Below, piece after piece: positions 1-64,000 of a DNA stretch of 64,000 nucleotides; the stretch's first letter is position 1, and the number at the start of each line of letters is the position of its first letter. The stretch is from Promethearchaeota archaeon. Its GTDB lineage: Archaea; Asgardarchaeota; Lokiarchaeia; Sigyniarchaeales; SOKP01. Where the stretch lies: positions 32,001-96,000 of the forward strand of contig JAHPZI010000028.1 in NCBI GenBank assembly GCA_019058295.1. The letters run 5' to 3'. The position numbers and the translations under genes are program-made. The notes under the pieces were generated by a model. It did no database searches. It saw only the letters and a list, made by a program, of their open reading frames with translations, and had not been told where the DNA came from.

Positions 1-1
1 T

Positions 2-826
2 TTTATTGTGATTTTAATTGGTCTTTTATTTGATTATGCTGGTAGAATTTTTCCACTAAATTATATTATTTTAGCAATAGCATTGGCCACGTATATACAG
101 ATCTTCATATTTAGGTTTTTTGATTTCCCTCTTGCGATTATATTTAGTGCTTTTATCGCTGCTCTTATGTGCGTTCCTCTCCTAATAGGAGATACAATTA
201 CGCGGGAAAACTTTGGAAGTACATTATCCATTTCTTATTTTATCATTATCATAGGGATGATTGTTGGTTTAAGCTTTAATATGTTTATAACAGAGTCATT
301 ACAATCCAGTTCTTTTAGAGAAATTTTTCTAATGGGGACAATATTTATGTTTTGTATCATCTGTTTATTATTTTTAGTATATATGCGTGAGACCTTACCT
401 CGGAAAGAGCAGGCGTGGAAAAATTTTTTATATCATCTCTACATTATTCATGATTCTGGAATATTACTTTACGAATATGCTTTTATAAAAGAAAAAAAGA
501 CAGATGGTAGTAGCGTTGATTCTGATTTGAGGGCAGGAGGGATAATTGGCGTAAGATCTATTTTGAAAGAAATAGTACAAGGAGAAGAAGAAGTTAAAAC
601 GATTGATAGTGGGGATAGGGTTCTTATAATTACCCATTCTAACAAAGTTATTTTTGCTCTTATAGTAAAAGAGGAATTAATTGTATTAAGAAAAAAAATG
701 GAAGCCTTAATCGAAGATTTTAATAAGGAATTTGGAGAACTAATTAATGAGATTAGTTCAATTGGCGCCGCTATACACAAATTTAAACCAACTGAACATA
801 TTGTTTTGAAATATTTTGGAAATTAA
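2..826 (+). CDS. Multi-pass membrane protein with C-terminal cytoplasmic longin/roadblock-like domain (5' truncated by window edge)
   Basis: Frame is open from the window start. Several hydrophobic helices are followed by LYIIHDSGILLY...DSDLRAGGIIGVRSILKEI...IDSGD, the tail typical of Asgard membrane proteins. Confidence 0.7.
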   Translation, partial: FIVILIGLLFDYAGRIFPLNYIILAIALATYIQIFIFRFFDFPLAIIFSAFIAALMCVPLLIGDTITRENFGSTLSISYFIIIIGMIVGLSFNMFITESLQSSSFREIFLMGTIFMFCIICLLFLVYMRETLPRKEQAWKNFLYHLYIIHDSGILLYEYAFIKEKKTDGSSVDSDLRAGGIIGVRSILKEIVQGEEEVKTIDSGDRVLIITHSNKVIFALIVKEELIVLRKKMEALIEDFNKEFGELINEISSIGAAIHKFKPTEHIVLKYFGN

Positions 827-871
827 ATACTGTTATATCGAAATTAAAATTATTCTTTTTATTTTTTAAGA

Positions 872-1714
872 ATGGATGTCCATAAGATAAAAAAAAAAGT
901 ATTAAGAGATTTAAGACAAGAAATCCCAAATTTAATTGAAGAAATAGATGATTTTTCTCTTACTCGTCTTAGTAGCAAAAAGAATATAGTTTATGAATTG
1001 ATATTTGATAAAAAATCAGATAAATTACCTAAAGAAGTAATCCTCAAACTTTTCCGAACTGACTATGCTGAAAAAGAATATAACGCTTTAATCAAACTAG
1101 AAAAACAGGGGCTACCAATCCCTAAAGTATTATACTTTAAAAAACCTTATTTAATCCTTAAAAAACTCGAAGGTGTTAATCTTTGCGATTTTATAAATGA
1201 TAACTTAATAAATATAAGCACTATAGATGAATTAGATTTAGAGATCCGTGATAAAATTATAGTTAGCGTAAAGAAATTGGCCGAATGGATAGCTAATTTG
1301 CATAGTCAAAACATAATTACTAAGAAAAAGTCACTTGAGATTATTGTATTTAACAAAGGAGATACTCGATTAAGAGATTTTATATACAACATAACAAAAA
1401 ATGTTATTTATGGTATTGATTTTGAAGAATCATATGACGGAAATTTCTTAGACGATTTAGCTTGGATTTGCTGCTCATTATTAGATACTAATCCCGGAAT
1501 TTTCGAAATACCTGAACCAAAACATAAAATGGAGCTAATTAACTACTTTTTAAAGGAGTATTTCCGTATCAATAAGAAATTTTTGTTCTCATTTAATTAT
1601 TTCGCCGAAAAATTAATTGATTATCTAAACATCGTAATTGAAAGGAGAGCTATAGAATTAAGTCCTGTTAGAAAAAATGTTATTCTGAGAAATATATCTA
1701 AAAAATATACCTAA
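872..1714 (+). CDS. Protein-kinase-like fold phosphotransferase (APH/RIO/Bud32-like)
   Basis: VILKLF (beta3 Lys), EKEY, IPKVLY, KGDTRLRDFI catalytic-loop-like motif, GIDFEES (DFE), DLAW. Confidence 0.7.
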   Translation: MDVHKIKKKVLRDLRQEIPNLIEEIDDFSLTRLSSKKNIVYELIFDKKSDKLPKEVILKLFRTDYAEKEYNALIKLEKQGLPIPKVLYFKKPYLILKKLEGVNLCDFINDNLINISTIDELDLEIRDKIIVSVKKLAEWIANLHSQNIITKKKSLEIIVFNKGDTRLRDFIYNITKNVIYGIDFEESYDGNFLDDLAWICCSLLDTNPGIFEIPEPKHKMELINYFLKEYFRINKKFLFSFNYFAEKLIDYLNIVIERRAIELSPVRKNVILRNISKKYT

Positions 1715-1829
1715 TAAATTATAAAAAAGCCTAATACATAATATTTTTAAGTAGCACACCGTTAGGTATTATAAAACATATCGAATAAAAACATAAATCG
1801 TAATATAAAATAAAAAAATTGATTAAAAA

Positions 1830-3074
1830 ATGAGCGATATAGATAAAAAAGATGCTGCTATAGGATTATTAGTTATTGGATTAGTTGCTTTAGCAGGATG
1901 GGTTGGATTTCTTTATGCAAGTCCCGTTACTAAGACGAAAACAGAAGAAGAAGAGGAAACTATATATATTACAACTACAACAAAAACTATAGAGGAAACA
2001 GGTTTACCAGATGATTGGGGTTTAGCAGAATTGGATGCTTCCTTTTCAGTATTTAATGAAACGGGTGGAGAGATATCAGTAAAAATGTCTGATATTTTAA
2101 ATGGTATTTCCCTCTATTATAATCAAGAAGCTGACCCATTGGGTCGTAATACACAAGAGTATAAATACGAGTATATGGAATTACGAACGGTTGACGATCC
2201 ATTATCAGGTCGAACTTTTACTGGTGTAAACATTTTAGATGTATTGGAATCTGCTGGTGTATTTTTTGCTTGGAATATCTCTTGTAAAACAAATAATGAG
2301 GATTTATATCCCAATACTTATTTTAATGTGTCAACTGGAGATATAATTAATTTGGATAGTAAACCATTATATATTCCAACAATTGTTGCTATTGCTGCTG
2401 ATGGATTATGGTTACCTGACCTTGGTTATGGAAATTTTTCAATTATCCAAGGACTATCATCACAATCTATTTATGATCTTAAGGAAATAAGGACTATGTC
2501 AGAATGGGAAGTAGACATAATTGTTGATGGGATTGTAGAATATCAAGTTAATAGGACAAATATTATTGATCCTCATTATCCAGATGGATGGCATTGGGAA
2601 TATCATAAGAATTTTACAGGTTCTGATAATGCATATATGGGTGGTAGAATGACATATAATCGTACATTTTGGGGAGTAAATATGTCATATATAATAAACC
2701 AAACTAGTGCTAAAAATCTTAATTATACTATGAGGGCTATATCTGTAGATGGTTGGTTATCTGATACATATAATAATACTGATATTAACTCTGGTTTAGT
2801 TTATCCAGAACACTATGGATATGTTAATTACACTGATAATCCTCCTACAGGGGTTCCTTTACCAAAAACAGATCTGTTAATAACATTGGTTTATATGGAA
2901 CAAAAATTCTTCGAATACGGTTTATTCGCATCTGATCCAATATGGGATAAGGGATATTACGATGGATATGATGGAGGAGCATTTCATATTGTAATCCCTG
3001 GAATGACAAAAAGTAAACATCCAGGATATGTAAAAAGTATCGAAATAACTACTTATGCTGGTCCAATTCCTTAA
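1830..3074 (+). CDS. Membrane-anchored extracellular protein with two molybdopterin-binding (Oxidored_molyb/sulfite-oxidase-fold)-like repeats
   Basis: N-terminal TM helix, Thr/Glu-rich linker and many N-x-S/T sequons. Repeat motifs FTGVNILDVLE and FWGVNMSYII, RAISVDGW, GGAFHIVIPG...YVKSIEI. Confidence 0.6.
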   Translation: MSDIDKKDAAIGLLVIGLVALAGWVGFLYASPVTKTKTEEEEETIYITTTTKTIEETGLPDDWGLAELDASFSVFNETGGEISVKMSDILNGISLYYNQEADPLGRNTQEYKYEYMELRTVDDPLSGRTFTGVNILDVLESAGVFFAWNISCKTNNEDLYPNTYFNVSTGDIINLDSKPLYIPTIVAIAADGLWLPDLGYGNFSIIQGLSSQSIYDLKEIRTMSEWEVDIIVDGIVEYQVNRTNIIDPHYPDGWHWEYHKNFTGSDNAYMGGRMTYNRTFWGVNMSYIINQTSAKNLNYTMRAISVDGWLSDTYNNTDINSGLVYPEHYGYVNYTDNPPTGVPLPKTDLLITLVYMEQKFFEYGLFASDPIWDKGYYDGYDGGAFHIVIPGMTKSKHPGYVKSIEITTYAGPIP

Positions 3075-3079
3075 AAAAA

Positions 3080-3091
3080 TTTTTTTTTTTT
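3080..3091 (+). terminator. Oligo-T archaeal terminator candidate
   Basis: Run of about 12 T a few nt after the stop at 3074. Confidence 0.5.
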
Positions 3092-3107
3092 ATTCAACAA
3101 AATAATA

Positions 3108-3115
3108 TTTATATA
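3108..3115 (+). promoter_or_regulatory. TATA box (TTTATATA) for a probably leaderless operon 3137-8046
   Basis: TTTATATA preceded by an A-rich BRE-like stretch, ending about 21 nt before ATG 3137. Confidence 0.45.
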
Positions 3116-3136
3116 TAGAAAATAATAATAAAAAAA

Positions 3137-4087
3137 ATGAAAAAAGTTAGATATAACCTTGTTTTTTCATTAATTTTGCTTATTTTTATAGTTAGTTGGA
3201 AAATTCCATTTTCATTTTCATATCCTGGAGATGGGGATTGTAAAAAATATCATGGAATTACGAACATTAATGCTAATTTTATTGAGAATTCTCAAATTGT
3301 TTTGGATGGTGTTTCAAACGAATCTTTTTGGAATGATATTAAAATTAATAATGGATTTATCACAATTCCCACAGCTAATATTCTTGGCAATCCTGGAGAT
3401 GAAATAATTGAAGTTAAATTAATTTTTGTTTTAAATAATCAATATATTTATATTTATTGTGAGTGGAATGATACTACTACCAAGCCAAGTGGTATAAACA
3501 TTTTTGATGGTATTTATTTCTGTTGGAATATAAATACTCCTAATTTTACTTCATATTATCCAAATGATATGAATACAGAGCATATGGGAGGAGGAATGAT
3601 AGACTCCTGGGGAACTGAATTTTTTCTTGGAGATTCTCATGAAAATCATTCAAGTTTTATCGGTAGTGACGGATGTATTCAAGATGATGGTTGGCATTTC
3701 GGAGAAAGTGGTGATATTGAAATTGGTTTTTCATATATTGTTGATCAATCCTATTCTATTGAGATTAAAAGAAAATTAATAACAGACGACGAATATGATA
3801 TTCAATTTTATAAAGGAAAATCATATCTCTTTAATATTGGATTATATAATGATGGATATGGTATAGATCATACGATTTCCTGGATTTATAGGTTAAATAT
3901 ATTAAGTGAGGATAATCCTATTGAGAATGATGATGATGATGATAAATCGAGTAAAAATGAAACACAACTCAATATCGGATTAATTATAATAATAGGTACT
4001 ATATCAATAATTTTAATTATAGCGATAATTACATATTACAAATCTAAAATTACTCAAAATAAAACTAGTATAAAAAATGCAGACTAG
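3137..4087 (+). CDS. Secreted, C-terminally anchored DOMON-like / ethylbenzene-dehydrogenase-gamma-like (putative heme b) protein
   Basis: Signal peptide; IVLDG..NESFW, YIYIYCEWNDTT, DGIYFCW, HMGGG, SIEIKRKLITDDEYDIQF, DHTIS; acidic linker, TM helix and basic tail. Confidence 0.6.
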   Translation: MKKVRYNLVFSLILLIFIVSWKIPFSFSYPGDGDCKKYHGITNINANFIENSQIVLDGVSNESFWNDIKINNGFITIPTANILGNPGDEIIEVKLIFVLNNQYIYIYCEWNDTTTKPSGINIFDGIYFCWNINTPNFTSYYPNDMNTEHMGGGMIDSWGTEFFLGDSHENHSSFIGSDGCIQDDGWHFGESGDIEIGFSYIVDQSYSIEIKRKLITDDEYDIQFYKGKSYLFNIGLYNDGYGIDHTISWIYRLNILSEDNPIENDDDDDKSSKNETQLNIGLIIIIGTISIILIIAIITYYKSKITQNKTSIKNAD

Positions 4088-4679
4088 AAATTTTAATATT
4101 TTAATCGCAGCAATATGTGTTGGTTTAACAACATTTTGGCTTACTGCATATAATATTGTAAGATTAGGAATAGATCCTATTAAATATATTCAACATAATA
4201 CTTCAGAGGCTTTTTCAGATGAAGAGTCAGAAGATTCAAAAACATTAATTACTATTAAAGGAAAAGTTAAAGAAGATTTACGTCTTTCATTGTCTGATCT
4301 CAAATCAGATAAGTATAGACAGGTAACAGATGATTTTGACTTTAAAAATTCATATGGCACAGAATGGACTACGGAATATACAGGAACGACTCTTTGGAGC
4401 ATATTAGAAGCTGAGGGGATATTAGAATCTGATGATTTAACATTTATATTTATTGGACAAGATGGATATGAATCTCCAGTAGCTCTATCAATTGAAGATA
4501 TTGCCAAGAAATATGAAAATAAAGTAATATTAGCTTATGAGGTAGAAGGTCAACCTTTAACTGATGATAATGGTCCTGTAAGATCTATAATAGACAGAGA
4601 AGTTATACAATACCTTGAACCAAATCACTATAATTCTCAGTTTGCAGTAAAAGATTTGAAATATGTTGAGATCAAATAG
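4077..4679 (+). CDS. Membrane-anchored molybdopterin-binding-fold protein lacking the Mo-ligating Cys
   Basis: LITIKGKV..LRLSLSDL, EYTGTTLWSILE, FIGQDGY, VILAYEVEGQPL..NGPVRSII, VKDLKYVEI. The only Cys lies in the N-terminal TM. Confidence 0.75.
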   Translation: MQTRNFNILIAAICVGLTTFWLTAYNIVRLGIDPIKYIQHNTSEAFSDEESEDSKTLITIKGKVKEDLRLSLSDLKSDKYRQVTDDFDFKNSYGTEWTTEYTGTTLWSILEAEGILESDDLTFIFIGQDGYESPVALSIEDIAKKYENKVILAYEVEGQPLTDDNGPVRSIIDREVIQYLEPNHYNSQFAVKDLKYVEIK

Positions 4680-4694
4680 GAGTGATATATTAAA

Positions 4695-5333
4695 ATGGAT
4701 GATTATAAACAAAATAGTGTCCAAAAAGAAGAGAATTCAAATCAATTAGAAGAATTTCGAGAAACGGGAATGAGTTTAGAGAAATCTAATAGACTTTCTA
4801 CTTTAGATTTAATCTACTCCGCAATATTAGGAGTTATGGGAGGATTTATCTCCAGTCTCATACCATTTAGTATTTTAATCAAAGTATGGTATCCTCTAAC
4901 GGGAGGTACTCAATTAATATCCGGACATCATGTTATGTGGGCCACTATAGTATATGGTTTGACACGTAAAAAACAAAATATCATGGTAACTATGTCGATA
5001 AAGGGATTGCTAGAATTTTTATTAGGAGATCCATGGGGGATACTCATTATTTTTGTTAATCTAATGGAAGGTGTATGTTTGGTATTAGGGTTCTTTTTTA
5101 TGGAAAAAATTGGAGAAGGTGAGACTAAACTGGGATGGGGCATTGCGGGTGGTTTCGGTAATTTTTTCCAAGCACCATTTTTTTGGATACTTAATCAGAG
5201 ATTTCATTTACATTGGACATTATGGCTCTTGGCTTTTATATTCGCATTTGTTTCTGGCATATTAATAACGGGAGTATTAGGGAAAGTGATTAAAGAATAT
5301 TTGATTAAAGCCGGGGTTCCGACAACATTTTGA
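4695..5333 (+). CDS. ECF transporter substrate-binding S component
   Basis: About 200 aa with roughly six TM helices, STLDLIYSAILGVMGG helix 1 and a LIKAGV C-terminus; lies directly upstream of the A and T components. Confidence 0.8.
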   Translation: MDDYKQNSVQKEENSNQLEEFRETGMSLEKSNRLSTLDLIYSAILGVMGGFISSLIPFSILIKVWYPLTGGTQLISGHHVMWATIVYGLTRKKQNIMVTMSIKGLLEFLLGDPWGILIIFVNLMEGVCLVLGFFFMEKIGEGETKLGWGIAGGFGNFFQAPFFWILNQRFHLHWTLWLLAFIFAFVSGILITGVLGKVIKEYLIKAGVPTTF

Positions 5334-5340
5334 ATAGGAG

Positions 5341-7161
5341 TTGAACCTTAATATTTCCCGTGATAAAACAGCTCTCTCTTTTAAGAACTTCTCTTTTATT
5401 TATGGTACAGACAAATTAAAAATCCCATCAGTTTCAAATATAACTTTTGATTTGAAAGAAGGAGATGTTTTAATATTAGCTGGTGCAAGTGGAAGTGGTA
5501 AATCTACCCTATCTTATGCTATGAACGGGATTATACCTTGGAGACTAAAGGGTCTAATGAAAGGAGACGTTGAAGTCTTTGGAAAAAGTATTTGGGACTA
5601 TAATTTCATGGAATTAAGTAAAATAGTTAGTTTAGTTAAGCAAAATCCATTAGAACAATTAGTTACATTTACTGTGAAGGATGAGATCGCATTTGGACTT
5701 GAAAACCTAAAATATCCAATTGAAGAAATTGAAAAAAAAATCGAAGAAATTACTAAATTTTTAGAAATTGATCATTTATTAGAAAGGGATATCGATCAAT
5801 TAAGTGGAGGACAAAAGCAGCTTATAATCTTAGCATCATTTTTAGTAATGGAGCCTAAAATATTAATTTTGGATGAGCCGATTGCCTTCTTAGATCAACA
5901 TTCAGAGAGTTTATTATTAAACCGATTAAAGAAACTGATTCAATCACCCAATTATAACCTAACTCTCATAATTATTGAACATAGATTATCAAGGGTTGTA
6001 AATTTAGCGAATAAAATTATAGTATTGTCCGATGATGGAGAAGTTATTCTAAAAGGTTCAGTTTCTGAAATTTTAAAAGATAGATTTGATGAATTAAAGC
6101 TATGTAATGTGAGGGTTCCTTGGATAACAAATATCTATAGTGAATATAGAAAGATTACTACTAGAAATGCAGATGATTTTGGCGTGCCAACTAATTTCCA
6201 ACAACTCTTGAAAATTCCTGAAAATTTAGAAACAGAACAATTAAAACAAATATATCAGCTTCTAATCGATATAGAAATAAGACCAAAACATTTAGAGAAA
6301 TTAGAATTATATGAGGAAAAAATAGAGTTCGATGAAATCTATATTGAGACCTTAAAAAGGCTCTCTGAAAATAATAGAAATCAATCCATTTTCAATCAAG
6401 CTGAAGAAAATATTATTTTAGAAACGAGAGACTTATCATTCGAATATCCAAATACGGGAATTAATGCTATTAATAATTTATCTATTAAAATACATCAAGG
6501 AGATTTCATAGGTTTAGTTGGACCAAATGGTTCAGGAAAGACAACCTTATTATATTTATTAGCAAATCTTTATAAACCTACATCAGGAGAGATATTCTTT
6601 AACAATCAGAACCTCACAGAATTCAATCCTTATGAGTATGCTCTTCATATTGGATTTATATTTCAAAATCCTGAAAATATGATTTTTAAGCATACCCTTA
6701 GAGATGAGATTTTATATGGTCCTAAAAATTTTGGCATTCTGAAGGAAATTAATGAAGAATATCTTTCTAAATTAATTTGTTTAATTGGAGAAAATGATCC
6801 CTCAAAAAATCCTTTTAATCTAAGTTGGGGTCAAAAAAGAAGATTAAACCTTAGCTCCATATTTGTATACAATCCTGAAATAATTCTATTAGATGAACCT
6901 TTCATTGGGCAAGATCAGCGGACAATTGATTCAATTATAGAAACCCTATTTATTGAAAATAAAAGAGGAAAGACAATTATTATCTCTTCTCATGATTATC
7001 ATTTACTTTTAAAATATACTAAAAGAATAATCGAGCTGAACAAAGATGGAACTCTGAAAGACTATGATACAAAAGATACTTATTTTTTAAAGCATCAAAA
7101 TCTAGGGCCAGTCATTTTTTTGAATAAAATTAAAGAATTAATAGGAGAGCGTAATATTTAA
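5341..7161 (+). CDS. ECF transporter fused double ATPase (A-A')
   Basis: Two ABC cassettes: GASGSGKS / LSGGQKQ / ILDEP and GPNGSGKT / LSWGQKRR / LLDEP, with QNP Q-loops. TTG start. Confidence 0.92.
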   Translation: MNLNISRDKTALSFKNFSFIYGTDKLKIPSVSNITFDLKEGDVLILAGASGSGKSTLSYAMNGIIPWRLKGLMKGDVEVFGKSIWDYNFMELSKIVSLVKQNPLEQLVTFTVKDEIAFGLENLKYPIEEIEKKIEEITKFLEIDHLLERDIDQLSGGQKQLIILASFLVMEPKILILDEPIAFLDQHSESLLLNRLKKLIQSPNYNLTLIIIEHRLSRVVNLANKIIVLSDDGEVILKGSVSEILKDRFDELKLCNVRVPWITNIYSEYRKITTRNADDFGVPTNFQQLLKIPENLETEQLKQIYQLLIDIEIRPKHLEKLELYEEKIEFDEIYIETLKRLSENNRNQSIFNQAEENIILETRDLSFEYPNTGINAINNLSIKIHQGDFIGLVGPNGSGKTTLLYLLANLYKPTSGEIFFNNQNLTEFNPYEYALHIGFIFQNPENMIFKHTLRDEILYGPKNFGILKEINEEYLSKLICLIGENDPSKNPFNLSWGQKRRLNLSSIFVYNPEIILLDEPFIGQDQRTIDSIIETLFIENKRGKTIIISSHDYHLLLKYTKRIIELNKDGTLKDYDTKDTYFLKHQNLGPVIFLNKIKELIGERNI

Positions 7162-8046
7162 ATGTCAAGAAAGAATAAAAGTTTGGATCATAAGAGGCTG
7201 ATGTTTGCCTATTTCCCAGGAAATTCAATCTTTCATAAATTAAATCCTCTTTCAAAATTAATATTTCTCTTACTCCTTACTATAATTATATTACTAGTTA
7301 GGAGCTTAATATTCATGGCAATGGTTTCGTTATTTGTTATTTTTTTAGCTTTAATAAGCGGAATTTCCTTAAAGAATCTTTATTTGAAACTAAGATTTAT
7401 AGTCTCAATCCTAATAGTTAGTGTAGTTTTGAATATATTTTTTAATGCTATTCCCAGTGAAGAAGAAGTTATCTTGTTTTACTTATTCGGTATTGAATTT
7501 CTACCTATTAGAAAATTAGCCATATATTATGCCTTTAGAGCTTTTTTTCTCGTCTTAACATTGTTTACTTCTTCAATTATCTACTCCAATACAACTAATA
7601 TGCGAGATTTTGTATATGCATTGATGAGATTAAAAATCCCTTATCGATTTTGTTATGCGTTTATGGTTGGGATAAGATATATTCCTTTAATAGAACAAGA
7701 GGCAAAAACGATATCATTAGCCCAAAGAGCAAGGGGTTTTGGTTATGAGAAAGTAAATAGTATAAAGAAAGCTTATAATTGGATCTCTGAACGTTTACTT
7801 ATTACCTTAGTTTCAATACTTAGAAAAGCTCATACTACATCTATTTCAATGGAAAATAGATGTTTTGGCATTTATAAAGATCGGACTAATTTAATTAAAA
7901 TTAGATTTAAAGCAATAGATATTGCTTTTATTATAATTTTTGGATTTCTTTTCACTTTAATTTTATTTTATTTATTTCAATTGCTCCCGTTACCACAATT
8001 CCCTTCTCTTTATCACATGTATCTAAAGTATTTTAATATTTTTTAG
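7162..8046 (+). CDS. ECF transporter transmembrane T component (EcfT/CbiQ family)
   Basis: HKLNPLSKL, RYIPLIEQEAKTI.LAQRARG and SMENRCF coupling-helix motifs. Confidence 0.92.
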   Translation: MSRKNKSLDHKRLMFAYFPGNSIFHKLNPLSKLIFLLLLTIIILLVRSLIFMAMVSLFVIFLALISGISLKNLYLKLRFIVSILIVSVVLNIFFNAIPSEEEVILFYLFGIEFLPIRKLAIYYAFRAFFLVLTLFTSSIIYSNTTNMRDFVYALMRLKIPYRFCYAFMVGIRYIPLIEQEAKTISLAQRARGFGYEKVNSIKKAYNWISERLLITLVSILRKAHTTSISMENRCFGIYKDRTNLIKIRFKAIDIAFIIIFGFLFTLILFYLFQLLPLPQFPSLYHMYLKYFNIF

Positions 8047-8862
8047 AAGTTCTAAATAACCACCATACTTTTCTCGCGTAATTGAATATTTTTTAGTAGT
8101 AGAACCCCATCTTATATTATTTCGAATATTATGTAAAAAGCCCTTTGCATTAATAATCCTAGTACCCCCAACTACATTAATTCCCCTTTTAAAGAGAGGA
8201 TCGGGTAAAAATCCAGCAGTGGGCCCTATAATCGAAGTTTTTTCTGCATTTGAGCAAAATTTTAGAATATCATCGATTGTATCGTTCAATATTGTGGTAC
8301 TAGTTAATAATACTTTATTGCAGTCTTCTAAATTAGTGGGATCTAAAGTAACTACCCAGTTCTTTTCTTTTTTCACTAAATCCTCTTTTAATTCAATAAT
8401 AACTAATTTATTCCCTCTTTCCTCAATCTTTTTAACAAGCGGTGGAAAAAAACCGACCATTCCCACTATATCTTTTTCATTTATGTTTAATAAACCTAAA
8501 GAATCTGAAGTATGATCAAAGGAAAAATTAGTTTCTTTAAAAATAAATTGACTAATTGCATTAATAGCTCCCATACTTAAGGATTTTTTATACAAATTAT
8601 TGGATGTAAAATCCTTTACTAAATCCATTGGAGAGGTATCTTTATATTCTTTTGAATCGATTTTAAGAATTTGTTTTTTAACTTCTTGAGTTAATGCTAT
8701 AAAAAAAATACCGATTGAGTTATCTTCTAATATTACTGCTGCAAAATTTGATTTTTTTGCTTTCTCATCAACAGTTGGAACAACAATTTCTTTAATTAAT
8801 GGAATTTGAACTCTATTAGCAATATCATTTAAGATTACTTGATATTCGGAAGATATTGTCAT
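8023..8862 (-). CDS. DUF364 family protein (enolase-N-like plus Rossmann-like; putative metal/pterin chelation)
   Basis: SLSMGAINAISQ, VGMVGFFPP, IIELK, LLTSTTILNDTIDDIL, IIGPTAGFLPDPLFKRGINVVGG. Confidence 0.85.
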   Translation of the reverse strand: MTISSEYQVILNDIANRVQIPLIKEIVVPTVDEKAKKSNFAAVILEDNSIGIFFIALTQEVKKQILKIDSKEYKDTSPMDLVKDFTSNNLYKKSLSMGAINAISQFIFKETNFSFDHTSDSLGLLNINEKDIVGMVGFFPPLVKKIEERGNKLVIIELKEDLVKKEKNWVVTLDPTNLEDCNKVLLTSTTILNDTIDDILKFCSNAEKTSIIGPTAGFLPDPLFKRGINVVGGTRIINAKGFLHNIRNNIRWGSTTKKYSITREKYGGYLELLKNIKIL

Positions 8863-8907
8863 GTGTAAATTAATTAATTGTAAAATTTAAAAGAGGTTCT
8901 AATAACT

Positions 8908-11097
8908 TTATTGATATGGTTTAATAACGTGAATAACATCATCAAAATCGATTCCAAGCTCTTTGACTAACTCAATTGTTGGGCAACCAAACGCATTCCA
9001 ACCACGTTTTTGATACACAGCCTCTTGAAGTTTAAAATACTGAATCTCTCTATATTTTCGCAAAATTTTCATTTTTTCTTCGGTAGATTTACCTTCGATA
9101 TCTATATCGAGCTCCTTTAATTGTTCATCATATCTTTTTTGGCGACTTTCATATTCCATTTTTGTTACTGGTCCCATTGCTCTATAAGGTATATTGGAAT
9201 CATGTTCGCTCAAACCTTTACCTTGACGAATGTTAAAAATCCTTTGTAAATTATAGACACGTTCAGACATTCGGATAAGATCATCAGGATCTGCATTGAT
9301 ACCTGTTACTGCCGTATAATAATCTGCATACCATTGAACATGTTGTGGAATTTTCGCTTGTAATAATTCCCCTGCCATTTTAATCGGCAAATCAAAATTC
9401 GATGGAGGAGGCACATCATTCCAAGGAAGTTTACAGAGCCCACATAACCCAAACCAGGTTCTCCATAAAGGAAACCAATATAATGCTTTAGCTTTATCTT
9501 CAAATGTTGGAATTGAGTGGCGTACAACATCTTCAAAAATCAACCATGCTTCATCATGTTGAGGCCCTTTGTTTGTGAAACCATAGCCTCCTTGTTGGGT
9601 GAGTGATTCCTTGGTAACATATTCAGAAAACTCAAGTCCTTTATGCTCCATTCCAATATCTTGTAAAAAATTAGGATCTCCACTATATTTCTCAGCGAAT
9701 AGTTTTTTTAATCGTTTTATTCCTTGACCAACGACCAGACCAAAACCTTCTCCTCGTGCCATTTGATGGATTAATTCAATTGCAGCTTCAGCATTTCCAA
9801 AATGCAACTCAAGTCCGCCTGTAATTTCTTTATTTATAATTCCCTCCTCATAACACTCCATAACAAAGGCAATTCCTGTTCCTACACTTATAGTATCTAA
9901 ACCATAGGTATCACAATAAAAATTAGCTTCCATTACCCATTGAGGATCCCATACACCCCAATTTGATCCACATCCAGCAATAGTTTCATATTCGGGTCCA
10001 TCAACAATTACTTTTTCTCCTTTAAACTGTCCGGTCATAACTTTATATTTTTCAACCCAATGACTACAGCTAACGCTACACCCAAAAAAGCATCCATCTG
10101 ATCCTTTTCCCGTACGTTCCCCGAAAAGATCAGCCCATACTTGGCGTTTATAAGGGATTTCTTTATCTTTAATTTCACGATGTTGACCAAATCGAAAATT
10201 TTCAGTTGGGAGTAAATCTGTAATATTCATAATATCTGGAAGGTATCCCGTTCCTACAATTCTCATTTGATTCATAGAAGGATCGTATGTTATTATTTCT
10301 TTTTTGTGTTTCCTCCCGATCTCAATTAATTTTTCTGGATCAGCAGGATTATTTTTTTTAACATCATATGGAGGAGATCGACATATTAATGCTTTAATTC
10401 TTTTGTTAGCAAATACACTCCCAATTCCTCCCCTTCCTGCTTGTTTACAAGAAGCCCATTTCCTTTTTCGTGCATACCACGAAGAATTTAGCATCCCCCA
10501 TCTTGTGTGCCTTGCGGCAGGTCCTGAACTAACAACAGAAACCATCTGCTTTTCTTTTTCCGTAGATTCTTTCGCAAATTTTTCTGTTAATTGTTGAGTA
10601 AGAAGATGTGAATAGTCTGAAAGATTGTCTGATTCTTCAACCCTTATAATTTGAACCATGTGATCTTGACCATTAATAAATATCAACACATCATTTTCGG
10701 TTTTTCCTTGAATTTCAAGGACATCAAAACCAGAACATTTTAGATAGGGTCCAAAATGCCCTCCTACATTGCTGTCTATCACAATTCCGGTCAGAGGGGA
10801 GATTGTTGTAACTATAGATTTGCCTCCTCCAGGATAATATGTACTTGCCCCTAAAGGACCTGTTGCCCAACAGATTTCATTTTCAGGGTCATCCCATTTA
10901 ACAATTCTGTCTTTCGGTAAGCTATTCCACATAAGCCAGAGATCAAAACCCCTCCCACCGATGAATTTTTCTTTCATTTCATCGGTTATAGGTTTAATTT
11001 TAATTTCGTTTGTTGTTAAATTTATGTATAAAGTTCGATTTGTATATCCCCGAACCATGTCTTGATGTTCATACTTGAGTTCTGCTAAAATCAACAC
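8908..11097 (-). CDS. aor: Aldehyde:ferredoxin oxidoreductase family (tungstopterin)
   Basis: FIGGRG, DPENEI, ISPLTG..DSNVGG, QAGRGGIG, GCFFGCSVSC, GPEYET, CDTYGLDTIS, GLCGLCKLPW. Confidence 0.93.
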   Translation of the reverse strand: MLILAELKYEHQDMVRGYTNRTLYINLTTNEIKIKPITDEMKEKFIGGRGFDLWLMWNSLPKDRIVKWDDPENEICWATGPLGASTYYPGGGKSIVTTISPLTGIVIDSNVGGHFGPYLKCSGFDVLEIQGKTENDVLIFINGQDHMVQIIRVEESDNLSDYSHLLTQQLTEKFAKESTEKEKQMVSVVSSGPAARHTRWGMLNSSWYARKRKWASCKQAGRGGIGSVFANKRIKALICRSPPYDVKKNNPADPEKLIEIGRKHKKEIITYDPSMNQMRIVGTGYLPDIMNITDLLPTENFRFGQHREIKDKEIPYKRQVWADLFGERTGKGSDGCFFGCSVSCSHWVEKYKVMTGQFKGEKVIVDGPEYETIAGCGSNWGVWDPQWVMEANFYCDTYGLDTISVGTGIAFVMECYEEGIINKEITGGLELHFGNAEAAIELIHQMARGEGFGLVVGQGIKRLKKLFAEKYSGDPNFLQDIGMEHKGLEFSEYVTKESLTQQGGYGFTNKGPQHDEAWLIFEDVVRHSIPTFEDKAKALYWFPLWRTWFGLCGLCKLPWNDVPPPSNFDLPIKMAGELLQAKIPQHVQWYADYYTAVTGINADPDDLIRMSERVYNLQRIFNIRQGKGLSEHDSNIPYRAMGPVTKMEYESRQKRYDEQLKELDIDIEGKSTEEKMKILRKYREIQYFKLQEAVYQKRGWNAFGCPTIELVKELGIDFDDVIHVIKPYQ

Positions 11098-11246
11098 ATA
11101 TCACATCGATTTTAAACTTGAATATTATATTTAGGATATTACATTGAAATTCTTTAATTAAATTAAGTTTAAGGTTTCATTATCTTTTTTTGAATCTCTT
11201 GAAAATTTACAAAAAAAATTTTTAGAGATGATTCATTTTACGTTAT

Positions 11247-12116
11247 ATGGTTGATACAGCCACTAAAGTTCGAGAAATACAGAAAAAATTTAATATCATT
11301 GGAAGATCAGAGGAACTAAAAAAAATAATATTGGCACGTGTAGTTGGAAAGAACATATTAATTGAAGGTGAAGTTGGAGTTGGTAAAACAACCTTAGCAC
11401 AGGCAGTTTCCAACTACTTTGATTCAAATTTTTATCGAATAGACTGTTCAGAAGAAATTTTGACCCATAGTTTAGTAGGTCATTGGGATCCTCCACTTGT
11501 TATTGCAAAAGGATATGAAGAGGATTCTTACGTTTATGGACCGCTTGCCTTAGCCATGTCGAAAGGGGGCTGTTTATTTATTAATGAAATTAATAGAATG
11601 CCCGAAAGCACTCAAAATGCGTTACTAACTTCATTAGACGAGAAAATTCTTGATATCCCCAAATTAAAAACCATTAAAGCAAACAATGAATTTTTTGTTG
11701 TTGCAACCTTAAATCCTTCGGCACATGTTGGAGTAACGGCATTAGGAGAAGCTTTAAAAGATAGATTCATCTGGATTAAATTAGATTATCAAAAACCAGA
11801 AGAAGAAATCGAAATTATTAAAAAGGAAGTTGATATTGATGATGATATTGATAATAAAATCATACAGATATCACAAGAAATAGTACAAGCAACGAGAGAT
11901 AACACATCTATACGTAGAGGAAGTTCAATTAGAGGTGCCATTGATTTAACAGCATTAATAACTCAATATGATAACAATACCAGCACTAAAAACTGGATTG
12001 AAGCTGCAATAATGGCGCTTTATAATAAAATTGAAATGGAAGATGGTGTAGCAAAATCGAAAAAAGAAATTATCACTGAAATCGTTTTATCTATATTAAA
12101 TGACTCGGATTTTTAG
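11247..12116 (+). CDS. MoxR/CoxD-like AAA+ ATPase (short, unshifted product)
   Basis: Walker A GEVGVGKTT, Walker B LFINEINR, TLNP, ALKDRF, SSIRGAID. Ends GAT TTT TAG. Confidence 0.92.
   Translation: MVDTATKVREIQKKFNIIGRSEELKKIILARVVGKNILIEGEVGVGKTTLAQAVSNYFDSNFYRIDCSEEILTHSLVGHWDPPLVIAKGYEEDSYVYGPLALAMSKGGCLFINEINRMPESTQNALLTSLDEKILDIPKLKTIKANNEFFVVATLNPSAHVGVTALGEALKDRFIWIKLDYQKPEEEIEIIKKEVDIDDDIDNKIIQISQEIVQATRDNTSIRRGSSIRGAIDLTALITQYDNNTSTKNWIEAAIMALYNKIEMEDGVAKSKKEIITEIVLSILNDSDF
12107..12116 (+). other. Candidate -1 programmed ribosomal frameshift site G_GAT_TTT followed by TAG
   Basis: The heptamer lies in the only overlap (12104-12116) between the AAA frame and the -1 frame that continues into the vWA ORF. 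Confidence 0.65.
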
Positions 12117-13231
12117 TAATCGATGATTTCTCAGAGGAAGAATCCAATGAGATTGAGAGAAAGCGGCTTAATGTTAGGCTTACGGAGAGCCCTCCTGATA
12201 AAGAAATCCTAAGATTAGAAATAATTCGGAGCAAAAAGAAAAAACCTGATTACTATCGCCACTTAGCAAATACATTGGATTATAAGCAAATAAAAGAAAT
12301 GACTTATTTAGCAATCCAATATAAAAATCTTGAAGCTATTATGGGTATGCTTAAGTCAAACGTTTACGCAGCGACGGATGCTTTAGACTGCGAAGATGGG
12401 GTAAAATTTTTTACCGAAAAATCTAAAGAATCAAATATGGTTATGCCGGAAATATATTTCTTTATCAGACGACCGATTTCGCCAAAATATAAAAATATTT
12501 TTAGAAGGCTTGCCCGTCAGAGTATTTTGAAAACTTCCTTGAAAATCACTAGCAGAGGTATTAAAGGAACATTGAAAAAGATTTTCCCTTATTATGAAAT
12601 TGGAATGCCTGAGTTTGATCTGGATGAGACCATTCAACATAATCCGCTAAAAATTTATGAAAAAAGCCTTTCTCATAAAGATATTTATGGAATTAAAAGG
12701 CAACAGCAAAAAAGGAATGTGGTTTTAATTCTTGATACGAGTGGCAGTATGTATGGAAAAACATTATTAAATGCCGCTCTTACAACATCTGTTCTAGCCT
12801 ATAATATGGAAAAGGAAAATTATGGTATAGTCCTTTTCAATTCAACAGCTATGACATTAAAAAGAATTAATGATAAAAAATCAATTATCTCTATTATCGA
12901 TGAAATTCTAGATTCTGAGGCTGTAGGATTTACTAACATCCAAATTGGTTTAGAGAAAGGTTTAAAACAATTAAATCAAGTTAAAGAAAATAGAAAACAT
13001 AAATTTGGTATTTTAATTACTGATGGAAATTATAATCGTGGAGAAAATCCTCTTACTATCTCAAAAAAATATCCTAAATTACATGTAATAGGTATGCCTG
13101 CAGAGAATGACGCTGATAGAGGTCTTGATACTTGTCGAGAACTTGCCAAAGCTGGAAAAGGAAAATTTTTTGCCGTAACCGATTATAAAGAAATTCCGAG
13201 AGCGCTCATAAATTTATTGTCTCAAACTTAA
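12113..13231 (+). CDS. vWA (MIDAS) domain protein, CoxE/ChlD-C-like; probably the C-terminal part of a frameshift fusion (track start TTG 12275)
   Basis: EFDLDETI; MIDAS elements LILDTSGSM, FTNI and ITDG. The frame is open back to 12104 with no ATG/GTG/TTG before 12275. Confidence 0.85.
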   Translation, partial: LVIDDFSEEESNEIERKRLNVRLTESPPDKEILRLEIIRSKKKKPDYYRHLANTLDYKQIKEMTYLAIQYKNLEAIMGMLKSNVYAATDALDCEDGVKFFTEKSKESNMVMPEIYFFIRRPISPKYKNIFRRLARQSILKTSLKITSRGIKGTLKKIFPYYEIGMPEFDLDETIQHNPLKIYEKSLSHKDIYGIKRQQQKRNVVLILDTSGSMYGKTLLNAALTTSVLAYNMEKENYGIVLFNSTAMTLKRINDKKSIISIIDEILDSEAVGFTNIQIGLEKGLKQLNQVKENRKHKFGILITDGNYNRGENPLTISKKYPKLHVIGMPAENDADRGLDTCRELAKAGKGKFFAVTDYKEIPRALINLLSQT

Positions 13232-13542
13232 TTTAATTTTAAATAAAGAAATGTCATTGAATTTGAAAAATCAAAATGATTTTAATCCTATTTTTGTTGA
13301 TATTTTATAATTACAAATAATCTATTAAAAGTAATTAGGCTATCAGAACCTAATAATTTGTAATAACTTAGATGAGTAAATTGGTAGGATAAAACAAAAA
13401 ATAAACAAATTTAATTGAAAGTTTTTAACAAATTTTTGCAATTAGAACAATATTTGAAATAATATAAATAGAATATCTAACATTTTTATTATAATTTAAA
13501 TCTTTTTTAGAAATTTAACAAAAAATTAGGTATATTGAAATT

Positions 13543-16500
13543 ATGATGAAAAAAAGTAATAAAATAAAAATTTTAGCGGTTTTACTTTTTTCTATGATTG
13601 TTTTTACATTATTTATTCAAGTGAGTTTTCTTTCGCTCTTGAATAAAGACGAAACTCAGGAACAACCAATTCAAAAGGCTAAAGAAATAAAATCTAGTGC
13701 TGTTATAACAGAATTCTTATATATAAACCAAGAGGATTACAATAATAATTGGACCGTCGTAAAAGATAAGTATTCATTTATTACAGGTTCCGGAACACTA
13801 GGAGATCCTTATCTGATAAGTAATACTGAATTTGATGGTCAAAATATCCATGGAGCTATTACAATAAATAACTCAAAAAATGTGAACTTTAAAATTAAAA
13901 ATTGCCGATTTTATAACATTGGGTCATCAGATTCCCCAAGTGCAGCAATACAAATAATAGATTCCCGGAATGGAACAATTACAGGATGTGATTTTTCTAG
14001 TTCCGATGACGGCAATATTGGAATAAAAATGTTTAATGGAACTTGGAAAATGACAATTGCTAATAATAATTTTACTAATTTCAAATACGCAATTTATGCC
14101 GAATCAAGTTATCAAAATATTATTTCAGGAAATAATATCGATGAAAATAATGTTGGAATTTACTTAAAATTATGGTGTAATATGAATGAGATTTATAATA
14201 ATTATCTTAGTGAGAATTCTATTGCGGGTATATTTTTAACTGATAGTTGCTGGAATAATAAAATTTCAGGAAATATCATTAATGATAATGTTGTTTTCGG
14301 GGTACTCATAGCATTCTCTGGTAATACCAAAATTTACGGAAACAATTCAATTAATAATAATGGTTATGGAATATATATGACAGGATCCGATTGGAATAAT
14401 ATCGAAAATAATACAATTATATCAAATAATAACGATGGCGTTTATATATCTGGTTCTTGGTGGAACAATTTTACAAGAAATCTAATAAAGGATAATGTAG
14501 AAGTTGGTGTACATATCGATGAATCTAAGGGTGATAGTCAAAATAATTACATATACGAGAATGATTTTATTAATAATGGAGAACACGCGATTGATTACGA
14601 TTATTCAAATAATTGGAATAAAAATAATGTAGGCAATAAGTGGGATAATTATACCCAATTAACTGGTGGGAAGGATGCCGATGATGATGGTATCGGAGAT
14701 GCTCCATATAATTTCACTGGTGGTCGTGATTATTATCCAATCTATAACGATGGACTTGACGCTGGACCTTATCCTGGTGTGATTTGGATAGATGAAAATA
14801 GTCCACAATGGAATTGGACATGGGCAAAAGATAGATATTGGTTCACTGGAGGGGATGGGGGGGTTTTAAATCCTTATACAATTTCTCCTAACATATTCTG
14901 GGAGGGTAAAATTGATGGACTTGGACAATATTCATGTATTACTCTCGTTAATACTCATGGACCATATTTTATTCTCGAGGATTTAACTCTCTACAATTCG
15001 GGATCAGCTGGAATAAATATAACTGATTCTGGAGTTGGAAAAATCATTAATTGTAATAGTTCTAACAATGGAGATGGAATATTCCTCGATGAAGCGCAGT
15101 TTATCAATATTTCACAATGTATTCTCAATGATAATTCCCGTGCCGGCATATTTGTAACCAATGATTCTATGAACAATCTTGCTTGGGATAATTCTCTTTC
15201 GAATAATGATTATGGTATATATATAGAAGATGATAGTGATAATAATAATTTCACGTCTAATATTATCTTAAATAGCGATCTTTATGGAGCCTATGTTTCT
15301 GGTGCTAAAGTAGATGTTAATGATACTGTGTTTTATGAAAATACATTTCAAAATAAACTAACAGGCGATAATGCATATGATGATGGACCTGATACAATAT
15401 GGTATCTTAATGAAAGGGGCAATAGTTGGGATGATTATCCTGATGCCCCTATATATGGAAAAGATGCCGATGATGATGGTATTGGAGATAAATCTTATGA
15501 TAAAATTTATGGCAGTGCTAATTCGATTGATAAATACCCTATTTATTTCGATGATTTAGATGAGTATGCTCTATATATTGATGATAATGCAACTGGTCCA
15601 GGCGCACATAATTGGACTTGGGCAAGTAAAAGATTATTTATTACAGGTAATGGCTCAGCAATCGATCCATATCTCATCAAAGATGTGAGTTTTAATGGAA
15701 GTAAGTTATGGGATAACAGTTGGCCAAAATGCGGTATAACAATTAAAAATTCTGCTGAGTATAATATATATTTTAAAATCGAGAATTGCACTATTTATGA
15801 CGCCATAGATGCAGGGATCTATTTAAATAACGCATCAAGAGGAACAATAATCAATAATTCTATCGATATTTCTAATAATCCGAATTTAAAAATTGGGATT
15901 CATTTAACAAATTCAGCTAATTTAAACAATATATCTTACAACACTCTGAATTCTTTTGAGAAAGGACTGTTTATGAATTATTCCTGTTACAGTAATTATA
16001 TTAAGGGAAATTTTATGGAATGGAACGACTGGGGAATTATTTTAGAACGTTGGTGTTCAAGTAACGTACTTATTAACAATACATTATCTAATAACAATTT
16101 TGCTGGATTATTTTTCAATAATTCATGTTACGTGAATAATGTAACTCAGTGTACAATTAGTAATAATTTAGATGGAATACGATTTAGGAAAAGTTGTAAG
16201 AGTAATGAGATCTTTGAGAATGATATTAAACGTAATAATCAATTTGATAGTAAAGGTGTACTTATATTAGATAATGATTCTGCATATAATATCTTTTACG
16301 AAAATAATTTTACTGGAAACACTATACATGTTCTTGATGATGGGACTTACAATAGATGGAATACAACAGTCTATGGAAATCAAATTGGAAATATTTGGGG
16401 AAATTATACCGAAATCCCTGGCCATGCAGATGATGATGACGATGGGATCGGAGACGTACCATACCCAATACGTAATTCGACAGGAGCTTGGATAAACAAC

Positions 16501-18492
16501 GATTTTTGTCCAATATATGATGATGGTCATAATGGAGATAAAGTTTTTATTGATGGTTTGGGCGTGAGCCCCGGTTATATGAGTTGGAACACGGTAGAAA
16601 AGAAAAGTTGGTGTTCGGGATCGGGATCGCTTTCTGATCCATATATCATTAGTGGCTTAAGAATTGATGCGGGAGGTTTAAATAGTTGTATTATCTTAAG
16701 AGATTCATCTAAAAATGTCATGTTTTATGATTGTAAAGGCATTAATGCTGAAGATGGCGGAGGTAAATATTTTGCAGGATTAAGATTAATCAATGTATCG
16801 AATGTAACAATAACTAATTGTAATTTTTCTTTAAATGGAGATTTTGGAATATATATAACTGGGTTCTATTGGAATCCCTGTGAGAAAATTAAAATTAAGG
16901 AAAACACCTTAGAAGATAATGGAATGAGCGGAATATATGGATTTGATTCTATTATTGAATCTGAAATTCATAAAAACAATATCACTGATAATGAACTCCA
17001 TGGAATTCATCTTTATAAACACTGCGATAATAATTCAATTAAATGGAATACTATTAATGATCATAGTAATGGAGCTGGAATTCGCATAGAAAATATTTCC
17101 GAAAACAACCTAATTTATAATAATTGGCTAACATTAAATAAATACGGGATTAATTTAGATGATGTCAATTATAATGATATAATAAAAAACGATATAGCTG
17201 ATTCAACTACAGATGGAATTTATCTAGAGGAACGTTCCGGTAATTTCTTTATTGAGGATAACAGAATTTACTCCAGTACTGAAAGTGGAATAAATTTTGT
17301 AACTGTTTCTGAATTTTGGTATTTTCGAAATAATGTTACAATTATTGATAATGAAATCTACGATAATCATGAATATGGTATAGAGTTAAGAGATGCTGAA
17401 TTCTGCTTTATTATTAACAATACTTTGAGGATTAACGATAGAGGGATTGGAGTTGTTAAACGATGCTCACAAAATAAGATTATAGGTAATGATATCTTTG
17501 ATAATTTTATAGTAGGACTATATTTTGATATTGATTGTGGAGGCAACTATATATATAAAAATAATTTCACTGGAAATTTTGAACACGCCGATGATTCTGC
17601 CTTATTTCCCATAGAAAATCAATGGTATTTTAATCTTAAGGGGAATTATTGGGATGATTACGGCGACCAAGGTGGTAAAGATAGCAATGATGATGGTGTT
17701 GGAGATGATGGTATCCCTTATAATGTACCAAGCCTCATGAATTTAAAAGATCTTTATCCTATTTGGTGGGACGCCCCGAATTTTACAATTCTTAAACCAC
17801 AACAAAACGCGCAACTCTCAGCAGAACAAAATCCAGAATTCGTAATTAAATTTGATGAGGGAGAATCATATCACTTATGGTATGAAATTGTAGGAGTTGG
17901 AACAAGTCCTATAACTGTTAAATTCACTCCCCCCAAAATAGAAGGAGAGGATGATTACATTGAAAAGATTGATAATAATTTATGGAAGAATACTCCCCAA
18001 GGACAAAGAACAATTAGATTTTATACTAACGATAGTAGAGGCTATGTTCGCTATAATGATGTTTTGATTACAAAATTAAATGCAACAATCAAAGAAGCTC
18101 CTCCCCCAACTGCCGTTGATGATGATGATGATGATGGTGCTGGTAAAGATGAAGAAGAAGAAGGATTACCTTGGTGGCTTCAAGCGATATTTACAGGTAT
18201 TATAAGTGCGACCGCGGGTTTGGTAATTAAGATGTCTTATAGCGCACATAAACGGAAAAAAGAACTATACAGAAAAGTATCTGATAGTTTTGATAGAATT
18301 GATAATCTGGAGATATTTTTACAAGATAAATTAGGTACGGAAGAATGGGCTAAACTTAAAGGACCAATTCAACAATATCAGAATCATGAGATCTCTTCAA
18401 AAAAATTGATAAAAGAGAGTAAGAAGTCTGTTGGGAAAAGATTTATAGAATTATTTATTAGACCCAAACCTAAGAAAAGAATGAAATCCTAA
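13543..18492 (+). CDS. Large cell-surface glycoprotein with four tandem NosD/CASH parallel beta-helix modules, C-terminal TM and cytoplasmic tail
   Basis: Signal peptide. Four modules start NWT...GSG..DPY.I and end GN.WD.Y...D.DDDGIGD.PY. Many GIY/NN.I repeats, a poly-Asp linker and TM WWLQAIFTGIISATAGLVI. Confidence 0.88.
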   Translation: MMKKSNKIKILAVLLFSMIVFTLFIQVSFLSLLNKDETQEQPIQKAKEIKSSAVITEFLYINQEDYNNNWTVVKDKYSFITGSGTLGDPYLISNTEFDGQNIHGAITINNSKNVNFKIKNCRFYNIGSSDSPSAAIQIIDSRNGTITGCDFSSSDDGNIGIKMFNGTWKMTIANNNFTNFKYAIYAESSYQNIISGNNIDENNVGIYLKLWCNMNEIYNNYLSENSIAGIFLTDSCWNNKISGNIINDNVVFGVLIAFSGNTKIYGNNSINNNGYGIYMTGSDWNNIENNTIISNNNDGVYISGSWWNNFTRNLIKDNVEVGVHIDESKGDSQNNYIYENDFINNGEHAIDYDYSNNWNKNNVGNKWDNYTQLTGGKDADDDGIGDAPYNFTGGRDYYPIYNDGLDAGPYPGVIWIDENSPQWNWTWAKDRYWFTGGDGGVLNPYTISPNIFWEGKIDGLGQYSCITLVNTHGPYFILEDLTLYNSGSAGINITDSGVGKIINCNSSNNGDGIFLDEAQFINISQCILNDNSRAGIFVTNDSMNNLAWDNSLSNNDYGIYIEDDSDNNNFTSNIILNSDLYGAYVSGAKVDVNDTVFYENTFQNKLTGDNAYDDGPDTIWYLNERGNSWDDYPDAPIYGKDADDDGIGDKSYDKIYGSANSIDKYPIYFDDLDEYALYIDDNATGPGAHNWTWASKRLFITGNGSAIDPYLIKDVSFNGSKLWDNSWPKCGITIKNSAEYNIYFKIENCTIYDAIDAGIYLNNASRGTIINNSIDISNNPNLKIGIHLTNSANLNNISYNTLNSFEKGLFMNYSCYSNYIKGNFMEWNDWGIILERWCSSNVLINNTLSNNNFAGLFFNNSCYVNNVTQCTISNNLDGIRFRKSCKSNEIFENDIKRNNQFDSKGVLILDNDSAYNIFYENNFTGNTIHVLDDGTYNRWNTTVYGNQIGNIWGNYTEIPGHADDDDDGIGDVPYPIRNSTGAWINNDFCPIYDDGHNGDKVFIDGLGVSPGYMSWNTVEKKSWCSGSGSLSDPYIISGLRIDAGGLNSCIILRDSSKNVMFYDCKGINAEDGGGKYFAGLRLINVSNVTITNCNFSLNGDFGIYITGFYWNPCEKIKIKENTLEDNGMSGIYGFDSIIESEIHKNNITDNELHGIHLYKHCDNNSIKWNTINDHSNGAGIRIENISENNLIYNNWLTLNKYGINLDDVNYNDIIKNDIADSTTDGIYLEERSGNFFIEDNRIYSSTESGINFVTVSEFWYFRNNVTIIDNEIYDNHEYGIELRDAEFCFIINNTLRINDRGIGVVKRCSQNKIIGNDIFDNFIVGLYFDIDCGGNYIYKNNFTGNFEHADDSALFPIENQWYFNLKGNYWDDYGDQGGKDSNDDGVGDDGIPYNVPSLMNLKDLYPIWWDAPNFTILKPQQNAQLSAEQNPEFVIKFDEGESYHLWYEIVGVGTSPITVKFTPPKIEGEDDYIEKIDNNLWKNTPQGQRTIRFYTNDSRGYVRYNDVLITKLNATIKEAPPPTAVDDDDDDGAGKDEEEEGLPWWLQAIFTGIISATAGLVIKMSYSAHKRKKELYRKVSDSFDRIDNLEIFLQDKLGTEEWAKLKGPIQQYQNHEISSKKLIKESKKSVGKRFIELFIRPKPKKRMKS

Positions 18493-18627
18493 TTCTTTAA
18501 TTTTTTTTATATTTTTTAATTTTATTTTTTATAATTATTAAAAATTTAAGCTCTTATACTTTATTTATAATAAAAAAGAATTTATTTGTTATAAGGTAAA
18601 TTCATTTTAGAGAGAGAAAAGAGAAAA

Positions 18628-19959
18628 TTGGTAAGACCACCGACAGAAAAAAATATTTGCTTGCTTTGTAAAGGCGCTCGGTTGTATTGTGGGAAAAAAA
18701 CATGTCCAATCTTATTAAAGCAATCTATATTAAAATCTATCATTCCTTTTGAATTGGGAAAATCTAAACGGAATGTTGAGATTTTCGGCGCAAGTCCACC
18801 TGGATTTTTTGTTGGAAGATATAATTATCCAAATGTAGCAGTTGGACCCCTTGTCCCCTTTAAAGAATTTGAATCCGAACTTAATATTGAAGATCATCAT
18901 ATTCTTGATGCTCCTGAACTTTGGTTTGGTAAACAAATGGCTGAAGTTATTCAATATCGAAGTAGTTTAGTTCGGAGTAATTTTAAAATAAATGTAAAAA
19001 TTGACGAGCAAAAATTGAAAAATACTCCTCCGATAAGTGCACAAAAATTATTAGAAACCTCACAAGAACTTTCAATGGCCGCTCGTCCGGTAGATACAGA
19101 AACGAAATTGCAAAAATTAAATCTACGAATGATAATGGATAATCATGCTTTACCCGTAGGTCCTTCGGGTATTACTGAAAAAATAAAAATTACCGAAAAT
19201 GTAAAGGTCCATCCAAAGGTGGATTATTGTGTATCTGATACTGATTTAAAGGCCCAAGAGGCTATATCTGAACATCTTTATCTTAAAGGAAGCGTTCCAT
19301 TATCGTCAATTCAAAGAGTTTTTTCAGCAGGATTGCTTGGAGAAAAAAATAAACGAAAATTGGTCCCTACGCGATGGGCCATAACTGCCATAGATGATAT
19401 GATTTCAAAAAGATTAATTAAGGAAGTTAAAAAATTTCCAGAAATAAACGATTATAGAATTTTTGAAGCTAAATATCTTGATAATCATTTTAAAATTCTC
19501 TTATTTCCTGGAAAATTCACTTATGAAATGAATGAAGTCTGGGCGCCAAACTCATTATGGAATATCTCTCTTTCTGGAAATAATCGCAATTTAAAACCCC
19601 AAATAATGACAGATTTTGAATTTTATAGAGGCCGGAAATCATACGCAAGTAATATAACGGGTGCTTATTATGCTGCCCGAAAAGCAGTTTGCGATTATTT
19701 ATTTAAATTAAGAAGACAAGCGCGGATTTTAATCTTTCGAGAGGTTTCTTCTGGTTATGTGGTTCCGTTAGGTGTATGGGTTATAAGGGAAACTGTAAAA
19801 AACGCTGTGGAATCGAATGAACCTATAATTTTAGATAATTTCGATGCAGCACTTAATAAAATGACTGAAGGGCTAATTGTTGATATAAAACACTGGAAAA
19901 AAAGTAGTAAATTAATTGATTTTATTAAAACTCAGAAAACTATTGATAGCTTTTTGTAA
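18628..19959 (+). CDS. nreA: Nre family archaeal DNA repair protein
   Basis: CLLCKG.R.YCG...CP, G.SPP..FVG.YNYP, RKLVPTRWAIT, GAYYAAR, PLGVWVIRE; C-terminal PCNA-binding PIP box QKTIDSFL. Confidence 0.9.
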   Translation: MVRPPTEKNICLLCKGARLYCGKKTCPILLKQSILKSIIPFELGKSKRNVEIFGASPPGFFVGRYNYPNVAVGPLVPFKEFESELNIEDHHILDAPELWFGKQMAEVIQYRSSLVRSNFKINVKIDEQKLKNTPPISAQKLLETSQELSMAARPVDTETKLQKLNLRMIMDNHALPVGPSGITEKIKITENVKVHPKVDYCVSDTDLKAQEAISEHLYLKGSVPLSSIQRVFSAGLLGEKNKRKLVPTRWAITAIDDMISKRLIKEVKKFPEINDYRIFEAKYLDNHFKILLFPGKFTYEMNEVWAPNSLWNISLSGNNRNLKPQIMTDFEFYRGRKSYASNITGAYYAARKAVCDYLFKLRRQARILIFREVSSGYVVPLGVWVIRETVKNAVESNEPIILDNFDAALNKMTEGLIVDIKHWKKSSKLIDFIKTQKTIDSFL

Positions 19960-20161
19960 AAAATTATTCATAAACTCCTAAATTTCATTTAGGAATAATT
20001 GCTTTATATATAATTTCCCAATCTATTTCAACTTGAATGAATAAGTAATCTTTTGATATTAATTTTCTTGTTTTGTGATCAAAGAACAAAATTCCTGTAA
20101 ATTAATCACTTTTTTATGCGATTTCTTAATTATTCAATTATAATTCTTTAAGGGAAGTGGT

Positions 20162-20839
20162 ATTAGAATTAAATTTGTAATTTTAATTAAGAATATTTCA
20201 ATTTACATTGGTTTAATCTTTGTTTTTGTATGCTTACATGAAATAGCCCACGGAATAACTGCTATTATATTTGGTGGAGAATTTAAAGGAATTTGGATAA
20301 CTTCTTATTTTGGATTCGGACAAAAAGGAAAAAACGTAGAAATATTTCAAGTTTATTCTTACACAAGTTATAATGATAGTATTTTATGTTATCGATGTGT
20401 AAAAATAGCTGGCAGTTTAATTTCTCTTATTTGTGCTTCTTTAGTAAATTATTTTTCTCAAAAAAAGACAAATTTACCTGTATTCTCAGCAACTTGTTCA
20501 GTAATGTTATATGAAATTTATTATTGGATTATTTCACCAATAATAAAATTTGGAGATGGTTATCAATTACTTCAATCAATAGAAGGAAAGAATTTAACCG
20601 TAACTTTGTTTTTCTCTTTAACCTTCTCTATACTATTAATTTGTGTTATTATAATATCTTATAAGAAATTATTAAGAATGCTCGAAAATATGTATTTAGT
20701 AGAAGTAGAAAAAGAAATCTCTTTAATAGACGAAAAAGAACTCGAGATTAAAAATCTAAGTAAACTAGATAATTTCGATATGGTTTTAAATATAATAGCT
20801 GAAGATCTAACTATTGAACAAAAGCACAAAGAAAATTAA
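20162..20839 (+). CDS. M50-like membrane zinc metalloprotease; start non-canonical or uncertain (ORF track shows only 20504-20839)
   Basis: The frame is open from 20144 and encodes TM-VCLHEIAHGITAIIFGG...VKIAGSL...FGDG. There is no ATG/GTG/TTG upstream of the HEXXH motif. Confidence 0.65.
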   Translation: MRIKFVILIKNISIYIGLIFVFVCLHEIAHGITAIIFGGEFKGIWITSYFGFGQKGKNVEIFQVYSYTSYNDSILCYRCVKIAGSLISLICASLVNYFSQKKTNLPVFSATCSVMLYEIYYWIISPIIKFGDGYQLLQSIEGKNLTVTLFFSLTFSILLICVIIISYKKLLRMLENMYLVEVEKEISLIDEKELEIKNLSKLDNFDMVLNIIAEDLTIEQKHKEN

Positions 20840-20965
20840 CTATTTATTTATAAAGATATTATTCGTTAAAGAAAGCTATAGATAAAGATTTTAAATAACT
20901 CCTCTCTATATTTTATTTAAATATTTTATTTCAAATTTATTAATTTCAAATGTAGGTAAAATGAA

Positions 20966-21823
20966 TTGATTATTGATATGCATGTTCATCCTTTCTGTAA
21001 GGAGGCTAGTTGGGGGGATGATTTAGAATATACTGCAAATGCATTGTTAGGTACTGAAAAGAGAGGGCTAAGGGCGATGGAGTCATTTTTTAAGATAATG
21101 GCAACAAAAATCTCAATAGGCGATTATATTAAACTAATGGATAATTATAGCATCGATAAAGCTGTTATCGTTTCATATAATCTTACTACAGCTTATGGTG
21201 TTTGTATAGTCACTAATGATGATGTGGCTGATTTTGTTGCGAAGTATCCAGATAAGTTAATTGGATTTGCCTGTATCGATTTTCCTGCGCCAGATGCAAT
21301 GGAACAGCTTGATTATGCGATAAACTCCTTAGAATTAAAAGGAGTCAAGCTTGTTCCTCCTGCTCAAAAATTCGATATTTCTGATAAGAAGTACAATTCG
21401 CTCTATCGTAAAATGGTGGATTTGAATGTTCCGCTTTGGACCCACACTGCACATTTAATGTCTATCACTGGTGCAGTAACGAAATTTGGCCATCCTAAGC
21501 TTGTCGACAGATTAGCTACAGAACACCAAGATTTAACTATAATAATGGGCCATATGGGCACTCCATGGTTCTGGGACGCTTGGTCAGTGGTAGCTCGGCA
21601 TCCAAATGTTTATATAGATATATCAGCTTACCCAGATCTTTACTCTTGGTTCCCCTTTGATGCATATACTAAATATAACATAGAAGATAAGGTTTTATTT
21701 GCCTCTGATCACCCATTATGCCACTGGAATAAGATTATACCTGCAGTAGATGCTCTTCCGATTTCCAAGAGCTTTAAAAAGAGAATATTGGGAGAAAATG
21801 CTGTTAAACTCTTAAAGATATAA
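20966..21823 (+). CDS. Amidohydrolase_2 family metal-dependent hydrolase
   Basis: IIDMHVH, KGVKL, PLWTHTA, IMGHMG, YIDIS, LFASDHP. Confidence 0.9.
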   Translation: MIIDMHVHPFCKEASWGDDLEYTANALLGTEKRGLRAMESFFKIMATKISIGDYIKLMDNYSIDKAVIVSYNLTTAYGVCIVTNDDVADFVAKYPDKLIGFACIDFPAPDAMEQLDYAINSLELKGVKLVPPAQKFDISDKKYNSLYRKMVDLNVPLWTHTAHLMSITGAVTKFGHPKLVDRLATEHQDLTIIMGHMGTPWFWDAWSVVARHPNVYIDISAYPDLYSWFPFDAYTKYNIEDKVLFASDHPLCHWNKIIPAVDALPISKSFKKRILGENAVKLLKI

Positions 21824-21901
21824 TATAACCTTTTAATGAGAAAAAATTAACTTATAGATTTTTAAACAAAAAAATAAAAATCTAAAAGGTTTTTAAAAAA
21901 T

Positions 21902-23110
21902 ATGTCAGAAAAATCAATTGTATATTGGGCATCGCCATGGGAATTAATGGCTTTTCCAAATTCTGCGAAGAATATAATAACAAATAATTTAGTAAAAACT
22001 AAATTTTTGTTAGATAAAATCTTAGATGGTTTCATAAATACGGGGGATAAAGTTGGAGTAAAAGTTCATGTTGGAGAAAGATATAATACCCGATATTTAC
22101 GTCACGATTATGTTCGTGAAGTCGTTGATGCGATTAAAGCAAAAGACGGTATACCTACTCTTATAGAAACCCAAAATTTAGGAATGGATATTCAACATAT
22201 AAATCTCTCTGAAAATTATTCTATTAACATTATGAGACGAAAAACGGCAGCAGAGCACGAAAAAACAGCACAACTCCATGGGTATTCTGAGTCAATAGTT
22301 GGCGCACCAATAAAATTTATTGATGGAGATAAGGGACTAGATGGAAAAATTATTGAGATAGATGGGATTCACTTGAAAGAAGTATCTGTTGGTATTGGAC
22401 TTTATGAATTTGATAAGATTGTAGCGATATCACATTTTAAAGGACATCAAGCAGCAGGTTTTGGAGGTGCTATGAAACAACTTGGAATTGGGTTCCTTTC
22501 TAAAACAGGTAAGTATCGTTCTCATTTTAATAGCGATATGAGTATTAATAAAAAGAGATGTAATATTTCTAAGTGCTCACAAGAATGTATTGAAGCTTGT
22601 CCAGTAAATGCAATTAAAATAGAAAGTGAATCTGCTGTTATCGACCCTTCTATTTGTGTTTGTTGTACTGCGTGTCTTGAAAAATGTCCTGTTAAAAAAG
22701 CGATAAATAGAGATTTTAATATGGATTTTAAGAATTTCATAGAGCGTGTGTGTGATAACTGTGCTGCAGTAATAAATTCTTATGGCCCAGAAAAATTTCG
22801 TTATATTAACTTTGCCTTTGATGTAGTTGCTCAATGCGACTGTGTTGCTACTCCTAGTATGCCTATTATTCCTGATCTTGGTATATTTGGTTCATCTGAT
22901 CCCGTTGCGATAGATAAAGCTTGTATAGATGCAGAAACTAATGCTCCCGGACTACCTATTATGGATCAAAATGGACAATGGAAAGAACCAACTCCTATTG
23001 GAATTGAGAAATTTAATGCAATTAATAAGATGGTTGATTGTTCTTGGGTTTTCGATGCTGCTGTTAAAAATAGACTGGGAAATTTAGATTATGAATTGAT
23101 AAAAATATAA
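21902..23110 (+). CDS. DUF362 family iron-sulfur protein with inserted ferredoxin domain
   Basis: VGVKVHVGE, SHFKGH..AGFGGAMKQLGIG, CIEACPVNAI, CVCCTACLEKCP, QCDC, SSDPVAIDKA. Confidence 0.88.
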   Translation: MSEKSIVYWASPWELMAFPNSAKNIITNNLVKTKFLLDKILDGFINTGDKVGVKVHVGERYNTRYLRHDYVREVVDAIKAKDGIPTLIETQNLGMDIQHINLSENYSINIMRRKTAAEHEKTAQLHGYSESIVGAPIKFIDGDKGLDGKIIEIDGIHLKEVSVGIGLYEFDKIVAISHFKGHQAAGFGGAMKQLGIGFLSKTGKYRSHFNSDMSINKKRCNISKCSQECIEACPVNAIKIESESAVIDPSICVCCTACLEKCPVKKAINRDFNMDFKNFIERVCDNCAAVINSYGPEKFRYINFAFDVVAQCDCVATPSMPIIPDLGIFGSSDPVAIDKACIDAETNAPGLPIMDQNGQWKEPTPIGIEKFNAINKMVDCSWVFDAAVKNRLGNLDYELIKI

Positions 23111-23226
23111 TTCATACATTATTTTTTTTTTAAGATTGTTTTTAAAAATTATTTAATTATCGTAATTAATCTCTTTTTCATATTTATGAGTATATTGAAG
23201 TGAATTATATGTGGGTGAATGCTTGG

Positions 23227-24420
23227 ATGTCCATGAGAATGGACGCCAACCAACGGTGGTGGAGTTTTGGGTGGAATTTTGACGAATCAATACGCAGTCA
23301 AATGGATTTACCAGATAAAGTGATTATTAAAGACGATACTTTAAGGGAAGGTGAAGAAACACCTGGAACTTACTTTACAATAGATCAAAAGGTCGAAATT
23401 GCTAAAGCATTGGAAGAAATGGGAATCCCTGAAATTGAAGTTGGATATGCTGCAGGAATCAAGGAGCATGCAGAAACTTTTAAGGCTCTTAAACGAGAAG
23501 GTATAAAAATGAAATTATCATCTCACGCAAGATTATATGCTGAAGATATAAAGAAGGAAGTTGACGATATTTTAGCTGCTGAAACAGATCACATAAATTT
23601 TTTACTTGTCCCTGGTCCCGCTTTAAAAACTAAGAAAGCAGTTTTTGAAAGAATAACTGAAGGTATAGAATATGCGAAAGCTCAAGATGCTTATGTAGCA
23701 TTTGGCTCTGGACGAGTTATTCCGAAATTTTGGGAAAAATTCTTACATCTAGCTATGGATGCGGGAGTCGATAGGATTGTTGTATACGATGGAAATGGGT
23801 GCGCTCTGCCAGTTGCATTTAAAGATAATGTTGCTTTTACAAAAAAAATTGTTAAAGATATACCCATAGAAGTCCATACACATAACGACCTAGGTTTAGC
23901 AGTAGCTACAACACTTGCTGGAGTTGAAGGTGGTGCTCAAATTGTTGATGTAGTATTTAATGGACTAGGCGATAGAGCTGGAAATGCTTCTACTGAAGAA
24001 GTTATAATGGCGCTTGAAATTTTATATGGAATTGATTTAAATTTAAAATTGGATAAAATAATGGAAGTTTCTCAACTTATTGAGAAATATAGTAAAACAC
24101 CATTGCAATCCCATAAAGCTATTGTAGGTAAAAATTGTTTTATTCACGAATCAGATTTACATGTAGAGCAAATTTTGATAGGGAATTGGACAACTTGGGA
24201 ATTATATCAACCTCATGTGGTTGGACAAACTCGAAAACTAATCTTTGGCGCAACAACACTTCAGGATAGAGCGCTTAAGGCGAAATTAAATAAGATCGGT
24301 TTGGAACCAACTACAGAACAGCTAGATATTCTACGCAAACAAATTAAAGAGAAAATAAAGACTCAAGATTTCATTTCTGAACAAGAACTTGAAGAATTAG
24401 CCAAAAAAACACTCAAATAG
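23227..24420 (+). CDS. DRE-TIM metallolyase (homocitrate / isopropylmalate / citramalate synthase-like, no regulatory domain)
   Basis: DDTLREGEE, EIEVG, HTHNDLGLAVA, NGLGDRAGNA, HESDLH. ATG 23227 follows the SD-like GGGTGA (track start GTG 23200). Confidence 0.85.
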   Translation: MSMRMDANQRWWSFGWNFDESIRSQMDLPDKVIIKDDTLREGEETPGTYFTIDQKVEIAKALEEMGIPEIEVGYAAGIKEHAETFKALKREGIKMKLSSHARLYAEDIKKEVDDILAAETDHINFLLVPGPALKTKKAVFERITEGIEYAKAQDAYVAFGSGRVIPKFWEKFLHLAMDAGVDRIVVYDGNGCALPVAFKDNVAFTKKIVKDIPIEVHTHNDLGLAVATTLAGVEGGAQIVDVVFNGLGDRAGNASTEEVIMALEILYGIDLNLKLDKIMEVSQLIEKYSKTPLQSHKAIVGKNCFIHESDLHVEQILIGNWTTWELYQPHVVGQTRKLIFGATTLQDRALKAKLNKIGLEPTTEQLDILRKQIKEKIKTQDFISEQELEELAKKTLK

Positions 24421-24428
24421 CATTATAA

Positions 24429-25019
24429 TTATGATTGATTTACTAACTCATTAAGAATCTTTATAGTTCTTGAAATGTTAAAAATTCCACAAACACAGGG
24501 TTTAGCTAATTTTTCTGCTGCTTTTTCAACAGAAATTTTTCCATTTTTAATCAATTTCACATAATATTCTACAGATTGCGAGGATGTGCAATGATGTCCA
24601 CACATGGTAGTAATTTCTAATGTTTTCTTAGAAGGTAATAACTCCTTCTTTCCAAATGTACCCAATGAAAGATGGACAGTATGCATATTCAAACCGACTT
24701 CTTTAACCGCTTCCTTAATTTCAGAAATTAGACCACTTATCACTATGGAAACTCCTAAATCTTCTTCTTTTAAAGTTTGAGTAATTTCTTTAACTGTTTC
24801 GATATCTGTAAAAGCAGCTGTGATAACAGGAGAAATCTTCCAAGCCGCCTCCCTCATAATATTTGTAGGATTATGCTTTTTCATGATTTCAGCAATCCTT
24901 ATTAATCTTTTACGTGGATCTGGATATTTATCATTTATTCCAGCCGCCAGCATTGCTAATATCACGTAATCTTCCTTTAAATCATTAACAGTTCCAACTC
25001 TATGTAATGAATGTGTTAT
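24429..25019 (-). CDS. Conserved Cys-containing hypothetical protein, partner of the upstream ferredoxin-domain protein; probable ATA start
   Basis: TMCGHH and PCVCGIFN motifs. An in-frame extension (I/M)THSLHRVGT..DLKEDYV begins at ATA 25019, 6 nt after SD GAGGTGA. Confidence 0.75.
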   Translation of the reverse strand: MTHSLHRVGTVNDLKEDYVILAMLAAGINDKYPDPRKRLIRIAEIMKKHNPTNIMREAAWKISPVITAAFTDIETVKEITQTLKEEDLGVSIVISGLISEIKEAVKEVGLNMHTVHLSLGTFGKKELLPSKKTLEITTMCGHHCTSSQSVEYYVKLIKNGKISVEKAAEKLAKPCVCGIFNISRTIKILNELVNQS

Positions 25020-25035
25020 CGCTTTTCACCTCTAT

Positions 25036-25737
25036 TTAGGCTCTACCTAAGCCTATGTTAATTTTAGCATTTGGCTCGACTTTAAATCCTTGCTGATCTA
25101 ATATATCTATAATAGGAATTGAGCCATCCTCCATTACTCTTGAAACGATCCCAACAGTAAAAACTGTATCAATTTCTTTTTCCACTTCTTTGATTATTTG
25201 TAAAACCTGATCAATCTTATTTTTAGGAATTTTGAATTCAATAATAGCAGATAGAACACGCTCATCTTTTACATCGTCTTTAATATTAACTTTATCTTCA
25301 GTCAGAATTGCTGTAACTGGACTCATCTCTTCATATTCCACACCTATCTGTGAAAATTTTGTTGTAAATAATTCGATATTTTTTAACAGCGTTCCAACTC
25401 CAGGGCGTCCTAATTCAATAGAGATCCCATACTCATCTGTTCCAAAACGATTAGTTACATCGTTAGTTTTCATTTCTTCTGTCCCTCTTCCTGGTATCCC
25501 TGTTAACTTATGTGTACCAATCACATCGCTAAATGGATTACGAATAATTCGCGGCCATTTTAATCGTCTGGATTTAATCGCATTGACAGGACATTCTGCG
25601 TTTCGATAACATATAGAACATTCTACGCAATGATTTTTATCTATAACTGCTTTGTTATCAATTATTTTAATAGCTTGAACGGGACAAACTATTACGCATC
25701 TACCGCATCCAGTACAAAGATCTTCTCTTATTTCCAT
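25036..25737 (-). CDS. 4Fe-4S dicluster domain protein
   Basis: [12 protein letters not shown] and CVECSIC....CP; [16 protein letters not shown]; ELGRPGVG. Confidence 0.88.
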
Positions 25738-25773
25738 TACAATAACCTAGATTTTTAATTGTTTATTGTGTTT

Positions 25774-27039
25774 TTAATCAGATTCAGTGGCATCTAAATC
25801 CTTAGGTAAGGTATTTAATAAGATAAATACAAATAGAGAACTAATAAGCGCCATTATTGATAAGATTACATAACCCGGTCTATAAAGATTGCCATAACCT
25901 AAGAAAAGAAATGCTAAAAGTAAGATGCTCAAACTTCGACCAAAAGTATAAGCTAAAAAATTGAGAGAATAAATCGTCGATCGTATTTGTGGAGGGCCTA
26001 TATCTCCTAGAGTTGCTTGCGTAAGTGGATCAATACCTCCAAAAAAGAAGGCACCTATTAAGATAAATATAAAGAAAATAATCAGCATAATTAAATTATT
26101 AGATGAGAATATTAAGCAAAATCCAATAATATACGATATTGATCCTATTACTAAACAGATAAGTACATATTTTAATCTTCCATTCTTATCAGTTTTAATT
26201 TTTTTATCAGCTAAATCCCCTATTATAGGCCCGCTTATCATTTGACTACCGAAAACAACAATTAGAAAGAAGGTTGCTATGCTTGAACTAAAATGATAAT
26301 CATTTTTTAACATTGAAATAAAATTCGATGATATTGCCCCAATAGCTAGAAACATAACGAAATTAAAAATTAATATCCAAAAAATTGTCTTTATCTGCCA
26401 AATTTTCTTGAAATCTTTTATTTTTATTTTAAAACTTAGTCCCAGAACACTCTCATCGTCCATCTCTGATGATATCTCCATTTCACCTCTGGTAGGCTCC
26501 TTCATGAAAAATAAAAATATCGTACAAAAAATCCCACATATAGAAATTATGATAAATGGCAATATCCAAGAAAAATAATCAATTAAAAATCCTGAAAGCA
26601 TATGACCTAAACCATTACCTAAAACATAAGCGGCACTTAAAGTACCAAAAGATTTTCCTCTTTTTTCTGCCTCGATTGAATCTACCAGTAAAGAAAATAT
26701 TAACGGTAATGCTGAACCAAAACCAATTGCAGCAAATATTTGAAAGAACAATAACGAATAAAAATCTGTTGCAAAAATAGTAAGAAATGAAAAAAATGAC
26801 CATATGAATGTTCCAATGATTAGCATTATTTTGCGTGAAAATTTATCACCTAAGATTGCCCATACTATTGAACTACATGCCCCAACAAACAAAAACATTG
26901 AATTTATTATCTGGACTTGAGCTTCACTCTCTAAATTTAAGGCTATAGCAACTTCCTTAGCCATCGGCATTATAATGCTAATTAATGCTGAAGAAAAAAG
27001 TGTTAGTAATATAAGTATGATAAAAGATTGATGTTTCAT
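25774..27039 (-). CDS. MFS transporter
   Basis: About 12 TM helices; motif A LGDKFSRK and GDLADK; EKRGKSFG. Confidence 0.9.
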   Translation of the reverse strand: MKHQSFIILILLTLFSSALISIIMPMAKEVAIALNLESEAQVQIINSMFLFVGACSSIVWAILGDKFSRKIMLIIGTFIWSFFSFLTIFATDFYSLLFFQIFAAIGFGSALPLIFSLLVDSIEAEKRGKSFGTLSAAYVLGNGLGHMLSGFLIDYFSWILPFIIISICGIFCTIFLFFMKEPTRGEMEISSEMDDESVLGLSFKIKIKDFKKIWQIKTIFWILIFNFVMFLAIGAISSNFISMLKNDYHFSSSIATFFLIVVFGSQMISGPIIGDLADKKIKTDKNGRLKYVLICLVIGSISYIIGFCLIFSSNNLIMLIIFFIFILIGAFFFGGIDPLTQATLGDIGPPQIRSTIYSLNFLAYTFGRSLSILLLAFLFLGYGNLYRPGYVILSIMALISSLFVFILLNTLPKDLDATESD

Positions 27040-27328
27040 GAGAAAAGCGTATATTTTATTCAGTTTACTTTAATGGTTTGGATATTAAGATGGTAAAATA
27101 AATAAAAATCTTTCTAATAAGATTTAATTATTCTTTTTCAAAGTATCCTAAAAACTACATAAAGAAATAAAAAAAGTTGGAATTATAGGATTTAATTTCT
27201 TATTATGAAATTAATTAATAATTTCTATTCCATTAGAAGAATTAGTTTTAAAAACGATTATATTTTAATTAATGATAAAAAGTTATTTTCAGTTTTATTT
27301 ACAAATAAAATTTGATGAGATTTACTAT

Positions 27329-30300
27329 ATGAAATTCTTAAAAAATAAAAGATTTTTAGCACTATTTATTATCTCTTCCATGATATTATCTTTTATGTGT
27401 GCTTTCATTGGAGATATTAATCATACTAATCTTTCTGGGAAAGAAACTCAGAATGATCCATTGAGAGATAATGAATATGGCGAAACATTGAAATTATCTG
27501 CTAATGTTGTGTCTCAATTTGATAGTCGAGGAAAAGTTTTTAGTTCAGGAACTTTTTCAAGTCAGAATTGCTATATCAATAACGAGCAACCAGCTTTGAA
27601 TATTCGACCAAGTATTTACGAACCTAATTTCTATATGTCGTATGCCTTAATGAACATTAATAATTTAGAGGCTGTAAATTATACCAAAGAAATTGAATCT
27701 TCTTTTACTGAATTTATTGAGAATGATAAAAATGAGGAAATGTACGTATTTCAAAAATTTGCAATCCAAATAAGTCAATATATCAATAATGTTAGTATAT
27801 TAATCCGTGATGAATATCAAGGGCATCTTGATACCCCTCCCGAAGCGATATATACATATACAAATCAATGGGAGGTAGCTATAGTAAACTGTTCGGATGA
27901 TGGATATAAAACACCAAATCACGATACCACGTTAGGTTCTTTGAGAATAAAACATGAGGATACTGTTGAACTTCATTGGGAAGTTTTTAACTTCAAAAAT
28001 GAAGGCGATGGTCCCATATTTCTTAATATAAATAAGACAGCTTCAACTAAGGTAAATGAAATAGAAAAGTATTGGTTTGCCTTAAGAATAAGAATTCCTC
28101 CCAATGATGAAAGTCAAGGGGGTGGTATTAAGAAACTTTCTTTTAATCCAGATGGAGGGGATTCTAATTTTAGAGGGGAAGGTGATATCTTTCAATATGG
28201 TGGATATACTATTATCAATAAGACTATGAATGATGTTGTCGAAAATAAAACAATTGTAGGGCAAAATATTGATGGCAATATAACTTCCTTTAGAAATATA
28301 GACAATGATCGATATATCGCTCAAAATGATACTTCAAATAATTTAACAATACAAATAACTTATGACCTAGCAAATTTATCACTCTTATTTGGAAATGAAG
28401 ATTTGAAAAGGCCACTAACTTATGGGGAAATATTATGGGCATATACCTTTAATTTTTTTGGTTTTCAAGATCTTTGGTACTATTCACATTTCATTTTTCT
28501 CTATAGTATTAATTTTACGATTGCAACAAATATAAGTGATACTGATATTATAAGAAATGCAGATCTTTATGCTTATAGTAGAACAGAATCTAAATGGGTG
28601 AATATATCAAAATTTGTTAATCTAAATACTGATAATGAGACTTTACAATCTTACTTAATAAGAGATCCCGATGAAAAAATCGAATTTTTAAGATTATTAA
28701 ATCATCCTTGGTTTCCTCAGGGTAATCCAAATAATACTCTCGTTTTCAGGCTCGTATACAATGGTACAGGTACAAGTAATTATAATGTTTCAATTAATAA
28801 ATTTACTGTGGAAATTGGCGAGTATGATATAAAAGAAGGAGTTCACGCAAGTGAACCGATAATAGTTGATGACTATTATGCAAATAAGGTAAACGTTGAT
28901 AATGGTACGGTAATTACTCCTCAAGATGAGGTAATTAGTACCTTAAAATACAATGATAATGAATTTTTTAAAGCTCAAGCTGATACAGATAATCTTACTA
29001 TAATTTTCGAACTTGAAGTATTAAAGGATTTAGATAGTTCACTATGGGATATCGATCTTTATGATTGGATATTAGTTTCTCCAAACCCTATCGTACCTAA
29101 GATGGAGTTCATTGTAAGTTCTAATACTAGTATTAAGGATACAAAATATATTAGTTTAGCAACGCTAGAAATTTATAAGGGGAATAAAACTTCAGAATAT
29201 CTATCACCTGAACAAAATAAGCAAGAATGGGTTATGATTAGTGAAACTAATAGAACTTTTGCTAATTCGGTTAAAAGTAGAAATGTGACAACTCAAGATG
29301 AAGGTTTTACATGGTTATTTTTAAATTTTTTAAATGATAGTGATAGAAGGGTATTTTTGCGTTTAAGATTTGAAACAAATACTACACTCTTCTCTGGTTT
29401 TAACGTATCTATTGATCAATTCAAAGTTAATATTGATGTTAAATATTTTTCTGATATTTCTTCTTCAATAGGTTTTGGTATTAATAGTGCTACTTTAAAA
29501 CCTGAGGATATCCAAATGCAGATCTTTGAAAAAAATGTTATTAATAGAGGTAATCAAAAGGGTTCTTGGTCTGCATATTTAGAAAATTTCGAACCTATAA
29601 AAGGGACTTTCATTTTTGATATAACTTCCAATTGGTATGCGATTAAGTTCGATGTGTCAGGTAGTTATACTATTTATAAATATGCAGTTGATCTTGACTT
29701 TATTGACGATTTAGATACACAATATATGATAGGAACAGAACATTTTACAGTAGAAGCTACAGATGGTCTCGGAAATCCGATATCTGGTCTTGATATAATT
29801 TTTGAGCTTTTAGATGCAGATGAAAAAGTAGTAGATAAAGATATATCTACTACTGATTCAGATGGAGAAGCTACTGGTTCCTTAGAATTCGATGAGGTTG
29901 GAGATAGTTTTAAAATAAGGGTAACTTATGAAGAAGCAGGGATTTATGCGAGTGAAGATATTGAATCAGATGAATTCCGGATTGTAGATGAATTTACAAT
30001 ATTTATGGATAATTTTCTCTTTTTACTCCCGTATATTTTGATTGGTTTAGCTGCCCTATTCACTTTTATTGCTCTCCGGCATCGGAAGTTAAGCAAATTA
30101 CGCGAATATTGGGCGGGAGAAGCCATAGTTTTGGACGATTTGTCAAAAATCTCTTACATCATGGTCATTCATAAAGATGCAGGACTAACTCTTTATTCTA
30201 AGAAAATTTCTATGGAACTCGATTCGGACTTAATAGGTGGATTTATAACTGCAATTTCACAATTTAAGAGCGAAATTAAAAAACCTGTCGATGAATTTGA

Positions 30301-30769
30301 TATAAGTAAAGGATTTGAGATGGATTATCACGACTTTAAAATTGATATGGTGGATGGCAAATATATTCGAACTGCGTTAATTTTAGAAGGAATTCCATCC
30401 AAACAATTAAAAAAAAATCAGGAAATGTTTACAAATAGTTTTGAAACAAAATTTAGCTCATTATTAGTGGATTTTACCGGAGATGTCAAGCCATTAAAAG
30501 AAACTGACGATTTAATTGAGGAATTTTTCAATATTTCTTTAATGTATCCGTTTCAATTAAGTTCGAATTGGAAAGCTGCTAAATTGAAGAAATTAGAGAA
30601 TGCGTTATTAGAAGTTGCCGAACAGATGCAAAAAGAGAGAAAATACTTCTTTATTTCCAGTTTATTGAATTATGGACTAGCTGGACGAAAAGAATCAAAA
30701 AATCAAATAATAAGTACTTTAATTGATCTCAAGCGGAAAAATTTGCTTGTTCCAGTTAAAATTGATTAA
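27329..30769 (+). CDS. Single-pass receptor-like surface protein (paralog A): large beta-rich ectodomain, Ig-like domain, TM, cytoplasmic longin-like domain
   Basis: Signal peptide from ATG 27329 (track start 27272); TTDSDGEAT Ig-like motif; TM LLPYILIGLAALFTFIAL; IMVIHKDAGLTLYSK...DSDLIGGFITAISQF. Confidence 0.8.
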   Translation: MKFLKNKRFLALFIISSMILSFMCAFIGDINHTNLSGKETQNDPLRDNEYGETLKLSANVVSQFDSRGKVFSSGTFSSQNCYINNEQPALNIRPSIYEPNFYMSYALMNINNLEAVNYTKEIESSFTEFIENDKNEEMYVFQKFAIQISQYINNVSILIRDEYQGHLDTPPEAIYTYTNQWEVAIVNCSDDGYKTPNHDTTLGSLRIKHEDTVELHWEVFNFKNEGDGPIFLNINKTASTKVNEIEKYWFALRIRIPPNDESQGGGIKKLSFNPDGGDSNFRGEGDIFQYGGYTIINKTMNDVVENKTIVGQNIDGNITSFRNIDNDRYIAQNDTSNNLTIQITYDLANLSLLFGNEDLKRPLTYGEILWAYTFNFFGFQDLWYYSHFIFLYSINFTIATNISDTDIIRNADLYAYSRTESKWVNISKFVNLNTDNETLQSYLIRDPDEKIEFLRLLNHPWFPQGNPNNTLVFRLVYNGTGTSNYNVSINKFTVEIGEYDIKEGVHASEPIIVDDYYANKVNVDNGTVITPQDEVISTLKYNDNEFFKAQADTDNLTIIFELEVLKDLDSSLWDIDLYDWILVSPNPIVPKMEFIVSSNTSIKDTKYISLATLEIYKGNKTSEYLSPEQNKQEWVMISETNRTFANSVKSRNVTTQDEGFTWLFLNFLNDSDRRVFLRLRFETNTTLFSGFNVSIDQFKVNIDVKYFSDISSSIGFGINSATLKPEDIQMQIFEKNVINRGNQKGSWSAYLENFEPIKGTFIFDITSNWYAIKFDVSGSYTIYKYAVDLDFIDDLDTQYMIGTEHFTVEATDGLGNPISGLDIIFELLDADEKVVDKDISTTDSDGEATGSLEFDEVGDSFKIRVTYEEAGIYASEDIESDEFRIVDEFTIFMDNFLFLLPYILIGLAALFTFIALRHRKLSKLREYWAGEAIVLDDLSKISYIMVIHKDAGLTLYSKKISMELDSDLIGGFITAISQFKSEIKKPVDEFDISKGFEMDYHDFKIDMVDGKYIRTALILEGIPSKQLKKNQEMFTNSFETKFSSLLVDFTGDVKPLKETDDLIEEFFNISLMYPFQLSSNWKAAKLKKLENALLEVAEQMQKERKYFFISSLLNYGLAGRKESKNQIISTLIDLKRKNLLVPVKID

Positions 30770-30800
30770 TATTTTCTTTATTTTCTTCTTTATATTAATT

Positions 30801-30977
30801 ATGGCTGATAAAAAAAGGAAATTTTGGACAGTTGGACAAATAGATGCTACTGGGGTAAGAGGCCCTCATGAAAAAGAACTTGAAGATATTAGCAATGCTA
30901 AGAGTTCTCTCTTCATCGACATAGATATGAATATAATCATTAAAATATATCAAATAAATAATTATATTAGAATATAA
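30801..30977 (+). pseudogene. Truncated duplicate of the 5' end of the 34475-35287 gene
   Basis: MADKKRKFWTVGQIDATGVRGPHEKELEDISNAK matches the N-terminus of 34475, then diverges and stops. Confidence 0.85.
30806..30902 (+). repeat. 97-nt exact direct repeat, copy 1 (copy 2 at 34480-34576; offset 3674 nt)
   Basis: Read base by base: TGATAAAAAAAGGAAATTTTGG...AGCAATGCTAAG is identical in both copies. Confidence 0.92.
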
Positions 30978-31080
30978 TACTAGTTTATTAAAGTAAAAAA
31001 TATTGGACTATAGAAAAAATATATTCAAATATTTATTTTAGTATCGCAAATATATTTAATAAAAATTAGGAGAACGGAAA

Positions 31081-34000
31081 ATGATAACTTTAAAAAAAAA
31101 AACATTTTTCTTGCTTTTTTTTATAATATGCATGAATATTTCTATTTTCGTTGTTTCTTCCAACGAAAATCCTTTAGCTAATCAAGAAGATAATGACTTA
31201 AAATCTTTAAAAACTTCTGGTATAGAAAGTGGAGGAAAGCTATACACTCAAGAAAAGGTTCAAATCCAAAATTGTTATATTAATAATAAAGAACCCGGAC
31301 TAAATCGATTACCAAATATTTTCATTAAGAATAGCTTTCTTTCAAATGCTCATATATCTTTTGATAATATAATAGCCCATAACTTTACATACGATCTTGA
31401 ACCTGAATATACAGCAACATTTAAAACCAGATCGTATTCAGAACCTACATATATCTATCAAAAATTTTGGGTAGAAAGGAGCCAATATATTAACAACATT
31501 AGTATTTATATCCTTGATGAAATCAATGAAAATGATTATAATGAGCAAAATTCATGGGAAGTTGCTATAGTGAATTGTTCAAATGATTTATATGGAACAC
31601 CCAATGACACAATTCAAGCACCTTTAGTAAACCCTCATCCCCGGAATGCTATTCCCCATTGGGAACATTTTGATTTTTTAAACTCTGAAGTTGGACCAAT
31701 ATATCTAGATATAAATAATACATACTTCACAATAGAAAATGGATTTATTAAATATTGGTTTGCAATCAGAATAAAAATGCCTCCGAATGATTTTTGGTTA
31801 GGAGGAGGTGATAAATATCTTTTTTTTAAACCAGATGGTGATGATCCTAATGATATTGGAGCGGGGGAAACATTTGCTCAGGGTCAATTTGGTTATGGTT
31901 CTCATCGCAAGCAATTTTCTCAAACCAATGTAAGTAGCATTAATATTATAAATGGCACAAAAAAACTTGGGGGAATCCCTTCATTCGCATTTTTTGACAA
32001 TAATAGATTTATAGTTCAATCAAATTCGAATAATATAACATTAGAGGCGACACTTGATTTTGATAATACAAATAATTGGTTATTCTGGTTTATTAAAGAA
32101 GAACTTCCCAGCGTTTGGGATACGGAGTATAAACCAATATACGGATTGGAATGGGAAGAATTCTGGAATCTATTGCATCCTTATCTCCTATTTGGATTTG
32201 ACTTTAATATAGCAACAAATATAAGCGATATTGGCAATATCCTTAATGCTGATATGTTTCTATTCAATTCAACTGATAATACTTGGATGAATATATCCCA
32301 GTATATAAATGTGAAACAAGAAGATGAAACTTTAATTACTATTAGTGTTAGAGATCGTGAGGGTAAAGATGATATTTTATCATTAATGGGTGATGGGATG
32401 CCAGTGGGGAATTATAACCTTACTGTCAAATTTAATTATACAAGTAATGATGGTGCTGTTTTTAACGTATCATTTAATGAATTCACTATAGATGTTTTAA
32501 CATTAGATGAAATTTCTCCGCTTCAGATATTTGATCCCGGAATACAAGATTTATTTTATCCTATTAGTGCCACGGTGGATCCGAATACAGGAGAAACAAT
32601 CGGGAATCCAGATTTAGATGCATTGGAATTAAATGATGGTAATTACTTTATAGCCAATTCTATAGATGATAATCTCACAATTGAATTTGAATTTAACTTA
32701 GTTCCCTATTTGAACAATTCATTATGGACTATGGACGAATATGAATACCAATATGTCTATCCAAATCCCACGATTCCTGAAATGACTTTAAGGCTGAGTT
32801 CTAAGGTTAGTATAAAGGGAAATTCTTCGGTGCAAAATAATTTAACTACTGCTGTTTTAGAAATTTATGTACCTGAAGAAATGGAATGGTATCCAGTGTG
32901 GTTCGAAGATTTATTGGCTCATGAAAATGAGTTTCAAATACCTGCCAGTGTAAATGTTACAAGCTCTTTGTTTATTTTACAAATGACCAACTCTTCTTAT
33001 CAAAAAAATTCTCTTAAATTTCGGTTGAGATATGAATGGAATGAAGCTCAAACACCCCCTCCCGGAGGTTTTAATGTTACTATTGATGAATTTAGTTTCG
33101 ATATCACCGTTCAAAATGCAAAATCCTCTGATTTTTCTTCTTTGATAGGATTCGGCTTAAATAATGATGCGATAAAGCCCTCCGATATTTCCATGGAAGT
33201 TCAGGGTACCAGTGTGGCAGATGATGGTACATGGAGTGGTGATATTGCTAATGGTATTCCCAACTCAGATGGATATTTTGAATTTAACATAACATCGCGA
33301 TGGGAAGCAGTTAGTTTTAACGTGACAATAACGTATGACGTATTTAAATACCTAATTGAAATAGATTTCAAAGATGATTTTGAAGAGCAATATATGACTG
33401 GAACAGAATATTTTACTATAGAGGTAACTAATAGTATTGGTCAACCGATCTCAGGTCTAGAAATAATTTTTGAATTGATCGATGCAGATGATAAAGTAAT
33501 CGATGAAGACACAGATATTACTGATTTGGATGGAGAAGCAACGGGTTCTCTAGAAATGGATGAGATAGGGGATGGCTTTTATGTTAAAGTCAGTTATGAG
33601 CAAGTTGGAATATATGCAAGTGAAGATAAAGAATCCGATGAATTTAGGGTGGTTGATGAATTTACAATATTTATGGATAATTTTCTACTATTATTGCCAT
33701 ATATTCTTATTGGATTGGCAGCACTTTTTACATTTATAGCCCTCCGGCATCGAAAGTTAAGCAAATTGCGAGAATTCTGGGAGGAAGAATCTATAGTTTT
33801 AGAAGACTTGTTAAAAATTTCACACATCATGATCATACATAAAGATACGGGATTAACTCTTTATAGTAAGCAAACTTCTATGGAACTCGATTCGGATTTA
33901 ATAAGTGGATTTTTAACTGCCATTTCACAATTTAGAAGCGAAATTAAAAAACCTGTTGATGATTTTGACATAAGTACAGGATTTGAGATGGATTATCACG

Positions 34001-34437
34001 ACTTTAAAATTGATATAGTGGATGGCAAATATATACGAACTGCGTTAATTTTAGAAGGAATCCCATCCGAACAATTAAAAAAAAATCAGGAAATGTTTAC
34101 AAATAGTTTTGAAACAAAATTTAGCTCATTATTAGTGGATTTTACAGGAGATGTCAAGCCATTCAGAGAAACTGACAATTTAATTGAGAGATTTTTCAAT
34201 ATTTCTCTGATGTATCCATTTCAATTAGGTTCGAATTGGAAATCAGCAAAATTAAAAAAATTAGAAACAGCTTTATTAGAAGTAGCCGAACAGATGCAAA
34301 AAGAGAGAAAATACTTCTTTATTTCCAATTTATTGAATTACGGACTAGCTGGACGGAAAGAATCAAAAAATCAAATCGTAAGTACTATACTCTCACTTAA
34401 ACGGAAAGATTTAATTGTTCCAATTGATATTGATTAA
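31081..34437 (+). CDS. Single-pass receptor-like surface protein (paralog B)
   Basis: Same architecture as 27329-30769. Shared ectodomain motifs QNCYINN, WEVAIVNCS and KYWFA; TM and cytoplasmic domain are nearly identical. Confidence 0.8.
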   Translation: MITLKKKTFFLLFFIICMNISIFVVSSNENPLANQEDNDLKSLKTSGIESGGKLYTQEKVQIQNCYINNKEPGLNRLPNIFIKNSFLSNAHISFDNIIAHNFTYDLEPEYTATFKTRSYSEPTYIYQKFWVERSQYINNISIYILDEINENDYNEQNSWEVAIVNCSNDLYGTPNDTIQAPLVNPHPRNAIPHWEHFDFLNSEVGPIYLDINNTYFTIENGFIKYWFAIRIKMPPNDFWLGGGDKYLFFKPDGDDPNDIGAGETFAQGQFGYGSHRKQFSQTNVSSINIINGTKKLGGIPSFAFFDNNRFIVQSNSNNITLEATLDFDNTNNWLFWFIKEELPSVWDTEYKPIYGLEWEEFWNLLHPYLLFGFDFNIATNISDIGNILNADMFLFNSTDNTWMNISQYINVKQEDETLITISVRDREGKDDILSLMGDGMPVGNYNLTVKFNYTSNDGAVFNVSFNEFTIDVLTLDEISPLQIFDPGIQDLFYPISATVDPNTGETIGNPDLDALELNDGNYFIANSIDDNLTIEFEFNLVPYLNNSLWTMDEYEYQYVYPNPTIPEMTLRLSSKVSIKGNSSVQNNLTTAVLEIYVPEEMEWYPVWFEDLLAHENEFQIPASVNVTSSLFILQMTNSSYQKNSLKFRLRYEWNEAQTPPPGGFNVTIDEFSFDITVQNAKSSDFSSLIGFGLNNDAIKPSDISMEVQGTSVADDGTWSGDIANGIPNSDGYFEFNITSRWEAVSFNVTITYDVFKYLIEIDFKDDFEEQYMTGTEYFTIEVTNSIGQPISGLEIIFELIDADDKVIDEDTDITDLDGEATGSLEMDEIGDGFYVKVSYEQVGIYASEDKESDEFRVVDEFTIFMDNFLLLLPYILIGLAALFTFIALRHRKLSKLREFWEEESIVLEDLLKISHIMIIHKDTGLTLYSKQTSMELDSDLISGFLTAISQFRSEIKKPVDDFDISTGFEMDYHDFKIDIVDGKYIRTALILEGIPSEQLKKNQEMFTNSFETKFSSLLVDFTGDVKPFRETDNLIERFFNISLMYPFQLGSNWKSAKLKKLETALLEVAEQMQKERKYFFISNLLNYGLAGRKESKNQIVSTILSLKRKDLIVPIDID

Positions 34438-34474
34438 AAATTTATTTTTTTCATTCTTTATATTTATATTAATT

Positions 34475-35287
34475 ATGATTGATAAAAAAAGGAAATTTTG
34501 GACAGTTGGACAAATAGATGCTACTGGGGTAAGAGGCCCTCATGAAAAAGAACTTGAAGATATTAGCAATGCTAAGTGTCCTCTTTTCATCAACATTAAT
34601 ATGAATGTTCTACAAAAAATTGTAAAAGAGAGTCTTGGTGGTAAAATCGAAAATATTGGATTTGATGAAGACTGGACTATTACTATAGAGTTTTTTCCTG
34701 AAGTAAATATCCATATGGCATATTCTTATTTTGGAGATGAATTTGGGGATGGTATTGAAGCAGAATTTAAATTTTATTTTTCTGGAGAGCATGTTACATT
34801 GGTTCCGGGTGAAGATAGTGCAACTTACATCGACATAGTTATGGATTTTATAGAGAGATTACTAAAAAATAAAGAACCATTTGAGAAGGACTATGATAAA
34901 AAGACAGAACTTATGGAAAAAGTTCTTATCCAGAGGGAAAAACCATTTGAAGTCCTAAAAGAAGGGGAAGGAAACAAATTAGCAGAATTCTTGGGTGCTA
35001 AAGTATGGAAAACCTCTGAGGGCTGGAGAATTAAAAAAGAATTCTTTCCGAAAATGTTTGCTGAAATTACATGGAATAAAGAAAAAGGACTTAATATATC
35101 TTTTTCAGGGGATAATCTTAATAATATGAGTAGTTATCATGCAGAATTCTTAGGGATTTTCATAATAAACCATCTCCTAAGATTTATAACAATCCATAAT
35201 GAAAATGAAGATCTGCCTGATATCTGCTACATAATGTTTTCACGAATGTTTACAAAAGCTAAAGGTTGGGAGCATAGGAGAAGGTAG
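34475..35287 (+). CDS. Conserved hypothetical protein, two-repeat DUF3786-like fold
   Basis: ATG 34475 (track start 34415 overlaps the upstream gene). Internal repeat W.I..EFFP.....I...FSG; YFGDEFGDGIEAEFKFYF resembles DUF3786. Confidence 0.55.
   Translation: MIDKKRKFWTVGQIDATGVRGPHEKELEDISNAKCPLFININMNVLQKIVKESLGGKIENIGFDEDWTITIEFFPEVNIHMAYSYFGDEFGDGIEAEFKFYFSGEHVTLVPGEDSATYIDIVMDFIERLLKNKEPFEKDYDKKTELMEKVLIQREKPFEVLKEGEGNKLAEFLGAKVWKTSEGWRIKKEFFPKMFAEITWNKEKGLNISFSGDNLNNMSSYHAEFLGIFIINHLLRFITIHNENEDLPDICYIMFSRMFTKAKGWEHRRR
34480..34576 (+). repeat. 97-nt exact direct repeat, copy 2
   Basis: Identical to 30806-30902. Confidence 0.92.
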
Positions 35288-35326
35288 TTTTCCTACTAAA
35301 TAAAAAATAATTTTAAAAAAAAAGGT

Positions 35327-35887
35327 TTAAATAATAGCTGTCCAAAATACAGATCTTCCCTTTTTTTCTGTTCGCTTAATTCTTTGGGCATTTTCTAAAT
35401 TAGACATTAATTTCCAAATTTGTGAATTGCTTAATTTGAAATATCTCCGCAATTCTGGAGTTGACATCTCTGTGCCACTTAACAAATTTACGATTAATCT
35501 TTCAATTTCTTCTATTGTATCTTCATCAGAATCATCGGAGTCTGATTTCTCTTCATCAATAGTCTCCATCTCAGTTATAATTCTATTAGCAATTTTGCTT
35601 AGTTGTGTTATATTTCTTTCGATCCCTTGAGGTTTCATAAATAAACAGCAGAGTTCTAAATCCTTTGGAAAGGCAACAATGTAAAATTTGTCATATAATA
35701 TTGCTCTTGGCTTTTTTCCAACATTTCCTCCCCGGAAAGCTAGATAAAAGTTCATTGAGAAATCGTCTAAATTAACTAAATCTTTTGAAGTATTTTCGAA
35801 CTCCTTTTTCCATTTGAGAAATGGGCCGTCAATCATGTCAAAACCGATCAATGCGGCCCCAAATAATTCATTTTCGTTAAATTTCAC
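35327..35887 (-). CDS. uDENN/longin-like domain fused to a winged helix-turn-helix
   Basis: N-terminal AALIGFDMIDGPFLKW (FD...GP signature), acidic linker, then MSTPELRRYFKLSNSQIWKLMSNLE...IKRTEKKGRSVFW (wHTH). Confidence 0.6.
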   Translation of the reverse strand: MKFNENELFGAALIGFDMIDGPFLKWKKEFENTSKDLVNLDDFSMNFYLAFRGGNVGKKPRAILYDKFYIVAFPKDLELCCLFMKPQGIERNITQLSKIANRIITEMETIDEEKSDSDDSDEDTIEEIERLIVNLLSGTEMSTPELRRYFKLSNSQIWKLMSNLENAQRIKRTEKKGRSVFWTAII

Positions 35888-35903
35888 TTTCTTTTACACT
35901 CCT

Positions 35904-36464
35904 TTATTCTATCATATAATTTAAATCTTCTTTAAGAATATTCATAGATTCTTTTAAACTTCTTCTTATAAACACTTGATTTAATTCTTTTTTAATAATA
36001 TCGATTAATTTTTTCCGTTCGGACGATTCAATCGCTGTTAAACCGTAAGTCTTTACTTTGAGTATATCCTCAACTCTTTTTGCTTCCATTCTGCCATATT
36101 CCTTACATAAATCTTGTTTGTTCGCAATAGCAATTATGGGACAATCTTTTTCTACAATATTACTTGTGAACTCAATAAATCTTCGTGAATTTAATACATT
36201 GCGAGGACTAGAATCAGTTACTACTAATACAAGATCAGAACCTGCAAGATAATCATCTAAATAAGTTAGATAAGATGTTTGGCCTCCAAAATCCCAAACT
36301 CTTAAAGAAAACTGATCGAATTTAACCGTTTTCAAATCAAACCCTTGTGTGGGGATATAAAGTCTGTCTTTTTTTTCTATATTCTCCAATAAAAGTTTCA
36401 GAATGGTGGTTTTGCCCGTAGCGGGATGTCCAATTATCGATATTTTAACTAAATCGTTTAACAT
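35904..36464 (-). CDS. Arf/Rab-like small GTPase
   Basis: G1 GHPATGKTT, G2 YIPTQG, G3 WDFGGQ, G4 ANKQD, G5 TAI. Confidence 0.92.
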   Translation of the reverse strand: MLNDLVKISIIGHPATGKTTILKLLLENIEKKDRLYIPTQGFDLKTVKFDQFSLRVWDFGGQTSYLTYLDDYLAGSDLVLVVTDSSPRNVLNSRRFIEFTSNIVEKDCPIIAIANKQDLCKEYGRMEAKRVEDILKVKTYGLTAIESSERKKLIDIIKKELNQVFIRRSLKESMNILKEDLNYMIE

Positions 36465-36639
36465 TTCTATTCTAAAATGATTATTTAATTAATGAACAAA
36501 GAGAATTTGTGAATATTAAACTCGATCTTATCTGTGTAATATTTCTTTAGATCTCGTTTAAAAGATTCCCATAATGATTAAGTAATTATAATAAGTTGTT
36601 TAAAAAATTATAAATAATTGAAAGAATTTTAAAAAACAT

Positions 36640-37719
36640 ATGGAGGATAATAAACGAAGAGATTTGGCAAATAAATCCTTTGGCAATATTATTTCAGATG
36701 GATTTAATCTTTTTAAGAAATGTTATTGGAAATTGCTGCTACCAATGGCTTCTTTTTATATCATATATCTAATTATCAAAGTATTTCTATTAGCAGACTT
36801 ATATTTTTTATCTTACCGATTAGAAATAGAATATATTCAAATAGATCCTGAAAATGTATCTGAAGCTGATTATGATAGAATACTATTAATCGCGTTTATC
36901 GAACTTCTAATATACTTTCTAGATTTTTTGATAAGAGCAATTTTTACTGTTATAGCAATGTGCTCCGTAAGTCTTTTTGTTTATAAAAAGTATATGAATG
37001 AAGAAGTTAATTTTCTTAATCAATTTAAAAAGGCATTTAACCCAAAGATGTTACTAGTAATAATTTTAATCGGAATATGCATACCTTTAAGCATTTGGAT
37101 CTTAATGATCCCAGGACTTATCATTTTTGGAAGATATATATTTACAGTTTATACTTATAACATGGAAAATACAGAAGAAGGTACAGAAGTAATACAGAAG
37201 AAAAATCTAATTTCGAAGGCACAATTAATTTCTAAAGGTTCATTTTTGAAAATTTTTGCTATTTTTCTTATTACTATATTAATTACATTTATTATTCAAT
37301 TGGGATACTCAATTTTTCTATTATTTATTTGGAATGTGGATAATGCTACTTTATTATCATGGTATGATCCTAATAATAGAAATTATGGAATGATAATTCT
37401 TTATGAATTGATCTATGTTAATTTAGTAAATATAATCTTTATACCCTTGTTTATTTGTTTAATAACCCCCTTATTCGCAAGTTGTAAGGCACGATACGAA
37501 TTAGGAGAACTATATTATCCTCCAAAAAAACAGCCAGATTACAAACCATATCCTGCACAAGAACCTTATCCTGCACAACAATCTTATCCCGCACAGATGA
37601 ATACCTGGCAATCCAGAATTCAAGAAGGCCCTGGTATTTATTGTCCCTATTGTGGGCATAAAATTGATAATCCTATAAAATTCTGCCCTAGTTGTGGAGA
37701 ATCTATCGAATTTAAATAA
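36640..37719 (+). CDS. Multi-pass membrane protein with C-terminal zinc ribbon
   Basis: About six TM helices, a (P/S)YPAQ x3 linker and CPYCG...FCPSCG. Confidence 0.8.
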   Translation: MEDNKRRDLANKSFGNIISDGFNLFKKCYWKLLLPMASFYIIYLIIKVFLLADLYFLSYRLEIEYIQIDPENVSEADYDRILLIAFIELLIYFLDFLIRAIFTVIAMCSVSLFVYKKYMNEEVNFLNQFKKAFNPKMLLVIILIGICIPLSIWILMIPGLIIFGRYIFTVYTYNMENTEEGTEVIQKKNLISKAQLISKGSFLKIFAIFLITILITFIIQLGYSIFLLFIWNVDNATLLSWYDPNNRNYGMIILYELIYVNLVNIIFIPLFICLITPLFASCKARYELGELYYPPKKQPDYKPYPAQEPYPAQQSYPAQMNTWQSRIQEGPGIYCPYCGHKIDNPIKFCPSCGESIEFK

Positions 37720-37737
37720 TGAAAGGAAGAATTTCCC

Positions 37738-38520
37738 ATGTATTTCAACATCGAAAAAAAGATTGACTTAAACATTGATGATATTAATGATCCTGTCGTC
37801 TTGATAGGATGGCCTGGAATAGCTTTAGTCGCTAAATTAGCAATTTCTACAATTAAAGACGCGATTGACGCAGAATTATTTTTAAAAATAGAATATTTTG
37901 ATTTTCCCCCTAAAAGTACTGTTGAAGCTGGTTCATTAGATATTCCATCTGCTAAATTATATTATAAAAAAAGAAAAATTAACGATCTTTTTATATTAAC
38001 CGCAAATTTTCAACCTCAAACTCCAGAAGGCGTTTTTGAGTTCGCTAAAAGATTTTGCGAAGAAATGGACAAAATTTCAGGTGGAAAAATAAAAATGTAT
38101 CTATCTACTGGGGCCTTAATTTCGGATAATGTATCTGATAAACCTAAAGTTCATATATGTAGTACATCAAAGGATTTAATGCAATCTTTTTTAGAATTAG
38201 AAAATACTAAAATAATGGATGGTGGAATAATTGCAGGGGCAAATGGGATATTACCCGCTTATGCGGGTGCAAAAGGCTTCGCACCAGGAATTTGTCTGTT
38301 AGCTGAAACTATTCCTTTGCCAATGATGAGTTTAGACCCACGTGCCAGCAAAGCTTTAGTTAAGATATTAAAAAATTATTTTAAAATTGAAATGAATTTT
38401 GATGAATTAGATAAAAAAATTGATGAAATGAAAAATGTGTTCGAATCGTTTAAAAAACAAGCAGATTATTTTATGAAAGGTGCTCAGGAAGATCAAGGAC
38501 CAGATTCATATTTCCGATAA
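37738..38520 (+). CDS. PAC2 family proteasome assembly chaperone-like protein
   Basis: LIGWPGIALVAKLA, FQPQTPEG, IAGANGIL, GICLLAET, DPRASKAL; C-terminal SYFR. Confidence 0.85.
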   Translation: MYFNIEKKIDLNIDDINDPVVLIGWPGIALVAKLAISTIKDAIDAELFLKIEYFDFPPKSTVEAGSLDIPSAKLYYKKRKINDLFILTANFQPQTPEGVFEFAKRFCEEMDKISGGKIKMYLSTGALISDNVSDKPKVHICSTSKDLMQSFLELENTKIMDGGIIAGANGILPAYAGAKGFAPGICLLAETIPLPMMSLDPRASKALVKILKNYFKIEMNFDELDKKIDEMKNVFESFKKQADYFMKGAQEDQGPDSYFR

Positions 38521-38651
38521 CATCTTTTTCTTTTTCGATAAATATTAAATTGAAATTCTTATTTAAACAAATTTTTAATGAAAAAATCCTTAATTTAACT
38601 AAAAAATTAAATTAAATAATTAAAAAAAAAATCAAGGTTGAGATTTAAGAT

Positions 38652-40667
38652 TTGAAGTTTTTTAAGCTTTTTACTCCTTTAAAGATAAAAGATATGACCA
38701 TATCTAACAGGGTCGTAATGCCAGCGATGCACTTGAACCTTGCAAACGATGGCTTCATGACAAAGAAACTAATAGACTTCTACATTGAGCGGGCAAAAGG
38801 AGGGGCAGGACTCCTTATAATAGGAGGATGTTATGTGTCCATCTATGGAAAAGGGCTACCAAGTATGATTTCTATTGAAAGTGATGATTATATTCCAAAA
38901 ATGATAGAATTTACTGATGCTGTTCATAAGGCTCGAGAAGATGTTAAAATTTGTGCCCAGTTATACCATGGAGGGAGATATACTTTTTCCCAAATCATAG
39001 GTAGAACACCAATATCTTCTTCAGCAACTTATAGTATTTTCAGCAAGACAACACCCCGAGAAATGACTCTTGAGGATATCAAAAATGAGCAGCAAGCGTT
39101 TGCTGATGCTGCATTAAGAGCGCAGAAAGCAGGCTTTGATTGTACTGAGATTTGCGGGTCTGCTGGATATTTAATGGATCAATTTCTATCTCCATTTGTT
39201 AATAAAAGGACAGATGAATATGGTGGAGATTTTGAAAATCGATTGAGATTTCCGGTTGAAACTATTAAAAAGATAAGAGATGCGGTAGGGAATAATTTTC
39301 CTGTAGGAATGAGGATGGCGGGTGATGATTTTGTTCCTGGAAGTCTAACTTACAAAGATAAACCTCCTATTGCTAAGGCATACGAGAACGCTGGGATAGA
39401 TTTTTTAAATATTACAGGGGGATGGCATGAGACAAAGGTTCCACAGCTTACTATGGATGTACCTGAGGGATGTTATACTTATTTAGCAGAAAATATTAAA
39501 AAAAACGTTTCTATTCCGGTTTTTGCCACTAATAGAATAAATAATCCCGTATTGGCTGAACAAGTGCTAATGGCTGACAAAGCTGACGCAATTTGTATAG
39601 GTAGAGGCTTAATTGCTGACCCTTTCTTACCAATGAAAGCAAAAAAGGGAGAGATTCGCGATATAATGAACTGTGTTGCCTGCAACCAAGGATGTTTCGA
39701 TAATATTTTTAGAATGATGCCCATCTCTTGTTTGAGAAATGCTAGGGCTGGAAAAGAAGCTAGAACTGAATTAAAGCCAATTAAAGAGAAGAAAAAAGTA
39801 ATGGTGATAGGTTCTGGTCCTGCAGGGTTAGAAGTTGCAAGAATTGCTCGAATAAGGGGTCATGAAGTCCACATTTTTGAAAAAGATGATAAGATAGGAG
39901 GGTTATTAAATCTTATTTGGATTCCTCCAGGAAGAAATGAATTTAAAAGAATGATTGAAAATTATGCTTATTGGATTCAAAAACATAGAATTATGACCCA
40001 TTTAGAAACAGAAGTCACACCAGAAATCGTAAAAGAGTTTAATCCTGATGCTGTAATTCTCGCAACTGGTTCCATTCCAATAAAACCTCCTATTAAAGGT
40101 ATTGATAAATCCCATGTTTTCTGGGCTAACGATGTCTTTAGTGGGGACGCTCCCATTGGTCAAAATAATGTAATAATTGGAGGTGGGGCAACCGGTATTG
40201 AATTAGCACTTTATATAGCAAAATATGGTACATTAAGTCGTGAAGCATTTGAATTTCTTACATTTTATAAAGCTTTAGAACCTGAAGATGCGCTTCCTAT
40301 GTTACATAAAGGAAAAAAGAAAGTTACTATTTTAGAGAAATTACCCAAAGTGGGATCAATACTCGGGAAAACAACAAAATGGGTTCTACTCGATAAATGC
40401 GATGGTTTAGGGGTGCGTATCATTACTAGCGCAAGTGTTACAGAAATTGGAGAAAATTATGTAAATTATAAAGACGCTAAGGGAAATGATCAAGTTATTG
40501 ACGACGTGGATATTGTTTATTACGCAGCTGGAGTAAAAACTAATGATGAATTATTTAAAGAGATTAAATCATTGGGAATTGAAGTTCAAAAGATCGGAGA
40601 TGCGAGAAAACCTGCTACAGTTTTGGAGGCAATCGATAGGGGTTATAAATTAGCGAATGGAATTTAA
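38652..40667 (+). CDS. fadH: 2,4-dienoyl-CoA reductase / NADH:flavin oxidoreductase (OYE barrel + 4Fe-4S + FAD)
   Basis: NRVVMPAMH, GSAGYLMDQF, NKRTDEYGG, GGWHE, CVACNQGC...C, GSGPAGLE, IIGGGATG. Confidence 0.85.
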   Translation: MKFFKLFTPLKIKDMTISNRVVMPAMHLNLANDGFMTKKLIDFYIERAKGGAGLLIIGGCYVSIYGKGLPSMISIESDDYIPKMIEFTDAVHKAREDVKICAQLYHGGRYTFSQIIGRTPISSSATYSIFSKTTPREMTLEDIKNEQQAFADAALRAQKAGFDCTEICGSAGYLMDQFLSPFVNKRTDEYGGDFENRLRFPVETIKKIRDAVGNNFPVGMRMAGDDFVPGSLTYKDKPPIAKAYENAGIDFLNITGGWHETKVPQLTMDVPEGCYTYLAENIKKNVSIPVFATNRINNPVLAEQVLMADKADAICIGRGLIADPFLPMKAKKGEIRDIMNCVACNQGCFDNIFRMMPISCLRNARAGKEARTELKPIKEKKKVMVIGSGPAGLEVARIARIRGHEVHIFEKDDKIGGLLNLIWIPPGRNEFKRMIENYAYWIQKHRIMTHLETEVTPEIVKEFNPDAVILATGSIPIKPPIKGIDKSHVFWANDVFSGDAPIGQNNVIIGGGATGIELALYIAKYGTLSREAFEFLTFYKALEPEDALPMLHKGKKKVTILEKLPKVGSILGKTTKWVLLDKCDGLGVRIITSASVTEIGENYVNYKDAKGNDQVIDDVDIVYYAAGVKTNDELFKEIKSLGIEVQKIGDARKPATVLEAIDRGYKLANGI

Positions 40668-40713
40668 GATTTAGACAAAAATTTTTTTTTTATTAATTTT
40701 ACATCTGCAAAAT

Positions 40714-41610
40714 ATGAACGTTTTTGATATCAAGATTCAGAACGAGATTAACACCAAATTAGAGGGTATTAACGAACAATCACGAAATTACATTAACGAG
40801 GCTATTCTGATCATTAATAAAGAAATAGGAATTGACAACATTACTTCAATTATCTTATTTGGGAGCCATATTGAAAGAAAAGATTTTTCTTCCATCTCGG
40901 ATTGCGATTTACTCATTATTTTTAATGATAATGTTTCCAATTTCTTGATTAAAAATATTGAAAAATATTTCATTGCATTAGAAAATAAACATAATTTACG
41001 AGAGGATGGTTTTAAATTTGTTAATAAATTTTTCGATAGAGCAACCGGAATGTTTGTGAGTCATTTTTTAACCAAGAAAAAGTACTGGGAAAATCTTATT
41101 TTTCATAAAATATTTCGGGTAAATAGGATATTCTCCAAATTAATCGCACCGAAAAAAATAGTATTCTGCAACATAATATCAAATAGTAGCATCCTTTATG
41201 GGAAAGATTTGAGAAAAAATGTTAAAAAGATTGAAATTTCGCCTTTTGAAATAGTAAGAAGTCTAATCATGAATTTAATTATAATTTTATTTTCAATTCC
41301 TACTTCAGTGTTGAAATCTTTTAATTCAATAAAATATCAATTAGAAGCAGTAAAATGGAGTTTAAGAGCTTCTAATTATTATGCCTTTGAAGATTCTAAA
41401 TCGCTCGAGGAAATTTCTGCTCGATTTATCCTTTTTGAAAAATCAGGACGTATTTTGAATTATATAAGACACGCTAAAGTTTTCTATCATAGATTTCTAA
41501 ACTTAAGAAAAAAACCTCATACAGATCTAGGTTTTATGCTTCGATGCCCTTTTAGAATTCTTAAAATTCACTTGAAAGGCTTACAATTTAAACAAATAGC
41601 AAAAAAGTAG
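40714..41610 (+). CDS. Pol-beta-type nucleotidyltransferase domain protein
   Basis: IILFGS....SDCDLLII (hG[GS]x9-13DhD); ILYGKDL; helical C-terminus. Confidence 0.75.
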   Translation: MNVFDIKIQNEINTKLEGINEQSRNYINEAILIINKEIGIDNITSIILFGSHIERKDFSSISDCDLLIIFNDNVSNFLIKNIEKYFIALENKHNLREDGFKFVNKFFDRATGMFVSHFLTKKKYWENLIFHKIFRVNRIFSKLIAPKKIVFCNIISNSSILYGKDLRKNVKKIEISPFEIVRSLIMNLIIILFSIPTSVLKSFNSIKYQLEAVKWSLRASNYYAFEDSKSLEEISARFILFEKSGRILNYIRHAKVFYHRFLNLRKKPHTDLGFMLRCPFRILKIHLKGLQFKQIAKK

Positions 41611-41718
41611 ATTTAATCTTAGCAAAAATTGATTTCATTGAAGATTTACTTAAAATTTTTATATTTTTAAGGTTATAATTTTAATGTAGAAATAATTAAA
41701 AAAAGGTCTAAAAAAAAT

Positions 41719-42261
41719 ATGGATATCGATATTAAAGAATTGTTCTTAGATATACTTACAATCGTTAAATTTGAACTTAAGTTCTACAAGGATAAGGAAT
41801 CTCCGATGTTTGAAAGAATTGTAAAGACTCGCGTATTCCAACAGAGATTACAAAAGCTAAAAGATTTTATAATGTCTTATTTTGAAATTATGTATAAAGA
41901 TCAAGAAAGCCCTATAAACAAAGCGGCATTACGAACACAATTAGACAATATTGCTCGGATTACGAATTATTACGACGATCTCTCAGAGTTTTATAAAGAT
42001 CATACAAAAACTTTGCTTTCCAGGGAAAAGATTCTTGGATTAATTGAATATTCGCATATTGAGGTTTTATTTCTTATTTTTACCAATATTTTGGACTGGG
42101 AACATTATAAAAGTAGTTTATTGTTCCCTACTGATAAAGCCAAGGAAAAAATATTGAAAGAATTCCTAGGAAGGCTTGCTAGCAGCGATATAAAGGATGT
42201 CGAAGACCTCATAGATCTTGAACAAGAAATTGATACATTTGTTCAAGCTATTGAAGTTTAA
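41719..42261 (+). CDS. Hypothetical helical protein
   Basis: 180-aa ORF with genome-typical composition and no recognised motif. Confidence 0.7.
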   Translation: MDIDIKELFLDILTIVKFELKFYKDKESPMFERIVKTRVFQQRLQKLKDFIMSYFEIMYKDQESPINKAALRTQLDNIARITNYYDDLSEFYKDHTKTLLSREKILGLIEYSHIEVLFLIFTNILDWEHYKSSLLFPTDKAKEKILKEFLGRLASSDIKDVEDLIDLEQEIDTFVQAIEV

Positions 42262-42417
42262 TATCGTGTAATGAATCATTAGATTTTCAGTCGCAAGTGA
42301 TATTTTTTATTGAAGAATTCAAGAAATTTCAATAAAAATATAAATGGGTATTATGTTGTAACTTAATGGTATTGAATATCATTTCGAATTATAAAAGATA
42401 TATTAAAGTTTTCTAAA

Positions 42418-42723
42418 ATGGATTGCATCGATAAAATTCTTGAATTTTATACTACTAGGGAAGTTAATAAATATCGTGAAAAAAAGATCCGTCTAGGTAA
42501 AATATTAATCGAATTAATGAATCAGCTTGATGATCCAGGAAACTTGATTAGAGTCCAAAATTGTTTAATTTTATTAATAAATTTATTTTTTGATATTGAA
42601 TCCCCAGATTATTTGCATAATCAAGGAAAATCAATAAATGAGCTCTCTGAAGACGAGTTAGAAAAAGTATATGATTTACTTCGCTCAGAGCTAAATAATC
42701 TAAATAATGGTAATAATAATTAA
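42418..42723 (+). CDS. Hypothetical protein
   Basis: 101-aa ATG ORF filling the gap between genes. Confidence 0.6.
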   Translation: MDCIDKILEFYTTREVNKYREKKIRLGKILIELMNQLDDPGNLIRVQNCLILLINLFFDIESPDYLHNQGKSINELSEDELEKVYDLLRSELNNLNNGNNN

Positions 42724-42730
42724 GACTTTT

Positions 42731-44992
42731 TTAAAAAACTTTCAAATCCTCTAGAAAACTCTTGAATGATTCATCATATTCGTTAAAATATTGCTCTATT
42801 TTCTGTAAAATTTCCGTAATCGCCTTTTTTAATTTTTTATCCAAAGCCAATGTGTCTACAATAACGCTAGATATCGCAATCTGATATTCCGACGTTAATT
42901 CTGTAATTTTTGCGAAATCTTCTTGATGAATACCTATTTTATCTAATTGTATAAATACAGATTCAATCTCATCTTTCAATTTAACTGTAGCTGTCAAAGA
43001 TTTAGTGCAATTGTCATACAATTCTTGTTCTTTCTCGGATATAATCGATTCTTCTTCAGAAAGCTTATCTTTATCATATCTCTCATCCATTCTTTCCCTT
43101 AGAAGATGTTTAGTTCTGTGGTAAATACTTATCGCTTCATTAATCTTTACCAAACATTTAATTAAATCATAATTACGTAGTAATCTTGCCTCAACTATCT
43201 TTAAATATGCAACTTCATAAAAAGTTTGAAGTTCTCCAAAAGTACTCTTCTCCGATTCAAGAATTTTTAATTTTACCTCTCTTAATTGTTCATGTAGGAG
43301 ATCTTTCTCTTTAACACTTAGATCTTTATTTTTAAGCGTATTATAGATTGTATTTGTCTTTTCTTTAATCAATATAGCATTACGCTTCAAAATTCCTGCC
43401 TTTTTTTCAATATTTGTAATGCTTCTTGATTCTCCTTCTCGTTCAACCCATACAAATATTCTTATTGCATCATCTAATAATTTATTGAATTTTTCTGTAT
43501 CTGATTCAAGATAATATTTTGAATCTTGAATTTTTTGGATTGCTCTATCCATTTGAATTTCTAATTCGAAAATGTAATCAATTAAAGTTACTTGTTTTCT
43601 TTCTGTTAATATTCTCGATTTCACAAACATATCATCCTCTACGTTTTTACTTACAATGTACCATAAAATAGCAGCAGGTATCCAAAATACTATTGCGAAT
43701 ACCATCATATTATATATGCTTCCAAGCCATATAATTAACATAAATGAGATCAATAAAGTAATTCCTTTACCTATTTGTTCTGAAAGATTAAAAAATGAAG
43801 CAGCAGTACCCTTGTGTTCGGGCATATTGACATCAATCAAAATTGCATTCCTATTTGCAACTGAACCAGCCGCTATTGTGGTTCCAATTAATCCGAATAT
43901 AAAATATAGAATATAACTTGGATAAACTCTGAATATTGCACCAACAGTTAAAATTATATAAGTCCACGTCTCTCCCGCTGGAATATCGTTAGGATAATTA
44001 ATATTTAATTTATCCACATTAATAGGCTGGATGAAAAACATAGTCAAAAGATATAAAGGGATTGTTATTATAATACAAAATGTTGCTAATCTAGCTCTAT
44101 TTTTTTTATTTCTTTTAAATAAAGCATCTCCTATACGAGTGAGTATAATATTTCCTAAAATATACCCAATACCAACCATTCCTGCAAAAATAGACGCTGT
44201 TTGAAGCCGAATTTCATCTGGCAATTCTGCAAAAAAGTGAAGTGAAAACATAGAAGTCAGGAAATATACTAAAATTGTTCCAGGTATGATTGCGAAAAAG
44301 CCTTGAATTGTTAAGTATCTGTTAGTTTTTTTCTTAATAATTTGAGCTAAATCTGAAGTTGAGATTCTATAACTATATTCTAAACTTAATTCTGCCAAAT
44401 CTAATAATTCGTCTTCACTCGCACCTCTTTGAGGTATTTTGATAAAAAAAAGGATAATAATAATAAAAATACTAATTATTGCTAATAGAAGAAAAGGAAA
44501 TCTCCAACTTGTAACGGGTCCTAAAAAAGAAGATAATGCCTGCCCAACTCCATTAGATATTGAACCTAAAATAGCAACCATTCCAAACCATCCTGATCGT
44601 TCTTCAGGAGGTATTGCATCCGAAATAATAGAATATCCTACTGGCAACACACAACCAAGTCCAGCTCCACTTATCATCCTTGAAAAAAGAAGAATTTGAA
44701 AAGAGGTGCTAAATGAAGTTAATAACATCCCTATAGTCCAAGAAAAAGCACCTCCCATTATAACTTTGCCTCTATCAATGCGATCCGTATAATAACCCCA
44801 GATTAATGCAAAAAAAGCGCTAAATAAAATAAAAAAGGCATCGGGAATCGCAATTAGTGCTTCCGGAATATTAAATTCCTTTTCAATAGCAGCATAGCTA
44901 GGAATTAACATATTAGCACATGCTATGGAGACAAAAAGAAGTAGGACTACCAATATTATTGGGACTAAATCTTTTTTCGCTATTTTAGTCAA
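42731..44992 (-). CDS. MFS transporter with an approximately 300-aa soluble helical C-terminal extension
   Basis: WGYYTDRIDRGK, SIISDAIPPEERS and EHKGTAASFF, followed by a long Lys/Glu-rich helical tail. Confidence 0.85.
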   Translation of the reverse strand: MTKIAKKDLVPIILVVLLLFVSIACANMLIPSYAAIEKEFNIPEALIAIPDAFFILFSAFFALIWGYYTDRIDRGKVIMGGAFSWTIGMLLTSFSTSFQILLFSRMISGAGLGCVLPVGYSIISDAIPPEERSGWFGMVAILGSISNGVGQALSSFLGPVTSWRFPFLLLAIISIFIIIILFFIKIPQRGASEDELLDLAELSLEYSYRISTSDLAQIIKKKTNRYLTIQGFFAIIPGTILVYFLTSMFSLHFFAELPDEIRLQTASIFAGMVGIGYILGNIILTRIGDALFKRNKKNRARLATFCIIITIPLYLLTMFFIQPINVDKLNINYPNDIPAGETWTYIILTVGAIFRVYPSYILYFIFGLIGTTIAAGSVANRNAILIDVNMPEHKGTAASFFNLSEQIGKGITLLISFMLIIWLGSIYNMMVFAIVFWIPAAILWYIVSKNVEDDMFVKSRILTERKQVTLIDYIFELEIQMDRAIQKIQDSKYYLESDTEKFNKLLDDAIRIFVWVEREGESRSITNIEKKAGILKRNAILIKEKTNTIYNTLKNKDLSVKEKDLLHEQLREVKLKILESEKSTFGELQTFYEVAYLKIVEARLLRNYDLIKCLVKINEAISIYHRTKHLLRERMDERYDKDKLSEEESIISEKEQELYDNCTKSLTATVKLKDEIESVFIQLDKIGIHQEDFAKITELTSEYQIAISSVIVDTLALDKKLKKAITEILQKIEQYFNEYDESFKSFLEDLKVF

Positions 44993-45108
44993 TGGGATTA
45001 AATTTCTTCTTTAATTTGAAAGATTATAATTAAATAAGATTCGTCAGTTAAAAAAATTTTCACACTATATACATTAAGGAAAAAATATAAAATATTATCT
45101 TGAAAAAA

Positions 45109-45202
45109 GTGGAGTACGAGTTCCATGCTGCTAATACACATATTACACCATTTTCAGTCGCATTTGAGAGAGTTTCAAGCTTAGATCTTGATTTAAACTC
45201 TT
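45109..45202 (+). ncRNA. Candidate small structured RNA upstream of tRNA-Ala
   Basis: GC-richer island with three hairpins, downstream of TATAAAA at 45086-45092. No family recognised. Confidence 0.3.
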
Positions 45203-45309
45203 ATTTTATTATAACAATTATTTATATGTTATTTGCATAGAAAAAACAAAATTTTTCTTTTACTAATAATTAATATGATACAATACTATCTCTACATATT
45301 TTTTAAAAA

Positions 45310-45411
45310 GGGGACGTGGATTAGTGGAAGATCGTTACCTTGGCATGGTAAAGGCCGCGGGTTCAATTCGCTGGTGAAATTCTCAACAGTATGATACTCC
45401 CGCCGTCTCCA
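45310..45411 (+). tRNA. tRNA-Ala(GGC) with 30-nt non-canonical intron in the T-loop (45368-45397, position 59/60)
   Basis: Acceptor GGGGACG/CGTCTCC-A with G3:U70; D stem GATT/GATC; anticodon arm TTACC-TTGGCAT-GGTAA; T stem GCGGG/CCCGC enclosing 37 nt. CCA is not encoded. Confidence 0.92.
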
Positions 45412-45433
45412 CTATTTATTTTATTAATTAGGT

Positions 45434-46135
45434 TTAAAGAATTAAGACACTACCATCTTTTTGTCCAATATATGCTTTTGAAGTCAATCCTATGAATAAA
45501 CCAGTATCTACAACACCGGGAATTGTTAATAATTTCTCGTTTAGCAATACTGGATTTTCAATTATTCCGAAGTCTGTATCGATAATAAAATTACCATTAT
45601 CAGATACTAAAGGGCCCATTTTAGATTGAGCCATTCGAAGTTTTGGCTTTCCGCCTAATTTTTCTAATTTTTGCCTAACAGGGACATATGCCATCGGTAT
45701 AACTTCTATAGGTACTCCTTTTTTCCAATTTTGCCCTAATTTTTCTGAATTTTTTCTAAAATCAGCTATAATTATTATTTTTTTAGAATTTGAAGCAATG
45801 ATCTTTTCTTGGACATGACAACCGCCACCTCCTTTAATAAGATTAAGATCTTTATCAACTTCATCAGCTCCATCAATATCTAAATCTATTTCAGGGTGTT
45901 GATCTAAAGATGTTAAATTAAGTTCATTTTCTAATATCAATTGATATGCTTGAAACGATGAAGGAATGCATTTTAAGTTCAAATCATTTTTTTTATTTAA
46001 TTCAGCTATTTTTTTTACAGCATAAACTACAGTAGAACCGCTGCCAATACCTAAAATCATATTTTTTTTAACATTATCTTCTACTGCTTTTTCTGCTGCT
46101 TTTTTTTTCCCTAATTCAATTAAATCTTCTGTCAT
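45434..46135 (-). CDS. rpiA: Ribose-5-phosphate isomerase A
   Basis: LGIGSGSTV, DIDGADEVD, LIKGGGG, EKIIA, SDNGNFI, PGVVDTGLF. Confidence 0.96.
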   Translation of the reverse strand: MTEDLIELGKKKAAEKAVEDNVKKNMILGIGSGSTVVYAVKKIAELNKKNDLNLKCIPSSFQAYQLILENELNLTSLDQHPEIDLDIDGADEVDKDLNLIKGGGGCHVQEKIIASNSKKIIIIADFRKNSEKLGQNWKKGVPIEVIPMAYVPVRQKLEKLGGKPKLRMAQSKMGPLVSDNGNFIIDTDFGIIENPVLLNEKLLTIPGVVDTGLFIGLTSKAYIGQKDGSVLIL

Positions 46136-46152
46136 AATTATCTAAAATTTCA

Positions 46153-46566
46153 TTATTTTTTTAATAAATTAAGAATCCTTATTGCGAGATATGCTGCATT
46201 GTCACCTCTATCAATCCCCACACATCCTACAGGTACTTTGGGGGGCATTTGAACAATTGATAATAAAGCGTCTAAACCACCTAATTTCGCATTTACGGGT
46301 ACTCCAATAACAGGTTTGTCTGTCTTAGAGGCAATTACACCTGGTAATGCTGCGGACAATCCAGCTACGGCAATATATATTAACGATTCGCTTTTTTCTA
46401 TGTAATCCTTTAATTTATCGGGATCCCGATGCGCTGAAATAATTTGTAAATCATATGAGATATTATTTTCTTTCAAAACTTTTTCTGCCTTTTCATAGAC
46501 TTCTTTATCTGAGACACTACCCGCAATTATTGAGATTAACGTCTTTTTACTATTACTACTTGGCAT
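46153..46566 (-). CDS. purE: AIR carboxylase / N5-CAIR mutase
   Basis: [39 protein letters not shown]. Confidence 0.93.
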
Positions 46567-46763
46567 AATTAAACAAAAACTTAGATAAATAAAAATAATT
46601 CTAATCGTATTTTAATAAATTAAAAAAAAATTTCCAATATCAATTATAAAATTATTCATTTAAGTTATCACTTTATCAAAAACTTTAATTTTAATTTTAA
46701 ATATCCTAATTTAATTCTAAACATATAAAATTCATAAAAAAAATATAAAAAGTGATAGCAAAA

Positions 46764-48104
46764 ATGGTAGAATTAAATGAAGTGTGGCTTGTTGATTACG
46801 CTCGAACAGCATTTTCACGTTCTCGACCTAGGGCACCCGAAAGAGATGTTTTCGGTGAAATAAGAGGAGATACGCTTCTTTCGTTATTATTAAAAGATAT
46901 GATGAATAATAGATTAGCAGATAAAGGTATTGGATCTAAAGACATCGATACATTTACAGTTGGGGCTGCTTTTAGCGTAGGAGAACACTGGACTTATGGA
47001 GGGAAATTTCCTACTTGGTTTGCGGGAATTGACGTAAGAACCTCTTGTCAATCGATGGATAAACAATGCGGGTCAGCAGCAGCAGGTTTTAATTTAGCAT
47101 TTTTAGAAATTGCGACAGGTTATAGCAAAATCGCAATTTCTAGTGGAATGGAACACCTTACGCGAGTACCAATGGGAATTCAAAACAAATGGATAATGCC
47201 AAACCTTTCAGCTGCAAGTAAAACTTCACCATTATATGATGCTAAATATGCACGAAAAGGTGAATATGACTTACTTATCGCAACGGATATGTTGTCAACA
47301 GCACAAAAACTCTTCGAGGAAGAGATTCCGACGTTTACAAAAGAAGATATGGATAAGTTAGGTGTAAGAGCACACAATTTAACCGTAAAATCGCAGGAGG
47401 AAGGTTGGTTCACCTCTGGTGTCAATGGAGGCGAGATTATTCCAATTGAAGGGCACGTTGAAGGGAATCCTGATGAACCATTAATGGTTGATAAGGATAT
47501 GGCAGCTAGAAAATCAACACTTGAAAGTGTTGCAGGTTTAAGACCTGTTTCTAAACCTCATTTCATTAAAAAAACAGCTAAAGGACAAGATCTTGGTCGT
47601 CAAGGATATCAAGATTTTGTTGGTAGTAAAGATGGTGTAATAACTGCGGGTAATGCTTCACCTCTTAATGCTGGTGCTACAGCATGTGTTTTAATGGATG
47701 CTGAAGAAGCTAAAAAGAGAGGTATTAATCCATTGGCAAAAGTCGTTTCTATTGGATTTGCGGGAGTAGATCCTACTGTAATGGGTCGTGGTCCTGTTCC
47801 TGCTAGTAAAATGGCATTACAACATGCTGGATTAACTGCTGATGATATTGATTTCTGGGAAATTAATGAAGCGTTTTGTATAGTTGCTTTAAACTGTATG
47901 GATAAGCTTAACATTCCTGAAGAAAAGGTTAATGTGAAAGGGGGTTCCACCGCAATAGGGCATCCTTTAGGTGCTACAATGTGCCGTTTAATCGGAACTG
48001 TTGCACGAATTATTAAAGATAAGAAAGCTAAATATGGTTTAGCTAATGCATGCGTTGGTGGAGGGCAGGGCGTAGCTGTAATAGTAGAAAATATCGATGC
48101 GTAA
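46764..48104 (+). CDS. Acetyl-CoA acyltransferase (thiolase)
   Basis: KQCGS (catalytic Cys), GMEHLT, TAGNASPL, EINEAF, GHPLGAT, ACVGGGQG. Confidence 0.95.
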   Translation: MVELNEVWLVDYARTAFSRSRPRAPERDVFGEIRGDTLLSLLLKDMMNNRLADKGIGSKDIDTFTVGAAFSVGEHWTYGGKFPTWFAGIDVRTSCQSMDKQCGSAAAGFNLAFLEIATGYSKIAISSGMEHLTRVPMGIQNKWIMPNLSAASKTSPLYDAKYARKGEYDLLIATDMLSTAQKLFEEEIPTFTKEDMDKLGVRAHNLTVKSQEEGWFTSGVNGGEIIPIEGHVEGNPDEPLMVDKDMAARKSTLESVAGLRPVSKPHFIKKTAKGQDLGRQGYQDFVGSKDGVITAGNASPLNAGATACVLMDAEEAKKRGINPLAKVVSIGFAGVDPTVMGRGPVPASKMALQHAGLTADDIDFWEINEAFCIVALNCMDKLNIPEEKVNVKGGSTAIGHPLGATMCRLIGTVARIIKDKKAKYGLANACVGGGQGVAVIVENIDA

Positions 48105-48308
48105 AATCATATTATTATTTTAGACTAACTTAATTGCTCTTCAAAATTTCTTTTTTTTTAAATTTCTTTTATTCAAATTTAAAATTTTTCTCATCATCAA
48201 TTCTATTAATATTTCCAAATTGCAAAATATTTATATATTAAAGCAATAAAATTATAGATATCAAAAAATCAAATAAAAAGTGAAATCAAAAAAAGGTGTA
48301 AAGATAAA

Positions 48309-48515
48309 ATGCCTGTATATAAAAGTATTCAATTAGTTGGAACTTCTGATGTTAATTGGGCTGAAGCGGTAAAAAACTGTTATGCAGAAGCTAAAAAGTC
48401 TCTACGTGGAATCCGAAACATTCAAATAATCGAAAGTGATGTAAAGGTTAAAGAGGACGTTGATAAATTAATCTATCGAGTCAGAGTTCAGGTCAATTTT
48501 GAAATTGAAAGATAA
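48309..48515 (+). CDS. Dodecin (flavin/CoA-binding)
   Basis: VYKSIQLVGTS..NWAEAVKN...A.KSLRGI...YRVRVQVNF, 68 aa. Confidence 0.9.
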   Translation: MPVYKSIQLVGTSDVNWAEAVKNCYAEAKKSLRGIRNIQIIESDVKVKEDVDKLIYRVRVQVNFEIER

Positions 48516-48630
48516 TTTTGTTCAAATTCCGATTTATAGTATGTGAGAACTGAATGCCTCGCCCATAAACTTATATCTTTTTTATTTTTTTTTGTTTTTA
48601 ATATATATAAATAAGTTAAGAATTTATAGA

Positions 48631-48738
48631 ATGAGCGAACTAGAGTTAACGTTTTGGAGATATATTATTGGCGGGATAATTGTATTGATAATTTTTATAA
48701 TTTGCTGTATAATTCACAATAGACTTATAAAGAAATAG
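48631..48738 (+). CDS. Unannotated 35-aa single-TM small protein MSELELTFWRYIIGGIIVLIIFIICCIIHNRLIKK
   Basis: ATG about 25 nt after a TATATAAA box; clean TM helix with a basic C-tail. Confidence 0.5.
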   Translation: MSELELTFWRYIIGGIIVLIIFIICCIIHNRLIKK

Positions 48739-48753
48739 TACTTTGTTTAATTG

Positions 48754-49272
48754 CTAAGAATCTGGAATATCTCTTTTTTGAGCGTTTAGCTTCTCTTTTG
48801 CATATTTCTTTGCTTGAAGTGCATAAATAAATTTTGGATCAATTTCTAAAGCTTTTTTATAGAATTTTAAAGCTTCTTTTAAATTTTCCTTAACTTCATA
48901 AATTAATCCAATATTATAATAGCAATGCTTATAATCCGGTTTAATTTTAATTGCGTCATTGTAAGCTATCATAGCCTTATTCATATCACCCATATTAAAA
49001 TGAGCGATTCCTATGTTGTATATAGCTCTGTAATTATTAGGATCGATTTCGAGGATTTTGTTAAAATACTTAATAGCCTCTTCGAATTCCATTACAAATT
49101 CATCGCTAAGATAAACTCCACACGATAACAAAACATTAATGAGCTCCGTTCTTATCTCATCAGATTGAGGATTTTTTTTAAATATATCTTCTAATACTTC
49201 TATAGATTCTTCATATCTCTTGTCGTTCTTCAATTTTTTTGCCTTATTTAAAAGATCTTCCGTACTAGTCAA
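48754..49272 (-). CDS. TPR repeat protein
   Basis: AIKYFNKILEIDP, AIYNIGIAH, CYYNIGLIY, KALEIDP. Confidence 0.9.
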   Translation of the reverse strand: MTSTEDLLNKAKKLKNDKRYEESIEVLEDIFKKNPQSDEIRTELINVLLSCGVYLSDEFVMEFEEAIKYFNKILEIDPNNYRAIYNIGIAHFNMGDMNKAMIAYNDAIKIKPDYKHCYYNIGLIYEVKENLKEALKFYKKALEIDPKFIYALQAKKYAKEKLNAQKRDIPDS

Positions 49273-49304
49273 ATAATTTCACTACGTCTGGGCAAAATTG
49301 CTAT

Positions 49305-49754
49305 TCAAGGATTTTCATACCAAATAAAATCGGATTTTTTTATTCCTAATTTTATTAATAAACTACGTAAACTCCCATCAGAATCGGGACATATCACAAA
49401 AAATTTAGTTATTCCATGAGTTGACTCTATATAACCCATTAGTTCTCGTATTATTAATTCTTCTATTCCTTTTTTGAAAGAGTCTTCCTTTCTGGTAAGT
49501 ATTTGATGAATTACAAATCTATCATTGCCAAGATAATCTCTGAATATTGTATACGTGCCCCATCCAACCATTTTTCCATCTTCTTCAGCCAAGATCATTG
49601 AATTTCGATATTCAAGATTCAAGGCTCTCTTATTTAATTCACTTTCGAATTTATTCCAATTAGAGTTAAAATAAGTTTTGTTTACCATAAAATCGTCAAA
49701 AAGTGCCTTTAAGGCATCCTTATCTTTTCTCGGATCATATCGCCTTAATTCCAA
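49305..49754 (-). CDS. GNAT-fold acetyltransferase-like protein
   Basis: ELRRY, ILAEEDGKMVGWG, KKGIEELII, LLIKLGI. SD AGAGGAG precedes the TTG start. Confidence 0.65.
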   Translation of the reverse strand: MELRRYDPRKDKDALKALFDDFMVNKTYFNSNWNKFESELNKRALNLEYRNSMILAEEDGKMVGWGTYTIFRDYLGNDRFVIHQILTRKEDSFKKGIEELIIRELMGYIESTHGITKFFVICPDSDGSLRSLLIKLGIKKSDFIWYENP

Positions 49755-49856
49755 TTTTTAAACTCCTCTTTTCACCGTTTTTTGAAATTATTTAGTATAA
49801 TTATTCCTTAATAAAAATTCTTTTTTATTAGTGAATATAATTAAAAATCGCTGACT

Positions 49857-50387
49857 ATGAGTAAAAAAACATCAGAACTTAAAAAAAGTGAGAAGGAGAA
49901 AATCTCAATCCCGTTTAAATCGTTAAGAAAAGGAGTAGATGTGCCAAAACCATCAAATTTAGGTGATGCTGGGGCAGATGCTCGTATCATTGGCTTTAAA
50001 AAAATTATAAAAAAGGATGGAAAAAAAGAATTAGTTGAAATTGATTCAGAAACCTATACTCTGAAGCCTCTCGAGCGAATAGGATGCCCTTTAGGATTCG
50101 CTACTGCTATTCCTAAGGGATTTTATTTTAAAGTAGTTCCTAGAAGTGGTTTAGCGTTATGGGATGGATTATCCATCATTAATACTCCAGGCACAATTGA
50201 TGCGGGTTATAGAAATGAATGGATGGCTATAGTAGTTAATCTTTCAAATAAAGATGTTGTATTGAAGAGAGGTGAGCGAATTTGCCAAATTATTCTTGGG
50301 AAACTTTATGAGTATGATTTTATTGAAACTGATAAATTGCTAGATTCTGATCGAGGATTAGGTGGTTTTGGTTCTACTGGAAAATGA
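49857..50387 (+). CDS. dut: Trimeric dUTPase
   Basis: GDAGAD, PRSGLA, NTPGTIDAGYR, GERICQ, RGLGGFGSTG. Confidence 0.95.
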   Translation: MSKKTSELKKSEKEKISIPFKSLRKGVDVPKPSNLGDAGADARIIGFKKIIKKDGKKELVEIDSETYTLKPLERIGCPLGFATAIPKGFYFKVVPRSGLALWDGLSIINTPGTIDAGYRNEWMAIVVNLSNKDVVLKRGERICQIILGKLYEYDFIETDKLLDSDRGLGGFGSTGK

Positions 50388-50506
50388 TAATATAAACTTA
50401 TTTCTTAAAGAAAATTAGTCCTATAAAAACAAAAGTTAAATTAATTATATTATCTCTAGACCATTTAATAGAAAATATCTTAAGAAAAAAATTATTTTAA
50501 AATAAC

Positions 50507-51127
50507 ATGCCTAAAAGAATACCATCTATAATAGGAGCAATAGTAATAATCATATCGGTTTTTTTACCCATAATTAGCCTAGATATAACTGACTATCATG
50601 ACTATGATATAATACTTCATTATTGGTTGTCGGGGTTAATGTACTTTTCAGCAAAAGATGGAGATGATAGGGTGAGGCGTTACAGATTTTATCCGAATGT
50701 AATTGGATTTGCATGTATGGTTGCTATAATCGCATTAGCAATAATGACAATCGTCAAATCCGCACGAAAAAAGGATCCAATTTTTATCGTTATTTTTGGA
50801 ATCATAGCGACGGGATTTTTAGTTGGAACAACATTTTTTATGATGGCACTATTAGAATTTGTTATGATAAATGAAGGATTAGGTACTATTTCATCTTCGT
50901 TAATTCCAAGTTATGGATTCTATTGTGGTATAATTGGAGGAATTCTTATTGTAATTGGTGGATTAATCTTGAAGGAACCAGCAAGCCAAATAAAGGAAAC
51001 AAAGCCGAAAACAGTTGTCCAACAAAAACAAGCAGACACAGGAATAAAATTCTGTGAAGATTGCGGCAAAATAATCAGAAGTGGTGATAGATTTTGTATT
51101 GAATGCGGGGCACCTATTAAACAGTAG
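50507..51127 (+). CDS. 4-TM membrane protein with C-terminal zinc ribbon
   Basis: Four TM helices; FCEDCG...FCIECG. Confidence 0.8.
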   Translation: MPKRIPSIIGAIVIIISVFLPIISLDITDYHDYDIILHYWLSGLMYFSAKDGDDRVRRYRFYPNVIGFACMVAIIALAIMTIVKSARKKDPIFIVIFGIIATGFLVGTTFFMMALLEFVMINEGLGTISSSLIPSYGFYCGIIGGILIVIGGLILKEPASQIKETKPKTVVQQKQADTGIKFCEDCGKIIRSGDRFCIECGAPIKQ

Positions 51128-51229
51128 AGATCCAGTAATTTTATTTTATAAAAATAAACTTCAAATTATCTTCTTAATTCCTTGAATTATAAATCATTTA
51201 GAATTATAACATCACTTTAGGCATAAAAG

Positions 51230-52768
51230 TTGACTAAAATAAATAAATTATCAGACCCGGCTGATTTGAGCGAAGATCCCTCAAAAGAACATTTTCTTTA
51301 TAAAATCTTAAATCCACATAGCATATGCGTATTTGGGGCGAATAATAATCTATTAAACACGATGGGATCAATGCAACTGAGAAATATCATTTTTGGTAGA
51401 GGTTTAAATGGAAATATTTACCCTATTCATCCAAGATTAGATAAAGTTCAAGGACTCAAAGCTTACAAAACCGTATTCGAAGTACCAGTAATTCCTGATC
51501 TAGCATTTATCATATTACCTCCGAAAGCTGTTCCACAAGTAATAGAAGAATGTGGTCAAAAAGGAATAAAGAATTTAATAATTACCTCTGGAGGCTTCAG
51601 GGAGATCGGATCTGAAGAAGGGGTTAAATTATCTCAAAAAATAGGCGAGATTGCTCAAAAATATAATATGAGATTTGTAGGTCCTAATTGTTTAGGTGTT
51701 TATAACGGATGGTATGGTTACCCTGAAAAAAAAGAAGCTAACTTTAATACTTTTTGGATTTATCTTCCACATAAAAGAGGTAATATCTCAATTGTGAGTC
51801 AATCGGGAACTGTAGCTGCTCAAACTTCGTGGCATTCAAATGATTTGGGAGTTACAATCGGGAAATCAATTTCCATTGGTAATGAAAAAAATATTGATAT
51901 TGTTGATTTTTTAGAATTTTTTAGAGATGATCCTCAAACAGAGGTTATTGGGATATATTTAGAAGAAATTAAGAGAGGAAAAGAATTCATTCGTTTAGCT
52001 CGTGAAATAACTCCCAAGAAACCGATTGTTGCAATATTTGCTGGTGGAACTGAAGCAGCAGATCGATCAGTAATGAGCCATACTGGTTCTTTAGGAGGAA
52101 ATGATAAGATATATGATGCAGTATTTAAAAAGACGGGAATTATTTCTACAAACTCCATAACAGATTTTCTATATTACCTTAGAACTCTATCTTACGCTCA
52201 AATTAATAAGATATTTCCCAAAGGTCGAAGAGTAGGAATCATTACAGAATCTGGTGGCTCAGGCTCGATTATAGCAAAATCAATCGAATTACTTGGATTA
52301 AAAGTTCCAGAATTCTCTGAAGAATTACAAAGCAAAATAGCCGAATATTTACCTCCTACAGGAAGCAAATCCAATCCAGTAGATATCACTTTTTTTAGGA
52401 GTTATTATGATTTTTACGTAAAATTACCAAAATTAATAATTCAATCTGGAGAAGTAGATTGTGTAATTTTCGATGGAGTTTTCGATTTTGAAGAAGTATT
52501 TGAAGTTATGGAAATGAGTGGCTTTCCAATTGATGAAAAAATGAAAGGATCACTAAATGCATTTTTTAGCGGGATTATAAAACCCATAAAAAGATTAACT
52601 CGTAAAAAATCAATTCCATTTTTTTATTGCGGCCCTCAGCTTTACACACATCCTTTGTATCAAACTTTTCTTTCAAATAATCTACCTCTATTCGATTTCT
52701 GGGATCAACCATCTAAATGTATGAAAATTTTATGTGAATATTCAGAATATCGAAGGAAATTTTCTTGA
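51230..52768 (+). CDS. ADP-forming acyl-CoA synthetase alpha subunit (CoA-binding)
   Basis: IYPIHP, PDLAFI, ITSGGFRE, VGPNCLG, SQSGT, SIGNE, phospho-His motif SHTGSL, NPVD. Confidence 0.9.
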   Translation: MTKINKLSDPADLSEDPSKEHFLYKILNPHSICVFGANNNLLNTMGSMQLRNIIFGRGLNGNIYPIHPRLDKVQGLKAYKTVFEVPVIPDLAFIILPPKAVPQVIEECGQKGIKNLIITSGGFREIGSEEGVKLSQKIGEIAQKYNMRFVGPNCLGVYNGWYGYPEKKEANFNTFWIYLPHKRGNISIVSQSGTVAAQTSWHSNDLGVTIGKSISIGNEKNIDIVDFLEFFRDDPQTEVIGIYLEEIKRGKEFIRLAREITPKKPIVAIFAGGTEAADRSVMSHTGSLGGNDKIYDAVFKKTGIISTNSITDFLYYLRTLSYAQINKIFPKGRRVGIITESGGSGSIIAKSIELLGLKVPEFSEELQSKIAEYLPPTGSKSNPVDITFFRSYYDFYVKLPKLIIQSGEVDCVIFDGVFDFEEVFEVMEMSGFPIDEKMKGSLNAFFSGIIKPIKRLTRKKSIPFFYCGPQLYTHPLYQTFLSNNLPLFDFWDQPSKCMKILCEYSEYRRKFS

Positions 52769-52985
52769 TTCTAATTTGAATATTACGAAATTGGTCATAT
52801 TAAAGTGAATTTTTTTTAATGATGTAGAAATAACATCATAAATTAAATATTATTCAAGAGAATAGAACGATCAATGAAGAATTAAATGAAAATATTCACT
52901 AATTATTTATATATAATTTACTGTATTATAATTAGAATCTATAGAAAAAGCGATAATAAAATTAAAAATTAAAAAGGATTTATTC

Positions 52986-53981
52986 TTGCCCGTAGAATTT
53001 TACAACCCGCCGCGCTCATTACTAGCCTCTGGAACTAAAAAAGGAGTGGAACTTGGAGGAGATAAAAGAATTTTAAGTATTGATGTGAGACATAATTTTT
53101 ATACAGAAGGAACAATTTTTACTGAGCTCAGCTGGGCAGAATTTTACCAGGAAGAGGGAATTGAGGATCAAATAGATACATTTACCACTACTGAATTTAA
53201 ATCTGTTAGAGATGATCCAGAAGCGTTAGTTAAAACTATAGTCAATAGCATAAATAATATTATCAATAATAAAAGATTATTTTATGGTATCGTAGATTTT
53301 GAAGTCGATGCTTTTATGAACCAAAACTGTGTCATTCCAGGTCTTAAGTTAGATCTTAATATAATAAATAAGCTGCTGGAAGCTCATAAAAAATCAAGGG
53401 ATGAGGATTTATTTCCAAAAATTATCAGTGATAAAGGAGGATTGAAAAAAATTAATATCGAATTTCAAGGAACTAAGAAAAGAAATCTACAAATTCCTGG
53501 TTCAAAATTAGAAGATATTTCTGATCTATTACGAAGGGCAAAAGGATTTGCTACAGGCATAGTGTGTACTAGTAGAGGGGCAGCAAATCTCTATATTATG
53601 AGCGATAATATCGTTTTTAAAGAGGAAGAACTATCTGAGCTATATATAGATCAGGAAAATATAATGATAATAGAAATGGGAATTCAAAGAAAATTACTAT
53701 TTCCCATCAGTTGGTTCAGAATAGATTTGGGTATCAAATCTTTAGAAACATTAGAAATATGGGATGAAATTAAGGAAAATTCCCTCCTTGCTAAGGCTTT
53801 AAATGATTATGATAATTATATCAGTACTTTGATATATAAAAAGTATAAATCAGTTGCTTCGAGAGAAATTGGTGTTGATCTTGAGAGTGATTTTTACTCT
53901 ATGACTCCCCAAGAAAGAGATAAAGCACTTAAAGATATGGCAGAAGCGATAAGATTTTTAACTAAAAAATACCGTGAGTAA
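52986..53981 (+). CDS. Hypothetical protein
   Basis: 331-aa ORF with TTG start and no recognised motif. Confidence 0.75.
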   Translation: MPVEFYNPPRSLLASGTKKGVELGGDKRILSIDVRHNFYTEGTIFTELSWAEFYQEEGIEDQIDTFTTTEFKSVRDDPEALVKTIVNSINNIINNKRLFYGIVDFEVDAFMNQNCVIPGLKLDLNIINKLLEAHKKSRDEDLFPKIISDKGGLKKINIEFQGTKKRNLQIPGSKLEDISDLLRRAKGFATGIVCTSRGAANLYIMSDNIVFKEEELSELYIDQENIMIIEMGIQRKLLFPISWFRIDLGIKSLETLEIWDEIKENSLLAKALNDYDNYISTLIYKKYKSVASREIGVDLESDFYSMTPQERDKALKDMAEAIRFLTKKYRE

Positions 53982-53983
53982 CC

Positions 53984-54289
53984 CTATTCTTTTAGAATTC
54001 TGGGGGCCTTAAAATATCCATCTTTCTTGTGTTGAGCATTTCTTAAGGCATCCTCTTTAGAAAGGCTTTTCCATGGAATATCTTCTCTGAAAACATTTTT
54101 TAACCCTTCAATTGCGTGTGTAGTAGGTTTGACCTCACTAGTGTCTAAATCATTCAATTTTTTAAAATAAGAAATTATATCCCTTAATTGCTTAGATAAT
54201 TTTTCTTTTTCTTCTTCGGATAAATCTAATAGTGCTAATTTTGATAAATAATCAATAGTTTCCTTCGAAAATTCTTCCTTATCTGTCAT
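53984..54289 (-). CDS. gatC: Asp/Glu-tRNA amidotransferase subunit C
   Basis: YLSKLALLDL, IISYFKKLNDLDT..V.PT.H, NVFRED, GYFKAPRI. Confidence 0.93.
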   Translation of the reverse strand: MTDKEEFSKETIDYLSKLALLDLSEEEKEKLSKQLRDIISYFKKLNDLDTSEVKPTTHAIEGLKNVFREDIPWKSLSKEDALRNAQHKKDGYFKAPRILKE

Positions 54290-54386
54290 TCAAATATCAT
54301 GGATTATTAATTATAATGTAAATAATTAATTTTCATATTTTACTTTATTTATTAGTATAAAAAAGTAACAAGGTTCATTTAATAAA

Positions 54387-54755
54387 ATGAGTGATAATGA
54401 AAATTTATGGTATGAAATCCCCAGTACAGCATGGATCTCTTTAGCAAGGAGAGGGATGGAAAGTATTAGTCTTGCACAATGTTTTTTGAAAAACTGCGAT
54501 AATGAAGATATTGATTTATTAGAACCCTTTAAGAAAGAAGAGTATGAGGATAATAAAAAACATATAAAAAAGATTCATATTAAATGCAAAAAGTGTGGCG
54601 GTATTTTTCAATTGAAATTTGAAACAATAAAAAGAGTAGCCAAACCTACTAAAAAGAATAAAGACGAAGTTGAGGATGATCAGGTATTATCAATAGGATT
54701 AGTTCATGCTTTAGACGAAAAAGGAAATAATTTAGGGCATGTGGGCTATTTTTAA
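54387..54755 (+). CDS. Hypothetical protein, possible zinc ribbon
   Basis: QCFLKNC...CKKCG. Confidence 0.65.
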   Translation: MSDNENLWYEIPSTAWISLARRGMESISLAQCFLKNCDNEDIDLLEPFKKEEYEDNKKHIKKIHIKCKKCGGIFQLKFETIKRVAKPTKKNKDEVEDDQVLSIGLVHALDEKGNNLGHVGYF

Positions 54756-54813
54756 TAATTCAAATTAATTTCTTATTTTAATTCATATATAGAAAAAAAA
54801 AACTATACAAAGA

Positions 54814-55806
54814 ATGACTAAATTAATCATAGATGGACATCGTCATTTAATGTGCCTTAAGGCATATAAAAAAGCCATGAGGCTTAAACTAATTGATCAA
54901 AGTTTTTATGACAAATCTTCGCTCGAAGTTAATTTTGAAAAAGCAAAAGATTGGTTTCGCAAAATGACAGATGTAAATGAGCATATTGCAGATTTAACTT
55001 CTACTGGTATAGATATGGCTATTTTAGAACCATCTCCTATGGAATTTTATTATAATGCAGAACCAGCAATAGGGGCAGAATTATGTCGGATTATAAATGA
55101 AAATACATCTCGATTTATAAACTCTTATCCTGAGCATTTATTGGGACTAGCTACTGTTCCATTACAAGATATTGAATTGGCTATTGAAGAGCTTAATTTT
55201 GCTATTGAAAATCTTAATTTAAATGGTGTAGCTATGGTATCTAACATTAAAGGCCATGGTTTTAATGAAGAAAAATTTATACCTTTCTTTAAGGAGGTAG
55301 AAAGATTAAATCTTCCAATTTTTATCCATCCGACCAATCCTCTTGAATCTAAACATCTCCATGAATATTATCTTATAAATTTCCTTGGCTTTCCATTAGA
55401 AACTACAATATTTGCAGCTCAGTTGGTTTTTAGTGGCATTTTTGACAGATGTCCACATTTAAAAATATGTTTAGCTCATGCTGGTGGAGTATTACCTTTT
55501 TTATTGGGCCGACTTGAGCATGGACAATTAGTACGACCTGAAGCTCAAGAAACCATTAGAAATAATTTTAGCTACTATTTGAAAAATCTTTATGTAGATT
55601 CCATTACATTTCGTCCTGATATACTTCGCTTTGTTATATCTATAATGCCTGAAGGCCACGTTTTTATGGGTACTGATTACCCTTTTGATATGGCAGATAC
55701 GGATCCAGTGAACACAGTAAAGTCTGCGATATCAGATAAAGTTTTAATTAGCGATATTCTAGGTGGGAATATTTCACGACTAATAGGAATTTCTAATAAA
55801 AATTAA
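54814..55806 (+). CDS. Amidohydrolase_2 family, ACMSD-like decarboxylase/hydrolase
   Basis: IIDGHRH, LATVPLQD, IFIHP, GFPLET, LAHAGGVLPF, MGTDYPF. Confidence 0.9.
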   Translation: MTKLIIDGHRHLMCLKAYKKAMRLKLIDQSFYDKSSLEVNFEKAKDWFRKMTDVNEHIADLTSTGIDMAILEPSPMEFYYNAEPAIGAELCRIINENTSRFINSYPEHLLGLATVPLQDIELAIEELNFAIENLNLNGVAMVSNIKGHGFNEEKFIPFFKEVERLNLPIFIHPTNPLESKHLHEYYLINFLGFPLETTIFAAQLVFSGIFDRCPHLKICLAHAGGVLPFLLGRLEHGQLVRPEAQETIRNNFSYYLKNLYVDSITFRPDILRFVISIMPEGHVFMGTDYPFDMADTDPVNTVKSAISDKVLISDILGGNISRLIGISNKN

Positions 55807-55862
55807 TTTAATTCAAGAAAATCAATTTATCTTTCCTTCAAAAATCAGGAATTAGTTAAAAT

Positions 55863-57380
55863 TTACTTCGAAAATGTACATTCATCAATGATGAAGCCCG
55901 TTTCATCAATAGTTGTAAGTCTAAGGCTTGTTCCATCAATTGAAATGCGATTATAATGGTACTTTTCTACGGCAACTAAAGTTCGACCATAATAATTCAA
56001 ATCATTTACATTTTCAGATTGTGAATCGTATACACTTAATTCAATCCCATGTAGATGAGCACCTCCACCTCCCGCGCCACTTACAATATATGTAATATTA
56101 TGAGTTCCAATATCTGATATTGAGTAGCCCATAAGAGTACGCTCATAATGATGGTTATGCCCATTTAAGACAAAATCTACGCCACATTCCATAAAGATGG
56201 GATGCCAATAACGAACTTTATACTCAGGTTCTTCTATATGACCATTTTTAATTCTCATTGAAAACGGTGGTTTATGGAACATTACAAAAATCCAATCATA
56301 TAGCCCACTGGATTTAGCATCAATTAAAGTGCTACGAACCCATCTGACATATTCAGAATCATAATTTTCAGGTGCTGCTAATTCCTGTTGATCATATCCA
56401 ATTACCAAAACAAAAACATTTCCACAGTCAAAATAATAAGAAGTTTCGTCATGATCAGGGCCATCTGTAGGTAATTCATAGAAATTTAAAAAATCTTGAC
56501 CTGTAGCCGGAACTTTATCTTTTGTCCACCAATCGTGATTTCCAGCAACTGGCATATATGGAATACTTTTAGAAATATTCCTAATGATAAAAAAATTATA
56601 ATCCCATTGCTCTAAATGGTTATCATTATAATTATTGGCGATATCGCCTGCTTGAAGAACAAAACGTACATTTTTTTCTTCTTCCATCAATCCAATTATC
56701 TCTGCGTGCTCTCGATCTGGTGATGAGGGATCACCTTCTCTAGAATCACCATAAAATAAAAATGTAAATGGAGTGCGACTTCCTTGCTCAGGGGCAGTTT
56801 TAAATGAGGTGGGTTCATCTAAAAAATCAGGAATACGATAATAATATTTAGTATCTGGTAATAATCCTTTTAATGTTACAGTGTGATGATGATTAGTACC
56901 TCCAACGATTGCTGTTTCTGTTAACTTTGATGGATTTTTTCCCCATTCAAATTTAGGTATTGGGTCTGAAATATAAGTTTCCCATGTAATTGTCATTGTA
57001 GTTGATGGGTCATCAGTCCAAGATAAATATGGTCCATGATCTTTTTGTTGTAAATAATGATAATAATTATTATAATATAGTGCTGCTCCAAATAATGCAA
57101 ATAAGAAGAAGAATCCTAAAATCTTAGTTAATTTAAGGGAGGAATAACTTTTCTTAATCCGAAATGATTTTTTATATCGAATGCCTTCCACAGAACAAAA
57201 GATGCCAAAAATTAGTAATATCGTAAAAAATACCAAAAAAAACAAAAAACTAAATGTAAAATCAATATGTATACCCCAGTATAAACTAAACCATACTAAT
57301 GAAATTATAATGGATATTACTCCTATAAACAAAAATAACCAAGGGAAAATCTTTTTATTTATCACATTTAAAATTCTCAA
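55863..57380 (-). CDS. Membrane-anchored purple acid phosphatase-type metallophosphoesterase (FN3 + catalytic domain)
   Basis: Three N-terminal TM helices; MTITWET, GLLPDTKYYY; YGDS, AGDI, GNHD, FHKP, GHNHHYER. Confidence 0.9.
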   Translation of the reverse strand: MRILNVINKKIFPWLFLFIGVISIIISLVWFSLYWGIHIDFTFSFLFFLVFFTILLIFGIFCSVEGIRYKKSFRIKKSYSSLKLTKILGFFFLFALFGAALYYNNYYHYLQQKDHGPYLSWTDDPSTTMTITWETYISDPIPKFEWGKNPSKLTETAIVGGTNHHHTVTLKGLLPDTKYYYRIPDFLDEPTSFKTAPEQGSRTPFTFLFYGDSREGDPSSPDREHAEIIGLMEEEKNVRFVLQAGDIANNYNDNHLEQWDYNFFIIRNISKSIPYMPVAGNHDWWTKDKVPATGQDFLNFYELPTDGPDHDETSYYFDCGNVFVLVIGYDQQELAAPENYDSEYVRWVRSTLIDAKSSGLYDWIFVMFHKPPFSMRIKNGHIEEPEYKVRYWHPIFMECGVDFVLNGHNHHYERTLMGYSISDIGTHNITYIVSGAGGGGAHLHGIELSVYDSQSENVNDLNYYGRTLVAVEKYHYNRISIDGTSLRLTTIDETGFIIDECTFSK

Positions 57381-57758
57381 TAATTAGTACGTACTATTTA
57401 AAAAAATTTTTTACTCTTTTAAAGTGATAAATAGAGATATTTACTCTTAAATTGTTCCTCTAGAAAATATAAAGATTAATTAATTACAAATTCAAATTTA
57501 TGACAAGTTTTGCAACAAATTAATCTATATCTAATTTATGTCAAAAGTAGAAGATAAATACACCTTCTTTAGATTTTTGAAATGAAATAAGATATTTATA
57601 TCAATAAATAATTCATATCAAATCTTATTTTTCAATAAGAGAATCATTTCTTTATAATTTAAATAAAAAATTATAATGTTTTAGCACTAAGGATAAAAAT
57701 ATATAATTTATTTTCCTATATTTGATTATCAGATTCTATTTTATAAAGATTATATAGC

Positions 57759-59486
57759 ATGTCGACAAAAATTGGAGAGGAAGATGAATTACGGAGAAAA
57801 GTGTGGAGGATTATTAATTTAACTCAGGCAAATCAATTATTTGTTCATTCTAAAAACCTAGAGATTAAATATTTGGATGAAAAAAGTAAAAAAATTAAGA
57901 CTAAAGTATTGCCTGAAATATTATCGTTGTGTGTTTTAAATGCTCTAGTACCAAACTCAGCAATGCTTTTAATTGGGGGTCACGGAGGTGGGAAGACAAC
58001 GATTTCTAAATATCTTGGTCGAATGTTTACAGCCAGTACATTAAATGAGATAGAAAATTCTATAATTAGAGGACATCCCCAATTGACTGAAGAAAAATTA
58101 GTTGGCACGCTTAAATTAGGTAAATTGATGCATGAAGGAGAAGAAGAGGTAGTATGGAGAAAATTTGTCACAGAATTTTGGAAAATAATTGATGAAGTAA
58201 ATAGATTAACGCCTTATGCTCAAGACATATTATTATCTTTACTTGCCGAAGGTTCAGTAAAATATTATGATTCAATATCTAATATCAATAAATATTGCTT
58301 ATATGCAACAATTAATCCTCAAGATGTCGGAACATTTGAACTTTCTGAACCTTTTTTGGACAGATTCGGAATTTCTGTGCCAATTTCTATGCCAGCAAGC
58401 CATGATTTACAATTAATCTTAACAGGGAAAGATGAAAAATATAGTGGTGTGGATGAGCTCATTCAAGTACCAAAAATTTTAACCATTGATGAATTGATGG
58501 AAATTTGGTATTATGTTAATAAAATCTCGTCCGATATTGAAGTAAACAACTATATTCACGCTATTATTCGAGAATTTACCTTATGTGATAGAATAGATAA
58601 AGGAAATACTGAAGATCTTAAGCCAAGCACTGGTCTATGTTCCGGTTGTCATTTTAATACGGCCCAGAATGTATGTAATAAAATTGACTCAATTCTAAGC
58701 GTTAGAGTAGTGAAAGACCTTTTAAGATATTCTAAAGCGTTAGCTTGGTTATTAGGAATAAATCAAATTGATATTAATGTTGTTAATACAATTGCACCAT
58801 ATGTAATCTCACATAGAACCGCATTTGTAAAAAGAGAATTAGAAAAATCTCCCTATTATGGAAATAAATATGAATTCTCAAAAAATTTGTTGAATACCAT
58901 TCAAAAGCGTTTTAAAACTCGTGAAATCTCCTATCAGATTGCTGAAAAATATAGAGAAGGCACTGGTGAAAAAACTGATATAACCGAAATTAAAAAATAT
59001 CAAAAGAACGATTTGATTGTAAAGTACGATCTAATTCCATTTATAAATGAAGTAAATAATAAGGAATACAAAAACCTCGCTCAGCAAATAAAGAATTCTG
59101 CGAAAGGCGGTAAAATAGAGGAAATTGCAGATATTAGAAATACTCTTATGGAAAATATAGACATTCAAAATAGATCCGATTTAATTAATTGGTGCAATAT
59201 TGAACTTTATAAGCAAACCGTAACTGATTATATCTTTCAATATAAATATTGGAAAGATGTTTGGGCTGATATTGTAGCTGAATTTTCAAACTTAGACCAA
59301 CCTTTAAAAGAAGCATTTAAACAAAGGCAGACCAAGCAAATACGCACAGAGGATCTCCTTATAGAGATCAATGTGACTGGAACAGATGACGAATCTTTGG
59401 TAAATATACAAATTTCCGGAGGATCAGAAGCTTTAAAATTGAGAGCGATCTTGGATAAGTTGGAATACCTTCAGAAGGAAGAATAA
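57759..59486 (+). CDS. MoxR/ChlI-like AAA+ ATPase with Cys-rich insert and C-terminal extension
   Basis: GGHGGGKTT, IIDEVNR, ATINP, PFLDRF, LSVR; C...CSGCH...C insert. Confidence 0.85.
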   Translation: MSTKIGEEDELRRKVWRIINLTQANQLFVHSKNLEIKYLDEKSKKIKTKVLPEILSLCVLNALVPNSAMLLIGGHGGGKTTISKYLGRMFTASTLNEIENSIIRGHPQLTEEKLVGTLKLGKLMHEGEEEVVWRKFVTEFWKIIDEVNRLTPYAQDILLSLLAEGSVKYYDSISNINKYCLYATINPQDVGTFELSEPFLDRFGISVPISMPASHDLQLILTGKDEKYSGVDELIQVPKILTIDELMEIWYYVNKISSDIEVNNYIHAIIREFTLCDRIDKGNTEDLKPSTGLCSGCHFNTAQNVCNKIDSILSVRVVKDLLRYSKALAWLLGINQIDINVVNTIAPYVISHRTAFVKRELEKSPYYGNKYEFSKNLLNTIQKRFKTREISYQIAEKYREGTGEKTDITEIKKYQKNDLIVKYDLIPFINEVNNKEYKNLAQQIKNSAKGGKIEEIADIRNTLMENIDIQNRSDLINWCNIELYKQTVTDYIFQYKYWKDVWADIVAEFSNLDQPLKEAFKQRQTKQIRTEDLLIEINVTGTDDESLVNIQISGGSEALKLRAILDKLEYLQKEE

Positions 59487-59800
59487 TAAGAATTTCAGAG
59501 GATATTAGTTGAAACTAAGATAAGAAAATATAATAAAAAAAATAAGAAAATTGAATTAGCAACAATTATCTTATATATTTTGTTAATCATTCTCAATATT
59601 CTAATCTTTGGTCCTAAGAGAAGTCTTGTTGTTTATGTTTTAAAAATTTTAAAAATAGAAAGAAAAATATTTTACTTTTTAGTAAATTATTTTAAATCTT
59701 AATTATTATATTTATGTTGTTGAATTATTAGTTCAACGATTCTAAAAAATTAAATCAAAAACATATCTAAATAAAAATTTTAAGCAAAATATCCAAAAAG

Positions 59801-62800
59801 ATGAATTTTATGAACAAGAAAATTATGATTTTGGGGGCAATAGTTATATTTTTAGCTCTTTTAAGCATTTTTAGCAACATTGACTTATTTTATTCTGATA
59901 CTATAAATAATAATAATAAAAATGTCAACTATGATTTCGAAAATGGTTCAGAAACAAAAGAATTTGAAGAGATTATTGATCCAAAGAGTTCTTCTTTATC
60001 TCAGTATACTACATTAACAACATATAGTGTTAATCCTGTTGATTCTGTGGCAATTTCATCAGATGGTAACTATATCGCTGTTGGATCTAATCCAAGCGGT
60101 AAAGTGTATCTCTTTAATAAAACTAGCACAAAAAGTATCTGGGAATATACTATAAGTGGTGATGGAGTAAGATCTATTGCGATTTCTGATAATGGATCTT
60201 ACATTGTTGCAGGGACTGAATTTGGAGATATTTATTTGTTTAATAAAACAAGCAATATAACAACGTGGAAATATTCCGGACCTGGTTGCATATATCGCGT
60301 ATCTATGTCTTCTGATGGTTTCTATTTTGCAACGAGTAATCTCAATAATCGTGTCTACATGTTTAATAGAACGAGTAAAGTACCAATGTGGACGTATGAT
60401 ACTGGCAGTGATGTCTATTCTGTAGCAATTTCGGCTGATGGAAAATATTTAGCTGCGGGGACTCAATCTACTGGAACTTATTTATTTAATACAACTAATA
60501 TAGATAATCCTTTTATTCGTAATTTTAATTCAGGGCCAACGATAATGTCTGTTGCTATATCTTCAGATGGTAGTTATATTATTACAGCAGTAATGAGTGG
60601 TTCAGTAAGATTATTTCATAAATCCAGTTCTTCTTATTTATGGGCACATGGGGGTTCAGATTGCTGGTCTGTGGATATATCTGCAGATGGAAATTATATG
60701 GTAGCAGCAAGAATGGGAGGTCAGACCTGTTTATATGATAGATCAGGTCTTATTTGGAGTAATGACATTATTGGAAATGGATGGAGAGCTACAATATCTG
60801 AAGATGGGAATTATATTGCTATCGGAACTATCACCCTAAATAAGGTTTATTACTATCATAGAGCGATTTCAGAGCCATATTGGAATTGTTCAATGTCGGG
60901 TGAAGTAAGGGGGGTAGATTTATCTGCTGATGGAAAATATTTAGCGGCGGGAAGTCAAGGCGGTATGTATAGATTGTTTTCTAGTGTGAATCCTAAAAAT
61001 TTTACATTATCAACAGATGCTGATGCTTTAGATATAGATGGATCTTTTAACCTGAATTGGACAGAATCTAATGGAGCAGATAATTATACAATTTATGAGT
61101 CAGATGCTTATATAACTGATCTTGGAGCTGGCGTTACAAAATTAGCTACTGATATTGTAGACTTAGGTTACAAGGTATCTAATAAATTAACAGGGGATTA
61201 TTATTACCTTATAAGATCTTACAATGAGACTGGAACTTGCTTTACTAACTGCATTCATATTAAAGTATTATTACCCCCAGGGTCCTTTAATTTAAATACT
61301 GATGCTGATCCGATTGATACTGATGGGTCTTTCGATTTGACATGGTCAACTTCCACCGACGCGGATAATTATTCTGTATATGTTTCGAATACTACTATTA
61401 GCCAAATCGACGAAGATTGTATTGAAATAGTTAGTGGTCTCGTTGCTCAATATAGTTATTCAATCTCAGGATTAGGGAGCGGAGATTATTATTACGCTGT
61501 GGTTGCATTTAATCTTGTAGGGAACGAGACTTCGAATTGCGTTCTAGTGAAAGTTAAGATTCCGCCTCAACCATTTTCAATTGATACAGATGCGGATGAT
61601 CCTGATATTGATGGTTCGTTTAATATAACATGGTCTGAATCTATTGGAGCAGATAATTATTCTGTATACATTTCAAGTAGTTTTATTACTGAAATTGATA
61701 ATGATTGCACTGAGCTACAAAACGGCATAGAAATTTTAAATTATACTGTTAAGGGATTAACTAGCGGATATCACTATTTTGTTGTTGTTGCTTTTAATGA
61801 AACAGGAAATGCAACTTCAGATAATTGTATCACAGTTCACGTGCAAATACCACCGGGACCATTTAATCTCGGTAGTGATGCGGGAAATCCAGATTATACA
61901 GGTAAATTTAATTTAACATGGTCAAAATCGAATGGAGCAGCAAATTATTCTGTATATACATGTAATAGCACAATTTATTCAACAGTGCAACCATATATTA
62001 TTCTATTACAAGAGGGGATTACAATACTTAATTATTCAATATCAACATGGACAGGAATTCATTATTATATCGTTGTTGCATATAATGACACAGGATTTAC
62101 TCTTTCAAATTGTATTTCTGTTGACGTGCGAATTCCACCCAATCCGCTTCAATTAACTTCTACTGCTGATCCAATTGATAAAGATGGGTCATTCTTATTG
62201 AGCTGGAATAATTCCTTAGGGGCTGATAATTACTCGGTATTCATTTCAAACAGTTTTATTACGCAAATTGATGGATCTTGTACAGAAGAAGCAAGTGATC
62301 TTGAGGTCTTAACTTTTCCTATTAATGACAAAGAAAGCGGTAATTATTATTATGTTATAGTAGCATACAATCTTTATGGGAACGAAATTTCAAATTGTAT
62401 TAATATTATTGTTGAAAGAATCCCTTTACCGTTTACAATGAGTTCTGAAGCGGACGATCCCGATTATTCGGGAGCCTTTTACTTGAATTGGACAGAATCT
62501 CTTTACGCGCGAAACTATTCAATTTATCATTACAATTCAACTATAACAGAAATTAATGATACTATAACGATGATAGCTGAAGGGTTAACAAATTTATCAT
62601 ATTGGATTTCAGGATTAGAAAGTGGAAATCATTATTTCATTGCCGTTGCATATAGTATGTATGATAATGTGACTTCAAATTGCATAGAAATAACTGTCAT
62701 CATAAAAAAAGACGTGTACAGTCTTCCTCCTGCCAGTGGCGGTGGAGATGATGGAGGTGGAGGTGGAGAGGATGAAGCTATCCCATTTGGTCATTTCTAC

Positions 62801-62875
62801 TTGTTATTTGCACTCTTTAGTGTGATTATGTTATTAATTATTATGAGAAGAAGGTTATTTCTTAAAAAAAAATAA
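59801..62875 (+). CDS. Surface protein: 8-blade WD40/PQQ-like propeller, six FN3-like repeats, Loki-CTERM-like anchor
   Basis: Eight SVAIS.DG.Y-type repeats; six P..F.L..DA...D.DG.F.L.W..S.GA.NY...SNC repeats; Gly-rich linker, IPFG..., TM and basic tail. Confidence 0.88.
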   Translation: MNFMNKKIMILGAIVIFLALLSIFSNIDLFYSDTINNNNKNVNYDFENGSETKEFEEIIDPKSSSLSQYTTLTTYSVNPVDSVAISSDGNYIAVGSNPSGKVYLFNKTSTKSIWEYTISGDGVRSIAISDNGSYIVAGTEFGDIYLFNKTSNITTWKYSGPGCIYRVSMSSDGFYFATSNLNNRVYMFNRTSKVPMWTYDTGSDVYSVAISADGKYLAAGTQSTGTYLFNTTNIDNPFIRNFNSGPTIMSVAISSDGSYIITAVMSGSVRLFHKSSSSYLWAHGGSDCWSVDISADGNYMVAARMGGQTCLYDRSGLIWSNDIIGNGWRATISEDGNYIAIGTITLNKVYYYHRAISEPYWNCSMSGEVRGVDLSADGKYLAAGSQGGMYRLFSSVNPKNFTLSTDADALDIDGSFNLNWTESNGADNYTIYESDAYITDLGAGVTKLATDIVDLGYKVSNKLTGDYYYLIRSYNETGTCFTNCIHIKVLLPPGSFNLNTDADPIDTDGSFDLTWSTSTDADNYSVYVSNTTISQIDEDCIEIVSGLVAQYSYSISGLGSGDYYYAVVAFNLVGNETSNCVLVKVKIPPQPFSIDTDADDPDIDGSFNITWSESIGADNYSVYISSSFITEIDNDCTELQNGIEILNYTVKGLTSGYHYFVVVAFNETGNATSDNCITVHVQIPPGPFNLGSDAGNPDYTGKFNLTWSKSNGAANYSVYTCNSTIYSTVQPYIILLQEGITILNYSISTWTGIHYYIVVAYNDTGFTLSNCISVDVRIPPNPLQLTSTADPIDKDGSFLLSWNNSLGADNYSVFISNSFITQIDGSCTEEASDLEVLTFPINDKESGNYYYVIVAYNLYGNEISNCINIIVERIPLPFTMSSEADDPDYSGAFYLNWTESLYARNYSIYHYNSTITEINDTITMIAEGLTNLSYWISGLESGNHYFIAVAYSMYDNVTSNCIEITVIIKKDVYSLPPASGGGDDGGGGGEDEAIPFGHFYLLFALFSVIMLLIIMRRRLFLKKK

Positions 62876-62880
62876 TAAAA

Positions 62881-62893
62881 TTTTTTTTTTTTT
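62881..62893 (+). terminator. Oligo-T terminator candidate
   Basis: T13 run shortly after the stop at 62875. Confidence 0.5.
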
Positions 62894-63018
62894 AAAGTAG
62901 ATAAAAGAAATAGGTACAGAAGTTATCCTAATAAAAATCATTTTTATTTGAATATTAGTAATAGAATAGAAGAATTATTAAAAAACTCTTGAATTAATTC
63001 ATTTCAAAAATTTCTCTA

Positions 63019-63999
63019 TTATGAAATACATTCGTTTATTAAATCTTGAATAGATGTCTCTGGATCATTCATCAATGTAAATAGTTGATTTGAATCTTTT
63101 TTAAAAGCCAATTCATATCGTTTTTGAACCCATTTCTTTCTAATTTCTATATCAATTCCTGCTCCCCCTGTTAGAATTGGGATCTCGCAGAGTGCTGATT
63201 TTCCATTCTTTAGAGTTATTTTCGATCTTGCTGATTGAAGCATCGGATATTCAGGTAAATTTACTTCATTTAAATTGAGTGGGTTTTTATCCTTTTTAAT
63301 GTATTTCTTAATCATAGTCCTTCCAGCAGCACTCCTTAAGAACTTTATTCCTGTTTTTAAACTATTTTTAAACGTTCTTTTTGACGCTCTCACTGCCTTA
63401 AGGTGAGTTCTCAAACGTTTCATCTCATAAGATTTCATTCTTTTAAAAATAGTTACGACTTGTGGAAATGTTAGAAATGTTTTAGCAGTCATATCGATAT
63501 CATGACGAACTTCAATTTTTTCAACTAAATCTCTAATTGCATTCTCATTTTTATCGATTTCATCTTGCTTATAATAATTTGGGAGGAGATCTCCTTTAAT
63601 CAACGCGTAAGCAACAGAATACCGCACCGAGAAATTAATCTTTATGGGATCTAAATTATTATAGTCTTGTTTCATCGCAATTTGTTCAACAGAGTTAGAT
63701 AGGGTGGTTGTATCTATAATAACACTTTTGATATTAGCCACATCTTCTATGGATTTTAACCCTAGCTTTTTCATTGCTCCTAGCGCAGAATCTACGGGGC
63801 CTCCTATATAGGAGGTTCCAGGATATCTCTTATAACTTAAAGTATCAGATAACCAAGCTTCCCCGAGATTTCCCATAAACTCTTTAATTGGATGAAAGGC
63901 AAAAAAATGTAGGAAGCCCATATCACCCTCTATAATATTTAATGGTCCTTCCAGCCCATTCTCAGCGTATAATGCTGCTTGTATCCCTGTCCTTAGTGG
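63019..63999 (-). CDS. MmgE/PrpD family protein (5' end beyond window edge)
   Basis: Frame open to the edge: GIQAALYAENGLEGPLNIIEGDMGF, SYKRYPG, NFSVRYSVAYAL. Confidence 0.85.
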   Translation of the reverse strand, partial: PLRTGIQAALYAENGLEGPLNIIEGDMGFLHFFAFHPIKEFMGNLGEAWLSDTLSYKRYPGTSYIGGPVDSALGAMKKLGLKSIEDVANIKSVIIDTTTLSNSVEQIAMKQDYNNLDPIKINFSVRYSVAYALIKGDLLPNYYKQDEIDKNENAIRDLVEKIEVRHDIDMTAKTFLTFPQVVTIFKRMKSYEMKRLRTHLKAVRASKRTFKNSLKTGIKFLRSAAGRTMIKKYIKKDKNPLNLNEVNLPEYPMLQSARSKITLKNGKSALCEIPILTGGAGIDIEIRKKWVQKRYELAFKKDSNQLFTLMNDPETSIQDLINECIS

Positions 64000-64000
64000 A

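Follow-up and report, generated by a model that had tools for sequence, protein, structure and literature searches.

A likely ECF-type importer by which Asgard archaea salvage the pyranopterin cofactor of their tungsten and molybdenum enzymes

The locus described here, in which surface proteins resembling sulfite oxidase-type (SUOX) molybdopterin-binding domains are encoded together with an ECF transporter, raises the question of which compound is captured outside the cell and what the imported molecule serves. As far as we are aware, the molybdenum and tungsten pterin cofactors (Moco/Wco) are generally regarded as too labile for exchange, and prokaryotes possessing Mo or W enzymes are all assumed to be self-sufficient; we know of no prokaryotic Moco/Wco importer, and our literature searches returned neither a published description of such a system nor a prokaryotic Moco importer. 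The window analyzed, a stretch of 64,000 nucleotides from a Promethearchaeota archaeon (contig JAHPZI010000028.1), had originally been interpreted as carrying a cofactor-salvage system. The protein fold, the conserved linkage and the anticorrelation with cofactor biosynthesis presented below support this interpretation, and we consider it likely that the importer encoded by the operon at 1830-8046 salvages the pyranopterin (molybdopterin) cofactor on which tungsten and molybdenum enzymes depend.

Open reading frames were found at all the positions expected (Table 1). The region 1830-8046 constitutes a single operon coding for the surface proteins, for one protein of EB_dh/DOMON-like type and for a complete ECF importer. 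As in group I ECF transporters, the S and T (CbiQ/EcfT) genes lie together with the gene for two ECF-type ATPase domains. The tight coupling proposed for 3137-8046 is real, as the p316 and p200 genes overlap by 11 nt and are followed by gaps of 15 nt between p200 and S, 7 nt between S and A-A' and 0 nt between A-A' and T. Domain matches also confirmed that the DUF364 and AOR genes converge on the operon, with the MoxR-vWA pair beyond them.

Table 1. Features of the cofactor island and its flanks (window coordinates).
Feature	Coordinates	Strand	Remarks
280-aa RIO/APH-like kinase-fold protein	872..1714	+	RIO1 22.5 bits, APH weak; left flank of cofactor island, conserved
p414 (414 aa), N-terminally anchored surface protein	1830..3074	+	domain 1 with Cys-less SUOX/PruR-like fold; second SUOX-like domain possible
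p316, secreted EB_dh/DOMON-like protein with C-terminal membrane anchor; accessory	3137..4087	+	PF09459 weak, E 0.0039
p200 (200 aa), N-terminally anchored single SUOX-fold domain without Mo-ligand Cys	4077..4679	+	PF00174 44 bits (cut-off 24); proposed capture protein
ECF S component, PF09819 family, distant YkoE relative	4695..5333	+	PF09819 39.8 bits
Fused ECF A-A' ATPase	5341..7161	+	two ABC_tran domains; passes TIGR04521 (333 bits, cut-off 330) and TIGR04520 (315.3 bits, cut-off 315)
ECF T component, CbiQ family	7162..8046	+	PF02361 87.9 bits; start abuts A-A' stop
DUF364 protein, neighbour, not conserved as a part	8023..8862	-	PF04016 116 bits
AOR-family tungstopterin enzyme, likely cofactor client	8908..11097	-	AFOR_N + AFOR_C
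MoxR AAA+ / vWA (CoxE-like) pair	11247..13231	+	AAA_5/AAA_3, VWA, VWA_CoxE; right flank of island, conserved

The surface proteins were examined by profile and structure comparisons. The predicted model of p200 (pLDDT 86) returned PruR as the best solved match (Foldseek E 3.8e-8, TM 0.75 on target), with SorA, sulfite oxidase and YedY as the next matches. This domain had been described as having no Cys at all, which holds for the ectodomain, while the sole Cys of the protein is located within the N-terminal membrane helix. No ectodomain Cys is conserved across 28 homologues, V/I stands in the profile where the Cys would be expected, and the 'QCAGNRR' ligand segment is truncated in a profile alignment with plant sulfite oxidase. 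A conserved D-G-Y motif of p200 (D129, Y131) shows the same spacing as N102-x-Y104 of PruR, where the pterin is stacked between a conserved Tyr and a Trp and receives a hydrogen bond from an Asn (PMC11194511).

No Pfam match was detected for p414 itself, although 3 of 17 orthologues match PF00174, with a best E of 1.3e-4, and the matching Atlas rows carry this family. In the predicted model (pLDDT 76), residues 64-225 superpose in VIA on PruR 7kom with a Z of 13.3 and an rmsd of 2.4 Å for 118 residues, while chicken sulfite oxidase gave a Z of 13.1; Foldseek was concordant, and no invariant Cys occurs among 17 homologues. PF00174, Foldseek and VIA agree on a SUOX Moco-binding fold, here devoid of the Mo-ligand Cys, with PruR as the closest solved relative. 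The link between p200 and p414 is structural, since the profile link was not significant with either hhalign or hmmsearch. Two of the three SUOX-like domains originally counted, p200 and p414 domain 1, were demonstrated in this way. The second domain of p414 (about 225-407) is suggested only by motifs and by a model entry matching with a Z of 8.4, as residues 225-407 gave no clear PF00174 match in the Atlas and VIA searches and the profile comparisons were not significant. Finally, p316 showed an Atlas feature score of 0.95 to EB_dh clusters.

The conserved linkage on which the original prediction depended was found in other genomes. Species-level loci with the order p414-(p316)-p200-S-AA'-T number 45 and come exclusively from Asgard archaea; p200 is present in 44 of them, directly 5' of S, p414 in 38 and p316 in 33. 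The S component and a SUOX-fold protein co-occur strictly, and in Asgard families f7, f12 and f24 as well as in bacteria the two are fused in a single polypeptide consisting of S and a SUOX-fold ectodomain (type II). The kinase-fold homologue lies directly 5' of the cassette in 16/45 loci and is also present in biosynthesis-type islands and beside type II cassettes; the MoxR-vWA pair lies 3' of the cassette in 22/45 loci and 3' of the moa operon in biosynthesis-type islands. By contrast, the adjacency of AOR and DUF364, originally taken as part of the system, did not hold up: AOR is adjacent in 1/45 and DUF364 in 4/45 loci, and this arrangement is lineage-specific and outside the system. DUF364, discarded as a system component, was found in 3/5 cassette-only and 4/5 biosynthesis-only genomes.

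These data bear on the possibility that the SUOX-fold proteins and the DOMON haem protein form a surface redox or PruR-like sensing module lying beside a functionally unrelated ECF transporter. PruR is indeed a signalling protein (PMC11194511), and haem b is bound by EB_dh/DOMON domains that accompany Mo enzymes. Nevertheless, no sensor partner such as DcpA was present and no GGDEF/EAL gene was detected near the cassette in the 45 loci, p316 is dispensable, being absent from 12/45 loci, and the SUOX domains are covalently joined to S in several lineages, besides the strict co-occurrence of S with p200, so that we regard such a module as extremely improbable.

The genes found around the cassette elsewhere comprise the moa operon, MoaD-like and MoaB-like genes, TupABC, MobB and an MsrPQ-like Moco enzyme, and related cassettes also carry surface phosphoesterases (Metallophos, NPP). 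In the bacterial relatives, RF01055 Moco/Wco riboswitches (69-82 bits) occur directly 5' of the S genes. Molybdate and tungstate transporters are commonly under Moco riboswitch control, and riboswitch control alone also fits metal uptake.

The distribution of the cassette against Moco biosynthesis was analyzed in 201 Asgard genomes, counting the divergent form with the S-SUOX fusion as cassette. AOR genes occur in 197/201. The original prediction anticipated an anticorrelation with moaA/moaC, which was observed using MoaC/MoeA_N as markers: the cassette alone was found in 72 genomes, biosynthesis alone in 96, both in 3 and neither in 30, a nearly exclusive distribution corresponding to an odds ratio of 0.013 in a sample consisting mostly of MAGs and including related, hence non-independent, genomes. 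At least 10 genera contain both cassette-only and biosynthesis-only members, and S without MoaC was found in three closed, single-contig genomes, which are cassette-only. In the genome under study, which has at least 9 AOR-family matches, MoaA, MoaC, MoaE and MoeA were not found, nor were they found in 99-100% complete relatives possessing PF00384 enzymes. The 72 cassette genomes are likewise devoid of MoaC and MoeA, and of MoaA where tested, and have nevertheless kept many AOR and PF00384 enzymes.

Two additional markers proved of little use, as ModA/WtpA-type binding proteins (PF13531), considered as indicators of metal uptake, gave patchy, weak and uninformative matches, and PF00994 did not discriminate, since nearly every genome has an approximately 265-aa copy outside the moa loci, which we take to be CinA-like, even though biosynthesis genomes have 3-5 copies. 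The 30 genomes with AOR but with neither cassette nor biosynthesis, 19 of which belong to family f5, imply that another cofactor route must exist. Two further transport schemes were also considered. Export of Moco to surface enzymes was rejected, the cassette-only genomes having nothing to export, and import of cPMP is unlikely, as the genome under study yielded no MoaE and the cassette-only genomes yielded no MoeA.

A direct replacement was observed in a sister genome of the same genus (G144), where the same locus holds TupABC(TOBE)-moaCADE-AOR-moeA-mogA-moeA-MoxR-vWA in place of the cassette, with an 86%-identical AOR orthologue inside the moa operon. The Tup-type tungstate binding protein was found in 60/96 biosynthesis-only genomes vs 1/72 cassette-only genomes, and in the loci with both systems (3/45) the cassette sits in the slot held elsewhere by TupABC.

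The latter arrangement, in which the moa operon is kept and TupABC is displaced, would also fit an ECF-type tungstate/molybdate importer whose SUOX-fold domains bind the oxyanion and which replaces TupABC only; the absence of TupA from cassette genomes and the frequent control of molybdate/tungstate transporters by Moco riboswitches point in the same direction. Metal alone, though, could not supply the AOR and PF00384 enzymes retained by the 72 genomes without MoaC and MoeA. Moreover, the protein of solved structure closest in fold binds pterins, and the presence of Metallophos/NPP phosphoesterases and MobB in related cassettes suggests that the substrate is a dinucleotide or an organic phosphate ester. 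A metal importer is considered unlikely.

The S component itself, whose orthologues are mutually 67-80% identical, has rare relatives, only 89 representatives being retrieved in 1.84 billion proteins. Its assignment to PF09819, the YkoE family, together with a PruR-like truncated pocket that suits small pterins, would agree with import of a different compound, either a non-Moco pterin (a folate/methanopterin precursor or a neopterin-type molecule) or thiamine/HMP as in YkoEDC. The similarity to the YkoE structure 5EDL is marginal (E 0.005, 19.9 bits), no Rfam match and hence no TPP riboswitch was detected in window 1-14000, and ThiC is present in 42/46 family genomes whatever their cassette state. 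The thiamine/HMP reading was rejected on these grounds, and the grouping of S with a thiamine/HMP clade having a matching regulon, an outcome that would have spoken against salvage, was not seen. Distribution, neighbours and riboswitch all point specifically to the Moco pathway, and we judge import of any such other compound to be very unlikely.

Returning to salvage of the pyranopterin cofactor, we infer the following for the ligand and its transfer between p200 and S, for the transport direction and for what p316 and MoxR-vWA do. The p414 and p200 proteins, having lost the metal-ligand Cys of the SUOX fold, would capture the cofactor or a close derivative outside the cell, with p316 as a putative accessory, and p200 would hand the ligand to the dedicated S component. 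The T component and the fused A-A' ATPase would then power import by the usual ECF mechanism, and the imported cofactor would serve the numerous pterin enzymes of the cell, those of the AOR family included, probably aided by MoxR-vWA. PruR, a periplasmic protein without catalytic function and with proven pterin binding, holds pterins in a site homologous to the Moco site, and its authors considered the PruR pocket too short for Moco (PMC11194511). Given that the Cys hairpin is shortened here in the same way, the actual ligand may be a pterin that is smaller than Moco or has been processed. The imported species may be a metal-loaded or a metal-free pterin, possibly dephosphorylated; against salvage, the absence of MoeA leaves tungsten loading of a metal-free pterin unexplained.

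In broader terms, we find it on balance probable that 72 of the 201 sampled Asgard genomes, closed ones included, belong to organisms that cannot make the W/Mo pterin cofactor and scavenge it from other organisms through a dedicated ECF importer with SUOX-fold receptors, and that one island toggles repeatedly, even within genera, between making the cofactor (TupABC and moa/moe) and taking it (cassette), with riboswitch-controlled relatives behaving alike in anaerobic bacteria. The cassette is probably an undescribed microbial route for taking up the cofactor ready-made. If true, this would be the first prokaryotic Moco/Wco uptake system, the cofactor would be a traded public good in anoxic communities, and for ECF transporters both the class of substrate and the use of tethered or fused binding domains as receptors would be new. 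It would also account for AOR-rich Asgard archaea coping without moa genes and mean that the archaea most closely related to eukaryotes depend strictly on their partners in metabolism, with consequences for syntrophy models and cultivation. A 'missing Moco pathway' in metabolic reconstructions of MAGs would need a different reading, and the system would offer a handle for moving Moco-type compounds across membranes.

Among known systems, the group I transporter YkoEDC of Bacillus subtilis, dedicated to thiamine/HMP, likewise has a PF09819-family S component, a fused A-A' and a CbiQ-type T encoded together. Unlike YkoEDC, the window system lacks a TPP riboswitch, in place of which the bacterial relatives carry RF01055, lacks YkoF, is only marginally similar in S, and possesses extracytoplasmic SUOX-fold partners or fusions and ties to Moco rather than thiamine. 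LhaSTA of Staphylococcus lugdunensis is an ECF haem importer in which the surface-anchored Isd capture proteins presumably deliver the ligand to the S component; the likeness lies in surface-anchored capture proteins feeding S, while the S family, the capture fold (NEAT) and the ligand are different. Uptake of ready-made dietary Moco from other organisms has been described in an animal, Caenorhabditis elegans, where no ECF system is involved, in papers whose abstracts name no transporter (PMC7849362, PMC9793310). The closest parallel for the receptors is PruR of Agrobacterium, Vibrio and Klebsiella (7kou, 7kom, 7kp2, 7rkb), which, like the proteins studied here, has a small SUOX-fold domain outside the cytoplasm, without the Cys and with its hairpin truncated; PruR is soluble, carries Pro-Trp at the Cys position and acts in signalling with the c-di-GMP partner DcpA (PMC11194511). 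Unlike PruR, the window proteins are archaeal, lack the Pro-Trp pair, occur without a DcpA-type (GGDEF-EAL) partner in the loci read, and are membrane-anchored or fused to the ECF S component.

The window can be assigned to an Asgard archaeon, since Lokiarchaeota/Promethearchaeota is the label carried by the relatives of its proteins and by every related locus. The six genes on the forward strand of the window (G+C about 29%) between positions 1830 and 8046 were closely packed, with successive spacings of 62 nt, an 11-nt overlap, and 15, 7 and 0 nt, and encoded three putative surface proteins of 414, 316 and 200 aa (p414, p316 and p200) followed by the S, A-A' and T subunits of an ECF importer. 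We refer to this order, with or without p316, as the type I cassette and to a divergent form, in which S is fused to a domain of the sulfite oxidase (SUOX, PF00174) fold, as type II. The kinase-fold gene flanked both types of cassette as well as biosynthesis-type islands, and a gene similar to that of the 1649-aa repeat protein likewise followed the MoxR-vWA pair in another locus (L001).

Genes of the putative importer operon and its surroundings in the window
Feature	Position	Strand	Remarks
RIO/APH-like kinase-fold gene	872-1714		counterparts L024:9698-10483, L083:15764-16600
p414	1830-3074	+	no Pfam family
p316	3137-4087	+	EB_dh, weak
p200	4077-4679	+	PF00174, 44 bits
ECF S component	4695-5333	+	PF09819, 39.8 bits
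A-A' ATPase, fused	5341-7161	+	both ECF ATPase equivalogs passed
T component, CbiQ-type	7162-8046	+	
DUF364	8023-8862	-	converging on 1830-8046 operon
AOR	8908-11097	-	converging on 1830-8046 operon
MoxR AAA+ gene, then vWA (CoxE-like) gene			beyond AOR
NosD/right-handed beta-helix repeat protein, 1649 aa	13543-18492		after MoxR-vWA pair

Sequences and modelled helices indicated that p414 and p200 start with a few charged residues and a single hydrophobic helix, and that p316 starts with a signal-like segment and ends, after an acidic linker, in a C-terminal helix. Judging from these terminal helices, all three proteins should be anchored in the membrane, with most of each outside the cell. 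The best match of the p200 model (pLDDT 86) was the pterin-binding protein PruR (7kp2; E 3.8e-8, target-normalised TM 0.75), followed by SorA, sulfite oxidase and YedY. Outside the membrane helix, p200 showed no conserved Cys across 28 homologues, and in profile alignment with plant sulfite oxidase the stretch facing the 'QCAGNRR' segment was shortened and had V/I in place of the Cys. Superposition of residues 64-225 of modelled p414 gave Z 13.3 against PruR, with an rmsd of 2.4 A over 118 residues, and Z 13.1 against chicken sulfite oxidase, and 3 of 17 p414 orthologues reached PF00174; the second half of p414, in which SUOX-like motifs occur, may contain a further domain of this fold. Tandem SUOX-like arrays were clear in relatives of 370 aa (family f12), 347 aa (f2) and 480 aa (genome G174), and p316 clustered with archaeal EB_dh-domain groups.

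A pattern scan with the S alignment over one genome per species, about 185,000 species, returned 45 loci, all of them from Asgard archaea. The p200 gene lay directly before S in 44 of these, p414 was found in 38 and p316 in 33; A-A' (41 loci) and T (38) were missing mostly where contig ends cut the loci short. Strong matches to p200 and to S also fell in the same genomes of a 201-genome Asgard sample. The adjacency to AOR and DUF364, on which the original prediction had laid stress, proved to be restricted to the window's genus. Further loci carried MoaD-like and MoaB-like genes, a fusion enzyme of MsrPQ type that retains the canonical Cys, or, following T, TupABC. The 349-aa gene straight after T in locus L041 (9510-10559; also in L034, L046, L064 and L073) combined a PF00174 domain (136 bits, 'LQC' ligand Cys) with a DUF4079/cytochrome b561-like membrane domain, which makes it a single polypeptide of MsrP-MsrQ type, and was followed by a MoaD-like and a MoaB-like gene.

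Type II cassettes were found in families f7, f12, f22 and f24, where S is longer by one helix, its seventh, and ends in a domain of the SUOX fold, so that PF09819 and PF00174 occur in a single protein; upstream lay a tandem SUOX protein or a Metallophos-SUOX fusion, often together with the same kinase-like gene as in the window. An invariant Cys (C239 of L024:6978-8042, - strand) opened the SUOX ectodomain of these fusions just past the extra membrane helix, at a position different from the canonical Mo-ligand site. Family f27 showed a third arrangement, T-MobB-PF00174-S. In genome G174, an S match interrupted by two in-frame stops (TGA, TAA), which may be a decaying copy, occurred near the 480-aa ORF with its three SUOX-like repeats (contig C99, 3659-4270 and 7107-8369).

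The wider S family was small, with 89 representatives in 1.84 billion proteins, including S-SUOX fusions of about 455 aa; these occurred on contigs with bacterial-looking neighbouring genes, together with A-A', T, small PF00174 genes and a phosphodiesterase of NPP type. Some metagenomic relatives (P0102, 759 aa; P0144, 717 aa) joined S to the double ATPase in a single S-A-A' protein. Loci of bacterial relatives had Moco riboswitches: RF01055 matches of 69-82 bits (gathering score 36) preceded the S-SUOX gene by 60-110 nt in L076/L077, L084, L085 and L086. A PadR gene took the place of the riboswitch in L075, and the window itself gave no Rfam match.

The genome of the window (3.2 Mb, 30 contigs, 79% complete) returned no matches to MoaC, MoaE, MoCF_biosynth, MoeA_N or the MoaA C-domain, together with at least nine AOR-family and three PF00384 matches. 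The comparison was extended to the evenly sampled 201 Asgard genomes, with AOR genes in 197, using MoaC or MoeA_N as biosynthesis marker and either cassette type as salvage marker. The cassette alone was found in 72 genomes, biosynthesis alone in 96, both in 3 and neither in 30, corresponding to an odds ratio of 0.013 (Fisher p 3.6e-26, uncorrected for relatedness). In the same order, the counts were 19, 16, 2 and 4 in f1; 2, 1, 0 and 0 in f2; 25, 16, 1 and 1 in f7; 17, 2, 0 and 0 in f12; and 8, 1, 0 and 1 in f22. Since both states occurred within at least 10 genera, the pattern stems from many independent changes. Assembly gaps are not the explanation, because completeness reaches 99-100% in many of the cassette-only genomes and because S without MoaC was also seen in three closed, single-contig genomes, the cassette-only G205, G211 and G216; ThiC, the control for general cofactor poverty, was found in 42 of 46 family genomes. 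A Tup-type tungstate binding protein occurred in 60 of 96 biosynthesis-only genomes, as against 1 of 72 cassette-only genomes. Many of the TupA-like matches of f1 (G198, G171, G008, G150, G113, G109, G049, G132, G168) contained one in-frame stop, which probably sits upstream of the true start. Genomes with AOR and neither route belonged mostly to f5; one of these (G133; L078:8722-13716) carried a 337-aa weak SUOX-like gene beside two ABC_membrane+ABC_tran half-transporters, an arrangement that may serve the same purpose in another way.

The alternation was visible at a single site. In G144, a genome of the same genus (98% complete), the counterpart locus read TupA-TupB-TupC(TOBE)-moaC-moaA-moaD-moaE-[AOR]-moeA-mogA-moeA-MoxR-vWA, with an AOR on the minus strand 86% identical to that of the window, where the order is kinase-like-p414-p316-p200-S-AA'-T-[DUF364, AOR, minus strand]-MoxR-vWA. 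The biosynthesis form was also seen in G113 and G008, whose left flank was again of the DUF166/kinase-like kind. The shared flanks and client enzyme therefore define one island with alternative contents, either tungstate uptake and pterin synthesis or the ECF cassette. In 3 of the 45 loci the cassette was followed by a moa operon and occupied the TupABC slot.

We propose that the surface SUOX-fold domains would capture pyranopterin cofactor species and pass them to S, and that the ECF module would bring the cofactor into the cell, where apo-AOR and other pterin enzymes would be loaded, perhaps with the help of MoxR-vWA. Because TupA and MoeA are lost together, the species taken up may already contain its metal, although another tungstate transporter could be standing in for TupA. 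Surface phosphoesterases of two unrelated superfamilies (Metallophos and NPP) recurred, as did the kinase-like gene, suggesting as a hypothesis that cleavage of MGD/MCD dinucleotides, or removal of the phosphate from the pterin, might take place extracellularly and be followed by re-phosphorylation within the cell; the kinase-like gene was present in biosynthesis-type islands as well.

Full-text literature searches returned no prokaryotic importer of Moco or molybdopterin, whether of the ECF type or otherwise, and two papers document the uptake of ready-made Moco in C. elegans (PMC7849362, PMC9793310). The MoxR-vWA pair, present in both forms of the island, is similar to CoxD/CoxE and to chelatase motors. 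The periplasmic protein PruR has the SUOX fold but no catalytic role; its pterin-binding site is homologous to the Moco site, with the ligand Cys absent and the Cys hairpin truncated (PMC11194511). The p200 protein is like PruR in both the missing ligand Cys and the shortened hairpin, and a pocket of this kind may be too short for intact Moco.

Follow-up and report, generated by a model that had tools for sequence, protein, structure and literature searches.

The window analysed here, a stretch of 64,000 nt, carries on its forward strand two reading frames that meet between positions 11247 and 13231. The first, in the zero frame, is an ORF for an AAA_5/MoxR-class AAA+ ATPase (11247..12116, 289 aa), which ends in TCG GAT TTT TAG (12105-12116; protein end ...SDF) and whose TAG is directly followed by a second in-frame stop, TAA at 12117-12119 (both stops, 12114..12119), where relatives have CAA/CAG TAA. 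The -1 frame has a TGA at 12101-12103 and is open from 12104 onwards for 375 codons (12104..13231), so that the two frames share only 12104-12116. Within this overlap lies the candidate slip site G_GAT_TTT (12107..12113), whose core T_TTT (12110-12113) would permit perfect re-pairing of tRNA-Phe one base back. In the -1 frame, no ATG, GTG or TTG occurs until codon 58 of the open frame, a TTG at 12275; the 54 codons leading up to it (12113..12274) form a start-less coding stretch for an acidic linker and the first helices of a helical domain. A vWA domain with a complete MIDAS motif follows (12716..13198, DxSxS from 12734; Pfam, Foldseek), and a weak, unproven candidate hairpin (12129..12152) starts 15 nt past the T run. 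Translation resuming in the -1 frame at 12113 (Leu) would add 372 residues, giving predicted products of 289 aa and 289+372 = 661 aa. The coordinates of the ATPase ORF, the -1 frame and their overlap given in an earlier note on this DNA were exact when the sequence was re-read at 11247-13231, and recomputing the frames returned both of the products it had predicted (289 and ~661 aa).

The first ORF scored above the Pfam cutoffs for AAA_5 (76 bits, cutoff 22; E 2.8e-21) and AAA_3 (67 bits, cutoff 27), has a Walker A motif, GEVGVGKT, at about 11367-11390, and carries INE, not DE, at the Walker B position. Its sequence matches in the PDB were MoxR 2r44 (E 4e-15), CbbQ 5c3c and NorQ 9qh4. The earlier designation as a MoxR AAA+ ATPase held at the level of the class and was refined: the ATPase is of the AAA_5 type, CbbQ/NorQ/GvpN-like, and no chelatase. 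A ChlD/BchD chelatase subunit was rejected on the scores of TIGR02031 (24 bits against a cutoff of 499.6) and TIGR02442 (29 and 23 bits against 779); the Pfam Mg_chelatase match was marginal only, and no chelatase context was seen. The GvpN and MadB equivalogs, though the best-scoring NCBIfam models, were also dismissed (86.7 bits against a cutoff of 266.8 and 71.3 bits against 475, respectively). In the PDB, phmmer gave midasin/Rea1 an E-value of 5e-36, far better than those for MoxR, CbbQ or NorQ, but this value adds up seven weak matches to single domains, each of at most 36 bits, and there is no special relationship to midasin; a bacterial MoxR scored 59 bits over a single domain, above any single Rea1 match.

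For the second ORF, Pfam placed VWA (E 8.5e-14; 52.6 bits, cutoff 23.8), VWA_2 and a weak VWA_CoxE match at residues 205-365, and the MIDAS residues D211, S213, S215, T277 and D307 were invariant among 25 homologs. Foldseek matched the structural model to NorD, BatB and the MIDAS domain of Rea1, the last of which was not recovered by sequence search with the vWA profile; the model aligned to the NorD vWA domain of NorQ-NorD complexes over 247-270 alignment columns. The -1 frame codes first for a linker, then for a helical domain and last for a vWA domain with intact MIDAS; in open-frame numbering, the acidic disordered linker occupies about residues 4-30, and AlphaFold2 pLDDT exceeds 90 from about residue 31, in the helical domain. 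In line with the earlier proposal that the stretch before TTG 12275 is coding despite lacking ATG, GTG and TTG, none of the 22 relatives in the family has a stop in the vWA frame of this stretch (1-12 stops in each other frame), and variability there is highest at third codon positions (0.35 versus 0.23 and 0.18). Because the vWA frame is stop-free in 22/22 relatives and third positions vary most, the frame arrangement is not due to chance; at the sequence level, both halves of the locus carry the signature of purifying selection.

The arrangement was compared in 81 orthologous loci, which represent 24 families of Asgard archaea (Promethearchaeota), and in a second set of 55 distinct close relatives found among GTDB species genomes, for which a single-protein scan yielded close relatives only. 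By locus counts that ignore kinship, related genomes not being independent samples, the vWA frame was found at -1 and overlapping the AAA stop in 70 of the 81 loci (20 of the 24 families), while offset, overlap and slip motif were all present in 55/55 close relatives. NNT_TTT (AAT_TTC twice) was located 0-2 codons 5' of the AAA stop in 69 of the 70 -1-type loci and 5 codons from it in one locus (L072). A comparison of this kind had been suggested in the earlier note, and it showed that the vWA frame stays at -1 across the phylum and that the slip site and the peptide between the ORFs are kept as well. Three genomes of 52-61% GC retain GAT_TTT_TTC, even though TTT accounts for just 9-26% of their Phe codons and GAT for just 25-45% of their Asp codons. 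In two loci (L077 and L078) a -1-frame TGA stands immediately 5' of TTT, leaving a shift window of 7 nt, TTTTCAG; as the -1 frame opens exactly at TTT, the shift site is pinned there.

The slippery heptamer G_GAU_UUU named in the earlier note is present in the window, but the conserved unit is the tetramer U_UUU, not the heptamer. Many relatives carry A or U immediately 5' of GAU, and the codon 5' of UUU may also be AAU, CAU, CUU, CCU, GGU or CGU; full heptamers (A_AAU_UUU, C_CCU_UUU, U_UUU_UUC) occur in some loci. Judged by base pairing, U_UUU lets tRNA-Phe re-pair perfectly at -1; the slip site of the window is not a canonical heptamer, and in many lineages the tRNA before it is predicted to re-pair poorly.

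Given that the site is a homopolymer and the genome a 79%-complete MAG, a broken gene or an assembly error in the T5 run would be a conceivable cause of the split. The comparative data effectively refute it: the same -1 offset recurs in more than 70 independent assemblies, including the closed single-contig L027, L033 and L036, it is retained alike by variants with T5+TAG and with T4+CAA+TAA, and purifying selection appears to act on both halves. Families f2 and f4, among whose genomes are closed ones, have this signal too. The homopolymer (T5 in the window, T4-T8 elsewhere) also bears on transcriptional slippage, in which one extra U, inserted by RNA polymerase at the T run, would produce a subset of mRNAs that encode the fusion. 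A dependence of frame on run length would be expected in this case; the in-frame fused orthologs L038 and L080 have a T7 run (L081 has T6 in phase), and frameshift efficiency in chlD scaled with poly-A length. We nevertheless consider polymerase slippage very unlikely, as the commonest form in the window's family, TTT CAA/CAG TAA/TAG, has T4 only (48/55 loci), far below the run lengths known to support it, and as the covarying downstream RNA hairpin of other families (see below) fits a ribosomal mechanism better.

That the vWA protein is instead the product of a separate gene, started independently by termination-reinitiation or by coupled non-canonical initiation at the junction (AUC, AUA; UUG in UUUUUGA variants), is also unlikely in our assessment, although MoxR-class ATPases usually have vWA partners encoded apart and a stop codon adjoins the junction in every case. 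No conserved vWA start codon was found across the loci compared: 57 of 69 loci have no ATG, GTG or TTG between codons -12 and +6 relative to the slip site, 7 of the 12 exceptions are a TTG that arises automatically from TTT_TGA, and the first start-like codon of the vWA frame in the window's family falls anywhere between codons 11 and 113. A TTG overlaps the TGA stop in seven loci, which would suit a separate start, but in family f16 the locus L052 lacks the TTG of its relatives and yet keeps the T run. Likewise, T_TTT is held against codon bias in the GC-rich genomes, and reinitiation has no need of T_TTT. The sole nearby ATG, inside the conserved GATGA, was not taken as the vWA start because it lies in the AAA frame, not the vWA frame, and opens only short ORFs, whose length differs from relative to relative (29, 15 and 18 codons in three of them). 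Family f31 does have a conserved ATG about 10 nt past the AAA stop, and the AAA and vWA proteins are therefore evidently able to work as separate chains. Some other lineages have a TTG overlapping the TGA stop or a fairly conserved Met ~22 codons downstream, and independent initiation of vWA could occur there.

Further evidence against separate genes came from natural in-frame AAA_5-vWA fusions of 563-732 aa with the junction ...TTT TTT CGN, which were found by an exhaustive representative search (a word-indexed search returned no longer, fused homologs). The AAA half of one of them, P0031, is 51% identical over its full length and ends in ...SNSDF, with the in-frame continuation GAT TTT TTT CGT, and another, P0027, was found in two independent assemblies. 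The existence of these orthologs marks the covalent AAA-vWA fusion as a functional form. In the annotations, gene callers cut the vWA gene to an internal codon or a chance TTG start: the called protein P0003 (289 aa) begins at residue 87 and P0009 at a junction TTG.

Downstream of the slip site, the hairpin TTTCTC...GAGA described in the earlier note does exist, its outer helix (12129-12133/12148-12152, around an inner helix GGA/UCC at 12136-12138/12143-12145) pairing in 22/22 family members, but in the window it is no more stable than dinucleotide shuffles (z = 0.07) and it shows almost no covariation. The 45 nt 3' of the slip site lie at a median of the 8th percentile of same-gene window folding (4th percentile for the window's locus). 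The convincing covariation in the alignments comes from outside the window's own family: 11 other families have a differently placed hairpin, which starts about 10 nt past the T run, with 83% of cells paired (66% in shuffles), double-sided changes in 28 cells against 9.3 +/- 3.2 expected (0/500 shuffles reach 28), covariation of 5/5 core pairs and far lower values in slid controls. Its 5' arm reads GGAGG in several families, and this likeness to a Shine-Dalgarno sequence would favour a separately initiated vWA gene, but the remaining arms (GGGAAUUC, UCCCGAG, GGACAU) are unlike Shine-Dalgarno. An RNAalifold search of the pooled alignments gave no consensus structure, the hairpins having emerged on family-by-family inspection, and no known RNA family was recognised when 11000-13500 was scanned against Rfam. 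In family f2, a 4-6-bp stem pairs the bases just past the stop with those just past GATGA, with covariation judged by eye, since MAFFT misaligned the 3' arms (GGCU/AGCC, UGCU/AGCA, GUGC/GCAC, CUGC/GCAG, CGGC/GCCG). Many families have GA 5' and GAUGA 3' of the hairpin, which makes the arrangement resemble a kink-turn.

Taken together, the locus is probably one gene with two products made via programmed -1 ribosomal frameshifting, as far as can be judged from comparative sequence data. The -1 arrangement and the U_UUU motif in 20 of 24 families argue that both a short ATPase and a long ATPase-vWA fusion are most likely made. By this mechanism, the majority of ribosomes would read the AAA frame to the TAG at 12114 and release the 289-aa AAA_5/MoxR-class ATPase. 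A fraction would slip back one base with tRNA-Phe on UUU (from 12111-13 to 12110-12) and go on to read UUA GUA AUC GAU GAU..., yielding the 661-aa protein, in which the AAA part is followed by the acidic linker, the helical domain and the MIDAS-bearing vWA domain; the adjoining stop codon, the downstream structure or both may slow the ribosome. We infer a ribosomal shift in which a single tRNA takes part and which would serve to provide about one vWA adaptor per AAA hexamer, by analogy with CbbQ6:CbbO1, the NorQ-NorD complex and midasin.

A literature search for frameshifting, whether in MoxR-type genes or in Asgard archaea, returned nothing. If confirmed, the locus would offer a deeply conserved natural model of frameshifting by archaeal ribosomes, in which slip site, spacer and hairpin vary naturally and in-frame and perhaps also split forms could serve as controls, and the annotation of the AAA-vWA gene would be corrected in many Asgard genomes. 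It would also be the second independent case, after chlD, of an AAA+ ring and its vWA adaptor obtained from one gene by recoding, which would suggest a general means of fixing sub-stoichiometric adaptor levels. A more far-reaching and doubtful reading is that U_UUU, the adjacent stop and the hairpin constitute an ancient Asgard recoding signal, kept in most families sampled and kink-turn-like in many, where L7Ae could bind, and that its efficiency adjusts the supply of vWA-bearing subunits to about one for each AAA hexamer; a split gene would then be the counterpart of eukaryotic midasin with its six AAA modules and single MIDAS domain. If true, archaea would have their first example of a cellular -1 frameshift that is widely conserved, and a protein acting in trans might stimulate it.

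Among known systems, the closest precedent is the frameshifting chlD gene, the medium subunit of Mg/Co-chelatase, and the precedent cited in the earlier note is real: -1 frameshifting yields short AAA+ and long AAA+-vWA subunits (Antonov et al. 2013, PMC3711429; Kuznetsov et al. 2022, PMC9227772). In chlD, and as predicted for the Asgard locus, the short AAA+ protein arises by termination and the long AAA+-linker-vWA protein by a -1 shift; both are usually annotated as two adjacent genes, have in-frame fused homologs in other species, and belong to families present in archaea and bacteria. They differ in the protein family (the BchD-ChlD model TIGR02031 gives the Asgard protein its 24 bits only), in the slip site (a 7-11-nt poly-A run in chlD, U_UUU adjoining the stop here) and in the hosts, which are Methanococcales or Proteobacteria for chlD and Asgard archaea here. 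A second comparison is with Sulfolobus solfataricus fucA1 (alpha-L-fucosidase), which combines ORFs in the zero and -1 frames with a slippery site and a putative stem-loop, and whose full-length relatives show a one-base difference in the homopolymer; a 2021 review regarded it as the only experimentally demonstrated cellular -1 frameshift in archaea and the chelatase as just "presumably" frameshifted (PMC8211752). Both fucA1 and the Asgard locus are cellular archaeal genes split between the zero and -1 frames, but the fucA1 slip site, A_AAA_AAT, occurs in a few strains only and its short product has no known role, whereas the Asgard signal is conserved across the phylum and both products are plausibly functional. 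At the protein level, CbbQ-CbbO (documented as CbbQ6:CbbO1; PMC4660213), NorQ-NorD and other MoxR-class pairs share with the Asgard locus an AAA_5 ATPase and a vWA partner with intact MIDAS; there the partners are separate genes with their own starts, whereas the Asgard vWA is start-less and reached by putative recoding or, in some lineages, fused in frame. Midasin/Rea1, finally, joins six AAA_5 modules to one MIDAS/vWA domain via a long acidic linker, an architecture similar to that predicted for an AAA hexamer with one fused vWA.

The locus consists of two overlapping reading frames on the forward strand. The AAA ORF (11247-12116, 289 codons) ends in TCG GAT TTT TAG and is directly followed by a second in-frame stop codon, TAA; the -1 frame (375 codons) has a TGA at 12101-12103 and then stays open up to 13231. 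The frames overlap by 13 nt, within which lies the heptamer G_GAT_TTT; the earliest ATG, GTG or TTG of the -1 frame is TTG 12275, its codon 58. Pfam assigned AAA_5 (E 2.8e-21) and AAA_3 to the first product and VWA, VWA_2 and a weak VWA_CoxE match to residues 205-365 of the second, and the best NCBIfam models (GvpN, MadB, cobaltochelatase and BchD-ChlD) all scored far under their cutoffs. Because rechecking confirmed the ORF bounds, frame overlap, first start and domain calls, the observation in the earlier note, which had proposed a -1 frameshift here, was right in every statement. Most likely, tRNA-Phe slips by -1 on U_UUU, which would yield both a 289-aa ATPase and a 661-aa AAA-vWA fusion. 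The MAG that contains the window belongs to the Promethearchaeota (Asgard) and is 79% complete; its close relatives are labelled Promethearchaeia and Promethearchaeota. The genome yielded no further close copy of the vWA gene.

For comparison, orthologous loci were cut out of Asgard genomes and both halves were placed with tblastn. A vWA frame at -1 overlapping the AAA stop was found in all 20 family-level and all 15 order-level loci, and of 301 genomes searched across the phylum, 184 had a vWA ortholog, almost invariably in an open frame some 360-392 codons long. Among the 81 loci examined in total (24 families), 70 from 20 families showed the -1 arrangement, five an in-frame fusion (L040 is a repeat of the L039 gene) and six a +1 offset. 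The -1 offset, for which the earlier note had asked orthologs to be compared, was also kept in 55/55 further distinct close relatives (GTDB species genomes). This conservation contradicts a pseudogene or an assembly error, and both were excluded.

Of 69 loci, 57 lack a start-like codon in the range from -12 to +6 codons around the slip site, and in seven of the 12 exceptions the codon is a TTG that arises automatically from TTT_TGA; one member of family f16 without that TTG still has the T run. Within the window's family, the earliest start-like codon ranges from codon 11 to codon 113. The start-less stretch is free of stops in the vWA frame in 22/22 relatives, each other frame containing 1-12 stops, and its most variable positions are third codon positions, a pattern clearly pointing to a coding sequence, as the earlier note had read it. 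An AlphaFold2 model of the vWA half (25 homologs; mean pLDDT 89, pTM 0.81) places about 30 poorly ordered residues ahead of a helical domain, which has pLDDT >90 from about residue 31 and begins well upstream of codon 58; according to this model, initiation at TTG 12275 would cut the helical domain. Coupled initiation of the vWA half at a non-canonical codon is a possible reading of the sequence, and lineages with a TTG at the junction, or with a Met some 22 codons downstream, may use it, but it leaves the T run, the downstream hairpin and the in-frame fusions unexplained.

Of the 70 -1-type loci, 69 have a motif NNT_TTT (AAT_TTC twice), located 0-2 codons ahead of the AAA stop, or 5 codons ahead in L072. 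Since the codon preceding TTT varies (GAT, AAT, CAT, CTT, CCT, GGT, CGT), as does the base before that codon, the conserved element is the tetramer U_UUU and not the heptamer G_GAT_TTT that the earlier note had singled out and that is indeed present in the window. The canonical heptamers A_AAU_UUU, C_CCU_UUU and U_UUU_UUC occur in a minority of loci. Three genomes with 52-61% GC all retain GAT_TTT_TTC despite their codon usage (TTT is just 9-26% of Phe codons, GAT 25-45% of Asp codons), and codon bias does not explain the motif. In L077 and L078, a -1-frame TGA stands directly ahead of TTT and a frame change is possible only within the 7 nt TTTTCAG. This narrows the event down to tRNA-Phe stepping from one UUU to the UUU that overlaps it. 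The window's family alternates between TTT TAR TAA (the window's form) and TTT CAR TAA, and the offset is kept in both; a misassembled T5 run is thereby ruled out. Polymerase slippage in the T run is unlikely, given that the T4 form predominates in this family. In the sole -1-type locus without a T run, L041 (f5), the AAA ORF ends in GAA AAC CCT TGA and a -1-frame TTG overlaps the stop (TTGA); here the vWA half may be reached by coupled initiation of the ordinary kind or by a slip on A_AAA_C.

When 1.84 billion representative proteins were searched exhaustively, some relatives of the vWA half proved to be in-frame AAA_5-vWA proteins (563-711 aa), showing that the covalent fusion is a natural, functional form of the protein; Antonov et al. 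used fused homologs for the same argument in chlD (PMC3711429). One homolog, P0031, is encoded on an Asgard-like contig that also has an EAP30 gene; the AAA half of P0031 shares 51% full-length identity with the window's ATPase and ends in ...SNSDF, and the DNA at the junction reads GAT TTT TTT CGT in an unbroken frame. Another, P0027, has 621 aa and is encoded in two independent assemblies, and f24 genomes carry fusions of 724-732 codons with TTT TTT CGN at the corresponding point. In the +1-offset loci (L068, L069 and L076 of f31, L079 of f22, L082 and L083 of f23), the AAA ORF holds TTT TTT CGN, and no stop interrupts the +1 frame there. In the f31 loci, the Arg codon is CGG, assumed to be rare in these AT-rich genomes, and a conserved ATG lies about 10 nt past the stop. 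The +1-offset loci could use a +1 frameshift (UUU CGG to UUC GGG) or could consist of two genuinely separate genes.

In most lineages outside the window's family, a compact hairpin follows the T run at a distance of about 10 nt; its arms differ in sequence and keep their complementarity (GGAGGA/UCCUCC, GGGAAUUC/GAAUUCCC, AGGAAUU/AAUUCCU, UCCCGAG/CUCGGGA, GGACAU/AUGUCC). When 22 sequences (11 families) were aligned with MAFFT, 83% of the cells of the 5-bp core were paired (66% when shuffled), and both sides had changed in 28 cells vs 9.3 +/- 3.2 expected, a value reached in 0/500 shuffles; all five core pairs covary, and slid controls scored much lower. Across all loci, the median folding of the 45 nt after the slip site was at the 8th percentile of same-gene windows, with 58% of loci at or below the 10th. 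The compact hairpin is absent from the window's own family. The weak hairpin proposed in the earlier note corresponds to a candidate UCUC...GGA...UCC...GAGA at 12129-12152 (forward strand), 15 nt past the slip site; its outer helix pairs in 22/22 family sequences, but covariation is almost nil and in the window it is no stabler than dinucleotide shuffles (z = 0.07), leaving it a putative stimulator of this locus. The region after the slip site ranks at the 4th percentile among windows of the same gene. The only other feature retained at nearly every locus is the adjacent stop codon. In most families GATGA (Asp-Asp/Glu) follows the junction (alignment columns 16-17 and 49-53; 12122-12126 in the window), its GAT being held against codon bias in the three 52-61% GC genomes. 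Many families have GA 5' and GAUGA 3' of the covarying hairpin, at positions matching those of a kink-turn (tandem G-A pairs and a 3-nt bulge). L7Ae could therefore bind this element; constraint on the coding sequence could explain the retention of GATGA just as well. The 16 nt after the slip site (12117-12132, TAATCGATGATTTCTC) are near-invariant in 22 family members with protein identities of just 69-94%, with the ATC codon and the TTC codon, the minority Phe codon in these genes, fixed in nearly all; the only explanations we can offer are the weak hairpin and the second of the two stop codons.

The ATPase matched structures of MoxR, CbbQ and NorQ, and the predicted vWA model is structurally near NorD (of NorQ-NorD complexes), BatB and the Rea1 MIDAS domain, in line with the earlier assignment to a MoxR-class ATPase with a vWA partner. 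The MIDAS motif is complete, with D211, S213, S215, T277 and D307 invariant in 25 homologs. A special likeness to midasin was rejected as an artefact of summed domain scores. The Walker B position (approximately 11568-11594, AAA residues 108-116) reads FINEINR, with Asn at the usual Asp position, as in P0031 and P0027; apparently, the whole family has replaced the Mg-binding residue and kept the catalytic Glu. By analogy with CbbQ6:CbbO1, for which one vWA adaptor per AAA hexamer was measured and a general theme proposed (PMC4660213), we infer that a low-efficiency shift might supply about one tethered vWA adaptor per AAA ring.

No publication on frameshifting in either Asgard archaea or MoxR-type genes turned up in our literature search, and a 2021 review of archaeal recoding lists fucA1 as the only demonstrated case (PMC8211752). 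The closest precedent, already named in the earlier note and described in the literature, is the chlD frameshift (PMC3711429, PMC9227772), which shares its logic with the AAA-vWA locus; the latter differs in protein family and hosts, and in its slip motif, U_UUU instead of poly-A.
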